From an uncultured Verrucomicrobiae bacterium (GTDB lineage Bacteria; Verrucomicrobiota; Verrucomicrobiia; Limisphaerales; JAFGQR01): a stretch of 64,000 bases of DNA. The position numbers and the translations under genes are program-made. Below are positions 1 through 64,000 of this stretch, piece after piece. The DNA is taken from contig CAWBHS010000017.1 of assembly GCA_963788655.1 (NCBI GenBank), positions 14,353 to 78,352 of the forward strand. Reading direction: 5' to 3'. The notes below the pieces were generated by a model that saw only the letters and a program-made list of their open reading frames with translations, was not told the DNA's origin and searched no databases. The number at the start of each line of letters is the position of its first letter. Position 1 is the stretch's first letter.

Positions 1-230
1 ATAACGAAAATGGTGACGGGCACACCAAGATGGGGCGGATTCTCAAGATCATCGATTACACGGATCCGCAAGTGCAGGCCAAGCTGAAGGAGGACGAAAT
101 GCACAAAGCCATCAAAGACGGGGTAGTCAAGAACGGTAAGAAGAAGATGAAGGCCTACGGCGACCAGCTTAGTGATGATGAAATCAAAGGCCTGATCGCC
201 TACATTCACACGTTCAGCAAATCGAAGTAG
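1..230 (+). CDS. class I (c6-like) monoheme cytochrome c, 5' truncated by window edge
   Basis: C-terminal pattern GKKKMKAYGDQLSDDEIKGLIAYI with axial Met; directly upstream of Rieske gene; CxxCH lies outside the window. Confidence 0.75.
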   Translation, partial: NENGDGHTKMGRILKIIDYTDPQVQAKLKEDEMHKAIKDGVVKNGKKKMKAYGDQLSDDEIKGLIAYIHTFSKSK

Positions 231-252
231 GCCCCGAACCCAGGGCAATCAG

Positions 253-753
253 TTGAGCCAACCCGAGGCATCTGCCGGGAATTCCGCCGCGCCTCACGTT
301 GCCGGCAAAGCGACGCGGCGGAGCTTCCTGGATTTTATTCTGGGCCTGACGGTGGTGGCTTGGCTGGGAAGCATTATTTACCCGGTAGTGCGTTACCTCA
401 AACCGCTCCCGCAGGCCGGTCCCACCGGCCCCCGGGAACTCACGGCGGATGAACTCACCAAGCTGAATCAAAAGCAGTTCGTCATTCTGTTGGTGGGCGG
501 CAAACGGGTGATCGTGCTGCAGGATCCTCAGCGTGAAATTCTGGCCTTCAGCGCCAAATGCACCCACGAAGGCTGCACCGTCCAATACCTGCCCAACGAA
601 TCCATCATTTGGTGCCCTTGCCACAACGGAAAATTCGGCATCAACGGACACGTCTTGTCGGGACCGCCTCCGCGTCCCTTGCCCCAATACGCCGTGCAGC
701 GCCAGGAGGACGGGGGCATCATGATCAGCCCGGAAAGTCAGGCGAATGCATAA
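253..753 (+). CDS. qcrA: Rieske 2Fe-2S subunit of a Rieske/cytochrome b complex
   Basis: Tat-like TRRSFL plus TM helix; CTHEGC and CPCHNG boxes. Confidence 0.92.
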   Translation: MSQPEASAGNSAAPHVAGKATRRSFLDFILGLTVVAWLGSIIYPVVRYLKPLPQAGPTGPRELTADELTKLNQKQFVILLVGGKRVIVLQDPQREILAFSAKCTHEGCTVQYLPNESIIWCPCHNGKFGINGHVLSGPPPRPLPQYAVQRQEDGGIMISPESQANA

Positions 754-2134
754 AACCGACCACGCCGAGGGATGGCGGGGATGGCTGGATCGCCGTTACC
801 AGATCACGCCGCTGATCGATTTTCTGCGGCACAAGGAAGTGCCGCTGGGCCACCATTCCCTGGTGTGGTACTACCTGGGCGGGGCGACGATGTTCTTCTT
901 CATGGTGCAAATCGTCACCGGAGCGCTGCTGCTGATGTATTATCAACCCGGGGAAGCGACCGCCCATGAAAGCATCCGTTACCTGACCACCAAAGTGCCG
1001 TTCGGCTGGCTGATGCGGTCGGTGCATTGCTGGAGCGCCCACCTCATGATCGTTTCGCTGGTCACCCACATGTTCAGCACCATGATGCTGAAAGCCTATC
1101 GTCCGCCGCGGGAACTCACGTGGGTTTCCGGTTATCTGTTGTTCGCGCTCACCCTGGGTTTTGGTTTCTCCGGATACTTGCTGCCGTGGAACAAACTGGC
1201 ATTCTTCGCCACCGCCGTTGGAACGGACCTGGTCAAATCGGTGCCTGGCATCGGCAATTGGCTGTTGCAAGTCTTGCGCGGCGGGGAAAACGTGACGATC
1301 AACACCCTCTACCGTTTTTTTGCGATTCACGTGGTCATTCTTCCGCTGGCCTTTGTCGCGATCATCGGCACGCACCTGCTGTTCATTCAACGCCAGGGCA
1401 TGGCGCCTCCCTTGGGTGCCAAAGCCGCGCCGCGGGGCATGAAGTTCTTCCCCAATTTCGCCGGACGCGATGTGTTGCTGTGGCTGGGCTGTTTGATGGT
1501 GTTGCTCATCCTCGCCGTGTTCGTGCCGTACGGGCCGGGGGTTCCGGGCATGGATTGGGAATTGGGCGACAAGGCCGATCCCACCGCACCGGCCTATCCG
1601 GGGATCAAACCCGAGTGGTATTTCCTGTGGACCTACCAGTTGCTCAAGGAATTTCCCCCGCACCTGTTTGGCTTGGAAGGTCCCCAAGTTTGCCTTCTGA
1701 TTGTCAGTCTTCTGCTGGCCATTTGGGCGATCATTCCCTGGCTCGACCGGCGGGCCTACCGGGATCAACCGTCGCCGGCCTTCAGTGATTTCGGCTGGGC
1801 GGCGATTTTATTCCTCACCTTTCTTACTCTGAAGGCGTGGGACATTGGCACGCCGGGAACCGCGGAGGAAACCGCCGCCATCCGGGCGGTGGCCTGGACC
1901 TGTGCCTGGTGGACGCTGGGCGCGGGCGCACTAATTCTCGGCGTTCGGTTGGCGCAAGGGGACCGGTGGTTTTTCCTGACTGCCGCCGCGTTACTACATG
2001 TGTGCTTGCACGGAGTGTTTGGGCTTTCGTACCTTTTGGCGGGCGCCATCGCAGCAGCCGCCGGAGCGGTCGCGATAACGTTTGTTTGCGTCAAGTCCAA
2101 GCGATCCGAAACCGGTACGGAGGGGGCCGCATGA
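746..2134 (+). CDS. qcrB: cytochrome b (unsplit) with extra C-terminal TM helices
   Basis: GWLMRSVHCWSAH, GYLLPW, RFFAIH and KPEWYFL motifs; overlaps Rieske stop. Confidence 0.93.
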   Translation: MHKTDHAEGWRGWLDRRYQITPLIDFLRHKEVPLGHHSLVWYYLGGATMFFFMVQIVTGALLLMYYQPGEATAHESIRYLTTKVPFGWLMRSVHCWSAHLMIVSLVTHMFSTMMLKAYRPPRELTWVSGYLLFALTLGFGFSGYLLPWNKLAFFATAVGTDLVKSVPGIGNWLLQVLRGGENVTINTLYRFFAIHVVILPLAFVAIIGTHLLFIQRQGMAPPLGAKAAPRGMKFFPNFAGRDVLLWLGCLMVLLILAVFVPYGPGVPGMDWELGDKADPTAPAYPGIKPEWYFLWTYQLLKEFPPHLFGLEGPQVCLLIVSLLLAIWAIIPWLDRRAYRDQPSPAFSDFGWAAILFLTFLTLKAWDIGTPGTAEETAAIRAVAWTCAWWTLGAGALILGVRLAQGDRWFFLTAAALLHVCLHGVFGLSYLLAGAIAAAAGAVAITFVCVKSKRSETGTEGAA

Positions 2135-3690
2135 AACCGCTTTTAAAGAATCTCCGCCGAATGCTACTGGCCATCGGCGCTGTGCTGACGGTGGCCGGCC
2201 ACGCGGCATCGTTGCCCCCCGAAGTTCTCACGCTGCTTTCCGCTCAAACCGAAGCGGGCCAGCCAGTCGTCAGTCCGGAACAGCGGACTTACGTGGATGG
2301 CCTGAATGATCACCTCAAGGGCCTGCTGGCCGCGGTCGTGACGAACCAATTGGTCACCAAGCCAAGTCACTTGAGCCACTTGCTGGCGTTGAAGCTGCGA
2401 CCGCAAAAGCTGGAGCTGTTGTTGCAGGATCATTGCCTCCTGTGCCACACCGATCCGGAGGTTCAAACCGCGGCCACCCTGTTTACGTTGACCCCCGGAT
2501 CAAACGCTTCGCCGGCCCATTTGAACCTGAAGGATTTGGTCGAGGACACGCATTTTCGCCGGGGCCTGTCCTGCGCCGGTTGCCACGGCGGTGATCCTAC
2601 GGCCGATTTCGGTCATGATTTTGTAAAGCAGTGGCCGGAGAGTGGCCGCCGCGAGTCCCGCGCCTGGATCCTGGACTTCTGTGCGCGGTGCCATTCCGAT
2701 CCCACGTTCATGAACCGGTTCAACCCCTCGTTGCCCACCGATCAATTGGCGAAGTTCAGAGAAAGTCCGCACGGCCGGACGCTGCTGGAACAGAAAGACA
2801 ACCGGGCACCCACCTGCATCAGTTGCCACGGAGTCCACGGCATTCGCGATGCCAAGAATCCGGACTCCAAGGTGTATGCCCGCAACGTCCCCGCCACCTG
2901 CGGCGCCTGCCACGCCAATCCCAAAACCATGGCGGGATTCAAGCTGCCCGATGGTTCGCCGTTGCCCACCAGCCAGTACGAACAATACCGGAGCAGCGTC
3001 CATGGTCTGGCCTTGTTGCAACGCGGTGACCTGGGAGCGCCGGCGTGCAACGACTGCCATGGCAACCACGCCGCCATGCCGGTGGGGGTGTCCAGTGTGA
3101 GCCAAAGTTGCAGTCTGTGTCATGCCAATAACGCCAGCCTCTTTGACGGCAGCAAACACAAAGTGGCCTTCGAGCAGCACAACTGGCCCCAGTGCGCCCA
3201 ATGCCACGGCAAGCATGCCATCGCCAAAACTCATGATTCCATGCTGGGCACCGGGGAGAAGTCGGTTTGCGTGCAATGCCACGGGGAATACGCCAAAGAC
3301 AACCCGAAGTGCAACGCCACGGCGGACTATTTCTATAACACGGTCACCCAGTTGCAGGACGGCTTGGTCCACTATCAAACCGTCGCTGAGCAATTAGCCG
3401 TTAAGGGACTGGACATTGACCCGATCGACAGCCAATTGAACAAGCTTGAAGACGATCTGCGCAAGTCCCGGTCGTATATCCATTCATTCAGTAGCAACAG
3501 TTTTCAACAAGCCGCTGCGCCCGGAGAAGCCGCCATTACCACCATGGCCGGCGTGGTCAAACAGGCGAAGTCGGAATACCGGTATCGACAGGCCGGTTTG
3601 CTCGCCAGCATTACGCTGATGGGTCTGATGATGATCGCCTTTTACCTGAAGCTCCGCAAAATGGAACGACCGTCCGGCGAACCGAAGTAG
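2131..3690 (+). CDS. membrane-anchored multiheme cytochrome c (9 CxxCH)
   Basis: ATG 2131 overlaps cyt b stop; signal peptide; CLLCH, CAGCH, CARCH, CISCH, CGACH, CNDCH, CSLCH, CAQCH, CVQCH; C-terminal TM. Confidence 0.92.
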   Translation: MKPLLKNLRRMLLAIGAVLTVAGHAASLPPEVLTLLSAQTEAGQPVVSPEQRTYVDGLNDHLKGLLAAVVTNQLVTKPSHLSHLLALKLRPQKLELLLQDHCLLCHTDPEVQTAATLFTLTPGSNASPAHLNLKDLVEDTHFRRGLSCAGCHGGDPTADFGHDFVKQWPESGRRESRAWILDFCARCHSDPTFMNRFNPSLPTDQLAKFRESPHGRTLLEQKDNRAPTCISCHGVHGIRDAKNPDSKVYARNVPATCGACHANPKTMAGFKLPDGSPLPTSQYEQYRSSVHGLALLQRGDLGAPACNDCHGNHAAMPVGVSSVSQSCSLCHANNASLFDGSKHKVAFEQHNWPQCAQCHGKHAIAKTHDSMLGTGEKSVCVQCHGEYAKDNPKCNATADYFYNTVTQLQDGLVHYQTVAEQLAVKGLDIDPIDSQLNKLEDDLRKSRSYIHSFSSNSFQQAAAPGEAAITTMAGVVKQAKSEYRYRQAGLLASITLMGLMMIAFYLKLRKMERPSGEPK

Positions 3691-3749
3691 TCCGAAGCAC
3701 GCTTGGGGTGTGCTTGTTACGTGGTGGTGGTAATCACAATGACGAACCC

Positions 3750-3785
3750 AACGTGCTGCCGGCATCCTGCCGGCAGATCGAACGG
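3750..3785. repeat. REP-like palindrome GTGCTGCCGGCATCCTGCCGGCAGA
   Basis: near-identical inverted copy at ~58808-58845 and related copies at 58700-58875. Confidence 0.8.
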
Positions 3786-3891
3786 GGAAATGCGCTCGGA
3801 ATGGAGAGTGTCAGACAAGCGCGACCCGCACGAGCCTTGCTGCCGACGGAACGCTCCAGCCCGTATTGGTGCTTGCGGACCTTTGCTGTCT

Positions 3892-4889
3892 TCAATTCAT
3901 CACGGTAGGTGAACTTTGCTTCCCGCACTTTGCGATGTAATCGAACAGATCCCCAAACGCCGGGGGAATCGTGCCCTCCTTGAGATAGCTGGCCCAGTTC
4001 AGATCGTGATCCGTTTTGGGGTACGTTCGCACGGAGAGATTGATCTTCCCAGATTCCCGAAAGGCTCGCTGCGCTGCGAGGGCGCCTTCGACGCGGCAGG
4101 CTCCGTCATTCTCGTCGTGGAAAATTGCCAGGGGCACATTCAGTTTGAGCAGGGTTTCATGGGGCGGTGGACTCTCCCATTCCTCGAGCAAATACGCCGA
4201 AGAAAGATTCAGCACGTTGTCCCACAGATAGTCGTCATCGCGGTTCTGCACGGCTTTCAAAATCTCCTCCGCATGCGGCCCGTGGTTCATTTCTGTGGGC
4301 GTAACGATGCGGTCCTGGTTGCGGTCAAGTTGATCGAAGGGCAGAAGGTCCGAAACAATTCTGCCTTTGCGCTTGAGAACCTCGTCGTATTCGGCGCGGG
4401 TCACTGTGCGGTCATTGTCCGCGTCAAAAATTTTGGCAATGTTCCGCCAGGGGCCAACGGTGTTCTGCCACACGATGGTGTCCTTCATCCCGTCCTCGGA
4501 GTAACCAAACATCGCGATGGCAATGATGCCGTCCGGTTCGGCCAAGGCGAGCCGCGGCGCCCAGCGGGTGCCGGCGCTGGCGCCGAGCAGGATGATGCGG
4601 TTGGGGTACACCATGTTTTCAGCACGTTGGAATCCCGCCAGAAATTGGTCGGCGTGCGAACGTCGCGGTCTTGCTGTTGCAGCACGATTTCGTAGGAAAA
4701 CGCGGGCGGCTGCGGCTCGAGCCACCCTGCGTTCGTGGCATAAAAGCGGTCCCAGAACGCCAGGATGTGTGCTGGTGGCTTTTCCGTTACCGACCATGGA
4801 TTCTTGTTCTTTAGAACCAGCCACAGGCTGATCACGACCAGCAGCACGGTGAAACTGGTCCGCGTAACGGTTCGTTTTAATCGGAACAT
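3892..4889 (-). pseudogene. alpha/beta hydrolase with EF-hand-like loops, frameshifted or chimeric
   Basis: GASAG nucleophile elbow, DADNDRTVTRAE and DRNQDRIVTPTE loops, DHDL near C-terminus; N-terminal TM part in another frame. Confidence 0.6.
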
Positions 4890-4964
4890 GGTCACGGTAA
4901 AGGTTTGTTTCTTGAACTGATTGTACGCCGCTACGCTTTCTCGTTGATTAGAAGGCGGTGTTTT

Positions 4965-5096
4965 CCCCTCACCCTAACCCTCTCCCCAAGGAGAGGGAAC
5001 AGCAGGGAAAGCGCTACAAATTCCCGGAATGTGAGATTTGAATTCCACGCGGCGAACTTTTCTCCCTCTCCCTGGGGAGAGGGCCGGGGTGCAGGG
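4965..5096. repeat. inverted pair of CCCTCTCCCnnGGGAGAGGG palindromic repeats
   Basis: cccctcaccctaaccctctccccaaggagaggga and tctccctctccctggggagagggccggggtg. Confidence 0.8.
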
Positions 5097-5137
5097 AAAC
5101 GGATCTTGGACGGCTTTTAACATGGTTGCCCGCGCGT

Positions 5138-8100
5138 TCAGGCCAGTAAGAGTTCCATTACATCGCCTTCCTGCATCGCGATCCCGTCACTCAGGTTGAT
5201 TGTTGCTCGTCCGTCTTTTACGGCCAACGTCGCGGTTACTGGCTTACCGGCCGCAGTCACCGTTACTTGTGTTGGCCGGAAATTCCGCGGGAGTCCGAGT
5301 GCTAATGTCCGCAGACGCAACTTGCCCCACTTCAGGGCGATTTGAGCTTTGAGCTTTGCGGTTTCAAATTGCTGCGCAAACGTCCCCCAGCTCTCGGCGG
5401 TGGTGAAGGCGGCTCGGAAGTGCTCCGGCGTCAGGCGAGGCGCAAAACCCAGATGCCCTTTCGGACCGTGATGCTCGTAACCGCACGCTGCCAGGTAAAC
5501 CCCGTAGGCCGCCATCGAACGCGCGTAATGATCGCCGCATTCGACTTCGTTCCACGGATTGCGGCGGGCCGCATGATACCGGTCGTGGATCGCGCGTGTT
5601 ACGGCCAATCCCTCTTTCACCAAGCCCTCCCAGATCATGTGTCCGGCGGCCTGATACTCGAAGCCGTTCATACACTCGTTGAAATAACCGGCCGCCCAAT
5701 TCGGACCTTTGCCGGCGGCCTTCGCGTAATCCCAGTCGGTGCGCGGGAACGTACACATCAGCAGTCCGGCCTCGCCCGCCATGGCATACCAGCGGCCTGG
5801 TTTATTGACGTTGCGATACGGGCCCACGTCCGGGGTAAAGTTGTAACGCCACAACGATTGCAGGGCTGAACGCGTTTCCTTTTCCGGCAGCACCCGGCCA
5901 AGGCCGACCTGGAAAGCCCAACTCTGCGCATGAGCTTGGTCGATTTCACAACCGGTGCCGGAGTTGATGGCGTCGAGATGCTGAGGGTTGATCTGGTTGA
6001 CGAAGTATTCGCCATCGAACAATTGCTCGACCAGGAGCCGCCGGCCCTTTTCCAGGATCGACGCGCACTGCCGGGCAAACGCTTCATCACCGACCTCATG
6101 CGCCATTTCCTCACCGGCGCGCAGGGCCGATAAGTAAAGCCCGCTCAACCACGCGATGTGCCCCCACCAATCGGCATCCAACGTGTTGTGCTGCGGGCCA
6201 TCCAGCAGGCCGTCGTTTCCAGTGTCTTTAACCATGAGAAACTCGATGGACTTCTTTACGCGCGGCCAAAGTCGGCGCAGAAAAGCGTCGTCGCCGCTCA
6301 TCTGGTGTTCACGGTAGGTGCGCAAAATGCAACCGGACTGGCCGTCCGCCGCCCAATGATTGTTGTGCTCGGCGCGGAACCGAATGCGGCCCGTGTCAGC
6401 ATCGAAGCCCACGCCGTAATCGACCACCTCGCGCAGGCTACGTTCCAGTGGCGGGAAAAGCCGGGCGACGGCGTGCGCATAATGCCAGACGTGCGTGCAG
6501 GTGCCGGCGCAGCAACCCACGCCTTCCCATGCGTAGAAGCGGCCATTGCCGAACCAGTAGCATGTGTTGGTAGCCAGATGCGAAGTCGGCGCCATCGTGC
6601 GGTCGAGGAACCAGTAAGGCAGGGTGGAGTCGTACCAGGTGTCGTGCCACCGGCGCGTTTGCGAGGTCAGCCGGTCAAATTGTTGCGTCACGTAATCCGC
6701 CACCGCCAGCGCATTGGGGAACCGTTGGCCATAGCTGCGACCGTCGTAATCACCGAGACCGCTAAGTTTGATGTTGAGAAAGTGCCACGTGATCGCGAAC
6801 GTGACCGTGGCGGATTGGCCGGCGGCGAGCGACAGTTTTCGGCTGAGCGCGCCTACGAGTTTTTCACCGAAGGATTTGGCGGCGGGCGTGTCGTTGGCGG
6901 CGGGCGTGGAGAAATAGTCGGCGGGGGTCTGCGGATTGGAAAGCGCGGAAGCCACGATAGTTTGGGATTTCAAATCTGAGCGTTGAGATCCCTCTTCCAG
7001 CAACGCCAAACCCATCGTGCCGAAATCCGATTGCTCGTTCAGCACCACGCTGGGCGCGCGTGATTCATCGCTGAACACGATGTCGTCCAGGCCGATGTTG
7101 CCCCAGCCGCCCGAATCATCATCGACCACTTGCAGCCGGGCCGTTTGGCCAGCCCAGCGCCGGACATCCAGACTATGCGGCTGCATTCGGTTGTCATTCT
7201 TGCCGGTGGCACTGAGCACGACTTTATCATCGATCCGCAAGTTGACGCAGGTCTTGCCCTGGTGCGCGCCGCCGCCGATCAGGAAGGTGATGAAGTTGCG
7301 TTCGATGACGAATGGCTTGCTGGTCAGCGTGCCGGTGGCCGAATCCTTGGCGCCCACGTCGCCACCGGGAGCGGTGGCATGTGAGTTGACCGTGCGTTTG
7401 CCGTGGGCGCCCACGTCGCCCTGGTAACCGGGGATCTTCCCGGTTTCAATCGGACCGGCCCCAAACGCCGTTCCGGTGGTGGTCCAACGGTCGTAAGTCG
7501 CGCGTTCAAAATCGTCGAAAACAATGTCCGGCCGTTTCGCCGGAGCCGGCGGCGTGGGCAAAGCTTCGGCACTGCAATCGAGGAAGGCATAGCCGTTGCG
7601 CCGCACAATTCGGTTGCGCCGCTGGCCGGCGGTCACATGTGCCGTGTGCAGGCAAACGGCGTTTTCCAGCCAGCCGGCCAGTTCGGTTTCAACCGGTTGA
7701 TTGCTGGTATTGTGGATCGTGAACCGCATGACCGTGGCGGGCAACGCAGAGTCTTCGGGATTCAACGGAATGAACGGGGAGAAGGCTTCGAGCGATACCT
7801 GAACAGGCGCGCCCGGATCACGATATTCCACGAAACCAATCGGGTATTCGCCGTTGAACGTGATTTCCTTCCAGCCGGTGTGATCCAGCGGGCGGACCTG
7901 CGGTTGGCCGCCAATGGTAGTCTTCAAAGCAAAGCCTTGATCGAGCGGCGAAGCGGGCAGCGGAGGGCTGGCGTAATGTCCGTCACCGGTACCGACGACG
8001 TGATTGAAGATGTCCCAATGCCACAGCTTCCCATCGCCGCCGAGATACAATTGCCCGGCGCAGATTCCGCCAATCGGCATGCCGATTTTTTGCGATTCCG

Positions 8101-8350
8101 GCCAGCGATAGACCGTGCGCGTGCCCCGGGCAAAGAGCGACTTCACCCAGTCGGGATGCAGCTTCTTGTCGGCGGGAACCAGCTTCTCGAAATCGGCTCG
8201 CGTGAATGGTCCAGCCATCGCGGGCAGGTTCGACAGCGCCAGGCCGGTGGCGGCAAGGCCGGTCAATTTGAGAAAGTCGCGGCGAGCCATTTCGGCATGG
8301 CAGTCACTGGACGTGCAACCGCAGGCGGACTTAGAGGCAGGCTTTTGCAT
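5138..8350 (-). CDS. GH116-family glycoside hydrolase, Tat-exported, with inserted carbohydrate-binding-like domain
   Basis: RRDFLK signal; GMPIGGICAG, AWEGVGCCAGTCTHVWHY and NPWNEVECGDHYARSM motifs. Confidence 0.88.
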   Translation of the reverse strand: MQKPASKSACGCTSSDCHAEMARRDFLKLTGLAATGLALSNLPAMAGPFTRADFEKLVPADKKLHPDWVKSLFARGTRTVYRWPESQKIGMPIGGICAGQLYLGGDGKLWHWDIFNHVVGTGDGHYASPPLPASPLDQGFALKTTIGGQPQVRPLDHTGWKEITFNGEYPIGFVEYRDPGAPVQVSLEAFSPFIPLNPEDSALPATVMRFTIHNTSNQPVETELAGWLENAVCLHTAHVTAGQRRNRIVRRNGYAFLDCSAEALPTPPAPAKRPDIVFDDFERATYDRWTTTGTAFGAGPIETGKIPGYQGDVGAHGKRTVNSHATAPGGDVGAKDSATGTLTSKPFVIERNFITFLIGGGAHQGKTCVNLRIDDKVVLSATGKNDNRMQPHSLDVRRWAGQTARLQVVDDDSGGWGNIGLDDIVFSDESRAPSVVLNEQSDFGTMGLALLEEGSQRSDLKSQTIVASALSNPQTPADYFSTPAANDTPAAKSFGEKLVGALSRKLSLAAGQSATVTFAITWHFLNIKLSGLGDYDGRSYGQRFPNALAVADYVTQQFDRLTSQTRRWHDTWYDSTLPYWFLDRTMAPTSHLATNTCYWFGNGRFYAWEGVGCCAGTCTHVWHYAHAVARLFPPLERSLREVVDYGVGFDADTGRIRFRAEHNNHWAADGQSGCILRTYREHQMSGDDAFLRRLWPRVKKSIEFLMVKDTGNDGLLDGPQHNTLDADWWGHIAWLSGLYLSALRAGEEMAHEVGDEAFARQCASILEKGRRLLVEQLFDGEYFVNQINPQHLDAINSGTGCEIDQAHAQSWAFQVGLGRVLPEKETRSALQSLWRYNFTPDVGPYRNVNKPGRWYAMAGEAGLLMCTFPRTDWDYAKAAGKGPNWAAGYFNECMNGFEYQAAGHMIWEGLVKEGLAVTRAIHDRYHAARRNPWNEVECGDHYARSMAAYGVYLAACGYEHHGPKGHLGFAPRLTPEHFRAAFTTAESWGTFAQQFETAKLKAQIALKWGKLRLRTLALGLPRNFRPTQVTVTAAGKPVTATLAVKDGRATINLSDGIAMQEGDVMELLLA

Positions 8351-8715
8351 GGAAATTTTCTAACCGGCAAACGGGCGAATTCCAAGCCTGGAAACAGATC
8401 TCACGCAGGGGTCATTCGGGACTGACCCCTACTCGTCGCGTCAAAAAGAATTTTTTGGCGATAGAATAATTGTGTCTCTTGGCACGAACCTGTAATGGAT
8501 GACCCCTTCTCAACCTACATTCCAAAATACATTCCACAGGAGTAAACGGAAGAAACAGAGGTAGAGCAGCTTCCGTCGATCCAAGCGGGGACAAGAATCT
8601 TTCCCGACCAATCGCCGCAAGTACCTCAGTCTCTGTTCCCTCTGTTTCCACATGTAAACCGAATTCGGTCTTCGGGATCAATGGCCAAGCGGTTCGAGGA
8701 GGCGTAGATTTCTCC

Positions 8716-9846
8716 ATGAAAATTACCTCATTCCTCTTTGATGCATTTCTGAAATGCCCGACCAAATGCTGGCTCCGCGCCAATAACGAAACGTCCAGCG
8801 GCAACCCGTACGCCGAATGGGTTCAGTCGCAAAACGAATCCTTCCGCGCCGCCCAAACCGAGCGATTGCTCGCGGAAATCCCGCCGGACGAGGTGGTCCG
8901 CGCAACCGGTAGCAGCCGAGGTGACGAGGCTCATTATTCAGCGGAACATCTGAAGACTGCCAAATGGCGAATGGCGGTGGACCTCGTCGCGCAAACGCCG
9001 GAAACGCCTCGTAGCAGCCGACGTAAGGAGGCGCGAATTGAAGGCCGAAGCAAGAATGCAAAAGGCGGAAGTGAAGACCAGAGTCTCGTGACCTCGGCGG
9101 CTACGATTTCTCAATCCGCAATCCGCAATCCACAATCCGAAATTGAATCCCGCCTCCACGCCGTCGAGCGCGTGCCCGCTGAAGGCCGGGGTAAGGCGGC
9201 GCAGTTCATTCCCATCCGGTTCAGCTTCTTCAACAAGCTCACCAAGGATGACAAGCTGCTGCTGGACATCGATGCCTTCGTGCTCGCGCAAGCGCTGGGA
9301 CGCGACATCGCCGCCGGCAAGATCATCCACGGCGACGGAAGCTGCGCTCGCGAGAGCGTGGCTGAATCCAATGATCACCCGACGGGGCTAACAGTAGATG
9401 AGAAATCAGCCGCGCTTTCACCAGCGCAGCTACGCCCCACGGTGACCAAGGTGAAAACCGCGGCTCTGGTGGGCGAAGTGCGCAAACGAAAAGCGAAAAC
9501 CGTCGAGTTACTCTCCAACGATGCGCCACCCGATCTCGTGCTGAACCGGCATTGCGGCGAGTGCGAATTCCAGGAGCGCTGCCGCAAGATCGCCATCGAG
9601 AAGGACGACCTCAGCCTGCTGGCCGGCATAAGCGCGAAGGAGCGCCAGAAACTCCGGAGCAAAGGCATCTTCACCGTCACGCAACTCTCGTACACGTTCC
9701 GTCCCCGCCGCCGTCCCAAGCGGATGCGCGACAAACGAGAGAAATATCACCACTCGCTCAAGGCGCTGGCGATTCGGGAGCAGAAGATTGCCGCAAACAA
9801 AAGAAGCCGAACGGTTTCAAGCCAGCCGGGCGCGCGGCGGCTGTAG
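8716..9846 (+). pseudogene. TM0106/RecB-like nuclease-family protein, 3' truncated, with in-frame REP insertions
   Basis: FLKCPTKC N-terminus, LNRHCGECEF..C, GIFTVTQLSYTFRPRRR; family-like sequence ends at LKALAIREQKI. Confidence 0.7.
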
Positions 9847-9856
9847 TTTAGATTTG

Positions 9857-10062
9857 GGCGGCGCGGAAGCGCCACCCTACCAACGTGCGGTAGGGACGCG
9901 CTGCCGCGCGTCCCCATCTTCCCGTCACGCGCGTCGAGCGCGGGACGAAAGAAATTGTGCCGGCGAGAGAGAGCGTTCTGTCGTCCCTGACGGGACTCGT
10001 TCCTTTCTACGATTAATTCCAGCGTTGAAACACTGGGCTATTGTGGTCGCCCTGACGGGCTG
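9857..10062. repeat. cluster of REP-like palindromes (GTAGGG type and GTCCCTGACGGGAC/CCAGCGTTGAAACACTGGGCTATT type)
   Basis: hairpins; second type recurs twice at 20003-20205. Confidence 0.72.
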
Positions 10063-10118
10063 GAAGAATGAGCCTCAATCCGATTCAAGCACAGTCGCCG
10101 GGTGTATTGCCCATCTTT

Positions 10119-10559
10119 TCAAACTGGGAACAACGAGAAACTTAGCCGTCTGGCCGCCTCGCGCATCCGCTTGTCGGTGGACACAACTTCCGTTTCTCCG
10201 GCCACGCGAGCGGTGGCCAGGTGGAGCGCATCGAGAGTGCGGAGCGGAACTGGCTGGGGTGGCTGATAGCATGCAACCAGCACCTGCCCATATTCCCTTT
10301 CCAAATCGGCTCCCAATTCCACCAACCGCAACTCGCCGGCGTTTACGTCCTGTAGCAACTGGGCGTAAAGCATTTGAGCTGTCCCCGCCTGGAGGATGGC
10401 TTCCATTTCCTTGCGCTGGAACGTGGCCCGGGCTTCGTAAAGTGCGATTCTGGAGGTAACGGGCTTGGCGGAAGCGTTCAGGGCGTAGTGTTCAAAGGCG
10501 ATCGAGTCCGCCTCCTGCGCGTAGAGCTTCACCAAAGTGGACGTGTCCCAGTAGCTCAT
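10119..10559 (-). CDS. vapC: VapC-family PIN-domain toxin
   Basis: YWDTSTLVKLY, LRTLDALHLATA, STDKRM. Confidence 0.9.
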   Translation of the reverse strand: MSYWDTSTLVKLYAQEADSIAFEHYALNASAKPVTSRIALYEARATFQRKEMEAILQAGTAQMLYAQLLQDVNAGELRLVELGADLEREYGQVLVACYQPPQPVPLRTLDALHLATARVAGETEVVSTDKRMREAARRLSFSLFPV

Positions 10560-10814
10560 TTAGCAACGATCCGACCGGAGGTCCTCCAGTATCTCCTCGG
10601 TCGTGGGCGAAGTCTTGCCGGTGGCGGTGCTTTCGCGCAACTGTCGTAGCCGCGCCAGCCAAGCCTGTCGATTGGGCATTGGCTCCGGTGGCGGCACCGC
10701 GCTAAGTTTGGCCACGGCGCGGCCCTGGCTGGTGATGACCACTTCTTCGCCTTGCTGCACCAAGTTGACCAGCTTCAACAGGTCAGCCTGGGTTTGTTCT
10801 AACGTCGCCGTCAT
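10560..10814 (-). CDS. Phd/YefM-family antitoxin
   Basis: LVQQGEEVVITSQGRAVAKL; abuts toxin gene. Confidence 0.88.
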   Translation of the reverse strand: MTATLEQTQADLLKLVNLVQQGEEVVITSQGRAVAKLSAVPPPEPMPNRQAWLARLRQLRESTATGKTSPTTEEILEDLRSDRC

Positions 10815-11011
10815 AGCAGCATTGAACCATTTTGCTGGGCATAGTCAATTTCAACCACGCAGGAACCGTTCACCCATTCAACGAGACTGCCAATGTTCTT
10901 GAGCCGTTTGTGCCTCTTTGGTGGCCAGCTCAACTGCGGAATCCAGCGGTGCTCTGACGAGCCACCGCCACAACCGGTTTGGGTTTTGACGGGGACATGA
11001 AGTATGCGGGA

Positions 11012-13812
11012 CTAACGCTGCGCGCGCACGGTTTTGGTTTCACCATTAACGACGATTGTTACCGGGCGTGGCTGGGTCGAGGTGATGCGGTAGTCCGTCA
11101 CCGTGCCGTCCTGCCACTGGAAGTCCACGGTGAAGTTGCCGCGCGCGCGCAGGCCCTGGACGGAACCCGTCGCCCACGCCTTCGGCAGGGCCGGGAGCAG
11201 GCGGAGGATGGGCTGGCCGTCGGGGGTGAGTTCGTGGCTTTGAATCAACATTTCAGCCACGGCCGCACAGCCGCCGAAGTTGCCGTCAATCTGAAACGGC
11301 GCGTGCAGGCAGAACAGGTTCGGCGCGCCGCGGCCAATCAGCATCGTCAGCAATTTGTTGGCATGGTCGCCATCCTGCAGGCGAGCCCAGAAGTTAGCCT
11401 TCCAGGCCATGGACCAGCCGGTGGAGGCATCGCCGCGACGTTCCAGCGAAAGTCGCGCGCCTTGGAACAATTCGGGAGCCTGAGGATTGATTTCCGTTCC
11501 TGGGTAAAGACCCCACAGGTGCGAACAATGGCGGTGATGAATTTCAGCTTCCTCGAAATCTTCCTGCCATTCCATGATCCGACCGGCTTGGTTCACGCGG
11601 GTGGGCATGAGCCGGGCCCGGGTGGCGTCCAGGCTTCGGGCAAAGTCTTCGTCGGTTCCGAGGATGCGTGCGGCTTTGGCAGTGCGGGCCAGCAAGTCGC
11701 GGATGATTTGCAGGTCAAAGGTTGAGCCCACGCAGAAGGACGTGGTGTGACTCTTTCCGTCGCGATCTTGGTAGCGGTAGGAATTCTCCGGGGAGTTGGA
11801 GGGGGCGGTCACCAGCAAATGGGTCTTGGGATCCTCCACCAATACAGCCTGACAGAACTCGCTCGCCCCTCGCATCAGCGGATAATACTTCCGCAGAAAT
11901 TCCTTATCCAACGTGAAAGCATAATGCGTCGCGATGTGCTGGGCCAACCAGGCGCCGCAGGTGGGGCCAACGCAAGCCCCCAGGTTGCTCGGCGAAGTGT
12001 CATACCAGGGATTCTGCGTGTGGTTCGCCATCCAGCCGGGGGCGTTGTAATAGGCCTTGGCGGTCTTGGCGCCTTCCCGGGCCACGCCCTCGATAAACCG
12101 CATCAGCGGCAGATGGCACTCCGAAAGATTCGCCACCTCGGCCGGCCAATAATTCATCTGCAAATTGATATTGCTATGAAAATCGCCGCGCCAGGGGGTG
12201 TCGTATTCCTCGGCCCATATCCCTTGCAGATTGGTCGGGAGTTGCGAGTCTGGCCGCGAGCCGGAAACCATCAGGTGGCGACCGAACTGGAAGTAGAGCG
12301 CCGCCAGCGCTGGATCGGGAACGGCTTCCGCTTGGCGGACACGTTCCGGCGTGGGTAACTTCGAATTGGCGCCCTCGGGCAGCGAGATCCGGCAACGGTT
12401 CATGAACGACGAATGGTCGGTTGCTGCCGCGTTTCGAATGGCCGCAAACGGTTTCGCCAGGGCCCGGGTTAACCGCTGTCGCACTCCAGACGCATATTCC
12501 TTGTCAAACAGGTCCGTGCCGGCGGACACGATGAGCGTTACCTCATCCGCTCCCGCGATGGACAGGCCGGATTCTGTAGCCGTGACGGTGCCGCCTTGGG
12601 TGGTCGCGCCGAGAAGGGCCAGGTAACGCACGCCTTCCCCGGTGGCGCCTTTGGGCTTGTGGAAAGGAAGCTGGCCTTCCATCCGCTGAAACTCGCCCTC
12701 GGTCGCGGTGCTTGCGTTCTCCCGGCGGGACAGGGCCGCAGTCAACGAGAGGGCACCCGGCTGGCTGGCCTTGAGGTGCAGCGCGATTACTTCATCCGGT
12801 TTGGAAACCACCAGTTCGCGCGTGAAACCAACTCCCTCGCGCGTGTACCGCGTGGTGGCCACGCCGGTCATCAGATTGAGATCACGCCGGTAATCGTCCG
12901 GCACGGAACCCGGGGCGGTGGTCATATCAATGCCCGTCAAGACGATCTCCGCTACCTGGAAGTAAGCTTCCTGCGGCGTGAACGTGAAACGATAGAACCG
13001 GCAGGCGGCTGGCTTGGCGATGTCAAAGGTCTTAGTCTGGTGACGTTGTTCAAATGGTTTGCCGGGGCGGCGGCGGTCCAGTTCAGTCCAGGTTTTGCCA
13101 TCCACCGATCCCTCGAGTGCCCACACTTGAGGATCACGATTGGGCATGTCGTCTCCACTGGTCAAAGTATAAGAGGAGGCGGTCTGCTCCTTGACCAACT
13201 CGATCTGCCAAACCACGGCTTGGCCGCCTTATCCACACACCACTTCGTGCCAGGATCGCCATCCACGCAATTGGCAATCGTTTTCCCGTCCCCGTGCTCG
13301 TGTCCGCTGGGCGAGATAACTTTGTTCTCCGTCGCTTTGCCGCCAAAATTCAAAGTCAAATCACCCAGCGTTTGATACGATCCGAATTGATCTCGATCAT
13401 TCCAACCGCGGACACCATCGGCATAACCGAAGTTCCGGGAGAGCTCACGCTGCGCTGCGCCGAGGTTGCCGGCAAACAGGTTGCTGCGCACCTCCGGCAG
13501 GCATTGATAGGCCCCATAGCGATTGCCGTCGTAGGGACCCCCGGTCCAGACGGACGACTCGTTGAGCACAATTCGCTGCTGGCTGATCCCACCGAGATCC
13601 ATGGCTCCCAGCCGGCCATTGCCCAGCACCGAAGATTCATGGAAAGTGCGAGCGGGCTTCACAAACCACACGCTCATCGGCTCGACCGGAACCCACGCCG
13701 CATCGGCCGGTTTCGGATTTTGGCCCGCATCCATTGGCTGGGCCAAAAGCGGACCCGCGATCCAGGTCAGCAGCGCTGCCTTGCCAATAATCAGCTTCAG
13801 GAACTTCTTCAT
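11012..13812 (-). CDS. GH95 alpha-L-fucosidase-like hydrolase with F5/8 type C-like insert (one frameshift near 13210)
   Basis: [55 protein letters not shown]. Confidence 0.88.
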
Positions 13813-13968
13813 AAGGCTATCCAGACTTTGGTTTATTTCAGACGGTGTGGTTCAGGATAGAAGAATCCGTACTGCACGGGAAGCATCAAAAGAGACTGGT
13901 TCTTGTTGAATGGATGCCGCTCAGCAAATCGGCTCGCATAATCCGGCGCCGAGACAGATGCTTCGCGC

Positions 13969-16900
13969 ATGACATTCACCTTAGTAATGCCCTGCGTGCG
14001 CTTCGCTCGACGCACGACTTCTCATCCGCTTCAATGCTTCAACTTTTTGATCCTTCAACCACTTCGTCTTCGGTTCTGCCGCGCTCTATCACTGGCAGCG
14101 CTGCTGGCGCTTGTTATTAACGGACGTACTGCCCAAAACGCGGCGAGCACCGCGACCGGAATACGCCCGAGTCTCGACCTGGACGGCGTTTGGGAATTTG
14201 CCACCGACCCGGAGCGGAGCGGGGAAAAGGAGAAATGGTTCGAGCCGCAATCCACGTGGCCCGCCATGCCACGGACGGGTTATGCGCCAACCGCCAATGG
14301 CACCATTCGCGTTCCCGGGATTTGGGACAATCAAGGGTACGGGACCGAAACGCCTAAAGTGCGCCACAACTTTGTGGGCTTGGGTTGGTATCGGCGAACA
14401 GTCCGGATCCCGTCAGACTGGACGGGCCGGCGGGTGTTTCTTTGGATCGGTGGCGCGCACCGTTATGCAAAGGCTTGGGTCAACGGCCACTATTTGGGCG
14501 AGCACATCGGGTATCTGTCGGCGTTCGAGTTCGAAGTGACGGACCAGGTGCGAACAGGTCAACCGGCGACGTTGGTCATTCAAGTGGACTCCCAACAACG
14601 TTGGGAAGTGGACACGATGTTTGGAGCGTCGGATCTGGCCGATTACATGGACGTGGCTTGGGGCGGAATTTGGGGTCACGTGCGGTTGGAGGCGCGGGCT
14701 CATGTCTGGCTGAGTGAACTGTTCTTGCAACCTCACGTGAAGACCTCCAGTTGCACCGCCAGCGCAAGAGTGCATGGCGACGCGGGTCAGGCCGAAGCAA
14801 TCAGGTTGGAAGTATGGGACAGCAACGGCCAAAAGGTGACGCAGAAAGAACGTCGCCTCGAAGCTCCGCTGGTTGCCGGTGCCAACGTGCAAATCACCGC
14901 GACGATTCCTGAGGCCAGGTTGTGGTCGCCGGATCAGCCGGTGCGGTATCGCGCCCGGCTGACTTTGCTCCAGGCTGGCAAACCACTGGATGTGATCGAC
15001 GATGGCTTTGGAATGCGCGAACTACGTCTCGACGGACCGTTCATCATTTTGAATGGCAAACGATTGTTCCTGCGCGGTTACGGCGACGATCATATTTATC
15101 CGGAGCAAATGGCGATGCCCACGGACAAGGAGCTGTTCCGGCAACGGCTGCGGCTCATCAAGAGTTACGGATTCAACCACGTTCGCCATCACAGCACCAT
15201 CATGCCGCCGGAGTATTACGACGCTTGCGACGAGATCGGCATCATGCCCACGGCGGAGTTTCCCATCGCCTACGCCTCCTACTTGCCGGGCGCGGAGCAA
15301 TGGAAGCAGCACGTGCCGCCGGGCACCGATCCGGGGCCGGCGTGGGAAACCTACCAGCGCGAATGGGCCGCCGCCATCAAACGCCATCGGAATCATCCCT
15401 CGATTTTCGCCTGGGTGATGGGCAACGAGTTGTGGAACGGCATTCCGTTGCGTCACGAATTTCAACGCCTCGCCCGCGAATTGGATCCGCGCCGGCCCTT
15501 TGCCGACACCGACGGCGTCACCGAAATGTGGCAGCACATTCTCGATCCGAAGAACGACCGCGAAACGCTGGACGTTTATTTCCTGATGTTCGACGTGGGC
15601 CGCAATCCGTTGGACCTGCCGGACAAATTCAAAACGCCTCGACCGATCAAACCGATTATCTCGCATGAGACGGGCAACTACGTGACGTTCACCCGGCCCG
15701 ATTCGGCGGCAGCCTTCCGCGCCAACATCAAACCGTTTTGGATGACGGAAGGCCGGACCAAACTCGAGCGCTTGGGTTTGCTGGATGAAGCGCCGCAGTG
15801 GGCGGAAGCATCCGAACGGCTCTATGGTCTGCTGCACAAGACCAACCTGGAGGCGCTGCGGAAGAATCCCTTCATCTCCGGTTATCACTGGTGGTTGTTT
15901 CAAGACTATTGGACCACGGCCAACGGTTTGGTGGATCATTGCTTTCGTCCCAAGTCCATTACGGCGGACACGGTACGCCGGTTCAACAATGAGGTGGTCT
16001 TGCTCCAGGATGGTTTGGAACTGACCTACCGAGGCGAGGAACTGATGACGGTGAAATTGCTCGTGTCCAACTATTCTCCCGGATTGCTGACTGACGGCCG
16101 GTGCGCATGGTCGTTGCGAGCGAATGACCAGGCGATTGCGGGTGACCAATTACCGGGCGCGCACGTGGGGCAGGGGGACGTGGCACAAGTGGGGCATTTG
16201 GAATTAACCTTGCCGGACGTCAAAGAGCCGACGCGGTTACACCTTGAAGTGGAATGGCTGGACAACTCTCTGAAGACATCCGCTGCCTCCCAAAAGCGCT
16301 GGCAGAATGATTGGACCACTTGGCTGTATCCGCAGTCCATCGCGAAGCCGGCGATACCGGTTCCGCTATATGGCAGTGCGGCACAATTGAAGCGGTGGCC
16401 GGAATTGGGTCTGGCGCCAATTCCCCAAACGGGCGAATTGCCCAAGCGCGCGGTTTACGTGATGGGCCATCTCAACCGGCGGGTGCTGTCCACGGTGGAA
16501 CAGGGCGCCTGCCTGGTGTTGCTCCAGGGCGGGCGAGTGTTCAATTCGCGGCCGTTGACGTTCCGCAGCTCGTGGTGGAAAGCCGGCGACGACTTGAACG
16601 CCAACCTGTGCGGAACGCGAGTGTATGATTATCCCATCACCCGCGCCATGGCGCCGGACGGTTGGTGCGATGCGGGTTGGTTCCACTTGCTCGAAGGCGG
16701 AAGGAAAATCATCCTCGAGCAATTTCCCCAGCGTCCGCAAGTGATCATTCGCGCGCTGCCCAGCCTGCGAGCGGTGGAGGACGACGCGATCCTGTTCGAG
16801 GTGGGACTGGGTCAGGGTGCGTTGCTGGTGAGTGGCCTGAACCATGAACAAAGTCGCGGCCGGCCGGAGAACGATTGGCTCCTTGCGCAAATGATGAAGC

Positions 16901-17477
16901 ATGCCGCTACCTTGCCAAGCCCCAAGGTCAAGTGGCCCCTGGCGGCCTTGCCGCTGGCGGAGCGTTGGCACTGGACGGGGCGCTTTCCGGCTTTGCGAAG
17001 CTGGTGCGCAATGACGGCGAAGAAGGCGTCTGGTATTCCTTTCGCGAAGACAATGTGAAGATGCCCATCTGCCGTCAGACCCAGCTCGGCCACCTGGTCG
17101 AATGGGAAACGGCACCGGTGCCGACCGATGGGAAGGAAGATCGGGTGACGTTCGTTTTTGCCGGCGGACTGGGTTATCGCTCGGAGCCCAAGACTGACGG
17201 ATTTGTGTTCCTCGTGAACGGTTCGGAGCAAGTCCGCTTCGACCTGCCCGAGCAGACCAACCAGTGGCAATCCGCCGACGGACGAGTAACCATGCGCTTT
17301 CGTGACATTGCGCCAGTTGCCCCACGATCAACTGGGATTGTTCCAGATAACGTTGGCCAGCACCTTCTGCCAGCCAGGGAAACCTTGCCGGTTCGGCGTG
17401 CGCTCACTGGGACAGGGCAGCCGGCGCTGGTTTGGTCTGAACCTCTATACCGACGCGAACGAAGCGGAATAGGATAA
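13969..17477 (+). CDS. GH2-family glycoside hydrolase (frameshift near 16980; start uncertain)
   Basis: LDLDGVWEF, GWYRR, NGKRLFLRG, GFNHVRHH, RNHPSIFAWVMGNE. Confidence 0.85.
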
Positions 17478-17681
17478 GGACAAGGGGTTCCAATCCGTTG
17501 ACCCAAAAAGGGCGCCAGTTGTCGGCCAAACCGCCATGAGTGGCTTCAGCGCGCCCAGGCACCCCTTCGTCGCCGCAATTTCTCCCGCGTGGTTGCGGGC
17601 CGGCAGAATTGCTGGCAACCTTGAGCGCGAAATTAATACTGTCGGACAAATGTCAACCATCAGTGCCCGAACGCAGATCGC

Positions 17682-19057
17682 ATGAAACGCCCCCGTATCC
17701 TCCACCGCTTCGTTAGCCCGGTTGCGATGGGTAGCTTGGCCAGGTTGGTCCTGCTGCTGAGCTTTCGCGCGCTTATGGCGGCTGAACCAACGATGACCGG
17801 CCCGGCTCAGCCGTCGCTGATTGCTTCGCCCGAGCCAGGTTGGCCGCAATGGCGGGGACCGCGACGCGACGGCATCTGCGACGAAACCGGTCTGCTCCCA
17901 AGCTGGCCGGATGGCGGACCAATGTTGCTCTGGAAAACAAACGGACTGGGCCGTGGCTACTCGTGCCCAATCATCACCGGTGGCCGGATTTATCTCACCG
18001 GCGACTTCCCCGGCGGATTGCGTTTGTTCGCGCTCGACCTAAAGGGCCAACGCGTGTGGGAAGCCACCAACGGCCTGCCCTGGAAAGGACCGTATCCCGG
18101 ATCGCGCGCTTGTGTGGCCGTTCGCGATGGGCGGGTTTTTCACATGAACGCGCACGGTCGCGTCGCCTGCTTCGACGCGGTAACGGGCCGGGAACTGTGG
18201 GCGGTAAACATGCTGAAGCGTTTTGAGGGGCGGAACCTCACTTGGGCGGTGAGCGAGTGCCTGCTGGTCGATGGACCGCGCGTCATCGTGACCGCCGGCG
18301 GTCGGCAGGCGCTGATGGCTGCGTTGGACGTTCGCAACGGCCAGACCGTGTGGACGACCGAACCGCTGATCGCCAACCGCTCGGATAGCTCGGCGCAAAC
18401 AGGCGGCGACGAAGCCGTCGGAGAAATCGAATCCACCAGTTACGCGTCGCCAATCCTAGTCCAGCTTGGTGGGCGCCGGCAAATCGTGGGCTGCTCCTTG
18501 CGACATCTCTTCGGGGTGGACGCCGACACTGGCCATTTGCTCTGGACGCGTCCATTGCGCACGCGGTTCGAGGTCATTGCCGCTACCCCGGTGCTGATCG
18601 GCGACGCCGTCTTCGGCACCGCGCCGGACACGGACGACGCCAAGCTCTATCGGATTCGCCCGGCTCTGTCGGGCGTCGCGCTAGAAGAACTCTGGACAAC
18701 CCGTCTCGACACTTGTCACGGCGGGTTGGTGTTCGTGGACGGCTCGCTATATGGTTCGTGGTACCGGCGCCACAAAGGCTGGGCCTGTGTCGATGCGCGG
18801 ACTGGCGCCGTGCGCTACGAAACCAATGCCCTGGCCAAAGGCTCAGTGTTGTATGCCGATGGCCGGCTATACTGCTTGAGCGAGGAAGGCGAAATGGCCT
18901 TCATCAAACCCGGTCTGACTGGCTTCGAGTTCGTGGGCCGCTTCCGCCTGGTCGCGGAAAAAAGAGCGATGTCTGGACCCATCCGGTGATCCTCAATGGC
19001 AAACTCTACCTCCGCTATCACGACACGCTGTTCTGCTACGATATTCGCGCGAAGTGA
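17682..19057 (+). CDS. PQQ-like beta-propeller protein (frameshift at A-run near 18960)
   Basis: WPQWRGPRRDG, YASPI, WTHPVILNGKLYLR...CYD. Confidence 0.85.
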
Positions 19058-19183
19058 GCCTCTGACGGCGCTTGTTCACGACTATGAAGGCCAACCGTTG
19101 ATCAAATTCGATTTGTCTCGGAGAGAATCGGCTAGTTCTCGCGGTACCGGTCAAATGAAAACGTCACCGTGACTTCCTGAAGG

Positions 19184-19882
19184 CTACTGGATTCTTTGCT
19201 CACCTCCTGTGCGGGAGGCCGGGAGGGTGCTTTCGTGCTTCGGCAGAGGCGGTGCCTTTAAAATGGCAATCACGTTGGTGTGGTGATTCTCCTGCGCCAA
19301 TTGGAGAGGAGTATTGTGCAGCAGGTCCATCGCATTCACATTGGCACCGTAATTCAATAGCACCTTTGCTTCGTCGGCATAACCTCTATCCGCCGCCACG
19401 TGCAGGGGCGTGTCATGGTGTCTGAATCCAGCCGCATTTACATTCGCCCCCCATTTCAACAAAGTTTCTGTCACGGATACGTTCCCATTACACGCGGCCA
19501 AGTGCAAAGGAGTCACGTCGGACCAGTCCTTTGCGTTAACGTCGCCCCCGGCTTTGAGAAGCAACACCACAACCTGATTGTCACCTTTTTCCACCGCTGC
19601 ATGAAGAAGGGTTTCGCTCCAAAATGTGCGGGCTCGAACAAGTGCGGGCGTCCGATGCAACAATCGCTGTATCGCTCCAAGGTTCCCCGCCTCCACTGCG
19701 CCGAAAATTGGACGTGTGCGAAGGATGCTTGTTATCAGAAAACCGCCGCTCACTGCCCAAACCGAGAGAACAAGTAGCCACACACTCTTACGAAGTGCTC
19801 GTCTTTCGATCAATCGGCTGCCTATGACAACAAAGGCCGTCCCAATGACGAGATAAACTAAGAATAGACGTTCATTCAACAT
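19184..19882 (-). CDS. membrane-anchored ankyrin repeat protein
   Basis: two TM helices, then TLLHAA, TPLHLAA, TPLHVAA, TPLQLA repeats. Confidence 0.85.
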   Translation of the reverse strand: MLNERLFLVYLVIGTAFVVIGSRLIERRALRKSVWLLVLSVWAVSGGFLITSILRTRPIFGAVEAGNLGAIQRLLHRTPALVRARTFWSETLLHAAVEKGDNQVVVLLLKAGGDVNAKDWSDVTPLHLAACNGNVSVTETLLKWGANVNAAGFRHHDTPLHVAADRGYADEAKVLLNYGANVNAMDLLHNTPLQLAQENHHTNVIAILKAPPLPKHESTLPASRTGGEQRIQ

Positions 19883-20002
19883 AATGGAGTTGACTGACTC
19901 CAAGCTTATGGAAATGGATTTGCGAATTTCCCGCAAGAAACTTTCGCTGGCACCAATAAGGGGGCACCAATCAGGGTTTGGGCATTGTGAATACCGCCAG
20001 GT

Positions 20003-20205
20003 TTCAGCCCGGCAGGGCGATAGAGAATAGCCCACCGATTTATGGGTGGGAACGAAAGTTCAGCCCGTTGAGTCCCGTCAGGGACGATAGAGTGCATTGC
20101 CGAGCACTTCAATGCTCTGCCGTCCCTCCGGGACTTGATACCCTTTGGCCTACTTACCCATGGTTGAAACCGTGGGCTATTCTCGAAGGTCCTTGCAGGA
20201 CTGAA
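20003..20205. repeat. ~200-bp composite inverted repeat (REP/MITE-like)
   Basis: two inverted copies of the unit also seen at ~9977-10062. Confidence 0.72.
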
Positions 20206-20271
20206 GTGGCAAGCTATTCAAATCTTGATGAAAATCTGAGCAACGCCTTTGGGCAGCACCGCGAGAGCGGT

Positions 20272-21147
20272 TCACGTCGCCGGCACGAATTGCTGGAGCA
20301 CCAAGGTCAGGCCGAACAATCCCAGGAACGCCAGCGCGGTGGCCGCATTACCGCCACATACCGCCAGTAAATCCACGAGCACGATGCCGGCCAGCAAGCC
20401 GGACACACCCCGGCCGATGTTGCGCTGCACCGTCCAGAACGCGTAGCGCAGACAATACAGCATCCAAATCACCAACGCGCCGCTCAACGCCGCGCCCTGG
20501 ATCAAGTACGGCCCGCGGTCCACAACCAGCGCCAATAGGATAGGGACGCCCAACAGCACACACGGCCAGTAGCGAACCGGCGTTTGGATGCTCTCCTTGC
20601 TCGCCAGGTAACTCAGACCGGCAATGTAGGAACCCAGCGCTAGCGCCGACCAAACACTCAAACCCGTGATGCCATCGTTCCCGATGGAAGCCGCCATCAA
20701 CACCAGTAAGGTCCGGCACGCGGCCATAAACACCGGCGAAAAGGCAAAAATCTTGTGGATGGCATCATAGACCAGCAGAGCCAGCGCGAGCAGCACGGCG
20801 ATAATGACTGTGCTCTTGTTGAACATCGCCAGGCAGATCAATCCGATGGCCAGCATGCTTAGGCCCATTTTCCAAACCGTGGTGACGTGAACTTGGCCCG
20901 AGGGAATGGGCCGTTCGCGACGATGCTGCTGGTCGAATTGCACATCGAACGCGTCGTTGAGGAAAACTCCACCTAGGTACAGCCACGTGGCGCCAAGCGT
21001 GAGCCACAGGAACTGTTCGATTTCGCCACCACCACCCAACAGCCATCCCGCCAGGCAATTCGACCAAACCGTGGGCAGGTTCGACACGCGTCCCAAGACA
21101 AGCCAGGTGCGCAGATTAGTGACTGGAGCAGAGGTTGCCATGGTCAT
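20272..21147 (-). CDS. UbiA-family prenyltransferase (EboC-like)
   Basis: LGRVSNLPTVWSN, LNDAFD...ERPIPSG; adjacent to eboE. Confidence 0.87.
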   Translation of the reverse strand: MTMATSAPVTNLRTWLVLGRVSNLPTVWSNCLAGWLLGGGGEIEQFLWLTLGATWLYLGGVFLNDAFDVQFDQQHRRERPIPSGQVHVTTVWKMGLSMLAIGLICLAMFNKSTVIIAVLLALALLVYDAIHKIFAFSPVFMAACRTLLVLMAASIGNDGITGLSVWSALALGSYIAGLSYLASKESIQTPVRYWPCVLLGVPILLALVVDRGPYLIQGAALSGALVIWMLYCLRYAFWTVQRNIGRGVSGLLAGIVLVDLLAVCGGNAATALAFLGLFGLTLVLQQFVPAT

Positions 21148-21180
21148 GCCTTAGCTTAGCCGTTACTCCTTACGAATCTC

Positions 21181-21250
21181 GTAGCAGCCGACGTGAGGAG
21201 GCTCATGCTTTCCACGACGGAAATCAGAGCCTCCTCACGTCGGCTGCTAC
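21181..21250. repeat. GTAG-type REP doublet, perfect 24-bp inverted repeat
   Basis: GTAGCAGCCGACGTGAGGAGGCTC ... GAGCCTCCTCACGTCGGCTGCTAC; related copies at 8909, 9011, 9081, 22687, 37546. Confidence 0.9.
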
Positions 21251-21346
21251 CGTTCAAACTCTGATAGTTGGCTTGCCGATTTCGTCCTGCCTTTGCGCCG
21301 CCGTCATCCATGCCGTTTCCAATCTCCAAATCCATCGTTCCGCAAT

Positions 21347-22526
21347 TCAAATGGCCCCCAGTCCCCGCTCCGCCATTCGCTGCAAGGTCCAATCGTATTC
21401 GGCGGCCAGTTGGTCGATCACGCTGCGGTTCTTCATTTCCGGCGGCATGACTTCCCACGTGTAGGTTTCCATTTCCAAGTGCCGACATAATGCCGGCTCC
21501 TGTGCCAGCAAGTCCAGCAAACCCAGCAGATGATCGGCCGTGTTTTGGAACCGCGCGGTCGGCTGGCTGTGCAGCGGAATGTGAAAATGGATGCGCCACT
21601 CGATGGAAGAATCATCTTCGCCGGCAGCTTGCTCGGCTGGCAAGCGCCACGTCCAGGTCGCGATACCGCACCAGCTGGCCGTCCGCCTGACGTTCGATGA
21701 CCTGGTGAAAATAGACTTCGTCGGCAAACGCCCGGAGCGCCGACTGCACTTCGGGGGTCGGTTGCACTTTGAGTGCGGAGCTGAGGTGGAGCTTGCTGAT
21801 CTTGATGCCGTGTTCGCGAAAACGGTTTACCACCGCGGCCGGTTCTTCAAACTCGACCGCCAGATGGCAGGTGTCGTAATTCACGCCGAGATGCTCGTTC
21901 AACCGGTCATCGCCCGGACGATCGGCCCGCATCCGCTCGAAGAACTCGGCCGTTTCCGCGCTGGTTTCGAGCGTACACAACGGTTCCGGCTCCAATCCGA
22001 GGTGAAGCCGTTTGCCGGATTGCTGACTGAGCTTGGCGATATGTTCCACGCACTGCCACAGGTTGTCGCGCATCGCTCGCACCTGGTCTTCGCTGGTGAT
22101 GAATTCCTTGAACGAGCCGGGCACCGTGCTGACGCTGCCTTCGACGCCCTCCGGCACGAGTTGCGCCAACAGATCAAAGAGCCGATTCGTAAACGCCAAA
22201 CGCTCCGGAGCCGTCCAGTCGGGACGATAGACCTGTTCCTTGACGCGGGTGCCGTGAAACGTGCCGTAGGGAAAGCCGTTAATCGTGAACACGTAGCATT
22301 GGTGTTCCTCCAGCCAGCGTTGGAAGGCGGTGAGCGTTGTCGGGACGCTCAGTTCGCGCGACGCCTGATCGCTCAAGCGCAGGCCAATGGCGTACGGTTT
22401 GCCGGGGCATACCCGTTCCCGCACCGCCAGCGTGTAGCGTTGGAGCGCGTCAAAGGTCTCCGCCCAGGTTTCGCCGCGATGGATGTTCGTGCAATAGGCG
22501 AGGTGCAACCCATGCTTCAGTTTCAT
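21347..22526 (-). CDS. eboE: EboE TIM-barrel metabolite traffic protein (frameshift near 21630)
   Basis: LAYCTNIH, FTINGFPYG.FH..VKEQVY.PDW, LEPEP, WRIHFHIP, LEMETYTW. Confidence 0.88.
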
Positions 22527-22686
22527 CGCCCCCACGTTTACCAGTCATGCCGGAAACAGGCGAGTGTGAATCTGAAAATGCCGGCCGCCGCTCCTCTCCG
22601 TCGCGGTGGATGGGATGGATAGGGTGCCGGTTCGGACGCTGCTAACCTGAATAATTGTCACCCCAGGCTTAGCACGCCGACAGCCT

Positions 22687-22741
22687 GTAGCCGCCGACGT
22701 GAGGAGGCGACGCGCTGGAAGTGGCCCCGGTTCCGCCTCCT
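22687..22741. repeat. GTAG-type REP with truncated second arm, at the distal end of the cassette array
   Basis: gtagccgccgacgtgaggaggcg ... cgcctcct. Confidence 0.75.
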
Positions 22742-22819
22742 GAGTTCGCTCCTTTTTTGGTGCCGAAAGTGTAGCTTATGCCGAGGACTAATCAGTAGGA
22801 TCAGTGTGGTCGTATTCAT
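22742..22819 (-). pseudogene. 5' remnant of a putative eighth cassette gene
   Basis: ATG about 20 nt after the intron-remnant 3' end; hydrophobic MNTTTLILLI start; cut by REP. Confidence 0.4.
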
Positions 22820-22839
22820 AGGCGTTTGGCTGCCGCTGC

Positions 22840-22867
22840 ACCGGGTAGGGGTGAGCGGTCGCCCGCT
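22840..22867 (-). mobile_element. 3'-terminal (domain VI) remnant of a second group II intron
   Basis: agcgggcgaccgctcacccctacccggt versus ggcgggtgaccgcctacgcctacccggt at the end of the intron at 23095. Confidence 0.7.
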
Positions 22868-23077
22868 TTGCTCCTGCAAATCCCACCACTTCCAATGGCC
22901 GTCTGCGTTAAGCTCCCAAACAAGCTTCCGCTCGCGGCAATGCCACGTGCCAGCCATCGACGCCATCGAATTCGCCGAGGATGGAGAAATGGCGAGGGCG
23001 GCTGGCTCCTCTGTCGTGTGAGGCGTGGCACAACCGCACAGAAGCACTGCAAGGAAATACGATGCGATGCATTTCAT
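22868..23077 (-). pseudogene. cassette 7 gene: lipoprotein-like, 3' truncated
   Basis: MKCIASYFLAVLLCGC lipobox-like start 17 nt after intron end; runs into intron remnant. Confidence 0.6.
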
Positions 23078-23094
23078 GGCGCGTGCAAAGTGGG

Positions 23095-23911
23095 ACCGGG
23101 TAGGCGTAGGCGGTCACCCGCCCACGCCCCCCTAAGAACCGGACTTGAAAGTTTCCCTTCATCACGGCTCAAGCCTCTCCAAGGCCACCCCGGATGCGGG
23201 GGACCCGCGTAACCAGGAGGCCGGTGACACCCAAAGGCGTCATGGACCTTCCCAATCCCACTTGGCAATACCGGTCGGCGGCCATATCGCGCCCGGCTCC
23301 TTTGGGCCGCAGCACCGAGAGGCACCAAGCGACGGGCGTCGCTCGTCCTATGCTTCTCTCGCTTGAAGGGGTTCCGCTGATTTTCTTGCCAGGAGACACC
23401 AGATCGACGTGGGCATATCCGGTCCATTACCGACCGGCCTTGGCTTGTTCGATCCTCTTCATGCTGCCTCCCCTGGGCCTGCCTTGCGGTCGGCTTGCCT
23501 GGATACTCTCCAGGCGGGAACTGGCAGCTTTTCCATGTTCCGCATTCTCCACAGGATGGGTTAGGTCCACTCTGTACACCGGCGGTGCGCCATTCGCGTC
23601 GGGCTACGTTAGACAGCCCGAACTTGACCGCTGGCCTTCTTTTGGCCGGAGCCTTAAAACAGCCTCGTATGGCTCGTTCCTCTGACGATGCTTGCGAGTG
23701 TTCACGTGGGTTGACCCTACCATCCAATTCTAGCGCCGCACCCGGATTGAGGCTCCCAGGCTGGCTACATTGTCGGGAAGGCTTCACACCCTGGACAGTA
23801 GCCTTACGGCCGCCCGCCCAACGCATGCTTCCCTGGAATACCTGCCGCGAAAGGCAGGACTGAGTCAGGTTGCCCATGCTCAGCAGTGATGAATGCGACT
23901 TCATGTCACAA
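23095..23911 (-). mobile_element. ORF-less (internally deleted) group II intron, IIB-like, inserted in attC R' core
   Basis: 5' TTGTGACATG; domain V GAGCCGTGATGAAGGGAAACTTTCAAGTCCGGTTC; domain VI ending CCTACCCGGT; EBS1 hairpin tcgggctg-TCTAACG-tagcccga; no RT motifs. Confidence 0.9.
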
Positions 23912-24032
23912 CCAACGCCGAGGTGAGCGAGGGCTGCCGGCAGCGCCCGCTCGACTGTGAAGAAAACGGTGGAAGAACCCGGTGCTCCCGCTGCCAGACG
24001 GGGCAGCCCTTCGCTCTACCGACTGGTTGGGC
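23912..24032 (-). mobile_element. attC site 6 (R' interrupted by intron)
   Basis: R'' GCCCAAC matches cassette start GTTGGGC; long imperfect palindrome; R' GTTGG|CC. Confidence 0.85.
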
Positions 24033-24042
24033 ATTCTCGGTT

Positions 24043-24634
24043 TCATTTTGGTGCTGCGCTGGCTTCCCTCGCGAGGCGTTTGCGAATCGCCGCCAAGCTC
24101 TTCTCGTTCTCCTCGTCGGGCCACAACTCGTAAGCGCGAAGGAACTGCCTCTCCGCATTTGTAACGTCGCCCAATCCCAGATAGATGCTCCCGAGGTAGG
24201 CGTGTCCGTAATAGTAGTTGGGCTGCTTGGCGACCAACTGTTGCGCGAGGGACAGCGCAGTCTGGTAATCCAGACGGTCCATCGCGGCGCTTACCTCGCG
24301 CCAGGGACGCGCCGGCGACTGTTGCGGCGTTGTGCGCGACTCATCGTAGCGGTCTCGGTCGTGGCGAAGTATGGCCATGTAAACAACTGCCCCAGTCAAA
24401 AAAACTGCGAGGAACCATGTCTGAAGCTGTCCGATCTTCCTGAACTTCTGTAGCTCAGTCAATATGCCCGCATTGATGTTGTCGCTCCTGGCAGGTGGTG
24501 GGGACCGGAAATGCGTCCTGCTCGGGCTATCGATAGGGGGCACCCTCAGCAGCAGGCTCGAAACACGTTCCACATTCCGAGCAATGCAAGGACTCCTCTG
24601 GGTTCTCACGTCCGCAGTAGTCACACCGTTTCAT
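24043..24634 (-). CDS. cassette 6 gene: zinc-ribbon + TM + TPR protein (frameshift at G-run near 24538)
   Basis: MKRCDYCGREN...HCSECGT N-terminus; GHAYLGSIYLGLGDVTNAERQFLRAYEL TPR. Confidence 0.7.
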
Positions 24635-24654
24635 ATTTGCCCCTGAATGATGTT

Positions 24655-24750
24655 GCCCAACGCCGAGATCACCCATGAGCGGCATCCCAATACCGCTCAA
24701 ATTCTAAACCGACGTGCTTGCCGCTCATTGGGTGAATCGATTGGTTCGGA
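24655..24750 (-). mobile_element. attC site 5
   Basis: R'' TCCGAAC ... R' GTTGGGC; stem cacccaatgagcggca/tgccgctcatgggtg. Confidence 0.88.
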
Positions 24751-24751
24751 T

Positions 24752-25057
24752 TCATTTCGTCTCTTTCAGGTCAGGCTGATACTGGGTGTCGATCAAATCA
24801 TAATCCCTGCGGATGCGAGACAATGGATCCTGGTCTGGGAGGATCCGTCTCGAATTGGGCAACATCTTCGCTGGGTCAGCAGGGGGCAGCGTGAGATGGA
24901 ATCTCTGCGTCTGAACCTGAGTGAAGGTGAAGACTGGTCCAATTGGGGCACGCCTACTCGAAGTGGTCTGAGAAGGTACAAGCAGGCAAAAGCAAAGCAC
25001 GAATCCCCCACAAAATCCGGCTAGTCCCCAAAGTATATGTTTTGATCTGGCATTCAT
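24752..25057 (-). CDS. cassette 5 gene: small membrane-anchored hypothetical protein
   Basis: ORF fills the cassette; stop directly before R''; N-terminal TM. Confidence 0.65.
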   Translation of the reverse strand: MNARSKHILWGLAGFCGGFVLCFCLLVPSQTTSSRRAPIGPVFTFTQVQTQRFHLTLPPADPAKMLPNSRRILPDQDPLSRIRRDYDLIDTQYQPDLKETK

Positions 25058-25084
25058 AAAATGCGGGCGACGGATGCTTTTGTT

Positions 25085-25211
25085 TCCGAACAACCAAGCT
25101 CACCGATCCGCGCCGGGCGGGACGGTCGAGCGTGAAAGAAACGATGGAAAAACCAACTGAGCAACGAGCGGAGGATCGGGGCGCGGATTCGTGTGCAGCG
25201 CTTGGTTCGGC
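25085..25211 (-). mobile_element. attC site 4
   Basis: R'' GCCGAAC ... R' GTTCGGA; stem atccgcgcc/ggcgcggat. Confidence 0.88.
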
Positions 25212-25482
25212 GTTTGATGAGATAGCTGTGGACGCTGCTCTAAGACGGATAAGGGCAACCCAAAACGTCGAAGACCAGACCGGTCGCTACAAATACCCAG
25301 ACTGCGCAGATGTGCTGGCCGCAGAAGTCGAACGCCTGCGATCTGTCTCCGAAAAGCAGCAGTGGCGGATAACCAGCCTACAACAAGACATGCGCACGAT
25401 AATGGACGTTACTCGATGGGAACACCAAGCGCACCAGATCGCCAAGCGCGCTCTGACGCCGAACAACCAAGCTGAGCGATGA
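25132..25482 (+). CDS. cassette 4 gene (antisense to array): small coiled-coil hypothetical protein, phage-like
   Basis: starts in attC4 (GTG 25132 or ATG 25144), stops in attC3; LAAEVERLR coiled coil. Confidence 0.65.
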   Translation: MKETMEKPTEQRAEDRGADSCAALGSAFDEIAVDAALRRIRATQNVEDQTGRYKYPDCADVLAAEVERLRSVSEKQQWRITSLQQDMRTIMDVTRWEHQAHQIAKRALTPNNQAER

Positions 25483-25555
25483 GTGCCCCATCCCAAACTC
25501 CCGAACTGCCAATCAGCGTGGCGGGGCACTCATTCGCTCCAGCGCCTGGTTCGGC
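25458..25555 (-). mobile_element. attC site 3
   Basis: R'' GCCGAAC ... R' GTTCGGC; stem atgagtgcccc/ggggcactcat. Confidence 0.88.
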
Positions 25556-26141
25556 GTTCAGGTGTGTGATGGCCGACCCGCCGTGGCAACTGACGATGCG
25601 CGGCAAACGCAAGCGCGCCAAAGAGCCAAACCTGCCGGAATCGCTACCGTATACGACGATGACTCTGGACGAAATCTGCGCTCTGCCAGTCGGTGAACTC
25701 TGTGCTGATGACTGCCACTTGTGGCTGTGGACTACCAACCAACACCTGAGAGACGGCTTTCGGGTAATGGAGGCGTGGGGCTTCCGGTATCTCGCGCCCG
25801 TCCACTGGATAAAACCGAGCGGCGTCGGCAACTGGTTCGTCCACCGCACGCAGACAATACTGATGGGATACAAGACCCGATGCCGCTTCGAGCGCGCCCG
25901 CTACCGGCCAAACATCGTGACGACTGGCGACCCGAAGCGGCACAGCGAGAAGCCGGAGGAAACATACGCGCTCATCGAATCTGTGAGCAGCGAGCCACGG
26001 CTGGAAATGTTCGCACGCCGGAAGCGTCCCGGCTGGCAGTCCTGGGGCAACGAAGTCACCAGCGACGTGATACTGACGCCGAACGTGGAGGTCACCGACC
26101 GGCAGAAAACCAGAAAGGAAACGGATGCCAAACAAACATGA
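25479..26141 (+). CDS. cassette 3 gene (antisense): MT-A70-family adenine methyltransferase
   Basis: MADPPW, HLWLWTTN, AWGF.Y..WIKP, HSEKPE, LEMFAR.RPGW..WGNE. Confidence 0.92.
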   Translation: MSAPSQTPELPISVAGHSFAPAPGSAFRCVMADPPWQLTMRGKRKRAKEPNLPESLPYTTMTLDEICALPVGELCADDCHLWLWTTNQHLRDGFRVMEAWGFRYLAPVHWIKPSGVGNWFVHRTQTILMGYKTRCRFERARYRPNIVTTGDPKRHSEKPEETYALIESVSSEPRLEMFARRKRPGWQSWGNEVTSDVILTPNVEVTDRQKTRKETDAKQT

Positions 26142-26186
26142 AACTGACACGCAGGCAGCCGGTTCGCGTGAACCGATTGGTTCGGT
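26078..26186 (-). mobile_element. attC site 2
   Basis: R'' ACCGAAC matches cassette start GTTCGGT; R' GTTCGGC. Confidence 0.85.
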
Positions 26187-26493
26187 GATCCCGGCCCCGT
26201 GGGGTGGCATGGAATGGAAACATGCCTTGATGGCTCGAAACCTAATGTCATCCCGAAAATGGATATGCCGGACCGAGTGGGGGCGTGAATTTGTTATTGC
26301 GTTCAAAGAACCGGGTCCAATTGCGCTACTCTGCATTGAGGATCGGCTGTGGCCAGTTAAGCCGTATTCACCGAACGTCCCGGATCACCGACCGCCGCCG
26401 GAAACGGGCGCTGGCAGCGAATCCAGCGTCCAAAGTATGCGGTGCGTCCTAACCGAAGTGCGGGGCGGCGGTTCGAGTGAATCCGATTGTTAG
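26125..26493 (+). CDS. cassette 2 gene (antisense): small hypothetical protein
   Basis: AAAGGAA RBS and ATG inside attC2; reads through attC1 to TAG in its R'' core. Confidence 0.55.
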   Translation: MPNKHETDTQAAGSREPIGSVIPAPWGGMEWKHALMARNLMSSRKWICRTEWGREFVIAFKEPGPIALLCIEDRLWPVKPYSPNVPDHRPPPETGAGSESSVQSMRCVLTEVRGGGSSESDC

Positions 26494-26495
26494 CC
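26370..26495 (-). mobile_element. attC site 1
   Basis: R'' GGCTAAC matches first core GTTAGCC; R' GTTCGGT; stem accgccgcc/ggcggcggt. Confidence 0.88.
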
Positions 26496-26496
26496 G

Positions 26497-26970
26497 TCAT
26501 CGTTCTAAAAGTGGTAAATCCTTCCGCGCATCTCTAACGTAATCCTCCAACGTGGTCACTCGCTTGATGTAGTCAGGATCACTAAGCATACCCTTCAAAG
26601 ATGCCAGCATCCGCAAGGACCAATCACATCGAACCAACTCCTCTCGGTGTGACTCTGAATACTTGATAATTACGCGAGCAAGAACAGACATCCTCTCAAG
26701 GTCCTGTTTGTCTGCTGTCTCGTTGAGCTTCCGCAATTCCGTCAGGCTCGACTCAAGACTCATGATGCCGTGGGCGCGCAATTCGTCTGGGGTGTCCTTG
26801 TAACCGGGCTTGTCCATGACCTTATCCGCCGCTTTCATAGTAGTCACAGCGTCCACCGCAGAAGCGTAATAGCTCTGATAAAGTGCTCGACGACACTGGG
26901 AATGTCTCTGGCACCCTTGGCAAAGCAGCAACAGCGTAAGAAATGTGACTGATAATCTCATGGCGGCCAC
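26497..26970 (-). CDS. cassette 1 gene: putative lipoprotein
   Basis: MRLSVTFLTLLLLCQGC lipobox-like start; lower GC; fills the cassette exactly. Confidence 0.75.
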   Translation of the reverse strand: MAAMRLSVTFLTLLLLCQGCQRHSQCRRALYQSYYASAVDAVTTMKAADKVMDKPGYKDTPDELRAHGIMSLESSLTELRKLNETADKQDLERMSVLARVIIKYSESHREELVRCDWSLRMLASLKGMLSDPDYIKRVTTLEDYVRDARKDLPLLER

Positions 26971-27006
26971 GGCTAACTATAATTATGCGGAACTGAGTTC
27001 CGCATA
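26971..27006 (-). mobile_element. attI-like site
   Basis: core GTTAGCC with no cognate R''; AT-rich spacer and palindrome TATGCGGAAC-tca-GTTCCGCATA. Confidence 0.65.
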
Positions 27007-27123
27007 TCATGGGTTACACCCAGGCAGAATGACCGGATTTGTGGCCTCGGAGTTCCGCTTTTCATGGAGCCATTCCCAAGCCTCTCCGCCGGTCCTAATG
27101 GTGGTTTCCGCCACATATCGGCC

Positions 27124-27151
27124 ATGTTAATCCCCTCACCTCCAATGTCAA
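27124..27151 (-). promoter_or_regulatory. Pc-like sigma70 promoter facing the cassette array
   Basis: TTGACA-N16-TAACAT about 150 bp upstream of the attI core. Confidence 0.55.
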
Positions 27152-27650
27152 GCAAAACCTAATAGTGCCTTGATTTGCAGGACTTTTGAACCATCCTCCG
27201 TGCTGACCCGAGCGCTGATCTCCGGGGGATGAGTCGGTGAATGCTCCCCGCCAGCGGCCATACTTGGGGCTCGACTCCTGGCGACCCGGGCCGGTAATAT
27301 GCCGAACCCAGATGAGGCCACCAAAAGCCGAACTGCCCCGACGCTGGTGGGCACGCTTCGCCTGCAAGTCAGAACCATCAATTCTTCCTGGCCGAACAGC
27401 TTAAAGGAAGTTGGGGCGAAATCGGTGGGAGGGTTTATAGCTGACCGCGAGCAGTGACCCACCGGAAAATGGAAATTACAGCCCAAGGCAACGAAATCGC
27501 CGGGCGGTGAGAAATTTGAACATACCGGTCGTTCAATAGCCTCGATGGGGGGCAGAACGGAGTCTGAATTTTTCCTTGGAAAGTGTGGGCTTACGGAGCC
27601 TCCTGGCGTTGGCTAACGTGCAATCACGCTGCCAAAGCAACCCAATCGTC

Positions 27651-29939
27651 ATGAAGTTTTCGCCGTTTGCTGGCTGCCTGGTTGGAAGTCTGGCCGTGCT
27701 GGCAGGCTCCGCCGGCGCTGCCCAAGGCCCGGGCTCAACTATCTGGGGCCAAGTCGTCCTCAAACAGCCCTTTGACAAAGCACCGTTCCGCCCGGTGGCG
27801 ATTCCGGATTGGGTTGGGGATACCGTGGGGGTCGGTTACACGCTCTCCGGGCAAAGCACCGAACAACGCGCCCGGGCGGCGGCGGCGGGAGTGTCGATCA
27901 GCGAATTGATCTTTGTGGATCCGTTGTTCGTGTATTACGACAGTGACTTGTTGCACCAGCGCAGTCCGCACGTGCCGCCGGACCGGTTAACCAACGATAT
28001 TGCTGAATACAAACGGCTCGGCATCCGCATTTTGGCGGTATATCCGCCGTGTTTGCAGGGCGAGGTTTATGCCCAGCATCCCGATTGGCGACGGATTCCC
28101 ACGAACACACGGGACATCCCGCAAGTGGATCTGGCTCGTTATCCCCACGGTGGCATGCTGTGTGTGCTCGGGCCGTACGGGGATTTCTTCATCGAGGTAC
28201 TGGCCGAGATTGCCAATCGGTTTCCGGTCGTTGACGCCTTCAGTTTCGACGGTCTGCACTACGGCGGGGTGTGTTATTGCGCGCATTGCCGCGACGCGTT
28301 CCGCCAGGAAACGGGCGGGGAAATTCCGGACGTCAACCTGGATGATCCGAAATTCCGCCGGTATCAGCATTGGGCCGACCGGAGGATGGAGAATCTCGTG
28401 CAACGGATGCAGACGCGACTGAAAGGTATCAAGCCGACTCTGGCGCTGGTGACCTGGAGCACGAATGCCGGGCGCTTTGGTCATTTGCGCGACATCCCCC
28501 GGAACATGCCGGCGCGGATGAACCTGTTGCTCGACGCGCCCGATCAGGAGTTCTGGCTCGACGAGAGCAACCGCGGCACCACGATCCTGCCCGCCTTCGC
28601 CAACGCGTATATCTGGGCGGTGAGCAATCATCGGGTGGCCTTCAGCGAACCCTACCTGATGTCGCACGGCAATCCGTACGGCAAGGACAGCTTTCCCGCG
28701 CACGAAATCGAGCGGCGCATGCTCCTGGCCATTACGCATGGAGCCGGCTGCAGCATCGCGGTCGGGCAACCGCCGAATCTCCAACCGGCGATCGATCATT
28801 GCCTGGCCGAAGTGCAGCGGCGCAAACCCTGGTTGACGCACAAGTCACCCGAGCCCTGGGCGGCGCTGGTGATGAGCGACAACACGCGCAACTTCTACGG
28901 CCGCAGCCCGGGACAGGTCGAGGAACGTTACCTGGCTAATGTGCTGGGCTTCTTTCGGGCGGCGTTGGAAGCGCACTTGCCATTGACCATCATCAATGAT
29001 TGGAACCTGACCACGAATGACCTGGCTCCCTTCAAAGTGCTGGTGTTGCCCAACACCGCCTGTTTGGACGAAGCGCAGGTGGCGGCGATTGAGAATTTCG
29101 TGGCGCGCGGCGGCGGATTGGTGGGGAGTGTCGATGTATCGTTGGCCGATGAGTTTGGCGATCCGCGGTCGGTGCCGGCATTGGCCCGCGTCTTTGGCGT
29201 GAAGGTATTGGGCGCGCCGCGCACGGGGCCGGCGAACCGCCAACTCGACGTCAATTTTGCGAAGGCCCTTGACGCGAGCTATTGGGAAAAGCGCCAAGGG
29301 ATCTGGGATTTTCAACGGGCGCCCGGCAGCTTTCTCGATTCGCCGCGGATGGAGGAATACTTGGGCAACGATCCGGTCACGTTCAAAGGCCAGGCGATCC
29401 ACGTGGCGCCCCTCGGTTCGGAAGCCTCGGCGATTGGCCGGTTGCGTCCCAAGCCGGGCATTGCCGGGGAAACCATTCCCGCGATTGTCACGAACACCTA
29501 CGGGCGGGGGCGGACTGTTTTCCTGGCTGCCGGTTTTGATTCGGCGTACTACCTCTACCCGTATCCGTATCAACGGCTGATTCTCGAACAAGCCGTCACC
29601 TGGGCTGCCGCCACGCCGCCGCCGGTGGTGGTTACGGCACCAATGTGCGTGCAGGCGGTCACGATGCGCCAGCGCTGGCGGGGCGAACGTTTGGTGGTGC
29701 ATTTGTTCAACGATGTGAATACCACCGCCAACCATGCGTTCCCGGTCGATGATGTGCCGTTGCGCGAGGAAACTTTGCCGATTTATGACATCAAGGTGAC
29801 GTTCCACGGGTATGATCTGTCCCGCGTCCACCTTGAGCCGGAAGGCCTGGAATTGGTTCTCCACCGAACCGCGAACGCGGTGGAAGTGGTGGTTCCCCGC
29901 CTGGATATTCACAGCATGGTCGTGGCCGAGTTGCGATAA
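27651..29939 (+). CDS. secreted GH42/GHL6-like glycoside hydrolase with beta-galactosidase trimerisation domain
   Basis: signal peptide, FSFDG..CYCAHC, KVLVLPNTACL...FVARGGGLV. Confidence 0.75.
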   Translation: MKFSPFAGCLVGSLAVLAGSAGAAQGPGSTIWGQVVLKQPFDKAPFRPVAIPDWVGDTVGVGYTLSGQSTEQRARAAAAGVSISELIFVDPLFVYYDSDLLHQRSPHVPPDRLTNDIAEYKRLGIRILAVYPPCLQGEVYAQHPDWRRIPTNTRDIPQVDLARYPHGGMLCVLGPYGDFFIEVLAEIANRFPVVDAFSFDGLHYGGVCYCAHCRDAFRQETGGEIPDVNLDDPKFRRYQHWADRRMENLVQRMQTRLKGIKPTLALVTWSTNAGRFGHLRDIPRNMPARMNLLLDAPDQEFWLDESNRGTTILPAFANAYIWAVSNHRVAFSEPYLMSHGNPYGKDSFPAHEIERRMLLAITHGAGCSIAVGQPPNLQPAIDHCLAEVQRRKPWLTHKSPEPWAALVMSDNTRNFYGRSPGQVEERYLANVLGFFRAALEAHLPLTIINDWNLTTNDLAPFKVLVLPNTACLDEAQVAAIENFVARGGGLVGSVDVSLADEFGDPRSVPALARVFGVKVLGAPRTGPANRQLDVNFAKALDASYWEKRQGIWDFQRAPGSFLDSPRMEEYLGNDPVTFKGQAIHVAPLGSEASAIGRLRPKPGIAGETIPAIVTNTYGRGRTVFLAAGFDSAYYLYPYPYQRLILEQAVTWAAATPPPVVVTAPMCVQAVTMRQRWRGERLVVHLFNDVNTTANHAFPVDDVPLREETLPIYDIKVTFHGYDLSRVHLEPEGLELVLHRTANAVEVVVPRLDIHSMVVAELR

Positions 29940-30035
29940 TCGTGTCCGCCGCTTCCGGAACGACTCCGGAGGCGCAGGTGGCGATTCCAGAACTTTCTTT
30001 GAAAGGATTCCTCCGATTTTCTTAATTATAGGATA

Positions 30036-30226
30036 GAGGCATCCAAGCCTCCCCGTGAATGCGGGATGACCGCCCGATAACGGAGGTCAGGCCTCGGGCC
30101 GCGCGAAATTGTGGGTCGTGCGGCCCGCCTGATGCGCTCTTGCACACAAGAGCGGGTGGTTGCGAGTCACCGTGCCCCGGGATAAGTCCCCGGGGCCGGT
30201 GCCGCCCTCGCTGGCGCCGATCAGGC
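30036..30226 (+). ncRNA. candidate structured RNA (4 hairpins plus a 5-way junction), family unknown, strand tentative
   Basis: back-to-back stems with G-U pairs; GCCTGAT/ATCAGGC closes four hairpins; promoter-like AT-rich segment just upstream. Confidence 0.45.
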
Positions 30227-30383
30227 AACGCAAAATGAAAAGGAGAACCACCCCATTCAGAATCACAAAGTCATTACTGATGAGCCGGCAGCGCCGAGAG
30301 GAAAGCACGGCAAGCGCGAAGGGATCAGGCCCAAAGAAAGTTGGTGCGAAATTGGAGGGAAGGTTTAAGCTGACCGCGAGCTT

Positions 30384-30827
30384 ATGGAAATACAAGTTGC
30401 CGTTTTGTGCGATGCCGCCACCGATTATGGTGGGAAACTGAATTTGCTGGGCGCGTTTGACACCATCCACGCGGCCCGGATGCCCGCGGTGCATCCGCAA
30501 TGCTCGATTGCCTTGCGGATGAGCTTCAACAAGATCGAGGAAGGCAATCACCGGATTCGCATCAATTTCGTCGATGAAGATGGCAAGTCGGTGCTCAAGG
30601 CCCGCGACGCGGAAGGCCAACCAGTGTTCAAGCCCATCGAGTTGACTCTGCCGGTCACGGTTCCCGACGACACCATCTTTGTCTCGCGCAATTTGGTGGT
30701 GAACATGCAGAACATCCAGTTTGAAAAACCGGGTTTGTACGCAGTGGACCTTGCCATGGACGGCCGACAGGAAGGCAGCATTCCGCTGCTGGTCAAGCAC
30801 GTCGAACCCAAACAAGCGCCGGCTTAA
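30384..30827 (+). CDS. conserved hypothetical protein (DUF6941-like)
   Basis: LCDAATDYGGKLNLLGAFDTI...FEKPGLYAVDL. Confidence 0.75.
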   Translation: MEIQVAVLCDAATDYGGKLNLLGAFDTIHAARMPAVHPQCSIALRMSFNKIEEGNHRIRINFVDEDGKSVLKARDAEGQPVFKPIELTLPVTVPDDTIFVSRNLVVNMQNIQFEKPGLYAVDLAMDGRQEGSIPLLVKHVEPKQAPA

Positions 30828-30841
30828 TTATCGTTGGCCCT

Positions 30842-31876
30842 ATGGCGTTCAGCGAGTTTCCCCAACAACAGGACGTCGTGCAACTGTTGCAGCGCAGCCT
30901 CGAACGCGGGCGGTTGGGCCACGCTTATTTATTCAACGGCGCCGACCCGACCGAATTGGAAGGCATGGCCCGCACGCTGGCCAAGACATTGAATTGCGAG
31001 CGGCCGCCCCGGCGCACGGCGAGCGGCTTGGCGCTGGATTGCTGCGATGAATGCCTGAACTGCCGCAAGATCAACGGCGCCAACCATCCGGATGTGATCT
31101 GGGTGCGGCCGGAATCCAAGCTACGGGTGATCCTCATCGGCCAGATTCGTGAGCTGTTGCAGGCGGTCAATCTGAAGCCTACGCAGGCGCGGTTCAAAAT
31201 CGCCATCATCGTGGACGCCGACCGGCTGCAAATCCAGGCGGCCAACGCCTTTCTGAAAACGCTCGAGGAGCCGCCGGCGGATTCGATTCTCATTCTGCTC
31301 ACCACTGATCCGCAACGGATTTTGGAAACCATTCTCTCGCGCTGTCTGCGGCTGAATTTTTCCGGCGAAGGCACCCATTTGCAGGATCCCGCCACGGTGC
31401 AATGGCTGGGGCAGTTTGCCACGATGGCCGGCGCGCCGCAGAAAAGCCTGTTGGTGCGTTATAAGTTGCTGGCGGTGTTACTGGCGAAGCTCAACGAATT
31501 GAAATCCGGCATCAGCGACTGGCTCACCAAACAATCGCCGCTCGAGCAATACGAGGACGTGGAATCGGACCTCAAGGATAAATGGGAACACGAGTTGTCC
31601 GCCGCCATCGAGTCCGAATACCGGCGGCAGCGCGCCGACGTGCTCAAGGGCGTGGAATGGTGGCTGCGCGATGTCTGGCTGGAAACGCAGCAACTCGGGC
31701 AGGACTTGTTGATGTACCCGCAACTGGCGGATCGTTCGCAGGCCGTCGCGCAACGGATCGACGCCCGGGCTGCCATGGAAAACCTGCACTTGCTGGAACG
31801 ACTGCAACGGTTGCTCACCTCGAATATTCAGGAAGCGCTGGCGCTCGAAGTGGCGCTGCTGAAACTCAAGTTGTAA
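30842..31876 (+). CDS. holB: DNA polymerase III subunit delta'
   Basis: LGHAYLF, CDECLNC..HPDV, ANAFLKTLEEPP, TILSRC. Confidence 0.92.
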   Translation: MAFSEFPQQQDVVQLLQRSLERGRLGHAYLFNGADPTELEGMARTLAKTLNCERPPRRTASGLALDCCDECLNCRKINGANHPDVIWVRPESKLRVILIGQIRELLQAVNLKPTQARFKIAIIVDADRLQIQAANAFLKTLEEPPADSILILLTTDPQRILETILSRCLRLNFSGEGTHLQDPATVQWLGQFATMAGAPQKSLLVRYKLLAVLLAKLNELKSGISDWLTKQSPLEQYEDVESDLKDKWEHELSAAIESEYRRQRADVLKGVEWWLRDVWLETQQLGQDLLMYPQLADRSQAVAQRIDARAAMENLHLLERLQRLLTSNIQEALALEVALLKLKL

Positions 31877-31886
31877 AACCAGCCAC

Positions 31887-33389
31887 GTGAAACTCAAAGG
31901 GCCAAGCGGATCACCGGAATCAGGGCCTCCGAAGCGATCCAAGTCCGCCAAGGCCAGCGCCAAGACGCAGGGTGAAAAGTCATCCGAACAGGGAGGCGCT
32001 GGGTTTGGAGTCCCGTCTTCAGACGGTACCGCGCCCCGACCGCCTAAAGGCGGAACTCTGCGCCGGAGTGCCCAACCAAGTTCTGGCCCAATCCCATCCG
32101 CATCCAGACCTGCTCTCGGGGAGATTCTGTTCGTCGGCGGCGTGGGTTTGTGGCTGGCGCTGACGCTGATCAAATTCGGCAATCCGGTCATCCTCGAAGG
32201 CAAGATCGAAGCGCCCACCAATTGGGCCGAACTTGTGGTATCCACCTGGCCGCCGGACTGGGGCTATTGGCTACTGGGCGGCGTCGTGCTGGGGGGCATC
32301 GGCTTCTGGCGCTGGCGCACCATGGCGCCCAAGTGGTTGGTCGTCCTGCCGCTGGTCTGGTTCATTTGGGAAGTGTTCGCCGGCATCCAAACCGTCAATC
32401 CTACCTTGACCAAGCCGGTCCTGACCCATTTTGCCTCGTGTGCGGTCGTCTTTTATCTCGGCCTGTTCGCGCTAAGTTCGGTGAACCGGCTGCGTTTGCT
32501 TTGGATCGGGCTCCTGGGTGGATTCCTCGTGGTGCTGATTGTGGGTTGGAACCAGCACTTTGGCGGTCTGGAGGAAACACGACGCTATTTTTACGAACTG
32601 CCCAATTGGCAGGAGTTCCCACCCGAGTTCATCAAGAAACTCAGCAGCAATCGAATCTATGCCACACTGTTTTACCCCAACACCCTGGCCGGGGTGATCA
32701 TTCTGTTGCTGCCCATTTTTCTAACGGCAGTCTGGCAGGTTCCCGAGACGCGCTGGGGCAAGGGGATCGCAGCGGGCGCGCTGGCGGTTGGCAGTCTGGC
32801 GTGCCTGTATTGGTCCGGTTCGAAAGCGGGTTGGCTGATCATGTTGGGACTGGCCGTGGTGGCGTTATTGCATTGGCCGCTGCCCCGGCGACTCAAGCTC
32901 GGCATCGCCAGCGTCGTCGTCGTAGCGGGATTGGCCGGCTTCATGGCAGTGTATGCGGGGTACTTTTCCCGGGGCGCAACCAGCGTTTCGGCCCGGCTCG
33001 ATTACTGGAAGGCCGGTTGGAGGTTGATGTTGGAAAAGCCGGCGTTGGGCTGGGGCCCCGGCACGTTCCAGGTCGGTTATGCGCGGCTGAAAGCGCCGGA
33101 ATCCGAAATGGCGCGTCTGGCCCATAACGATTACCTCGAACAAGGCGCCGATGCGGGCGTGCCGGGTTTCTTGCTGTATGCGGTGTTCATCGCCGGCGCA
33201 ATGACTTGGCTTCATCGTGGTTGCCAGAATGATCCCTTGCGGCTGGCGGTCTGGCTGGGGCTCTTGGGGCTGGCGACTCAAGGCCTGGTGGAGTTTGGCC
33301 TCTACATTCCGGCCATCGCCTGGCCGCAATTCCTGCTGACGGGCTGGCTTATCGGCAGCGCCCGCCCAAAGACTCCGCACTCACCGTAA
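31887..33389 (+). CDS. O-antigen ligase family membrane protein (start uncertain)
   Basis: ATLFYPNTLAG, SGSKAGW, R..YW...GWGPGTF, AHNDYLE. Confidence 0.82.
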   Translation: MKLKGPSGSPESGPPKRSKSAKASAKTQGEKSSEQGGAGFGVPSSDGTAPRPPKGGTLRRSAQPSSGPIPSASRPALGEILFVGGVGLWLALTLIKFGNPVILEGKIEAPTNWAELVVSTWPPDWGYWLLGGVVLGGIGFWRWRTMAPKWLVVLPLVWFIWEVFAGIQTVNPTLTKPVLTHFASCAVVFYLGLFALSSVNRLRLLWIGLLGGFLVVLIVGWNQHFGGLEETRRYFYELPNWQEFPPEFIKKLSSNRIYATLFYPNTLAGVIILLLPIFLTAVWQVPETRWGKGIAAGALAVGSLACLYWSGSKAGWLIMLGLAVVALLHWPLPRRLKLGIASVVVVAGLAGFMAVYAGYFSRGATSVSARLDYWKAGWRLMLEKPALGWGPGTFQVGYARLKAPESEMARLAHNDYLEQGADAGVPGFLLYAVFIAGAMTWLHRGCQNDPLRLAVWLGLLGLATQGLVEFGLYIPAIAWPQFLLTGWLIGSARPKTPHSP

Positions 33390-33631
33390 CCACGGAAATT
33401 GCGTCGTCGATTCACATCTTTCCAAGATCCATGCGCGTGAAGAATTCCAACACCATTTGTTGATCGCACCCGTTTGCCGAGGCCGGATCAGCGGTTTTGG
33501 AGTGGTCAACTCCATTTTGGCAATGCGGGATTCCGTTAACATTAACGACCTAAAATAAGTCTCTGGTTACCGCGGTTTAGCCACTTTTAACAGTGGTTTC
33601 CTGATCAAGAGATTGGCCTGTTTTTTACTGC

Positions 33632-33660
33632 TTGACGCTCTGAAACGGCTTCCTTAACCT
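33632..33660 (+). promoter_or_regulatory. sigma70 promoter for accBC
   Basis: TTGACG-N17-TAACCT. Confidence 0.55.
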
Positions 33661-33772
33661 CACCGCCAATTGAATTTGTGAGCAGTGTCTGTTTCCGGTC
33701 ACTGCTTTTTTGCTTAATGAACACAATTGATCTAACAACTGGTTTTTCCGAGTGGATAGCAGGAGGCGTTTC

Positions 33773-34243
33773 GTGGACTTAAAGGATATCCGAGCCATCA
33801 TCGATTTGATGAAGAAGAACTCGATCTCTGAATTCGAGTTGGAACGTCAGGATTTCAAAATTCGGCTCAAGCGCGGCGGAGCAACGGTGGGACAAATTGA
33901 CGAAAACGGCTATTCGCCGGCTATCGTTAGCGTTCCCGTGGCTCAAGTTGCCCAAAACGCCGCGACGCCGCCCCCTCCAGCGCAACCAGCGCCCACCGGC
34001 GAATTGGAGATCAAGTCGCCCATGATCGGCACCTTCTACCGCGCGCCCTCCCCGGAATCGGCGCCTTACGTTGAGGTGGGCACCGAGGTCAATGCCGAAA
34101 CCGTGGTCTGCATCATCGAGGCCATGAAGGTGATGAATGAAATCAAGGCCGAAGCGCGAAGGTGGTCATCACCCAGGTTCTGGTCGAAAACGCCAAGCCG
34201 GTCGAGTTCGGCCAGCCGATGTTCAAGATTCGGCCGTCTGTGA
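33773..34243 (+). CDS. accB: acetyl-CoA carboxylase biotin carboxyl carrier protein (frameshift near 34160)
   Basis: [39 protein letters not shown] in next frame. Confidence 0.92.
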
Positions 34244-34311
34244 CCCCGCGTCCCGGCTTTGCCAATTGGCCAGAGTTATACTGCTTAATTCGCCCTACGC
34301 TCACGCTCAGC

Positions 34312-35707
34312 ATGTTCGAAAAAATTCTAGTCGCCAATCGCGGCGAAATCGCCGTCCGCGTCATCCGCGCCTGCAAGGAACTGAACATCCGCACCGTGGC
34401 GATCTATTCGGAAGCGGACGCCAATTCGATGCACGTGCAGATGGCCGACGAAGCGATCTGCATCGGCAAAGGCCGCCGCCAGCGAAAGCTATCTGCGCAT
34501 TGATCGCATCGTCAGCGCGGCGGAGATCACCGACGTGGACGCCATCCATCCCGGCTACGGGTTCCTGGCGGAGAACGCCCATTTCGCGGACGTGTGCGAA
34601 AGCTGCAACATCCGCTTCATCGGCCCCAGTTCCCGCGCGATGAACGCGCTGGAGGACAAGGCCGTCAGCCGCGCGCTGGCCAAGAAGGCCGGCGTGCCCA
34701 CGCCCCCCGGCTCCGATGGGGTGGTGGAGAACGAGCAGGACGCGCTGCGCGGTCGCCAAACGCATCGGCTACCCGGTGATGATCAAGGCCGTCGCCGGCG
34801 GCGGCGGCCGGGGCATGCGCGTCGCCCACAACGACATTTCGCTGGTCAAGGGCTACCACACCGCGCGCACCGAAGCGGAGAAGGCGTTTGGCAATTCGGG
34901 CGTTTACATCGAGAAATTCATCGAGAATCCCGCACCACATCGAGTTCCAGATTCTGGGGGACAACAAGGGCCACATCATTCACTTGGGCGAACGCGATTG
35001 CTCCATCCAGCGCCGCAACCAGAAGGTCGTCGAAGAAACGCCCTTCGCCGCTGTTCGAAACCGAAGTTCAAGAGACTTGCGCGAGAAGATGGGCAGGGCG
35101 GCCATCAAGATTGCCGAAGCGGCCCAACTACACCAACGCCGGCACCGTCGAGTTCATCGTGGATGAACAAGGGCAATTTCTATTTCCTCGAAGTCAACAA
35201 GCGCATCCAGGTGGAGCACCCGATCACCGAGGAGGTCACCGGCATGGATCTGGTTGCGCTACCAAATCATGCATCGCCATGGGCGAGCCGCTGCAAGCTC
35301 TCCGCAAAGCGAATCCGCGTTCAAGGGCCACGCCATCGAATGCCGCATCAATGCCGAAGATCCCTTCGACGAGTTTCGTCCCAGCCCGGGCCGCATCGAG
35401 ATGTATTACCAGCCCGGCGGCCGCGGCGTGCGGGTGGACAGCCATGCCTATGCCGGCTACACCATCCCGCCCGTCCTACGATTCGATGATCGGCAAGCTC
35501 ATCACCACCGGCCGAGATCGCCGCGAAGCCATGGACCGGATGAGCCGCGCGCTGGGCGAATACATGATCACCGGCGTCAAGACCACGATCTCCTTCCAGC
35601 AGGCCATCCTGCAGGATCCCAATTTCCGGCGCGGGGTTTATTCGACCAACTTTGTCGAGCAACTGCTCTCCGGCGCCCGGCGCGAGCTGATCGAAAAGGA
35701 TGTTTAG
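34312..35707 (+). CDS. accC: biotin carboxylase (multiple frameshifts)
   Basis: [68 protein letters not shown] spread over three frames. Confidence 0.92.
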
Positions 35708-35716
35708 AGTGGCGGT

Positions 35717-35885
35717 AAAATCCGAAAACCGAGGGCCGTCAGCCGAGAGACCTTCGAAAACTGAAGACCGAAAACAGATTCGGTTTCGAACCATTGCCAG
35801 GCAAACCTCAAACGGGCTGACATACTTCGGATTTCGGCCTTCGGGCTTTTCTCGGACCTCGGGTTTCGGGTTTCGGATTTCGGCT
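35717..35885. repeat. degenerate heptamer-based inverted repeat (AATCCGA/TCGGATT, TCGGGTT tandem)
   Basis: aaatccgaaaaccgag ... tcgggtttcgggtttcggatttcgg. Confidence 0.6.
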
Positions 35886-35905
35886 TCGCCCTCGTTCTGC
35901 CAAGC

Positions 35906-36559
35906 GTGAAGTCTTTATCCGATTGCCTCCTCTACACGTTTGTCGATACCGCGTATCTGCACGGACGCGATCCGGTCGAGGTTGCCCGGCAACTCTGCGA
36001 CGGCGGCGCTGATCTGGTGCAATTGCGCGCGAAAACTTCATCCGAGTCGGAGATCCGGCAATTGGCCGAAGCCCTCCTGCCGATCACCGACCAAGCCGGC
36101 GTCGGCTTGGTCATCAACGATTTTCCCAAGATAGCGCTGCAAATCGGCGCGCCCGTTTGCCATCTCGGCCAGGAGGATTTCTTTCAAGCGGGCTACCGAA
36201 TGGCTGCGCAAGTGACCGGTTGCCCGCCCGAAATGCGTTTGGGTTTGAGTACGCACGCCCCGGAACAAGCTCTGCGCGCGTTGCGGGCGGCACCGGATTA
36301 CCTGGCCATCGGTCCCGTGTTCGCCACCCCCACCAAACCCACGGCCCAGCCCGTCACCTTGGACTACGTTCGCTGGGCGGACGCTAACGTAACGCTCCCC
36401 TGGTTCGCCATCGGCGGCCTGAACCTCGATAACCTCGATGCAGTGTTGGCTGCCGGAGCGCGGCGGGTGTGCGCGGTGTCGGCCATTTTGAACGCCCCGG
36501 ATGTCACTGCGGCTTGTCAGCAGTGGAAGGAACGTTTAATGTCCGCAGCTCGAAGTTGA
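35906..36559 (+). CDS. thiE: thiamine phosphate synthase
   Basis: VQLRAK, VIND, HLGQED, GLSTH, GPVFATPTK, FAIGG. Confidence 0.92.
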   Translation: MKSLSDCLLYTFVDTAYLHGRDPVEVARQLCDGGADLVQLRAKTSSESEIRQLAEALLPITDQAGVGLVINDFPKIALQIGAPVCHLGQEDFFQAGYRMAAQVTGCPPEMRLGLSTHAPEQALRALRAAPDYLAIGPVFATPTKPTAQPVTLDYVRWADANVTLPWFAIGGLNLDNLDAVLAAGARRVCAVSAILNAPDVTAACQQWKERLMSAARS

Positions 36560-36605
36560 ATACGAAAGCGAACACGAAACCAAACAACCATCCGTCAGAA
36601 CCTGC

Positions 36606-37505
36606 ATGAGCGTATTGATCGTCGGCTCGACCGCCCTGGATTCCATCAAAACCCCCGCGTCCGAAAACCCCCGCCTGCTGGGCGGCTCCGCCAGTTACGC
36701 GGCGGTGGCGGCCAGCTTCTTTTCCCCGGTGCAAATGGTGGGCGTCGTCGGGACAGACTTTCCGAAGAAATACCTCCAACTGTATCGGCGGCATCAAATC
36801 GACTTGGAAGGGCTCCAGATCAAGGAGGGCCAGACGTTCCATTGGTCGGGCGAATACGAACTCAACCTGGACCACCGGCGAACGCTGCTGACTGAACTCG
36901 GCGTGTTTGAAACCTTTTCGCCCGTGCTGCCGGCCGCCTATACCAAGACGCCTTTCGTGCTCCTGGCGAATATCGCACCCTCGCTCCAGATGCACGTGCT
37001 GGACCAAGCCACCCGGCCACGGTTGGTGGCGGCCGATACGATGGACCTCTGGTTGAACATCGCCCTGAAGGAGTTGCTTGCTCTATTGAAACGGATCGAT
37101 TTGTTTGTGCTGAACGAAAGCGAAGCCCACCAATTGACCGAGCAAACGAACCTGTTCCGCGCCGCGCGCGCCATTCACAAGCTGGGCCCCAAATATCTCA
37201 TCATCAAAAAAGGGCAGCATGGTTCACTGCTCTCGGCACCGCATGGTATGTTCCTGGCACCAGCCTACCCGTTGGATAAAGTCGTCGATCCCACTGGAGC
37301 CGGCGACTCGTTTGTCGGTGGTCTGATGGGGTACCTGTCCCAAACAAAGGGCGCGATCGAGAAGAACCTGCGCCGCGCAATGATCCACGGCAGCGTGGTG
37401 GCCTCGTTCTGTTGCGAAGGATTTGGTCTCACCGGCCTGACGCGCGCCACACGGCCTCGCATCAATAAACGAGTAAAGGAATTGGAGCGGCTGACACGAT
37501 TCTAA
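36606..37505 (+). CDS. PfkB-family carbohydrate/nucleoside kinase
   Basis: LGGSASY, DPTGAGDSFVGG. Confidence 0.9.
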   Translation: MSVLIVGSTALDSIKTPASENPRLLGGSASYAAVAASFFSPVQMVGVVGTDFPKKYLQLYRRHQIDLEGLQIKEGQTFHWSGEYELNLDHRRTLLTELGVFETFSPVLPAAYTKTPFVLLANIAPSLQMHVLDQATRPRLVAADTMDLWLNIALKELLALLKRIDLFVLNESEAHQLTEQTNLFRAARAIHKLGPKYLIIKKGQHGSLLSAPHGMFLAPAYPLDKVVDPTGAGDSFVGGLMGYLSQTKGAIEKNLRRAMIHGSVVASFCCEGFGLTGLTRATRPRINKRVKELERLTRF

Positions 37506-37545
37506 CCGAAAAACCTCTCCCCACCACTTGCAGGGCCAACAGCCA

Positions 37546-37615
37546 GTAGCCGCCGACGTGAGGAGGCGGACTGTATGTATCTGGCCGTATTTCTCCTCCG
37601 CACGTCGTCGGCTAC
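37546..37615. repeat. GTAG-type REP doublet between convergent genes
   Basis: gtagccgccgacgtgaggaggcg ... cacgtcgtcggctac. Confidence 0.8.
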
Positions 37616-37635
37616 GGCAAGCGTAAACTTCCGGT

Positions 37636-38395
37636 CTAAACCTCGATAACGAGCCCCGGTTTGAAGCCGGTGTGCCGTTGCTCCGGATACCCGCGCTGGT
37701 TGCTGATCACCCGCGTGCCGTTCAGTTCGTAATGGACCGAACGATGGGTGTGCCCATGCACCCATAGCGCCGCTTTGTCTTCGCCCATCAACGATTCCAA
37801 ATTGCTCGCATACGCTGCCGATAGCGGATCGCCGCGAAATAACGGATCAATTGATTTGAGACACGGTGCGTGGTGCGTCACCACCACCGTCGCGCCGGCA
37901 AACGGTTTGGCCAGGGCGCTTTCGAGCCACGCCCGGCTGGCCTCGTGCAATCCCCGCGTGATGGCCGGCCGCAGTTTTCCATCGGTTCTCGCTGTTGCGA
38001 ATCACCCGATAATCATTCATCGAAGCCGCCGCCATGAGCGTGGCTTCCGTTCGCTTTTCTTCGCCAAACAAGGCAAAGTCCGTCCACAAGGTGCAGCCCA
38101 GAAAACGGACGCTTGCGAGCACCACTTCCCGGTTGTCCAGGAAATGCACCTGGGAACCCTCGGCTTCCTGCTTCAAGGCTTCGGTGAGCTCGGGCAGCGC
38201 CTGGCCGTAGTATTCGTGGTTACCGGCAACATACACTACCGGCCGCTCGGGGAACTTCGATTGGGCGACTTTGAGCCCGGTCAATCCCGGCGCAATATCG
38301 CCCGCCAGCACAATCACATCCGCGTCGGTTTCTCCTACGTCGGCCGGACCAAATTCAAGGTGCAGGTCGCTCAGGATTTGGAGTTTGACGCCCAC
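37636..38395 (-). CDS. calcineurin-like metallophosphoesterase (frameshift near 37970)
   Basis: SDLHLE, LAGDI, GNHEYY, THHAP, HGHTH. Confidence 0.88.
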
Positions 38396-38437
38396 GGTGG
38401 AAAGCGGTTCAGTGGTTGCGCACGGACAACGAATCGT

Positions 38438-39073
38438 TCAGGGCAATTCTTCAATCCGCAAATCCTGGTAGGCCGCTTCCGCCGGACCACCCCCGTGGAT
38501 TTGCAGACCAATCAGTCCATACTGTGGGATCTGTGGGTCGGCTTCGGTGTAATCGATCATCGGCACGCCGTTGATCGCCGTGCGGATGCGTTGGCCCTCG
38601 CATCGGATTTCGTAGGCATTCCAGTCGTTGGGTTTGAGGGCCTTGGTGACGGCTTCGTCGCTGGGTTTGGCGAGAATCCGGTTGCGGCGCGACTCATCGT
38701 AGAGCGCTCCCCAATAACCGTCGCCCATGTCGCATTGGTAACCGCTCATTTCGTTGGGCGGATTCTTCAGTGGTTGACTGCGCACCTGCACGCCGCCATT
38801 GATGAAGCCGCCAGTGCCGACCAGCTTGAATTTCAGTCGCAGGATGAAATTTGTGTAGCTCCGGCGGGTGCGGAGAAATTCGTTGCGCGGCACCGTGGTT
38901 TTGCGAGAGCCGCCCACAAAAGCCCCGTGCTCGAGGCGCCACGTTCGGTTGGTGTCGCCGGTCCAACCAGCGTAGGTCTTGCCGTCGGACAAAGGAACGG
39001 AAGCTGCCTCCAAACAAGCAGGCATCGATAAAGCCGCCATGACCATGATGAGCCAAAGATGCGTGAATCTCAT
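38438..39073 (-). CDS. DUF1080 (3-keto-disaccharide hydrolase-like) protein
   Basis: NGGVQVRS, GYQCD, WNAYEIRCEG, GLIGLQIH. Confidence 0.88.
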   Translation of the reverse strand: MRFTHLWLIMVMAALSMPACLEAASVPLSDGKTYAGWTGDTNRTWRLEHGAFVGGSRKTTVPRNEFLRTRRSYTNFILRLKFKLVGTGGFINGGVQVRSQPLKNPPNEMSGYQCDMGDGYWGALYDESRRNRILAKPSDEAVTKALKPNDWNAYEIRCEGQRIRTAINGVPMIDYTEADPQIPQYGLIGLQIHGGGPAEAAYQDLRIEELP

Positions 39074-39245
39074 GGACGCAAGGTAGGGCGGCTGCCCGAC
39101 GAATGTCGAGGAAAAGGAGCGGGAAGATCTGCAAATCTGCGGGTTCCAGGGCCAATGGTGATGATCATTTTCACCCGACCCATGCCCCCTCGTAGCGGCG
39201 TATGGGCAGAACGCCGCAATATTGGCAACGAGGGTTTGTGGCGAT

Positions 39246-40478
39246 CTACGGAGACCCCGCTCCGCCCAGAGGAATTCGCAAGAGCCACTCCGTCACGATC
39301 ACGCCCAACGTCGTGCCAATCACGTAACCCCAGATACCTACCAGCAACGCCGGCAACACCAGGCGCCGCCAGCCCGCCGCGATGGCCATCGCAGCAGCCG
39401 AAGGCGGTCCCCCAAGCGTAGCGTTCACGCAAAGCAACAGTTCCTCGAGATTCAGGCGAAGCAGTTTCCCCCCCACCAACGTCACGGCCAGATTGGTGAC
39501 CGCCATGATGGCGCAGAACCCGAAGAACATCGGAACATTCCGCAACACGGCCAGGAGGTCGGCCGGCAAACCAATCACGAACAAAAACAAATACAACAGG
39601 TAACTTCCCAGTTCTTCGGGGCCGTTGATGGCGGCGAACGGTCGCTGGAACAACGTCGCGGCGGCCAGCGACAACGCGGTGATGAGCACAAACGGATTGG
39701 TGACCAACACGCGCACCATTTGCAGCGCCAGCCCGGCGTCCGGCCCGAGTGTAAAACCATGTTCCACCGCCCGCCCGATTCCTTGTGCCGCCGCGACCAC
39801 CACCAAAGCGATGCCCAATGACTTGGCAATATCCAACAGGGAAATCCCTTTGCGTTGCCAGTGTTCCGCGGCCAGATTTTGCGCGCCGGCGGTGTCCGCT
39901 TCGCGGGTATGCGGATGCGGATAATGGCGGCGGAACCAGGCACTGCCGGCCAGCGTAAGCAGTACCACAAACATGCCCGCCATGATAAAGTTATCGGCCA
40001 CCAACAACGGATTCGTCACCAACTCGCTGACGTGATACGACTCCTTGACCGCGAAGAAATTGATCGCCCCGCCGGTATAGCTGCCGGTCATGATGCCCGC
40101 CGCGTGTTCGACATTCGGCACCCGGCCGTGCAACAGAAACGTGGCCAGCAAGGCGCCCAGGATTGTCCCCACCGCGCTCAGATGAAACGCCACAAACATC
40201 CAGCGGGTTTCCTTCACGATGCGTCGCGCATCCGCTCGGAACAACAGCAATGGGATGGCCAACGGCACCAAATACTGGCCAACGAAGTCGTACGCCGGCG
40301 AAACCGACGGCATGAGGTGCAGATTTGACAAGGTCATGGCCATCAGCAACGCCAATACCGGCCCACTGAGTTTGGCGGCCCACCGCCACGTCTGTTCCAT
40401 CCAAATCGACAACCCGGTGCCGGCCAACATGACGGCCCACAACGTCCAGTAGTCGTCCGGGTGAATAAATGAACTCAT
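39246..40478 (-). CDS. DUF819-family membrane protein
   Basis: LVPLAIPLLLF, GSYTGGAINF, NATLGGPPSAAAMA. Confidence 0.85.
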   Translation of the reverse strand: MSSFIHPDDYWTLWAVMLAGTGLSIWMEQTWRWAAKLSGPVLALLMAMTLSNLHLMPSVSPAYDFVGQYLVPLAIPLLLFRADARRIVKETRWMFVAFHLSAVGTILGALLATFLLHGRVPNVEHAAGIMTGSYTGGAINFFAVKESYHVSELVTNPLLVADNFIMAGMFVVLLTLAGSAWFRRHYPHPHTREADTAGAQNLAAEHWQRKGISLLDIAKSLGIALVVVAAAQGIGRAVEHGFTLGPDAGLALQMVRVLVTNPFVLITALSLAAATLFQRPFAAINGPEELGSYLLYLFLFVIGLPADLLAVLRNVPMFFGFCAIMAVTNLAVTLVGGKLLRLNLEELLLCVNATLGGPPSAAAMAIAAGWRRLVLPALLVGIWGYVIGTTLGVIVTEWLLRIPLGGAGSP

Positions 40479-40526
40479 GTGCCTAGGTTGAACGGAGCAC
40501 GGGTGACCTCCGAAAGCCGCGAACCG

Positions 40527-40656
40527 TTGGGAGTGCGTGGAGCTTGCTCCCGCTGTCGCGTTTCGCTGGACGCGCAAAGCAAGAAAGCAACGCGTGCAGA
40601 TTCTGGAGGCCTCGTCCCAGTCGAAAGCGCCGGCAAGCCGGACGCACTCCCAACGC
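40527..40656. repeat. REP-like doublet GGAGTGCG...CGCACTCC
   Basis: ttgggagtgcgt ... acgcactcccaa with internal hairpins. Confidence 0.65.
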
Positions 40657-40745
40657 TGGCGCGACGGTCGAACGGGCACCGGCCCTGGCGAAGCGCATGG
40701 AGTTTGCCTAACGTGGAGTTCTCCATAGCTCCCGGCGCCGGAGGG

Positions 40746-41759
40746 TTACAATATGCGGATTCCGTTTCCATTCTCCTCCGGGAAGACCGCCCGGCCCCGC
40801 TCCAACCGGACTCCGCTGGCGATGTCCTGCGCAATCAACACGGCTCCGTCCATGTCCACGTAATCGAGCAACGGCAGCAGTTGCGCAATGGCCGAGATGC
40901 CGACGCTGGATTCGGTCATGCAACCGACCATCGCCTGGAGGCCGAGTTGGCGGGCGTGTTGCACCATGCGCCGGGCGGGCGTCATGCCGCCGGCTTTGAC
41001 CAGCTTCACGTTCACGCCGTGGAAATGGCCGACGCACCGCGCCACGTCTTCTTCGACCAGGCAGCTTTCATCCGCGATGATCGGCAACGCCGAGTTGGCC
41101 AACACGCGTTTCAATCCATCCCAGTCCCCGGCCGGCAGCGGTTGTTCGATAAACTCGACGCCCAGCGTTTTCAACTCGCGCGCATTGCTAACGGTTTGGT
41201 CCGCGGTCCAGGCACAATTGGCGTCCACGCGGAACGTTGCCGTCGTGTGCCGCCGCAACTCACGCACAATTGCCAAATCGTCCGGTGTGCCGAGCTTGAT
41301 CTTGTAGATGGGCCAGCCGTCGAATTCCTTCATTTTGGCGACCATTTTGTCCACCGTATCCATGCCGATCGTGTAATCGCTGAGCGGCAGGTTTTCGAGG
41401 GACAGCCCCCACAGCCGATGCACGGGTTGGCCCAGGCGTTTGCCCCACAAATCATGTGCGGCCTCGTCCAACGCACACAACGCAAAGCGATCGTGTCCGA
41501 GCACGGGCAACATCCGTTCCCAAAACGCTCCGGGTTCATCAAGGGTTTCCGCCTCAATCCGACTACGGGCGGCCTCGAAGGATTGGCGCATCGAGGCCAC
41601 CGTGATTCCATAGTAAGTGGCGGAGGTGCCTTCGCCGTAACCGCTCCAATCGCCGTCGCGGAGTTCGACCAATAGGTTTTCCTGAACCGCCGTCGAACCG
41701 TGGGCAATGGTAAAGACGTGCCGCAGCGGCAGGGGAATATCGCGGAGAATCAATTGCAT
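40746..41759 (-). CDS. dipeptide (L-Ala-D/L-Glu) epimerase, enolase superfamily
   Basis: YKIKLG, RVDAN, IEQP, ADES, NVKLVKAGG, GCMTES, DMDG. Confidence 0.9.
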   Translation of the reverse strand: MQLILRDIPLPLRHVFTIAHGSTAVQENLLVELRDGDWSGYGEGTSATYYGITVASMRQSFEAARSRIEAETLDEPGAFWERMLPVLGHDRFALCALDEAAHDLWGKRLGQPVHRLWGLSLENLPLSDYTIGMDTVDKMVAKMKEFDGWPIYKIKLGTPDDLAIVRELRRHTTATFRVDANCAWTADQTVSNARELKTLGVEFIEQPLPAGDWDGLKRVLANSALPIIADESCLVEEDVARCVGHFHGVNVKLVKAGGMTPARRMVQHARQLGLQAMVGCMTESSVGISAIAQLLPLLDYVDMDGAVLIAQDIASGVRLERGRAVFPEENGNGIRIL

Positions 41760-41772
41760 GGTTCGGAAAAGC

Positions 41773-43467
41773 TTAGCGGCGCTTGAGGATCATGTTGGCA
41801 AAATTGATGGCCAGCGGTTTGCCGCGGACATTGGTCAGGAACACCAATTCCTCGTCCGCATACATGCCTTCCGGCAGGGCAAATACATTCCGATTCACCG
41901 GCGTGAGACGATAATCGACCATGTTCTCGGTCATCGCGTAGAGATGGCCATGCCGGACGCTGATGACGACGGGGATGATGGAATTCCCATAACTGCCGCA
42001 AAAAGCCTTCCAGGCTTCGGGGACTTCGGCAACATGAGCGGCCACGCGCGTGAACTTCTGTCCCATCGTGAAACTGCGGATGCGCCCATCGGAATCACGT
42101 TCGAAGCTGACCGGCGTGTCGTCCTCCAATCGTCCATTGGCGACAAAATTAGTAGTCCCCACCGCAACGAGGCGCACCGGTTGACCGGAGACATTGGCGC
42201 GCAGTTCTCCATCGGCGACCTCAAGATGTGCCCAAAAACTTTCCGATTCATAGTCACCGGTGAACGCGGCCAACTCGTTCGCCGACACGGTGAAGGGCGC
42301 CAGCTCAGCCGGCGGTTTCTCACCGAGCTTGGTTTCCAACAGCAGCGACATGGCTTCGAGTGTCAGTTTGCGCACCGGCCCAGTCACAATGTCTTCGTTG
42401 GCCAATACCACTACGCCGAGTTTTGATTCCGGCAGGAAGAGAACCATCGAGGTAAATCCAAAGACGGCCCCCAGATGTTGAATGGTTTTGTGCGCGCGAA
42501 ATTTGCCGGCGAAAAAGCCCATGCCAAACCCAGTGTCCGTGTTCACCAATTGCGGAGTGAACATCTGCGCGAATGAGGCCGCGGAAACAATCTGCCGTTC
42601 ACCGGCGCGCCCGTTCGCCGCCAGCATGGAAAGAAAACGCGCGAGATCTTCCGCCGTAGTGAACAGGTTGCCGGCGGGAATGGTACCCAATTCGAACAGC
42701 GGCGTTTGGCGATTCACAAAACCGCCGTGTCCATCGGTCACCCGCATGTAACTGTCCATCACGCGCCCCCGCGGCACACCCTTCAGACGATACGACGAAC
42801 TGGTCATGCCGATTGGTCCCAGGACGTTCGCTTGCTGATAGGCGTCATAATCCAGCCCGGCCACCGTGCTCACCGCCAAGCCGGCGAGACTGGCCCCAAC
42901 GTTTGAATACCGCGTTTTCGTGTTGGGCGGATTGACCAGCACACAAGACTGCAAGCTGGCAATGGTGTCCGCGAGACTGGGCGCGGAGACATCCATGTAG
43001 CCGCCAACGGGCGCCTCGCGAACCATCCCCGAACGGTGGCACAGCAGTTCGCGCAAGGTGATGGGCGGGGCGCCCGGAAACGGGTTCACAATTGAGAACG
43101 TTGGGACATAACGTTGCACCGGCGCATCCAGGTCAAGCTGGCCGGCCTCGACCAATTGCATCACGGCCACGGCGTTGAACAGTTTCGAGATCGAACCACA
43201 GCGGAAGATCGAATCCTTTTTCGCCGTGCCGAAGCCAGTGGCATAGACGGTCTGCTGATCGTCCACCAAAGCCACGGCAATTCCCTGAATATGGTGCAGG
43301 TCCATTTGCGCGCGCACGGCTTGTTCCAATCGGGGAATGACCGCGGAGTAATCCAGTTTCGATTTCTCTGCGCCAAGGGAAGCAGACGCCGCTACGCAGC
43401 AGGCGCCGATCGTGAGCAGCATTGGAGCGAAGGAGCTGATTGGTTGCATGGTGACTTGATGGTTCAT
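41773..43467 (-). CDS. serine hydrolase, beta-lactamase class C family
   Basis: SISK, LLCHRSG, YSN, HLG motifs; signal peptide. Confidence 0.88.
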   Translation of the reverse strand: MNHQVTMQPISSFAPMLLTIGACCVAASASLGAEKSKLDYSAVIPRLEQAVRAQMDLHHIQGIAVALVDDQQTVYATGFGTAKKDSIFRCGSISKLFNAVAVMQLVEAGQLDLDAPVQRYVPTFSIVNPFPGAPPITLRELLCHRSGMVREAPVGGYMDVSAPSLADTIASLQSCVLVNPPNTKTRYSNVGASLAGLAVSTVAGLDYDAYQQANVLGPIGMTSSSYRLKGVPRGRVMDSYMRVTDGHGGFVNRQTPLFELGTIPAGNLFTTAEDLARFLSMLAANGRAGERQIVSAASFAQMFTPQLVNTDTGFGMGFFAGKFRAHKTIQHLGAVFGFTSMVLFLPESKLGVVVLANEDIVTGPVRKLTLEAMSLLLETKLGEKPPAELAPFTVSANELAAFTGDYESESFWAHLEVADGELRANVSGQPVRLVAVGTTNFVANGRLEDDTPVSFERDSDGRIRSFTMGQKFTRVAAHVAEVPEAWKAFCGSYGNSIIPVVISVRHGHLYAMTENMVDYRLTPVNRNVFALPEGMYADEELVFLTNVRGKPLAINFANMILKRR

Positions 43468-43474
43468 CGACGGT

Positions 43475-44597
43475 TTACAAAATCTTTCCTAATTCATTCA
43501 ACACCCGGTCAATCATCTCCGGTGTGTGCAATGCGCAGACCGCGAAGCGCAACAGGCCTTCCGGGCCAATGCCGGAATAGGCCGCCACGTAGGGCACGAG
43601 AATGCCCCTGGCTTTCAGCTTGGCGTGAATCCGTTGCATGTTCGCCGCGTTGCCAGACTGCACACCGACGTTCGCGGTCGGCCAATCCTCGACGGCCAGC
43701 CCAAGCGCGCGCAATCCGCCGCGGAGTTGCCGGATATTGTCCTGCAAGCGTCGGCGCAAACCCGGTTCACGCAGGACAAGCTCAATGGCCTTGACGGTTG
43801 CGCCGGCAACGGCGGAAGGCGGCGCGCTCGCGCCATCGTAATAGTGCGACGCGGAACGAACCCGCCCGATGAACGTTTCGCTGCCGGGAATGATCCCGCC
43901 AAAACCGCCCATCGCCTTGGCCAACGTGCCGCCGACAAACAGGCCCACGCCGTCGTTATCGGTCTGGGCATTCACCGCGCTCGACCACAGACCCAGGTGC
44001 TCTAGCGAGCCCCGTCCGTGCTCACCCAAAACGACCAGGCCATGCGCATCGTCAATCATCAAAGTTGCCGAGCGCCCAGTCGGACAGGACACTCAGATAA
44101 TCCGCGAGGGGAGCGAGGGCGCCAGTTACCGGGAATACGCCGTCCGTCATGACCAAGGGCCGCTGGCCGGACTTGAGTTGCGCTTTCAGACGACGCGCCA
44201 AGTCCTCCGGATCACGATGCCGGAACCGAGTGATCGGCTGATGGGCCAAGCAGGCTGCTTCCGTCACGGAGTAGTGCGCCGCTTCGTCCACGAACACCCG
44301 GTCACATCGCGACGCAAGCGCCTGCACCATGATATGGTTCGCAACGTAACCGGAGTTGAAATAGAACGCCGCCTTCATACCGAAGAAGGCCGCCGCGCGT
44401 TGTTCGACTTCCAGCGTGGCCGGATTATTGCCAAACCCGGTTCGCGACGTAGCGGTGTGGATGCCGTAGCGGCGGGTGGCTTCGCACGCCGCTTCGATGA
44501 CCTCCGGATGCGCTGCCAGTCCCAGGTAACCGGTGCCCCCAAAATACAGGTAGCGTTGCCCATCGATCACCGTCTCCGCGCCGGGCGGACTTTCCAT
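43475..44597 (-). CDS. class II PLP enzyme, 8-amino-7-oxononanoate synthase-like (frameshift near 44075)
   Basis: GYLGL, SGYVAN, TDGVFPVTG, DDAHG, GTLAKAMGGFGG. Confidence 0.82.
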
Positions 44598-44631
44598 GAC
44601 GGACGATTGTTTGAACGCGTCTTTCAAAAAG

Positions 44632-45699
44632 TCACTTTTCTCCGCCGGGTTTGCGACTTTGTTCGACGAGCAGCTTTTGTAACTCACCGAATGACTTTGC
44701 CTGCGAAGCGCTCTCGACTGATTTCTCGGCAATCTCCTGGACCTTCTGGTAAGCCGTCTCAAGCTGGCGGGACAGCTTGGTGTTGTTATCCGACAAGTCT
44801 TTCACGGTCTTTTCCAGGGATTCGATGCGCGCCGTCATGACATTCATCTGGCCTTCGGCTTCTTTCTTCAGCAAGTCTTCGCGGTTCTTGGCTTCGAGTT
44901 TGAGCCGGTCGCTAACGTCCTTGACGGCCTTGTCCACGTTGGTTTGGAGTTCTTTCGGAAATGCCTCGGCCTTGGCGCGCAACTGATTGAACTCGGTTTC
45001 CTTTTCGGCTACACGATGTTCCCGCTCGGTCAGTTCTTTTTCAGCGGTTTCCTTTTTCAGCCGGAGTTCCTTTTCCAACGTGGCCTTCTGGTCGTTGAGT
45101 TTGTCCAACGCGGTTTGTTGGTCACGTTTGAAGGCATATTCGAACTGTTCTTTTTCGCGGTCGCGGGCTTTCTTCTCGGCGGTGTCGCGCTCGCGGACCT
45201 CGGCCTCGTGGGCCTTCCGCTCCTTCTCCCATTCATCGTGCGCTTCGTTGATTTCGCGGATCAACGTCTCGCGCTGTTGAGCCATGTCGGTCTCGAACTC
45301 CTGGCGTTTCTGATGTTGCGCTTCGATGAGCGCCGCCAGACTGGACGCATTCTTCTCGATGCCGTACAGCTCCTGCAATTCGCTTTGCTTGCTCTCGACG
45401 GCCTTTTGGAGGCTCTTGAACTTGTCAGCTTCGACCGCCAGCTTTTCCGAAACCTCGGCCAGCATCCGCGTGATCTCGGACTTGAGCGTGCCAATCTCGC
45501 GGTCAATGCCCTCCGGCGCCACCGAGGCGGCGACCTGCGTGGCTTCAACGGCGGCTTTTTCGGCCAGCTTCTTTTGCGGATTCAATTCGGCGGCGCGCTT
45601 CTCCTCGAGTTGTTGCACCAGGGTGCCATAGGCCTCGAGGATTTCCTGCTTGGTGTTCTTGTCGGAAATTTTCTTGGGATGGGTTGGTTTGTCGGGCAT
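44632..45699 (-). CDS. long coiled-coil protein
   Basis: E/K/Q-rich heptads; KNTKQEILEAY start, LQELYGIE. Confidence 0.8.
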   Translation of the reverse strand: MPDKPTHPKKISDKNTKQEILEAYGTLVQQLEEKRAAELNPQKKLAEKAAVEATQVAASVAPEGIDREIGTLKSEITRMLAEVSEKLAVEADKFKSLQKAVESKQSELQELYGIEKNASSLAALIEAQHQKRQEFETDMAQQRETLIREINEAHDEWEKERKAHEAEVRERDTAEKKARDREKEQFEYAFKRDQQTALDKLNDQKATLEKELRLKKETAEKELTEREHRVAEKETEFNQLRAKAEAFPKELQTNVDKAVKDVSDRLKLEAKNREDLLKKEAEGQMNVMTARIESLEKTVKDLSDNNTKLSRQLETAYQKVQEIAEKSVESASQAKSFGELQKLLVEQSRKPGGEK

Positions 45700-45870
45700 A
45701 GGTCAATCCGTTTGTTGTCATCGTTGCGTGGAGGGAACGTTGCCAGCCGGAACGTGGGAAAGGAAGGCAAAATTGTGGCTGGGGAACGGAGCCCGCGCCA
45801 ATCCGTGTCCCTGCTTCTGCTGGCACAGCCGGGGGCATGGGGAGCAACCACTGGCGAACCGATTGTTCGT

Positions 45871-47037
45871 TCAGCGATGGACGTGGAAACAGTTGTGGTG
45901 GGGATTGAGTGCTGATGCTCGGCGCAAGAGCTGTTCACCTTCAGACTGACGGCCAGCATGGAGGTAAATGGTCCCGGCTTGATGGAAGAGACGCGCATCG
46001 ACAACTCCGGAAGCAAGGGCCTGGTCCATCGTGGACAAGGCTTCGTCATATTCCCCAGCGCGATCCAATGACCAAGCCAAAGCGGCCAAGGTCGCAAAGT
46101 TCTCCCGCAAGGCGAGGTCCTGGCGTGCCCACTTTACGGCCGCCGGGCCGTCCTGGACCACATCAACGTAATAATCGCAGAGATGATGGTAGTAATGAAC
46201 CTGCCCCTTCGCAACCGAAGCGAGGTAAACGTTGAGCGCCGCTTCGTAGCAGGCCTGCGCCTGTTCCGGTTGATTCAGGAGGGTGTAAAGCTCGCCCAGC
46301 GCTTGCTGGTATTCGGGTTTGGGAACCTGGGCAATGACCTTCCGGTAAAGCGCGGCAGCCGCGTCGTATTGGCCCTGGGCGCCGAGCAATTCGGCGTGGT
46401 GCTCGTCGATCAACCAGTAGCCGGGGTAAGCTTTCGCGGCGCGGGCGTAGTGAGCACCAGCCTCGGCAAACCGGCCTCGGCTCAAGTCCATGACCCCGCG
46501 CTGGAGTTCGAGCCACGCATAAGACCGCATTTGTTTGGCGGTCAGTTCGTCTGCGGCTTGGGCATAGAGATCTTCGGCGGCGGCGAGTTCACCCAGCTTG
46601 AATTTAAACCAGGCCAGGCGAGCCAGGTCGCCCCACGAGCGTTGTTCAGCGATGGCCTCTTCGTAGCCCCGAAGCGCGCGCTCATATTGGCCCTTTTGGA
46701 AAGCAACATCAGCCAGCAGCGACTTCGCCTCGGGGCGCACGGGTAGCGTGGGAACCATTTCCAAGTCCTCTTGAGCGGCGGCTAAACGGTGGAACGTCAA
46801 ATCAAGGTTGGCCTTCAGCAGACAGAGGTCTTCTCGCGGACCAACTCGGGACAAGGTGTCTTCCAGGGTGGCGACGGCCACTTCGAAGTGCGCCGCTTGC
46901 CCCGTCAGCGAGGCGCGGTGATAGAGGCGAAAAGCCAGGCGCGTAGCTTTCTCGAGGTCGGCGGGACGGTCCGCCTGGCCGCGTTCGAGTTCGACGATAT
47001 CTTGCTCGGTCCTCTGCAGTTCGGCCTGGTAATCCAT
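45871..47037 (-). CDS. tetratricopeptide repeat protein
   Basis: multiple TPR helices; follows DUF4331 gene. Confidence 0.82.
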   Translation of the reverse strand: MDYQAELQRTEQDIVELERGQADRPADLEKATRLAFRLYHRASLTGQAAHFEVAVATLEDTLSRVGPREDLCLLKANLDLTFHRLAAAQEDLEMVPTLPVRPEAKSLLADVAFQKGQYERALRGYEEAIAEQRSWGDLARLAWFKFKLGELAAAEDLYAQAADELTAKQMRSYAWLELQRGVMDLSRGRFAEAGAHYARAAKAYPGYWLIDEHHAELLGAQGQYDAAAALYRKVIAQVPKPEYQQALGELYTLLNQPEQAQACYEAALNVYLASVAKGQVHYYHHLCDYYVDVVQDGPAAVKWARQDLALRENFATLAALAWSLDRAGEYDEALSTMDQALASGVVDARLFHQAGTIYLHAGRQSEGEQLLRRASALNPHHNCFHVHR

Positions 47038-47048
47038 GGCGCGGTTTC

Positions 47049-48621
47049 CTACGGGCGCGCATGCGGTTCGGCCAGGTACGGAAAGTCCGCCAGAAAGTCT
47101 TTGTCGTTCTTGAGGGGATTGGGAGGCGTTTTGGGGACAATCGGGGCGTGCGCCCATAAGGACGGATCACTGAGCAGTTCGACGTGGTATTTGTGGCCGT
47201 TGAACTCAGCGTCCATGTCGAGGAACAACGCCAGGAACCGCGTGGCGACCTGGTCTTCGAGACGACGTCCAAAGGGCCACGTGCCGGTGGTGTCCATGTC
47301 AATGGCGCAGACGTTGGGTATGAAAACCTCGAACGGTCGCCGCAGCGGAATGTCCAGACCCTTCGGATTCCACGAGTCATCGGGCATGCGCAGTTGCTGG
47401 AAGATCATCTTTTTGACCCGCGGAAACGCCGTCGCGACCAGCGAGTAAGTCTTGTGGACCGACACCGGTGAATTGTCGTGGTCGAACGAACTTTGCAGGC
47501 CGAGGGCGGTGATGGACGGGCCAAAGCCCCAGCCGAGGTGGGCCAGCCGCTTGATGAAGTGGGGAGCAAGCCAGAAATTATTGGCGCCGAGCTGGCGACT
47601 GTCCTCCCGTTCGCTCAGCGCTGCATCGGCAAACGGTTGGCCATCCGTATCGACCAGCTTGTATTTCTTGAGTTCTTCATCGAGCGTAATGGCGTCAATG
47701 AGCGACCAAGGGTGCTCGATCCAAAAGGGATCGTCCGGAATGGTTTCAATTTTATCGGCCGCCTTGAGCACCCAGCTCTCGCCCCAGACGTTGACGATCC
47801 GGTTCTCCGCCGGGGACCGGGTCATGACCGCCAGCGGGATCTCGAGGATAATGGCGTTCACGTTTTTTCCGGCCTGCGCGTCCTCGCCACTATAAACAAA
47901 ACGGTAATTCCCGTTTTCGTCTTTCTTGAAGCGGTCGCCTTTCCAAGTCCAGGGACCGGGCGGCAGATCCTTCTTTACCCCCCGGCCCAGCAGCGGGTTT
48001 TGCGGATCAAAATTGAAAAGATCGTTGCCTTCCAATTCGAGCAGGGTTTTGGGAATGGGCAGTTCCCGCGCCTCGGTCATGGTGTGCGGGACATGGTAAA
48101 ACTGGGGCGCATAATTGATGGAGCGGAAGAACCCCGGCAGGTCGTTGAAGAACGCATCATCCCGGCCGCCCACAAACGCCCGAATCGTCTGGCCATCGGG
48201 GGTTTTGATTTCCTGCACCTTGTCGGTTTCCAGCGTGGCGGCAAAGTTGCCGGCCGGGAAGTTGAGGAACCGGAGCGTGACGCGCTGGGCGGCATCAACG
48301 GTAACCCGGACCTCCAACGTCTTAAGCTGGCCGAGGTATTTGTTTTTGACCGCCTCCAAATACCGGCAGCAGGGCCGGCAGGTTGAAATCTTCTTTCGGC
48401 CACGCCACTCGCTGGTGGGCCGCGATTTGAATCCGGTACAGCATGTCGGTATCCAGCTCGCCCGCCGCCGGCACCGAGGCGAAGGTCAGGGCGATGACGG
48501 CTTTCTCGCCCCCTTGGACATCAGCACTGGGAAAGCCAAACAAATCGTAGAGGTCGGCGGCGCTATGATCGATGTCAGAGAAGATGGAATTTACCGCGTT
48601 GGGGTCATTATGGTCGGCCAT
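47049..48621 (-). CDS. DUF4331-family protein (frameshift near 48365)
   Basis: ADHNDP, ADLYDLFGF, GGRDDAFFND, NVNAIILEIP, GRRLEDQV, FPYLAEP. Confidence 0.82.
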
Positions 48622-48706
48622 GGAATCCTTTCAAATGTGGCTCCTTACGGGGCTGGATAAGTTAGCAGCCAAGTCATGTCACGCATCACGTGTTTGCATT
48701 GCCAGG

Positions 48707-48735
48707 ATTATCTCTGGTTAACGACCGAATGTCAA
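48707..48735 (-). promoter_or_regulatory. sigma70 promoter for DUF4331 operon
   Basis: TTGACA-N17-GATAAT. Confidence 0.6.
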
Positions 48736-48771
48736 GCGGCCCGGTTCGGTCAGCCGGTGGATGAGGCATCT

Positions 48772-49470
48772 TTAATCGGTTGATTGCGGAGTGGGAGAAT
48801 CAACGAGATGACATCGGCTCCTTCGGATGATGGCCACCGCCGCCAACATGGCGCCCAGATGCGCTACGTGCGGCAAATCGGGGTTGCTGGGAATGATGAC
48901 CAGCAGGACCGCGACTCCCAGCATGAGCCACATCCAATACTTTGCGTTCACCGGGACAATGCGCCCCAGGCGTCCGCTTCGCTCGGAGCGGATGAGGCCA
49001 AAGGCCATCAGAATCGCGCTAGGACCGATCGAGGCCCCATCGACCGGACCCCCGTAGCGGTAGCGGATGAAACTGGCGACCGACTCGATGGACTCGGGCA
49101 GCAGAATGCCCATCAAGGCCACCCCACCTTGCAACAGGGCCCCGGCCAGCGAGGTGCCGAGGCAAAACCACAGGAAACGCCGGGAACCAAGTTGGGCCTC
49201 GACCGCCCGGCCGAGAAACCAAAGACAAGCCAAGTTGACCAACAGGTGAATCGGGCCGCAGTTCAGAAGCTGGCAGGTGAACAATTCCCAAAGATGCCCC
49301 GACTTCATGCCATACCAGCTTAAGGCGAGGTAGGCATCATACGGTTTTCCCAGGTGAACGATCACCACTTGCTGCGCGGTGAAACACAGCACCAAGATGA
49401 GTATCCAGAGGGTGGAAAGGCACCAAAAAGGCAGGCGGGCGCGAGCATCCGTTGGGGGCGCGACGAGCAT
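48772..49470 (-). CDS. rhomboid-family intramembrane protease
   Basis: HLLVNL..LWFLG, DGAS, AHLGAML. Confidence 0.8.
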   Translation of the reverse strand: MLVAPPTDARARLPFWCLSTLWILILVLCFTAQQVVIVHLGKPYDAYLALSWYGMKSGHLWELFTCQLLNCGPIHLLVNLACLWFLGRAVEAQLGSRRFLWFCLGTSLAGALLQGGVALMGILLPESIESVASFIRYRYGGPVDGASIGPSAILMAFGLIRSERSGRLGRIVPVNAKYWMWLMLGVAVLLVIIPSNPDLPHVAHLGAMLAAVAIIRRSRCHLVDSPTPQSTD

Positions 49471-49482
49471 GCCGGGCAAGCC

Positions 49483-50680
49483 CTACGGATTGGTCCGCTT
49501 GGTGCGGACCACCACCAGCGCGTTGGCCGAGGGACGTTCCTTGCCGCGTTGCGACGGACTGTTGACAATGCGGCCGGCCAGCCAGGTGGCGCACGAGCCG
49601 CCGCCGTCCAGGTTGAGGGCGTAATCGCAGCCCAGTTCGACGCAGTAATCAGCCAGTTCGGCCATGGTCATGCCCATGGAGTAGCGCGGCTGACGACCAT
49701 CGGCCTGCACGAAGAAATAATAACGGTCGTTCCAGCCGAAGGCGGTGCGCGGGTCGCGTCGCTGGAAACCGGGAAATTCCCGTGCCGCGCGCGCCTTGCC
49801 TTCACGCACGAGCGAAGGACCGCCACCAATTGCCAGTTTGGCCCCGACGAGGTCGGGGGTGGTGGCGGTGGAGATTTGAAGTTCCATGCCGACGGTCAGC
49901 GGGGGAAGTCGGTTGACGGTTTTCGAGGTACAGGGACAACACCATACCGTCGGGCTCAATTCGTGAAAAGCCCCGCGGATTGACGCGGCGGACCCGGGCA
50001 TTGAGGGTTTCGCCGATGCGCAAGGGAAGCCATGGTTTTTGCCCGCAGCGCTCGAGGATCAGGTCGGTGCCTTCCACGCCGGTGGTCAATCCAACCGCAC
50101 TGGTGTAAAGCACGGCCCGGTCAGCCTCCGGGTATTCGTTGAGGCCGATCGGGGAGGTTTTTCCATTGGGCCAGGTGACCGTAAAGGCGGCTACGGCATT
50201 GGTGAGATGCGGCTGCCCCTTGGCGTCCAGATAGAAAAAGGCACGATCCTCACCGGGGCCGCTGACCAGTTCGCCGCCCCGCAGGATTTGCAGGTTCCGG
50301 GGATCGCCGATGAACGGGCGTTGGACAAAGAAGTAATCGCCATTGATTGCGGCCACGGATTGTCCGATCGACGGTTTGATCGAGCGCACTTGTTCGGACA
50401 GCACGGCCACGCCGATCCGATCGACGCCGCCCAGGGTCGTGTATAATTCGAGGTCCGGTTGGGAGCGATCGATGCGGACCACGTAAACCGCCAGCGGAAC
50501 CCGCGGTTGCTCGTCGCAGCAGTAAGCCAGTCCGGGGCCTTGTTGTTTCCAGGAGCGGCTCGCAGTGGCGGCCCGGCCTGACCAAGCCGCCAGAATCCAG
50601 CCCATCGCCAGGGTCAGCCCCAATAGCCTCCGGGTCGTTCGGGAAGCTGGCTTAACCGATACGTTGTCGCAATTCGTCAT
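49483..50680 (-). CDS. phosphodiester glycosidase (NAGPA/DUF2233) family protein (frameshift near 49930)
   Basis: AINGDYF, PRTAFG, DGRQ, ALNLDGGGS, ERPSANAL. Confidence 0.85.
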
Positions 50681-50760
50681 ACTGAGTTGGCCGCATGATC
50701 GCGGATGGGTTACGAAAAGCGAAGGAACTATTCACCGCAACGTGGGAAGGGCGATACCCT

Positions 50761-51516
50761 TCATTGGTTGGGCACGGCAATGTTGCGCCAGAGGTCAGTC
50801 ATGGCCCATAGATTGACCGGAGCGAAACTTGCCCCAAATCCCAGGAAACGCACGCTGGCGTCACAGAAGACATAATCCGAGCCGCCGGCTTGACTGTGCT
50901 TGCGGCCGCCAAAGTGGCTGCTCTGGTTGAGCCGCATAACGTCCTCGTAATCTTCGTAATCGAAATAGAAGTCTTCCGAGTCGTTCTCCTTTTCGCCGAA
51001 CGCAATCGTTTCCGACGGATACTGGACCCCCGATTCGGGCACCGGCACCCCGGCCGAACCCGTTTTGTAATAAGCCTGGAAGTTTGAGGGGCTGCTGGTT
51101 TTCACCCAGTCGTTCCAGCCATTGATGATGTACGAACGTGGGGCGCCATCCAACGGATATTTGACGGGATCACTCTTCGTCTTACCCGCGGTGGCCGGCT
51201 CGGCCGGACCGTCGGAGGGACAGACGAGGATCTTCGGATCAATGATCCCGCTCGCCATGCGTCCGGTCCAGCAGGGGGTGTAGGTGCGCAACGGGAAAAT
51301 GCCTTCATTATCGTCCACATACATGCGCAAAGCCAAACCCAGGTTGTGCATGTTGCTCACACACCGGATGCGTTTGCCACTTTCCTTGGCCCGCGACAGC
51401 GCGGGAAGCAGCATCCCCGCCAGGATCGCGATGATCGCAATGACCACCAGCAATTCGATCAAGGTGAACGCACCCCGGAACGTGACGACCGACACATAAT
51501 CTTGCTTCGTTCTCAT
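50761..51516 (-). CDS. prepilin-type N-terminal cleavage/methylation domain protein
   Basis: [31 protein letters not shown]-terminal H...YVFCD. Confidence 0.9.
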
Positions 51517-51834
51517 AGGAGTCCAATCGGGTCACCTGGAAGTGGCCGCTACCGACAAAGCGTGTTTGGTATCCAAAACAACTACTGCACCGGAGCGTAA
51601 TCTTTCCCACTGGGATGGTTTGTCAAGCGATTTGTCGCCGCCCGGGCAATGCCAATGCGTGAGTCATCGATTAGCACCGTGCTAGCGAACCACTACCAAC
51701 ACCCCTGTTGGCACCACGTCACGCTCCCGCGTAATAGTTACTCTTGGTGCGCGGCGCATCGGCTTTCCTGGCTTTTCTGAGCGATGCTGAGAGCATCGAC
51801 CCACGCGTTGGCCCAAATAGTCCGTGCCCCGGCC

Positions 51835-52560
51835 TTACTTTGCGGACTCCCCTGCGACGAGGACAACAAATTCCCCCTTGAGCGAACGTTGACGGGCCTT
51901 TTCGATGAGTTCCTGCGGGGTTCCTTGTAAGAACTCCTCGAATTTTTTCGTCAGTTCACGCGCCAAAACCACCGGCCGGTCCGGAAACACGTCCAGCAAT
52001 TCGCCCAACAGTCGTTCCACGCGATAGGGTGATTCGTAGAGAACCAGCGTGCCGGGAAGGGATTTCAATTGCTCCAATTTCTTGCGCCGTTGACCGGATT
52101 TGTGCGGCAAGAAACCCACAAAGTGAAACTCATCAGTTGCCAAACCGCTGGCGGTCAGTGCCCCCACCAACGCGCACGGTCCGGGAACCGGCTCTACGCG
52201 CAACCCGGCGGCCAAAGCCGCCTTCACCACCCGTTCGCCGGGATCGCTGATGCCCGGACTCCCGGCGTCGGTGACCAAGGCCACGCGTTCTCCCCGTCGC
52301 AGGCGGTCGATGATTTCCTCGCTACGCTTGGCTTCGTTGAACTGGAAGTAACTCAGCAACGGCTTCGAGATGCCGAAGAACTTGAGCAACAGGCCGGTGT
52401 GCCGGGTGTCTTCGGCAGCCACCACATCGCATTCCTTCAACACGCGCAACGCGCGCAAGGTAATGTCTTCCCGATTGCCAATCGGCGTAGCCACCAGGTA
52501 CAGCGTTCCGGGGATCAACGGCGGGAGGCTGGGCTGGTTCATTGGGCTGGTCGCTTCCAT
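51835..52560 (-). CDS. rsmI: 16S rRNA C1402 2'-O-methyltransferase
   Basis: LVATPIGN.EDITLRA, AEDTR, DAGSPGISDPG, YESPYR, RELTKKFEE. Confidence 0.93.
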   Translation of the reverse strand: MEATSPMNQPSLPPLIPGTLYLVATPIGNREDITLRALRVLKECDVVAAEDTRHTGLLLKFFGISKPLLSYFQFNEAKRSEEIIDRLRRGERVALVTDAGSPGISDPGERVVKAALAAGLRVEPVPGPCALVGALTASGLATDEFHFVGFLPHKSGQRRKKLEQLKSLPGTLVLYESPYRVERLLGELLDVFPDRPVVLARELTKKFEEFLQGTPQELIEKARQRSLKGEFVVLVAGESAK

Positions 52561-52561
52561 T

Positions 52562-52834
52562 TTAATAAACTCTCCCGTCATCGGGCGGAGATCCCTTCGC
52601 AATCGTGTTGGTCAATAACCGGCAGGACCAGATCAGTCCGGCCAGCCCGGCGACCGTGGCGACGATCCCGCCGATAAGAAGTTTGCGCAGGATCAAAGAA
52701 TCGACCCCGCTCCCGGGTGCCGCCGCTTTCCACGCCACGAAAAAACACAAAACGCCCAGTGCCAATACGGCCAGCGAAAACAGTCCCGTCAAACATCCCA
52801 GCGGGGTTGGTCTATCGGGAGTGCGATAAATCAT
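52562..52834 (-). CDS. small two-TM hypothetical protein
   Basis: two hydrophobic helices; co-oriented, abuts rsmI. Confidence 0.55.
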   Translation of the reverse strand: MIYRTPDRPTPLGCLTGLFSLAVLALGVLCFFVAWKAAAPGSGVDSLILRKLLIGGIVATVAGLAGLIWSCRLLTNTIAKGSPPDDGRVY

Positions 52835-52893
52835 GTTCAGGCCATGGTTGACTGCTTGGCAGCAGTATTCTTACGAAGGCTGACCCGTCCGGC

Positions 52894-54478
52894 TCAAACT
52901 GCCTTGGCTGGTTGCGGTTCCCGCAGTCGCCGCGATTTGTTGTTTCCCGCTAAAGTGGGCAGGGGATTGAACGTTAATGACAATTGAGTCTGCCGCTGCC
53001 AGCGCAGGGCGGCTTTCTGCCAACCCTCGGAGGCCAACTCGCTGAGGATGAGGAACAAGTTCTCGTTCGCCGCACAAGCGCAGCGCATGCAACAACGGGT
53101 TCGGGGCCGTGAATCGCAATCAAGGTGACACGGCCGAGCGGTGAATTCAATCATGCCGGCCCGGCTCTGATGCACGTCGTGTTGGGCAGCGGGCAAAAGT
53201 TCCCGTCCCTCGCCGGTCGGCTCCGCCTGCCAAACGCGCGCGCCATCTTCCAACGTCAGTTTGATGGTCGCGAAACCGAGTTTCCGGGTGACAAAGGTGA
53301 AATCCTGCCACAAGTGCTCCAAAGAGTCAGCGCGCTCGCCTTCAATCTCAAACCAACGATTCAATGACAGCGCATATTGGATCTGCCGGCGCATGTCGAG
53401 CGAGTTGCCCAGCACGCGACCCACCGAAAACCACTCGCGGCTGAAACTCAACTTGCGGGCAAACAACAGCAACGCCAGCACCAACAGACCCATCAGAATC
53501 GGCACCCATCGTCCTTGCGACCAAAAGGCGCCAAAGCCCATCAACAACAGCCCCAGAGTGATGCCGGTACACAATCAGCACCACTTTGCGGCGGGAATAG
53601 CCAATTTCCGCCAGCCGATGATGAAGGTGCCGGCGGTCCGGGCGAAAGACCGGCAGACCTTTCAGCCCGCGGCGTACGATCGCCAGGAACGTATCCAGGA
53701 TCGGAAGCGCCAGCACGAACAAGGGCGCAATCAGCGCGGCTACCACGGTGCCCTTGTGTGAGCTGACGATGGAAAGCACGGCAATCAGGAAACCCAGGAA
53801 ATAGGCGCCGCCATCGCCCATGTAAATTCGGGCGGGCGGGAAGTTGTAATACAAAAAGCCCAGCAAGGCGCCCGCCATGCCGGCCGCCAACAGGCCGATA
53901 TTCTGCGCCGCGTTACCCACGTATGCCAACAGCACCATGAGCATCAGACTGATGCCCGCCGCCAACCCGTCGGCGCCATCAATGAGGTTGATTAAATTGG
54001 TGATGGCCACCAGCCAAAGAATCGTGATCGGGCCACCCCAGGCGCCGAGAAAATAGATTGTGCCGGTGAAAGGGTCTTTGAATTGTTCAATGCGAATTCC
54101 AAAGTAATAAACCGTGGCGGCAATCAAGATCTGGAGGAAGAACTTCTTCCGCGCTCCAATGGGCCGCAAGTCATCCGCAAACCCCAGCAGGAACATTCCC
54201 ACTGACCCAAAGGCCACCATCCCCTGAATCGTCAAATCGTGGCCGCCGGAAGAATAACAGGCCGCCACCACCGCGGCCGTAACCAGGAAAGCGCTGATCA
54301 AGGCGAGCCCTCCCAGTCGGGACACGGGCGTTTGGTGGGTGTGGTGCAATTCGCGCAACGGATTGCCGGTTTCCCGATGCTGGCACAGCCTGATGATCCA
54401 CGGCGTCAGAATAAAGGTGATCCCCAGCCCCAAGAGCGCACAGGACAACATTGAAATAATACTCATACCCCAATTCAA
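52894..54478 (-). CDS. WecA/MraY-family undecaprenyl-phosphate GlcNAc-1-P transferase with C-terminal extension (frameshift near 53572)
   Basis: LGG, GFADD, NLINLIDGADGLA, YNFPPARIYMGDGG, DRRHLHHRL. Confidence 0.88.
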
Positions 54479-54991
54479 CTTTGGTTGTTACTCCCTATTC
54501 TTACTGTTCTCGTATTTAAGGTCACATTCATAGTTTGCATTGGCATTTCGCCCTTTGGGCAGGATCATTTCCATTATCCGGCAAGCCCAGCCTCAAGCGC
54601 CGACCGAGACGGGAATTGCCTCTCCCAAAATTCTAAAGCCAATCTGCGCACATTCATTGTCCGGCGATCCGATCTTTATAACACTGCCAACCAAATCCTC
54701 CATGCGGTTGGGTGTCCAGCAAAACTGGAACGAGCGCTAAACTGAATAGCCCGTATTTACACCAAATTCCACCGATTCTCAAGATTAAACTGGAACAGGA
54801 AGCACATCGGCGGACTTCAGCAAAACCTTGAATGAATTGTTTATGTTCCGTGCGATCCTAGTCTGCAAAACGCACTCAAGCTACTGGAATCAAGTTGCTT
54901 GCAATGCATCGCATTGCCACGGCCACACATTTTGATTCGCGTCTTTAAGCCCTTGAATTAAGATGACGAGATTAATGCCTGTTGCAATTGC

Positions 54992-56653
54992 ATGAAGAAG
55001 ATATTCGTTGGTGTCTTGGTTCTCGGATTACTCGCCGGTGGGGTATGGTTTGGCCGCCCGGCCTACAAGAATTGGGTTGCCCGCCGTTCCCTGGCCCAAG
55101 CGCAGGATCACTGGGCCAAGCGCGAGTATCGCGAAGCCAGTCTCTGTGCGCGCAAAGTCCTGGCAGTTCGCCCAGCCAACGTCGAAGCCACGCGGATGAT
55201 GGCGCACCTTGCCGAAATGGCGAACGCCCCGGCGGCCATTAAATGGTGGCAACGGGTGGTCGAATTGGAACCGAAGGCCCTGCAAAACCGTCTCGACCTC
55301 GCCCGGGTGGCGGTGGCCCTCAAGAATATTTCCGCTGCGCGAGAAGCCTTGGACGGAGTGGCGGAGGCGGATCGGAACACTTCGGCCTTTCACGAAACCT
55401 CGGCCATGGTGGCCATCACCGCCGGCCACCTGGGGGAGGCGGAGCACCACTTTACCGAAGCCATTCGACTGAACCCGGAGAATTCCGCCATGCGACTCAA
55501 CCTCGCGGTACTACAAAGCCAGTCCACCAATGCGCAAGTCGCCCAAACCGCCCAACAGACGCTCGAAGAACTCGTCAACGACAAGAAGGTCCGTCGGAAC
55601 GCTTTGCGGCAACTGACTCTGATGGCTCAGCAGAAGAATGACCTCGCGAGTGCCCAAAAGTACGCCCAACAACTCCAGGCCGACCCGGAAGCGCCGTTTG
55701 AGGATCGTGTTCTGTATCTGACCGTCCTGACGAAAAGCAAAGCCGCGGCGGCTACCAATTACCTGGCCACGTTGCAACAGGAAGCAGAGAAACGTCCCGA
55801 CCAGATTTTCACTTTGGCGAGTTGGATGCTCGGCCAGGAACAAGCCAAGGCAGCATTGGAATGGTTGAACCAGCTTCCCGAACCCACGAAACAGCAACAA
55901 CCGGTAATGATGGCCCGGGCCGACTGTTATTCCGCGCTGGAAGATTGGGTGGCGTTGCAGGAACTGCTGAAGGACCAGAAATGGGAGTCCTTGGAATTCA
56001 TGCGTCTGGCCATCCTGGCCAAGGCGGCCAATGAGCAGGGACATGAGTTGGCCGCCCGCAGCCAATGGAAACAGGCGGTCGCGGAAGCCCGCCCCAGCCT
56101 CAAAGCCCTGCAAACCCTGTTGCGGATGGCGACCGCTTGGAAGTGGGACGACGACCGGGAAGATTTGCTTTGGACCATTGCGCAATACTTCCCCGCGGAA
56201 CGGTGGGCGCTGGCGGAGTTGGAGAAATGGTATTACACCCAAGGTAACACCCGCGGCCTCCAAAAAGTCTATACGGAGCAGGCCAGTTTCAATCTCAAGG
56301 ATCTCGCCGCTAAAAACAACCTGGCCACCACGTCGATGCTGCTCAAGACGCAACTGAGCCAGGCGTACGACATGGCGCAACAGGTTTATGCCGCCGCGCC
56401 GGACCAGCCTGCGTTTGTCTCCACCTACGCTTATGCGCAACACCTCCAGGGAAAAACCGAGGACGGACTGAAAGCCTTGGAAAAACTCAAGCCGCAAATC
56501 CTGGAGAATCCCGCCGTGGCAGTGTATTACGGAACCCTCCTGGTGGCCGCCGGCAACACCAACCAAGCGAAGAAGTATTTGGAGATCGCCCAAAAAGGCC
56601 GGCTTCTGCCCGAGGAAAAGGCACTGGTGCAAAACGCCTTGAAGGGCAATTAA
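54992..56653 (+). CDS. membrane-anchored TPR protein
   Basis: N-terminal TM; repeated TPR helices. Confidence 0.82.
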   Translation: MKKIFVGVLVLGLLAGGVWFGRPAYKNWVARRSLAQAQDHWAKREYREASLCARKVLAVRPANVEATRMMAHLAEMANAPAAIKWWQRVVELEPKALQNRLDLARVAVALKNISAAREALDGVAEADRNTSAFHETSAMVAITAGHLGEAEHHFTEAIRLNPENSAMRLNLAVLQSQSTNAQVAQTAQQTLEELVNDKKVRRNALRQLTLMAQQKNDLASAQKYAQQLQADPEAPFEDRVLYLTVLTKSKAAAATNYLATLQQEAEKRPDQIFTLASWMLGQEQAKAALEWLNQLPEPTKQQQPVMMARADCYSALEDWVALQELLKDQKWESLEFMRLAILAKAANEQGHELAARSQWKQAVAEARPSLKALQTLLRMATAWKWDDDREDLLWTIAQYFPAERWALAELEKWYYTQGNTRGLQKVYTEQASFNLKDLAAKNNLATTSMLLKTQLSQAYDMAQQVYAAAPDQPAFVSTYAYAQHLQGKTEDGLKALEKLKPQILENPAVAVYYGTLLVAAGNTNQAKKYLEIAQKGRLLPEEKALVQNALKGN

Positions 56654-56766
56654 TCACAATGTTTCCCACGCGGTGCATCGACGTGGGTAAGCGGAGCGCA
56701 GGAAGAGGGTAACCGTCCGGCCGAGCCGTCTTACGCTGAGCGCAGCGGGCATGGCAGGATGACGCG

Positions 56767-57195
56767 GTGAAACAACAACCGTCCAAATCCGCCGAACGCC
56801 GACGACATCGCACCCCCAAAGAGAAAGCCAGGATTCCTCAAAGAGCACGAACGCAGGGGGCTCTCGTTGATGGCGTTTGCTCGAATGCATGGGCTCTGCT
56901 CCGCCAGCTTGCGCCGCTGGAGGTCCGGGGACTGGCCAGTTGGGGTTGGCGCCGGGTGAGTCGCCGTCTGGTGAGCGACCGGCAAGCCAAGTATGGGCAT
57001 GGCCTTGAGCTGGTGGAAACGTTCGTGGATCGGAGCCGCTTCCCGGGCGGCGCTTACGCGGCCAGCAATTGGTTGGAGGTGGGGCTCACCCAAGGACGCA
57101 GACGCGGGGATCGCGAGCGCCGGATCCAGGTGCCCAAGAAAGCCGTGTATGTGTATCCACTGAGCAGCCAGGCCCGCCAAAGGTTATGCCGATGA
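56767..57195 (+). pseudogene. DUF4338-like C-terminal fragment associated with the transposase
   Basis: YGHGLELVETFVD.SRF.G..YAASNW.EVGLTQGR.RGD...PKK.VYVYPL. Confidence 0.7.
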
Positions 57196-58634
57196 GCGAG
57201 TCCCCAGAGGAAAGGTTGGCGGAGGAAATCCGGCGGTTGCGCGAGGAGAACGAGGCGCTGCGCCTGCAACACCGCCAAGGACAGTCGGAGATCGAGGCGT
57301 TGCGAATCCAGCTCCAGGAGCTTGAAGTCATTCGTCGCAACCTGGCGCACACGATCGCCGTTTACCAGCGCTGCCTCTTTGGTTCGCGATCCGAGAAGAT
57401 TGATCCCAAAGAACTGGAGGCGCGGATTGCCCAAGCGGCAGCCGAAGCCCGGGAACAACTGGCCAAGGACAAACGCCCCGGAGATCCGCCGCCCGAAGCC
57501 GAGAAAGAACAACCCGAAGCGAGGGCCACGGCGGACACGACTGCCGCCCCCGCCGACTCGCCCACGGAGCGGCAGAAAGCGAAGAAGCGCACCGCTCGCC
57601 CGCACGGTCGCGGAGGTTTTCCCGCGCATTTGCCGCGGCGGCGAATCGAGCATCCCGTCGATCCCGCGCAGGCCGTCTGTGCGGGTTGCGCGGATCATCC
57701 CCCCTGGTCCAAGTGGGGGAGGATACCTGTGAGAAGCTGGTCAAACTGCCCGTTCAATATGAGGTGCAAGTCCATGTGTATCCCCAGATGGCCTGCCAAC
57801 AGTGTCATGAAGGCGTAACCAGCGCGCCTCGCCAGGACAACCACCTCAAAGCCGATGGGAGCGTGATCGCCGATGTGGTGGCCAAGAAATATGTCGAGCA
57901 CCAGCCACTGTACCGCCAGCAACAAGCCTTTGAGCGACTGCAGATCCCGCTTTCCCCGCAGACGCTCTGCGACTGGACGGGATGGTGCAGCGACCAGGTT
58001 GGCGCCGGTGGTCACAGCCCTGGCCGATTACATCCGGTCTCACTCGTTGATCCAGTCCGACGAGACCCCGGTGCGGATGCAACTGGCCGATGGCCAGATG
58101 GAGACGGCCCGACTCTGGGCCTACGGGTTGCCCTGGGCGGAGGTGGTGTTTGATTTTCGCACGGACAAAAGCCAGCAAGGCCCCAAGGAGTTCCTGACCG
58201 GGATCCGGGCCCGGTTCGTGCAGGCCGATGGCGGCAGTTCGTATGAACCGGTGTTTAAGGCGCTGGATCTGATGCATGTGGCATGCATGGCGCATATTCG
58301 TCGGAAGATCTTCGAGGCCCGAGCCGATGCCCCCGTGGCCGTCAATTTGGTGTTGGCCGCGATCCAGAAGCTCTATCGGATCGAAGCGCGTGCCAAGGCC
58401 GAGGCGCTGAGTCTTGAGGCCCGTCAGGAACTGAGGCAACGCGAGGCCCAGCCGATCTTCATGGAGGTCGGCCAACTGATCGCCACGATGCGCAAGGATG
58501 TCCTCCCCAAGAGTCCCTTGGGCCGGGCGCTGAGCTATGCGGAGGGCCAATGGCCCGCGATGGCTCGATACCTGGAAGTTCCGCAAGCCGAGCTGGACAC
58601 TCGATCGAACACAGTCTCCGGGGCGTGGTGTTAG
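57192..58634 (+). mobile_element. IS66-family transposase TnpC, frameshifted and 3' truncated
   Basis: LFGSRSEK, PAHLPR, KYVEHQPLYRQ, SDETPV, CMAHIRRK, PKSPLGRALSY. Confidence 0.87.
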
Positions 58635-58696
58635 GGGTGGACCTGGTAGGGAATTTCGTCTGGATCAGCGATGGATGCTGCTGTTCGCGCTGCCGG

Positions 58697-58885
58697 ACAG
58701 CAGCGTGCTACCGGCAGAAACGGAAGCACCAGGAACCTCCGAACCGACGCCAACTCCCGAGACGTTTGGTGCGCTCGTCGTTTCTTGCCAATTCGCGCCC
58801 CCTTCTTCCGTTCGCTCTGCCGGCAAGATGCCGGCAGCACATTGGCAGCGTGCTGCCGGCGTCTCGCCGGCAGAATCGGAAGCAC
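58697..58885. repeat. cluster of GTGCTGCCGGC-type REP-like palindromes
   Basis: three related units; same family as 3750-3785. Confidence 0.75.
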
Positions 58886-59217
58886 CAATCCATTCGGCGG
58901 GAATCCACGGACTGGCAAAGAAGACCTGCATAACGCTGCGTCACTCGATTCTCCGAGCCACGATCAAGCCCTGGATAAGCTTGCCCGCCACTGCCGGCGA
59001 CTCCATGAAGCGCATCTCCGCCAACAGGCTTTGCAGGCGGGCGGAATCGAAGCCAAGGATCTTGAGTGCATCACCGGTTAGTTGCTTTTTCAGCATGTCA
59101 ATGTAGAGCACCGCGTAACTGGCAAACCGGCCGGTATCCCGGGCGACACTTACGAGAGTTTGCGACGCTCTCCTGAGAAGCCGCTACGTTACCAAAATGG
59201 CCGTTCCCGGCGAATTC

Positions 59218-61041
59218 TCACTCCACACTCTGGAACTGCATCTCATGCAGCTTCTGGTAAATTCCACCGCGTTTCAGCAAGTCGGCATGTTTGCCTTGCT
59301 CGACGATGCGTCCTTGGTCCATCACCACGATCAAGTCCGCTTTTTGCACCGTCGAAAGCCGGTGGGCGATGCAGATGGTGGTGCGGCCTTTCATCAATTC
59401 CTCCAGGGCCGCTTGCACGAGCCGCTCGGATTCGGTGTCCAAGGCGCTGGTGGCTTCGTCCAGAACCAGAATGGGGGCGTCCCTCAAAATGGCGCGCGCG
59501 ATGGCGATCCGCTGCCGCTGCCCTCCCGAGAGCATGGCGCCGCGCTCGCCAATCATCGCTGTCGATATCCCTCCGGCCGTGCCACAATGAAATCGTGGGC
59601 AAATGCGCATGCGGGCTGCCGCCATGACTTTCCGGTCGTGGCGCCGGGGCGCCCCAGGGCAATGTTGTTGCGGATGGTGTCGTTGAACAAAATGATTTCC
59701 TGCGTGACCACCGCGATCTGGTTGCGCAGGTCGCTGATGGTCACATCACGAATGTTGGTGTCGCCGATGCGCACGCGGCCGGTCTGCGGGTCGTAGAATC
59801 GCATCAGGAGATTGGTCACCGTGGTTTTGCCCGAACCGCTGGTGCCGACCAGCGCGACGATGGAGCCAGCCCTGACCGTTAGGTGAAAGTCCTGCAAGGC
59901 GGGCTTCTCATAGTAGTGGAAGTAGAGGTGTTCAAAATGAAGTCCGCGTTGGCCGCACCCAAGGGAACCGGGTGGGCGGGTTCCGGAAGATCCGAACGGG
60001 TGTTGAGCAACTGAAACACCCGTTCGCTGGCGGCGCGGGCCTGCTGCATCTGATTATGCAGTTTGGTCAGTAGTTTGATCGGCCGGTACATGGCAAAGAT
60101 GCTGCCGATCACCATCACAAAATCGCCCGCCGACGTTTTTTGCACCCCGCCAGTCAGCATGATGTACAGCAACAAACCCGCCACGCCGACCGAACCAAAG
60201 AATTCAATGAGCGGCCCCGGGATTTCCATGGACCGGACCATGCGCATGTAGCGCTAATGGCACCGCGCCCTTTGTGGAGGAATTGCCGGATAATCGTGTC
60301 TTCCAAGTTGTAGGCTTTGATGATGCGCGTGGCGGTGAAACACTCGTGCATCAGTTTGGAAATTGCCGCCAGTTCAGCCTGGATGCGTTTTGCCGCCCGG
60401 CGGACCTTGCGGCTGTAAATCAGAATGGGCCCCGCGCAGATGGGGATGACCGCCAGGGCCGCCAGCGTCAGACGCGGGCTTTGCCAGAGCAGGAAAATCA
60501 GCAGGCTCAACAGCGTGAACGGTTCCTTGATCACCACGCCGATGTTGTTGCTGACCGTGACACGCAGGGTGCCCACATCGTTCATGATGCGCGACATCAA
60601 CTCGCCGGTGCTGGTTTGATGGAAAAAACTCAATGGTAATCCAAACAGGTGAGTGAATAAACGGTTGCGCAAATCGGTGATCGAGCGGATGGCCACCCAA
60701 CTGAGCAAGTAGGAATTGAGGTAACCCAGGGAACTGCGCAGCAGCATGACTCGCGGGAATGATCGAGACGACCAGCAGCATGGCGGTGGGATGCTGCGCC
60801 GCCCCGCCAAGGCCGTGATCCAACCCGCTTAACCGTTCCTGAATCCAGGACGGAGCCCAGTCCGGCAGGCGGATCATTGATGAGACTCCGGCGGTGGAAA
60901 AAGCACGTCCACCACGATTTTGACCGTGAACATCAACATCGGTTCGACGATGCCGCACAACAGGCCGGTGAAGATCCCGAGAAACAAACGGAATCGGTAC
61001 GGCCGCACCAGGTGCCAGACTCTACGTGCAAACTCAATCAT
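59218..61041 (-). CDS. msbA: MsbA-like ABC exporter (multiple frameshifts)
   Basis: TM domain, [39 protein letters not shown]. Confidence 0.85.
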
Positions 61042-61129
61042 TTGGTGGCCCGGACTATGCCGCGAAAATGCCCTGCCGGCGAGGGATTTTAGTTGAAGTG
61101 ACTGTGTCACTCGTAGTATTGCAGGCACC

Positions 61130-64000
<2,871 letters not shown>

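Follow-up and report, generated by a model that had tools for sequence, protein, structure and literature searches.

The window, a 64,000-nt stretch of a contig (C17) from an uncultured Verrucomicrobiae bacterium, contains an integron cassette array whose last attC site is split by an 817-nt group II intron lacking an RT gene. Considered as a whole, the evidence is very probably best explained by a non-autonomous intron of the IIB1/CL1 type that homes to attC sites under the direction of its EBS1 sequence. The element would be a derivative of an IIB1/CL1 intron in which the RT gene has been replaced, with the ribozyme and the start region of domain IV being kept.

Intron boundaries and anatomy

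An Rfam search detected group II domains only on the window's minus strand. Read on this strand, which also carries all features described below, the 5' exon ends in CCTCGGCGTTGG, the intron begins with UUGUGACAUG and ends with CCUACCCGGU, and the 3' exon begins with CCCACTTTGCAC (817 nt, 23911..23095). The boundaries of the intron (5'-UUGUGAC...CCCGGU-3', 23095..23911) were set by the junctions and by comparison with 91 empty attC sites in the genome, where GC or CC comes immediately after CGTTxG and GTTAGTT never occurs; the annotation further relies on the Rfam matches and on seven genome copies of 98-100% identity. Part of domain I (23734..23859) matched Rfam group-II-D1D4-7 (RF02012; 62 bits, gathering cut-off 34, E 2.5e-10), and domains V and VI (23095..23172) matched RF00029 over the full model (positions 1-77; 49.6 bits, gathering cut-off 40). 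The catalytic AGC triad (GAGCCG...) and a bulged branch-point A, located seven bases before the intron's 3' end, were read from the sequence. The intron ends are UUGUG...GU, not the group II consensus 5'-GUGYG...AY-3', and this change was paired across relatives, with G1 and penultimate A in 20, U1 and penultimate G in six, and no mixed combination.

Three elements potentially involved in target recognition were located. The EBS1 hairpin (23600..23620) has a 9-nt loop containing CUAACG (23612..23607), and all six of its stem pairs were compensatory among 18 relatives. An EBS2-type hairpin (23649..23675) has a 17-nt loop containing CGAGG (23667..23663), with a stem that was 98.1% paired and compensatory changes in four of six pairs. 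The candidate EBS3 is intron position 338 (23574..23574), a C in the window copy, which was the best domain I alignment column when compared with exon position +1.

In place of an IEP gene, domain IV contains 157 nt of filler (intron 569-725; 23187..23343) without similarity to IEP-bearing relatives. Pairwise alignment with the IEP-bearing C44 copy placed the IEP start codon at 23347..23349, where the window copy has AGG and the C44 copy has ATG, and the ribosome-binding stretch before the former start codon is retained in the ORF-less copy. An earlier note on this DNA, made from the letters alone, had seen no RT ORF, in agreement with our result that a 276-aa frame running across the intron (23074-23904) matched no Pfam family; this frame was taken as a chance frame of 61% G+C DNA and rejected as a gene. 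The suggestion in the same note that a frame ending GGLGEA* represents an IEP tail was not upheld: the frame exists, but comparison of the filler with 82 IEP-bearing sequences, using intron 530-740 as query, gave a best tblastx E of 0.14 and no blastn match at E 0.1.

Cassette array and split attC site

Six minus-strand attC sites, spaced about 300-740 bp, were detected in the window with R1, an attC covariance model built here, and the intron lies in the last of them. The other five (24657-24750, 25087-25211, 25460-25555, 26080-26186 and 26372-26495; 57.6-77.6 bits) are unoccupied. In the sixth, the R' core is split in sense orientation as GTTGG|CC. The 5' exon (23912..24032; R1, 120.1 bits; DNA fold) comprises R'' GCCCAAC, an L'' arm with two bulged bases, the L' arm and R' bases 1-5 (GTTGG). 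The 3' exon starts with the last two bases of the core (CC, 23093..23094), as judged from the junction and from empty sites reading GTTxxGC or GTTxxCC, and its +1 base is the IBS3 position. The Rfam domains, the junctions and the six R1 sites thus confirm the 817-nt insertion in R' of the sixth attC that had been proposed from the sequence.

The sites have the features of integron attC, namely an imperfect hairpin of R''/R' and L''/L', extrahelical bases, a variable centre and an arrayed arrangement between cassettes. Among 11 attC sites, 91.6% of the hairpin cells were paired and 15 of 22 pairs were compensatory, with none of 500 shuffles scoring as high. Upstream, the ORF list contains a 193-aa ORF (24043..24624), which belongs to the cassette of the split attC and has weak TPR matches (TPR_16 of Pfam, E 6e-7, under the curated cut-off). 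Downstream, a 139-aa ORF (22658..23077) starts with an ATG 17 nt past the intron; it matched no Pfam family, and its N-terminus is lipoprotein-like by eye.

In all, 105 attC sites were found in the genome. Of the 11 sequences used to train R1, 10 were occupied sites. Two other detection methods were discarded in favor of R1: a permissive regular-expression search for the 3' arms of attC, which gave 495 matches against 373 in the reversed genome, and a hand-made hairpin scanner, which was too strict and recovered two of six attC sites.

Three IntI matches above the TIGR02249 cut-off were present in the genome. No TIGR02249 match was found on C17, so the array in the window is an attC cluster without an adjoining integrase, and no Pc can be assigned to it. 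The strand was determined by three lines of evidence: bulged bases in the 5' arm of the intron-carrying strand in the DNA fold, ORF starts 10-20 nt downstream of intron copies in the same direction, and above-cut-off intI genes that lie upstream of the occupied C59 and C49 arrays in divergent orientation. Accordingly, the earlier idea of a sense-oriented intron within a Pc transcript stands as far as top strand and sense orientation are concerned, but not for the promoter.

Intron copies and candidate donors in the genome

A search of the intron against its own genome gave 19 matches, corresponding to 14 copies and fragments in all: seven full-length ORF-less copies (98-100% identity), four IEP-type copies (three of about 2209 nt at about 90% and one at 74%) and three fragments. 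The IEP frame was open over 505 codons in C99 and C44, contained an early stop in C46 and was broken in C50. Genome copies and full-length candidate IEP donors, which the earlier note had proposed to look for, were therefore both present, and all 12 visible 5' junctions, that is, those of copies keeping the 5' end, follow CGTTAG or CGTTGG of an attC R'. An intI adjoins two other copies, those in the C59 and C49 arrays.

The attC flanks of the seven ORF-less copies were otherwise unrelated on both sides. Near-identical upstream attC sequences were found in two pairs of occupied sites (C17/C49 and C44/C46), so that independent insertions may number about 10 rather than 12. The domain IV filler was confined to the seven ORF-less copies and the C56 fragment; since all ORF-less copies have the same filler, a single origin of the ORF-less form is suggested. 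ORF-less and IEP-bearing copies were only about 90% identical. Intron DNA was not found in the one other genome of the family, and 400 sampled genomes of the phylum gave a single weak match (75% over 124 nt).

Intron class and relatives

The IEP of the C44-type sister copy (502 aa) contains RVT_N, RVT_1 and GIIM domains and no HNH domain, and scored 364 bits on TIGR04416 (cut-off 300). Its best relative among solved structures was 6ME0_C (T.el4h; E 1.1e-167, 562 bits, residues 6-483), whereas LtrA (1.7e-38) and IIC enzymes (3.9e-36 and 7.1e-34) reached at most 136 bits. T.el4h is described as a IIB1 intron with a CL1 RT (PMC8643678). By the domains, the TIGR04416 score and the similarity to T.el4h of the sister-copy IEP, the intron is of class IIB, as the earlier note had argued, and not of class IIC; the assignment to IIB1/CL1 is based on similarity of the IEP to solved chains.

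In the IEP tree, 13 introns inserted in attC R' and two others formed one clade (SH-aLRT 92), in which the attC-homing members come from several phyla. The attC label required three changes on the tree, compared with a mean of 11.6 after shuffling, and none of 500 shuffles was as low. In six relatives, model R1 located an attC immediately adjacent to the 5' end of the intron. The attC-homing relatives all insert directly past the 3' arm of the hairpin, and consequently the intron points in the same direction as the cassette genes.

Class IIC-attC introns specialize on attC, insert beside its hairpin and encode IEPs without an endonuclease (En) domain. These traits, as described for S.ma.I2 and its relatives (PMC7923331, PMC8876359), are shared by the window family, and insertion directly behind the hairpin and the En-less sister IEPs could accordingly be taken as signs of an ordinary IIC-attC intron that reads the attC hairpin and a short IBS1. 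We regard this as hardly credible, because the similarity of the IEP to a IIB1/CL1 enzyme reaches E 1e-167, compared with about 1e-34 to 1e-36 for IIC enzymes, because an EBS2-type hairpin is present, and because the insertion point is GTTRR|RY of R'. In addition, the window intron lies on the top strand in sense orientation, whereas IIC-attC introns are reported from the bottom strand, antisense to the cassettes (PMC7923331).

Target site selection

The intron family homes to the top strand of attC, between bases five and six of the R' core (GTTRR|RY), and the site is probably chosen mainly by six EBS1-exon pairs, CUAACG with CGTTAG, or with CGTTGG by way of one G-U. Occupancy among 103 attC sites of the genome was 10 of 30 for CGTTAG, two of 24 for CGTTGG, 0 of 25 for CGTTCG and 0 of 24 for other exons, with CGTTAG differing from all other exons at a Fisher p of 5e-5. 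The training bias of R1 should favor the detection of CGTTAG-type empty sites and thus works against this enrichment. Among relatives, the EBS1 loop covaried with exon positions -6 to -1, also where the exons are quite different (for example UUAUCG/CGAUAA, CCACAU/AUGUGG, CGAACG/CGUUCG, CAUAAC/GUUAUG and GCGAAC/GUUCGC). Together with the covariation-supported hairpin loop, these data corroborate the earlier proposal that CUAACG pairs with the exon and reads the R' core.

It was also considered that the site is chosen mainly by a protein or by the folded attC hairpin, with EBS1 pairing acting as a secondary check. The uniform position past the hairpin 3' arm in attC-homing relatives fits such a mechanism, as do imperfect EBS1 matches at the insertion sites of several relatives (L021, L040 and L045), and a role for the hairpin has been the subject of speculation in PMC7923331. 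On the other hand, EBS1 covaries with the R' variant across the clade, and attC sites with CGTTCG in the same genome and of the same architecture were never occupied (0/25). This alternative is therefore rather unlikely, and EBS1 pairing is preferred as the main determinant.

The second loop, CGAGG, can putatively pair with the conserved L' arm at -12 to -8. Its earlier designation as EBS2 was supported in part: the motif lies in the expected loop and forms five of five pairs with exon CCTCG in the window copy, and in L022 and L034 the homologous loop pairs with the exon over 8-10 bp, but pairing did not separate occupied from empty sites (mean 4.0/5 in 12 occupied and 3.76/5 in 42 empty CGTTRG sites, p 0.32). 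As a discriminator of occupied attC, EBS2 was accordingly rejected; CGAGG ranked 15th of 813 windows on occupied sites. EBS2a was likewise rejected as a candidate, since the base near CGAGG varies among copies (U/G/A) and does not match exon -13/-14. Exon +1 may be read by intron position 338, where the base is polymorphic: this column gave a Watson-Crick match in 15 of 23 sequences, the window copy has a C:C mismatch, and a mismatch was found in four of 11 family copies.

These positions can be compared with EcI5, a IIB1/CL1 intron of Escherichia coli. In the EcI5 target, IBS1 occupies -1 to -6 and IBS2 -8 to -13, and the EBS2 and EBS2a pairings are experimentally required. An IBS2 at -12 to -8, as proposed here, would leave a single base unpaired at -7 and agrees with this geometry. 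In EcI5, IBS2a is placed at -14 (PMC8643678). Unlike in EcI5, EBS2 and EBS2a of the window family are putative, and the base two before CGAGG varies (U/G/A) without a match to the exon.

Proposed mobility and splicing

Sister-copy IEPs without an endonuclease domain would splice the ORF-less RNA and mobilize it in trans, and reverse transcription would be primed at replication forks. The model of mobilization in trans follows the precedent set by TeI3 introns without an ORF in Thermosynechococcus (PMC2882425). The intron would also splice out of cassette read-through transcripts, giving the predicted ligated-exon junction GGCGTTGG-CCCACT.

None of 23 sequencing runs contained more than 0.14 of the sampled words. 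In runs X1, X3, X5 and X6, neither a spliced junction nor an empty allele of this locus was seen (no joints), and no contig extended across the flanks of the locus. Parts of the intron were covered by contigs from three RNA libraries at 90-99% likeness; DNA carry-over is possible in RNA libraries, and this coverage therefore says nothing on transcription. One of these contigs (X5) continues beyond the 5' end of the intron into an attC-like arm that differs from the one at this locus.

The result from these four runs would also be expected if the ORF-less copies were dead relics, spread by cassette duplication or shuffling and homologous recombination and not by retromobility in trans. The two pairs of occupied attC sites with near-identical upstream sequences point in the same direction, and since insertion takes place 3' of the G|TT crossover, a copy would presumably be carried along by the cassette downstream of it. 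Such passive spread is nevertheless improbable. It does not predict the observed dependence of occupancy on how well an attC variant matches EBS1, and it accords poorly with seven copies of 98-100% identity in sites with otherwise unrelated flanks on both sides, with catalytic domains that are intact by Rfam, and with open IEP frames in the genome. Mobilization in trans is thus favored as the mode of spread.

Comparison with known introns

The closest published case is UHB.I2, a IIB1 intron with a CL1 IEP from a cassette array in the metagenome of a soda lake (Sonbol and Siam, 2021; PMC7923331), which was compared here by its published description. Both UHB.I2 and the window family are IIB1/CL1 introns whose IEP lacks an endonuclease domain, both lie just past an attC in cassette orientation, and both have non-consensus ends (5'-UUGCG...GU-3' in UHB.I2, UUGUG...GU in the window intron). 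UHB.I2 was described from one full-length copy located at the edge of a contig, whereas the window intron is ORF-less and one of 14 copies and fragments. The authors of UHB.I2 reported neither conserved flanking exons nor an EBS3 bulge; in the window family the site is resolved to GTTRR|RY and targeting is statistically tied to EBS1. The independent lineage postulated in the earlier note is distinct from IIC, but it is not undescribed, as a IIB1/CL1 intron sharing its unusual ends and its orientation beside an attC was published in 2021.

In Thermosynechococcus elongatus, ORF-less TeI3 introns were shown by assay to be mobilized in trans by 'driver' IEPs (Mohr et al., 2010; PMC2882425). As described there, TeI3/TeI4 resemble the window family in being CL1/IIB1 kin with a single ancestral loss of the domain IV ORF followed by proliferation, and in having more ORF-less than ORF-bearing copies. 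The T. elongatus IEPs differ in carrying an En domain, and the IEP found here ends about 80 residues earlier. Further, both ORF ends have left remnants in TeI3, while none is detectable in the window filler beyond the start region, and the T. elongatus targets are diverse and not attC (PMC2882425).

A wider reading may also be entertained, although tentatively and as something we consider possible but not probable: a multi-phylum IIB1/CL1 clade of specialists for the attC sense strand, with cassette-borne introns, ORF-less hyperparasites and tuned EBS3 alleles. The insertion point would lie four bases from the crossover of the integrase, on its 3' side (G|TTRR|RY). A copy would thereby join the downstream cassette and, after excision, the attC of that cassette itself. 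Integron recombination could in this way move the intron between genomes, with read-through splicing keeping it harmless. ORF-less derivatives would be hyperparasites driven by a few IEP-bearing copies, and the two alleles of EBS3, with C or G at position 338, might be tuned to the two common R' variants ..G|GC and ..G|CC.

Implications for cassette arrays

The window intron is a further well-documented case of a kind that has been in print once (UHB.I2, 2021) and not a new category; the contribution lies in the depth of evidence. This genome serves as a natural experiment, in which occupancy across some hundred attC variants depends on how well they match EBS1, and a candidate pair of driver and passenger introns occurs in one genome. 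To our knowledge, the only introns associated with integrons in textbooks are those of class IIC, in antisense orientation on the bottom strand. The locus, the 13 further copies and fragments in its genome, and the clade of relatives in other phyla represent a second route into attC, which is driven by base pairing, used by a different intron class and directed to the gene-sense strand. Insertion in sense orientation bears on the expression and shuffling of cassette arrays, since cassette transcripts must be spliced, or else downstream cassettes lie 0.8-2.2 kb further from any promoter.

Structure, boundaries and class of the intron

In the window, an Rfam scan matched group II intron domains on the minus strand alone: RF02012 (group-II-D1D4-7; 62 bits) at 23859-23734 and, with 49.6 bits, RF00029 (domains V and VI) at 23172-23095. 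Reading of the sequence delimited an 817-nt intron, 5'-UUGUGACAUG...CCUACCCGGU-3', from 23911 to 23095 on this strand, preceded by the exon ...CCTCGGCGTTGG and followed by CCCACTTTGCACGCGCCATG. The intron limits given in an earlier note on this DNA, its CUAACG loop at 23612..23607 and its CGAGG at 23667..23663 all matched the sequence. A 276-codon open frame (23074-23904, minus) crosses the whole intron, extends 21 nt past it and overlaps the start of the next ORF; a Pfam search with this frame returned no family.

The 91 unoccupied integron cassette recombination sites (attC) of the same genome read ...CGTTxG followed by GC (41), CC (19) or others, and GTTAGTT was present in none of them. These empty sites place the end of the 5' exon after the fifth base of the R' arm (GTTRR/RY), so that intron base 1 is U. 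UUGUGAC of the intron aligned base for base with GUGCGAC of relatives. The first and penultimate bases of group II introns interact, and in the relatives they changed together: G1 with penultimate A in 20, U1 with penultimate G in six, and no mixed pairs. The family of the window intron is of the U1/G type (first base 23911, penultimate base 23096), and all six U1 relatives were attC-associated.

Longer sister copies carry an intron-encoded protein (IEP; 502 aa) with RVT_N, RVT_1 and GIIM domains and no HNH domain, which passed the NCBIfam group II RT/maturase equivalog (364 bits, cut-off 300). Among solved structures it matched the T.el4h protein (6ME0_C, E 1.1e-167, query 6-483, chain 5-480 of 562) far more strongly than LtrA (1.7e-38) or IIC enzymes (3.9e-36 and 7.1e-34). 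PMC8643678 places T.el4h (Th.e.I3) among the IIB1 introns and describes its RT as chloroplast-like 1 (CL1). By protein kinship the intron is assigned to IIB1/CL1, in line with the IIB type proposed earlier, and the sister IEP lacks the C-terminal part that holds the En domain in the T.el4h lineage.

Insertion site and orientation

Sequences flanking the intron on its 5' side in ten copies were aligned with one empty site of the window, and the R''/R' plus L''/L' hairpin of attC was imposed. In total, 91.6% of cells paired and 15 of 22 pairs had changed on both sides, values reached by none of 500 shuffles; slid controls paired at just 25-48%. When folded as DNA, each flank formed a long, imperfectly paired hairpin whose 5' arm has two bulges of one base each and whose 3' arm is uninterrupted. 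The covariance model built from this alignment (R1) detected six minus-strand sites in the window, at 26372-26495, 26080-26186, 25460-25555, 25087-25211, 24657-24750 and 23912-24032, and the intron lies in the sixth and last, as had been claimed. The plus strand yielded nothing credible with R1 (one match, E 0.18).

The intron is inserted in the sense (top) strand, as the earlier note had it, on three grounds: on the intron's own strand, the 5' arm is the one with extra bases (R''-L''); ORF start codons lie 10-20 nt past the intron in the window copy and six other copies; and matches to the integron integrase above the TIGR02249 cut-off stand, on contigs C59 and C49, divergently upstream of intron-bearing arrays, whose fourth and seventh detected attC, respectively, are occupied. 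Three integrase matches over the curated cut-off were found in the genome (C59, C49 and C69). The contig of the window, C17, had no match over the TIGR02249 cut-off, so its array is a group of attC sites with no intI beside it, where no Pc promoter can be named. The genome contained at least 105 attC matches on about 40 contigs, a lower bound, as scoring covered 150 of the 5756 first-look candidates.

Base pairing with the exons

With 18 relatives aligned, the hairpin bearing CUAACG, the EBS1 candidate, in a 9-nt loop showed compensatory changes in all six pairs, and the preceding hairpin, with CGAGG in its loop, in four of six. Overall, 95.1% of cells paired in the two hairpins (0/500 shuffles as high; slid controls 22-49%). 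The EBS1 loop tracked the exon even where the targets of relatives were unrelated: UUAUCG with CGAUAA (L022), CCACAU with AUGUGG (L087, L098), CGAACG with CGUUCG (L060), CAUAAC with GUUAUG (L080), GCGAAC with GUUCGC (L089), UAACGGU with ACCGUUA (L084), and CUAACG with CGUURG in L076, L077, L023 and the family of the window intron. The match was imperfect in L021, L040 and L045 and absent in L081, which directly follows another intron copy.

Occupancy was compared over 103 attC sites, namely 102 full-length R1 matches and the C80 site, missed by R1 and added by hand; three partial matches were dropped. Ten of 30 sites with the IBS1 CGTTAG were occupied, two of 24 with CGTTGG, none of 25 with CGTTCG and none of 24 others (Fisher, CGTTAG vs rest p 5.4e-5; CGTTRG vs rest p 2.8e-4). 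Most of the sites used to train R1 were occupied, a bias that should raise the number of empty CGTTAG sites counted and thus acts against the effect. EBS1 pairing predicts attC occupancy in this genome, and the proposal that CUAACG reads the R' core by base pairing is borne out by the covarying hairpin, the loop-exon tracking and these statistics.

The assignment of CGAGG as EBS2 fared less evenly. Its position in a loop and its pairing in the window copy (5/5 with CCTCG at -12..-8) stand; with one free base at -7 this arrangement fits the EcI5 geometry. In L022 the homologous loop paired with the exon over 8 bp, and in L034 over 10 bp. However, over 12 occupied sites 5, 4 and 3 of 5 pairs were formed in four sites each (mean 4.0), compared with 3.76 in 42 empty CGTTRG sites (p 0.32), and among 813 windows CGAGG ranked 6th when all attC sites were used and 15th for the occupied sites. 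CGAGG thus matches the attC consensus in general, with no separation of occupied from empty sites.

For EBS3, the domain I column that best matched exon +1 by Watson-Crick pairing was intron position 338 (window 23574; 15 of 23 sequences), which is C or G within the family; the two bases most often found in sixth place in empty R' cores are likewise G and C. Position 338 fitted +1 in 7 of 11 copies (one G-U counted), and the window copy has a C:C mismatch. The polymorphism could represent two target-tuned EBS3 alleles, with four of the 11 copies mismatched.

Intron copies in the genome

A search of the assembly (8.96 Mb, 115 contigs, 86% complete, 5.6% contamination) gave 19 intron matches. 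Seven were full ORF-less copies (the window copy, C80, C93, C49, C59 twice and C9; 98-100% identity). Three longer copies, each of about 2209 nt (C44, C46 and C99, the last of these cut off by the contig end), had positions 1-568 and 726-817 in common with them at 88-91%, and a divergent copy on C50 showed 74% identity. C99 and C44 each have an IEP frame that is open for 505 codons, that of C46 stops early (401 codons) and that of C50 is broken; mobilisation in trans, as suggested earlier, thus has full-length candidate donors in the same genome. Fragments were located on C56 (5'-truncated from position 415), C27 (first 265 nt, 3'-truncated, plus a 28-nt piece 380 nt further on) and C9 (at a contig end; one additional G at the junction). 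The C27 piece (C27:23856-23883, intron positions 3-30) follows CGTTCGTG and precedes attC-arm-like sequence, and may be a deletion footprint. The extra G on C9 (C9:105878-105881) sits between CGTTAG and UUGUGAC.

The ORF-less form keeps the ribosome-binding stretch, has AGG in place of ATG, and continues with 157 nt of unrelated filler confined to the seven ORF-less copies and C56. The filler resembled none of the IEP sequences, and the IEP tail suspected before domain V is not supported. The simplest reading is that the ORF-less form arose in one ancestral event and then proliferated, as described for the T. elongatus introns in PMC2882425.

Relatives in other genomes

Scanning one genome per species identified 584 relatives among 601 candidate stretches, and the analysis continued with the best 80 (79 loci), at 48-62% amino-acid identity. 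The closest of these, at 62%, was L023 in a Limisphaerales MAG; three R1 matches make up the array in which it lies, and its junctions read ...GGAGCGTTAG/TTGTGACATG...CCCGGT/CCCACT. R1, trained on the window's own genome only, detected an attC abutting the intron 5' end in L023, L089, L040, L021, L076 and L048; folding gave AAC...GTT hairpins in L034, L060, L077 and L084 and was ambiguous in L045, L049 and L080.

A tree of IEPs was built by a quick method from 46 rows (the C44 protein and 45 loci for which the 5' end had been located; L040, with 14 stops, was omitted). Thirteen introns labelled as attC-R', partly by eye, fell in one clade of 15 rows (SH-aLRT 92), together with L081 and L022; the label required three changes vs a shuffle average of 11.6 (0/500 shuffles as low). 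At L081:888 (Desulfatiglandales MAG) the copy begins right after the 3' end of another, and a further copy begins at its own 3' end, a tandem or nested arrangement. A separate CL1 subclade of Vibrionales and relatives (Vibrio, Photobacterium, Pseudoalteromonas; L051, L053, L054, L067, L073, L074, L079, L082, L097) is inserted after a common motif of the type YCTAAMTCnnnnnTGYCC, within which a CTAAC resembling R'' lies about 13 nt ahead of the junction.

Lineage and proposed mobility

A full-text literature search on group II introns at attC and ORF-less introns at attC returned Sonbol and Siam (2021) as the sole paper on the subject; in the passages available from a 2022 integron review (PMC8876359), IIC-attC introns are the only ones named. 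Sonbol and Siam (2021, PMC7923331) assign their intron UHB.I2 to IIB1/CL1; its boundaries are UUGCG...GU, its IEP is En-less, it lies immediately after an attC in cassette orientation, and the authors saw no conserved exons. The window intron is like it in class, En-less IEP (here in sister copies), U1...GU ends and cassette orientation after attC. The independent lineage postulated in the earlier note is IIB1/CL1 and not IIC, and is already in print with UHB.I2. The finding itself is genuine and firmly anchored and for the most part follows the proposal, and the window intron is a further member of that lineage, more fully documented here.

Public runs sharing words with the locus contained intron parts only and gave no joints. 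Metatranscriptome contigs from three runs (X3, X5 and X6; sediment, wetland) carried the intron at 90-99% likeness over window 23257-23919; the X3 contig includes part of the ORF-less-specific filler, and one junction of the X5 contig continues into a different attC-like arm. Judged from the intron and filler in these contigs, the ORF-less lineage is present outside this assembly. By analogy with related introns, the En-less IEPs of the sister copies would act in trans on the ORF-less intron, and reverse transcription may be primed at replication forks. Because it is inserted 3' of the G/TT crossover, the intron would ride with the downstream cassette.

Follow-up and report, generated by a model that had tools for sequence, protein, structure and literature searches.

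In a 64,000-nucleotide stretch of DNA from an uncultured Verrucomicrobiae bacterium (the window), three adjacent integron cassettes carry their cargo on the bottom strand of the array. With a probability of roughly 0.6, we read them as three independently mobile, compact reverse cassettes in which each ORF starts in its own attC site, stops in the attC of its neighbour and ends in a tail that depends on context. The usual teaching is that integron cassettes are forward genes that lack a promoter and are read from Pc, reverse ones being exceptions with a promoter of their own. In the mechanism that we propose, the cargo would occupy the whole cassette, from the R'' core of the attC that belongs to it as far as the R' half-core at the opposite end. 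Because the cores of this lineage (GTTCGGC/GCCGAAC) hold no ATG, TAA or TAG, the start codon would sit deeper within the cassette's own attC, in either its loop or its stem, and would move along with the cassette. The stop would be taken from whichever attC follows on the + strand, giving a short disordered tail set by context. Since the three cassettes are adjacent, the stop of each ORF coincides with the following start or comes shortly after it, and the result is an operon-like string running opposite to the array's own transcription. This string would be a consequence of cassette order rather than an inherited operon, and its expression would need a + strand promoter or read-through.

The attC array occupies positions 23911-27019 of the window (Table 1), and its top strand is the minus strand. 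The cores of the six attC sites (CCGAAC/CCCAAC/ACCAAC ... GTTCGG/GTTGGG/GTTAGC) form the inverted repeat RYYYAAC/GTTRRRY, with the central purine/pyrimidine pattern off consensus (CCG instead of YYY). A covariance model (R1) trained on these six sites, on the + strand, scores them at 82-102 bits, a match by construction since they are its training set; the ∼110 additional R1 matches outside the window in the same genome are independent support for their identity as attC sites. Across 339 kb of the genome the model gives 124 matches at 119 distinct places and 66 cassettes, in one orientation and with ORF-sized bodies between the sites. At the family level, the attC-model search took in one other genome. 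Profile search of the window's contig, C17, gave no match to PF00589 or TIGR02249, so that the array, lacking an integron integrase on its own contig, is a CALIN. On contigs C59, C49 and C69 there are three matches that exceed the TIGR02249 cut-off, two of them interrupted by a stop codon. As to the forward cassettes, the 157-residue lipoprotein-like ORF has no match in Pfam or PHROG, and the C4 copy of the 113-residue ORF is also forward relative to its adjoining attCs. A terminator-like hairpin lies at 27006-26984, within the candidate short attC G.

Table 1. Features of the cassette array in the window (+, bottom strand of the array).
Feature	Position	Strand	Remarks
attC F	23911..24034	+	R1 92.5 bits; hairpin with single-base bulges on 3' arm; own site of forward cassette 23916-24660
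Forward cassette with zinc-ribbon ORF (24527-24700) and TPR ORF (24043-24624)	24043..24700	-	Weak Pfam matches under curated cut-offs
attC A	24656..24752	+	R1 85.7 bits; folded; own site of forward cassette 24661-25090
Forward cassette ORF, 113 aa	24752..25093	-	From ORF list; 63%-identical copy on contig C4
Promoter-like match CTGATA-17-CATAAT	24776..24804	+	9/12; only one upstream of ORF1
attC B	25086..25213	+	R1 102.1 bits; own site of ORF1 cassette
Cassette unit 4 (attC B + body)	25091..25463	- (cargo on +, reverse)	Bounds from AA/C crossover and core positions
ORF1	25144..25482	+	First in-frame ATG 25144, GTG 25132; conserved core 25204-25464 (GSAF...TPN)
attC C	25459..25557	+	R1 81.9 bits on +, 21.5 on minus; folded; own site of methyltransferase cassette
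Cassette unit 3 (attC C + methyltransferase body)	25464..26083	-	Foreign-contig matches end at R' core
ORF2, MT-A70 N6-adenine DNA methyltransferase (by profile match)	25479..26141	+	Domain residues 27-192; DPPW at 25575
attC D	26079..26188	+	R1 98.7 bits; own site of ORF3 cassette; identical copy C59:60301-60410
Cassette unit 2 (attC D + ORF3 body)	26084..26375	-	Copy in C59, identity ending at both R' cores
ORF3	26125..26493	+	Core 26179-26376 (66 aa); leader from attC D; 39-residue tail through attC E to TAG in its R'' core
attC E	26371..26497	+	R1 96.2 bits; three bulged bases spaced by 3-bp stems; own site of forward lipoprotein-like cassette 26376-26976
Forward cassette ORF, 157 aa	26497..26970	-	Lipoprotein-like N-terminus by eye; ends directly at attC E R'' core
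Candidate short attC G	26971..27019	+	GGCTAAC ... GTTACAC, by eye; promoter-proximal array end; no R1 match

The three cassettes appear to be units of mobility, each made up of a body and its own attC. Positions 26077-26377 of the window are identical, core to core, to 60299-60599 of contig C59 (301/301 nt), and both ends of this natural duplicate of the ORF3 cassette lie at most 2 nt from the predicted AA/C crossover. Of the trio, the ORF3 unit alone is common to C17 and C59. The methyltransferase cassette has matches in contigs of two other metagenome studies, which cover 25533-26085 only and stop at the R' core. The tail of ORF3 differs between C17 and C59, and attC D in turn supplies an identical tail, in the same frame, to two different upstream ORFs on these contigs; this supports the context-dependent C-termini of which the initial annotation spoke. 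The trio has no counterpart as a conserved operon in a tblastn search of all fetched loci and the genome, in which the ORF1 and ORF3 cores were met only at their own copies; at every other methyltransferase locus fetched, relatives of ORF1 and ORF3 were absent.

All three + strand ORFs of the initial annotation (25132-25482, 25479-26141 and 26125-26493) are present, entering their bodies as ..LGSAF.., ..PGSAF.. and ..IGSVI.. and leaving them as ..TPNN.., ..TPNV.. and ..SPNV... Between the R'' core and the R' core that follows, the bodies are open throughout and have no internal start or stop able to serve the whole domain, which agrees with its placing of the starts in each ORF's own attC and of the stops in the neighbour's. 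In all three cases the ORF's own attC contains an ATG that is in frame and can be read through to the core, compared with 21 of 99 attCs genome-wide. The overlaps are also as described: an ATGA at 25479-25482 in attC C combines the ORF1 stop with the ORF2 ATG, and in the loop of attC D an AAAGGAA is followed after 4 nt by an ATG at 26125, 17 nt ahead of the ORF2 stop (26139-26141). For attC B (its attC4), a PN-frame TGA had been said to overlap the start; this TGA exists near the start, in a loop that reads GAAAGAAACG-ATG (25144) and then TGA (25158-25160), 14 nt after the ATG, but the start codon itself is not overlapped.

The reading frame is another matter, as it had been thought to be supplied by attC as well. 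In relatives of the methyltransferase cassette both ends vary, with entry in frame 0 or 1 and exit in frame 0 or 2; frames (1,0) are found in two further cassettes of this genome that are likely to be reversed. A bottom-strand frame is open across the whole body in 13 of the 66 tabulated cassettes. Entry as GS with exit as PN occurs in 5 of these 13, as against an expected 1/9 (binomial P 0.010; 4 of 12 without the duplicate, P 0.036); three of the five are the window trio, and the remainder is at chance (P 0.65). This tabulation fails to bear out the suggested frame bias outside the trio, and the GS/PN frame is not a rule for such cassettes. Two classifiers were dropped. Codon-usage log-odds from 946 long ORFs, tried as a strand caller, gave +13.9 for the methyltransferase and -8.9 for the forward lipoprotein ORF and failed to tell cassette genes apart from antisense noise; ORF-coverage classes, tried with a view to whether reverse cassettes cluster, took different values in the ORF3 cassette and its identical copy.

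The middle ORF is the best characterized of the three. By profile match ORF2 is a full-length MT-A70 DNA methyltransferase (Pfam PF05063, 4.4e-31, 108.5 bits against a cut-off of 23.9, profile positions 1-172/172; PHROG 359, 2e-48). Its first strand before DPPW starts right at the attC core, and its 18-residue tail is encoded by attC D. An alternative start is an internal ATG at 25569, with AGGTG five bases upstream, which would drop that strand; in the relative P0001 there is no Met from the core to DPPW. Near relatives of the methyltransferase, the attCs found by the model are all on the methyltransferase strand (6/6 matches in genome loci and 18/18 in viral-contig loci, in 8 loci at E ≤ 0.01), and the gene extends core to core in all of these. 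Two relatives, L109 and L114, end at the core TAA, and in a betaproteobacterial type the start is the ATG within GTTATGC. Comparison of these sequences shows the core-to-core reverse architecture to recur in other, distant taxa. On an IMG/VR contig there is also a free-standing gene (L089), 84% identical to ORF2, with its own start and stop; in the cassette form the first few codons and the stop are replaced by two attC cores.

By sequence comparison, ORF1 and ORF3 are members of small conserved families with no assigned function. The body of the ORF1 cassette has exactly one open + frame and zero open minus frames. Three relatives of ORF1 are conserved precisely from (G/D)SAFDEI to ALTPN, with unrelated leaders and tails; in ORF1 itself the leader is encoded by attC B and a 5-residue tail by attC C. 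Leader and tail are predicted to be disordered (leader residues 1-25, pLDDT <50), and helices are predicted at residues 27-44 and 58-108. No family member was found in the JGI metagenome contigs, none in IMG/VR viral contigs with the patterns used, and none in 400 sampled genomes of the phylum, in which one other match (E 6e-4) is likely to be noise. For the ORF3 core there is a sole, distant relative (P0126, 68 aa), which covers the whole core at 36% identity (E 4.1e-6 against the whole library). For ORF3 a GTG at 26185, just past the core, is an alternative start, and we infer for all three ORFs that the codons in attC are those used. ORF1 and ORF3 have no PHROG family match; the protein atlas yielded neither a function for ORF1 nor a usable match for ORF3.

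These results bear on the proposal in the initial annotation that such cassettes form a class intended to be expressed in a phage or other element. The link to phages stands for the methyltransferase through PHROG 359 and the IMG/VR gene; it is not supported for ORF1 or ORF3, which lack PHROG matches, nor has ORF1 a viral-contig relative with the patterns used. In another sample, P0125 joins the attC D leader (20/21 residues) to a Lar restriction-alleviation domain that fills GS..SPN, and the phage link does hold for this Lar-type anti-restriction protein with an attC-encoded leader. A 21-nt stretch of the attC D loop was absent from the JGI metagenome contigs searched. The identified cargos, a phage-type orphan methyltransferase and a Lar protein, are a hint at an anti-restriction or anti-defence class. 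We can suggest only tentatively that there is a distinct class of bottom-strand cassettes, in which the attC would be a 5' leader with ribosome site and start, the neighbouring attC would give the stop beside the next start, and strings of cassettes would become polycistronic on the strand opposite to that read from Pc. If so, ORF1 and ORF3 would be candidates for new anti-restriction or anti-defence functions.

A stronger interpretation, which we think unlikely, is that the attCs evolved as modules of dual use, being recombination sites in DNA and termination-reinitiation (stop/restart) units in mRNA, so that cassettes in any order would give a coupled bottom-strand operon. The positions of the stops speak for it, as they fall on the next ATG or 14 nt past it (the ATGA in attC C and the 17-nt overlaps in attC B and D). 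Likewise, a loop in which a purine-rich, SD-like stretch precedes an ATG and a TGA follows after 11 nt is confined to attC B and attC D (both D copies) among 99 attCs, attC D serves two upstream ORFs in one frame, and its leader is found on a second cargo, P0125. A precedent is ORF-11 in attI1, which takes its stop from a cassette core and couples translation, according to a review (PMC8876359). Against this, attC B and attC D share a common origin and so amount to roughly one case, and attC C is laid out differently, with its ATG inside the stem. The frames vary among relatives of a single methyltransferase cassette, a PN-frame stop is common in any case (60 of 99 attCs), and the frame combination is at chance outside the trio. 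Stop/restart coupling at the attCs is plausible from the sequences. The compact reverse cassettes proposed here would place stops beside starts by adjacency, with any translational coupling as a possible addition.

It is less probable still that the three genes are silent stock, captured backwards without signals and unexpressed in this host, the through-open frames being a by-product of high G+C content and stop-free cores. The genome has 59% G+C, so long spurious ORFs abound in it, and most of the 13 cassettes with a through-open bottom frame also have a good forward ORF. A scan for the sigma-70 consensus found nothing promoter-like on the + strand within 25091-26375, where the bodies are fully coding. 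The one match upstream of ORF1 (Table 1) is no evidence of function, as the scan gave 3 sites against 1.7 by chance, and read-through from the left is unlikely since that flank has minus-strand genes only. Four short contigs from RNA libraries cover parts of the methyltransferase; they give no strand and their metatranscriptome may include DNA, so they were excluded as evidence of expression. Public runs contain 5-12% of the sampled words. What tells against silence is the manner in which the cassettes are conserved. Differences between ORF2 and the contigs of the two other studies are biased to codon position 3 (14 of the 17 listed), and the methyltransferase cassette is, by its substitutions, under purifying selection. 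In addition, an in-frame ATG in attC, 17-20 codons ahead of the core, is kept in 4/4 members of the ORF1 family against a background of 21% (21/99 genome attCs), and the same architecture is retained across distant taxa. Taken from sequences, this suggests that the genes are expressed in some setting, which need not be this host, and transcription of the three reverse cassettes here is something that we infer.

The direction of the array given in the initial annotation, with the + strand as the bottom strand and the three ORFs antisense, is borne out. In folds of the + strand sites, 1-3 single bases bulge out of the 3' arm across from the AAC triplet, and extrahelical bases in this position mark the recombined bottom strand according to Nivina et al. 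2016. That the array has the opposite polarity, the + ORFs being ordinary forward cassette genes and the minus ORFs reversed ones, could be entertained because the near-palindromic cores cannot distinguish strands by sequence alone, but it is rejected on four counts. Against it stand the bulges, the far higher R1 score of the + strand (81.9 against 21.5 bits), the strand of the R1 matches beside the integrase genes on C49 and C59, which is that expected of a bottom strand, the attC to the left of the body in the duplicated unit, and the minus-strand ORFs that terminate exactly at R'' cores. Polarity had also been sought by pairing the R'' of a cassette with its first six bases; this was dropped, as a matched pair flanks the body under either model.

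The compact reverse cassettes described here have no signals of their own; both start and stop, together with part of the protein, would come from translated recombination sites, and since the tail is supplied by attC, the C-terminus of the protein would change upon cassette movement. No description of reverse cassettes translated through attC was found in the literature searched, which comprised main texts and few subscription journals. If the arrangement is general, annotation of cassette genes would change, as starts inside attC are missed or miscalled, and attC sites would have a second function at the level of RNA. A gene cut precisely at both ends relative to its free-standing relative would give a handle on how cassettes arise, and a pool of anti-restriction genes inside integrons would be indicated.

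Several known systems are comparable. CALIN cassettes share the attC hairpins with R/L boxes, bulged bases and a variable loop, the one ORF-sized body per site and the AA/C crossover, and, as in this genome, the same unit may stand in two arrays with integron integrases elsewhere; they differ in that the window has three adjacent cargos on the bottom strand and cores of GTTCGGC/GCCGAAC instead of the canonical GTTAGGC/GCCTAAC. Chromosomal integrons include reverse cassettes, such as toxin-antitoxin cassettes, with their own promoters. Their cargo is likewise transcribed against the array and independently of Pc, whereas the window bodies have no room for promoter, ribosome site, start and stop, the signals would lie in the attCs, and the C-terminus is set by the neighbour. 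The TAA of the core RYYYAAC can be the stop codon of a cassette gene, and L109, L114 and the GTTATGC-type relatives similarly use cores as translation signals; this use is on the bottom strand, and in the lineage of the window the cores have no such codon and both signals lie deeper in the attCs. The phage orphan MT-A70 methyltransferases of PHROG 359 have the full domain with DPPW and, in L089, close identity to ORF2, but not the truncated ends of the cassette form. A further parallel is the ORF-11/ORF-17 region of attI1, for which translational coupling across the recombination site is described in a review (PMC8876359). According to it, ORF-11 has an SD and ATG in the att site, crosses the crossover point and receives from its partner a stop near the next start; it lies on the top strand, in attI, and is an 11-residue peptide that aids the first cassette only. 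The window differs in having an attC in this role, with the bottom strand being read, and there the start within attC would open the cargo protein itself.

Long, imperfect hairpins lie between and around three plus-strand ORFs, which were found where the initial annotation had placed them (Table); they open with CCGAAC (or CCCAAC, ACCAAC) and close with GTTCGG (or GTTGGG, GTTAGC). Six of these sites, aligned on the plus strand, were used to build our own attC covariance model, distinct from that of IntegronFinder; as they are its training set, only its other matches provide independent support. The model gave 92 matches at E ≤ 1 among 150 candidates scored in the genome search, and 124 matches at 119 distinct places in 339 kb of genome stretches. 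Standard AAC and GTT triplets are present at 99 of the 119 places and define 66 cassettes. The genome is therefore rich in attC arrays. The integron-integrase family TIGR02249 gave three matches above the cut-off, on contigs C59, C49 and C69, two of them with an internal stop. The window's own contig, when searched, contained no TIGR02249 match and no tyrosine recombinase of any kind, and its array is therefore a CALIN, a cluster of attC sites lacking an integron integrase. Two or three integrase-like frames stand in tandem on C59 and the C49 copy contains TAG, so the genome holds several integrases, some possibly broken, alongside dozens of scattered attC clusters.

Table. Coordinates of features in the window and on other contigs of the genome
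Feature	Location	Strand	Details
ORF1	25132-25482	+	cassette 25091-25463
ORF2 (methyltransferase)	25479-26141	+	cassette 25464-26083
ORF3	26125-26493	+	cassette 26084-26375
Loop of attC E	26385-26431		47 nt
Promoter-like match	27151-27124	minus	TTGACA-16-TAACAT, 10 of 12
Group II intron	23095-23859	minus	no reverse-transcriptase ORF
Intron domains 1-4	23734-23859	minus	RF02012, 62 bits
Intron domains 5-6	23095-23172	minus	RF00029, 49.6 bits
276-aa ORF	23074-23904	minus	no Pfam match
Acido-Lenti-1 RNA, two matches	20006-20202	opposite	RF01687, 34.3 and 26 bits, below gathering score
Integrase-like frames	C59:66134-68710		396.6 bits with one TAA; then 114.6 and 223.5 bits further on
..RWREAGYP.. 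ORFs (oriented coordinates)	C59:3044-3350; C9 (minus) 2181-2499	bottom	through-open; entry 1, exit 0
attC opening with CTCAGAGATGAG	L007:4054-4152 (C59)
attC opening with CTCAGAGATGAG	L008:7929-8051 (C27)
attC opening with CTCAGAGATGAG	L005:13109-13245 (C49)
attC opening with CTCAGAGATGAG	L033:1-110 (C48)

Three independent lines identify the plus strand as the bottom (recombined) strand of the array. The plus-strand folds have one to three single-base bulges on the 3' arm, opposite the AAC triplet; in Nivina et al. 2016, the bottom strand has its extrahelical bases opposite the triplet and the top strand has them on the triplet's own arm, with the VCR2 bulges at positions 16, 20 and 24. On C49 the minus strand carries both the integrase gene and the attC matches on the right of it, and on C59 the plus strand carries both the gene and the attC matches on the left of it; in a divergent layout, as is usual, the model strand is the bottom one on both contigs. 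A 301-nt identical copy of window 26077-26377 lies at C59:60299-60599; the identity extends from 2 nt ahead of CCGAAC in attC D (the ORF3 cassette's own site) to 1 nt past the AAC of attC E, which belongs to a neighbouring forward cassette. What moves as a unit is therefore attC D with the body on its right or, read on the minus strand, a body followed by its attC. The site of the ORF2 cassette, attC C, scores 81.9 bits on the plus strand versus 21.5 on the minus strand, and minus-strand ORFs of other cassettes stop exactly at R'' cores. On all these grounds the three ORFs run antisense to the array, as had been proposed. Four attC matches open with CTCAGAGATGAG in place of the YYNAAC core, the one on C59 being the last site of its array, directly after a convergent host gene; this sequence may recur at array ends or serve as an alternative partner. 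The attC E loop recurs in many short contigs of all four public runs compared and in several attCs of this genome (e.g. L013, L005, L012), and identifies a widespread subfamily of attCs whose loop is conserved.

Each of the three cassette bodies is open from core to core in exactly one plus-strand frame. ORF2 is an MT-A70 methyltransferase (PF05063, 4.4e-31, profile positions 1-172 of 172, residues 27-192) that matches PHROG 359 'DNA methyltransferase' (2e-48); of 1083 candidates, 1035 are relatives at E ≤ 0.001. In two sediment metagenome studies, contigs match it over window 25533-26085 only, with 22-23 differences, so in other contexts the gene is bounded on the right by the R' core. Seventeen of the differences were listed, 14 at third codon positions, 3 at first and 0 at second, a bias that shows purifying selection on the protein. 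No Pfam or PHROG family matched ORF1 or ORF3; protein-level comparisons covered P0001 and P0122-P0126. The three relatives of ORF1 besides itself are 79-89% identical from (G/D)SAFDEI to ALTPN, with unrelated leaders and tails. Structure prediction from the four-sequence alignment gave helices at 27-44 and 58-108, the second at pLDDT 88-97, and the attC-encoded leader (1-25) fell below 50. ORF3 queried as a 122-aa protein matched P0125 alone, through the leader only; its 66-aa core had one match in 1.84 billion representatives, the 68-aa P0126 (E 4.1e-6; 36% over 64 residues), which covers the same core, so the family is thin (one relative) but probably real. The three cassettes are not a conserved unit: relatives of ORF1 and ORF3 were found in none of the other methyltransferase loci compared.

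Methyltransferases of this family start within 12 residues before the DPPW-type motif in 58 of the 113 listed proteins with the motif and end within 9 residues after WGNE in 42 of the 121 listed. The nearest free-standing relative (L089, an IMG/VR contig; 84% identity) starts M-N-A-P-S-K-F-R-C-V-L-A-DPPW and ends ..DVTL-stop; ORF2 has ..P-G-S-A-F-R-C-V-M-A-DPPW and ..DVILTPN, then runs on. The two cores thus occupy the place of the free gene's first few codons and stop codon. An internal ATG at 25569, with AGGTG upstream, is the alternative start; however, it would cut the strand preceding DPPW, and P0001, the closest cassette relative, has no Met there, so a start in the attC is likelier. An in-frame ATG lies 17-20 codons upstream of the core in 4/4 ORF1-family proteins; only 21 of 99 attCs genome-wide have an ATG from which that frame stays open as far as the core. 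In attC D, AAAGGAA lies 4 nt ahead of the ATG. P0125, from an unrelated ENA contig, has a leader of attC D type (20 of the first 21 residues identical), then a Lar restriction-alleviation domain (PF14354, residues 21-71, 39.9 bits against a cut-off of 28.6), ..SPN and a tail. An attC D-type start would thus serve at least two distinct cargos, both in one frame.

The C-terminal tails depend on context, as the initial annotation had anticipated. In the window the ORF3 cassette ends in ..SPN followed by 39 residues, on C59 in ..SPN followed by 16 others; attC D supplies one 18-residue tail both to the window's methyltransferase and to another, short ORF on C59, and methyltransferase relatives with an ..xN exit all have different tails.

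The proposed rule that these genes enter as Gly-Ser and exit as Pro-Asn did not hold. This type accounts for 5 of 13 through-open bottom-strand frames in the genome (P 0.010), but three are ORF1-ORF3 themselves and one a duplicate, and the remainder fits chance (P 0.65). Betaproteobacterial methyltransferase cassettes (L041, L042, L046, L090, L093) are entered as CGT-GTT-ATG and left as CAT-AAC, so the ATG of the core GTTATGC could itself be the start. Other loci have entry GTT-AGG with exit CCT-AAC (L092, L094), entry GTT-GGC (L102), or the window's entry frame (L096, L109, L114), the stop in L109 and L114 being the TAA of the core itself. The methyltransferase cassette therefore uses entry frame 0 or 1 and exit frame 0 or 2. 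Core sequence fits the frame, as canonical GTTAGGC would yield TAG in frame 0, which 31 of 99 R'' cores in the genome close. Frames (1,0) are used by a homologous pair of likely reverse ORFs on C59 and C9; the two share a ..RWREAGYP.. motif and are probably another reverse cassette family. The general feature is the reverse, core-to-core architecture. All attCs found by the model near methyltransferase relatives are on the gene's strand (6/6 and 18/18 hits), in 8 loci at E ≤ 0.01 that comprise about six sequence types with inherited orientation, so the agreement shows one old family of reverse cassettes, not independent events.

ORF1 stops on the start codon of ORF2 (ATGA), and ORF2 stops inside ORF3, its stop codon ending 17 nt in. 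The ORF1 cassette's site, attC B, carries a PN-frame TGA as far past the ORF1 ATG as the TGA of attC D lies past its own ATG; the loops of both contain a purine-rich stretch, ATG, 11 nt and TGA, found in none other of 99. This layout fits termination-reinitiation and recalls ORF-11 of attI1, although attC C has a different build from attC B and D, which are related to each other, and the PN frame is stopped somewhere in 60 of 99 attCs anyway. A plus-strand promoter scan gave one 9-of-12 match (24776-24804), with total sites not above shuffled sequence; the genes that flank the array on the left are minus-strand genes, and one RNA-library run gave only short contigs of unassignable strand. On C59, two reverse cassettes are the array's last, after a convergent plus-strand gene, which makes flanking read-through a possible source of transcription there. 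The best promoter-like match of the region is directed into the window's array from just outside its proximal end and is a candidate Pc-like promoter of an integrase-less CALIN.

The group II intron, on the top strand of the array, starts about 50 nt past the R' end of attC F, the last site. A relationship to attC-associated group IIC introns, which have been linked to cassette formation, is possible; the 276-aa ORF probably does no more than cover the intron. The two Acido-Lenti-1 RNA matches are about 110 nt apart.

The link to phages is real for the methyltransferase and suggestive for Lar-type cargo, but the suggested cassette class meant for expression in a phage is without support. Reverse cassettes are already known, usually with their own promoter, as are core sites used as stop codons. 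In full-text literature searches we found no description of a reverse cassette combining a body filled core to core, a start in its own attC, a stop in the neighbour's attC and, because of that stop, a C-terminus that varies with cassette position. It is this combination that may be new here. Among known systems, the layout of attC B and D can be likened to ORF-11 of attI1, described in the review PMC8876359 as an att-site ORF that couples translation.
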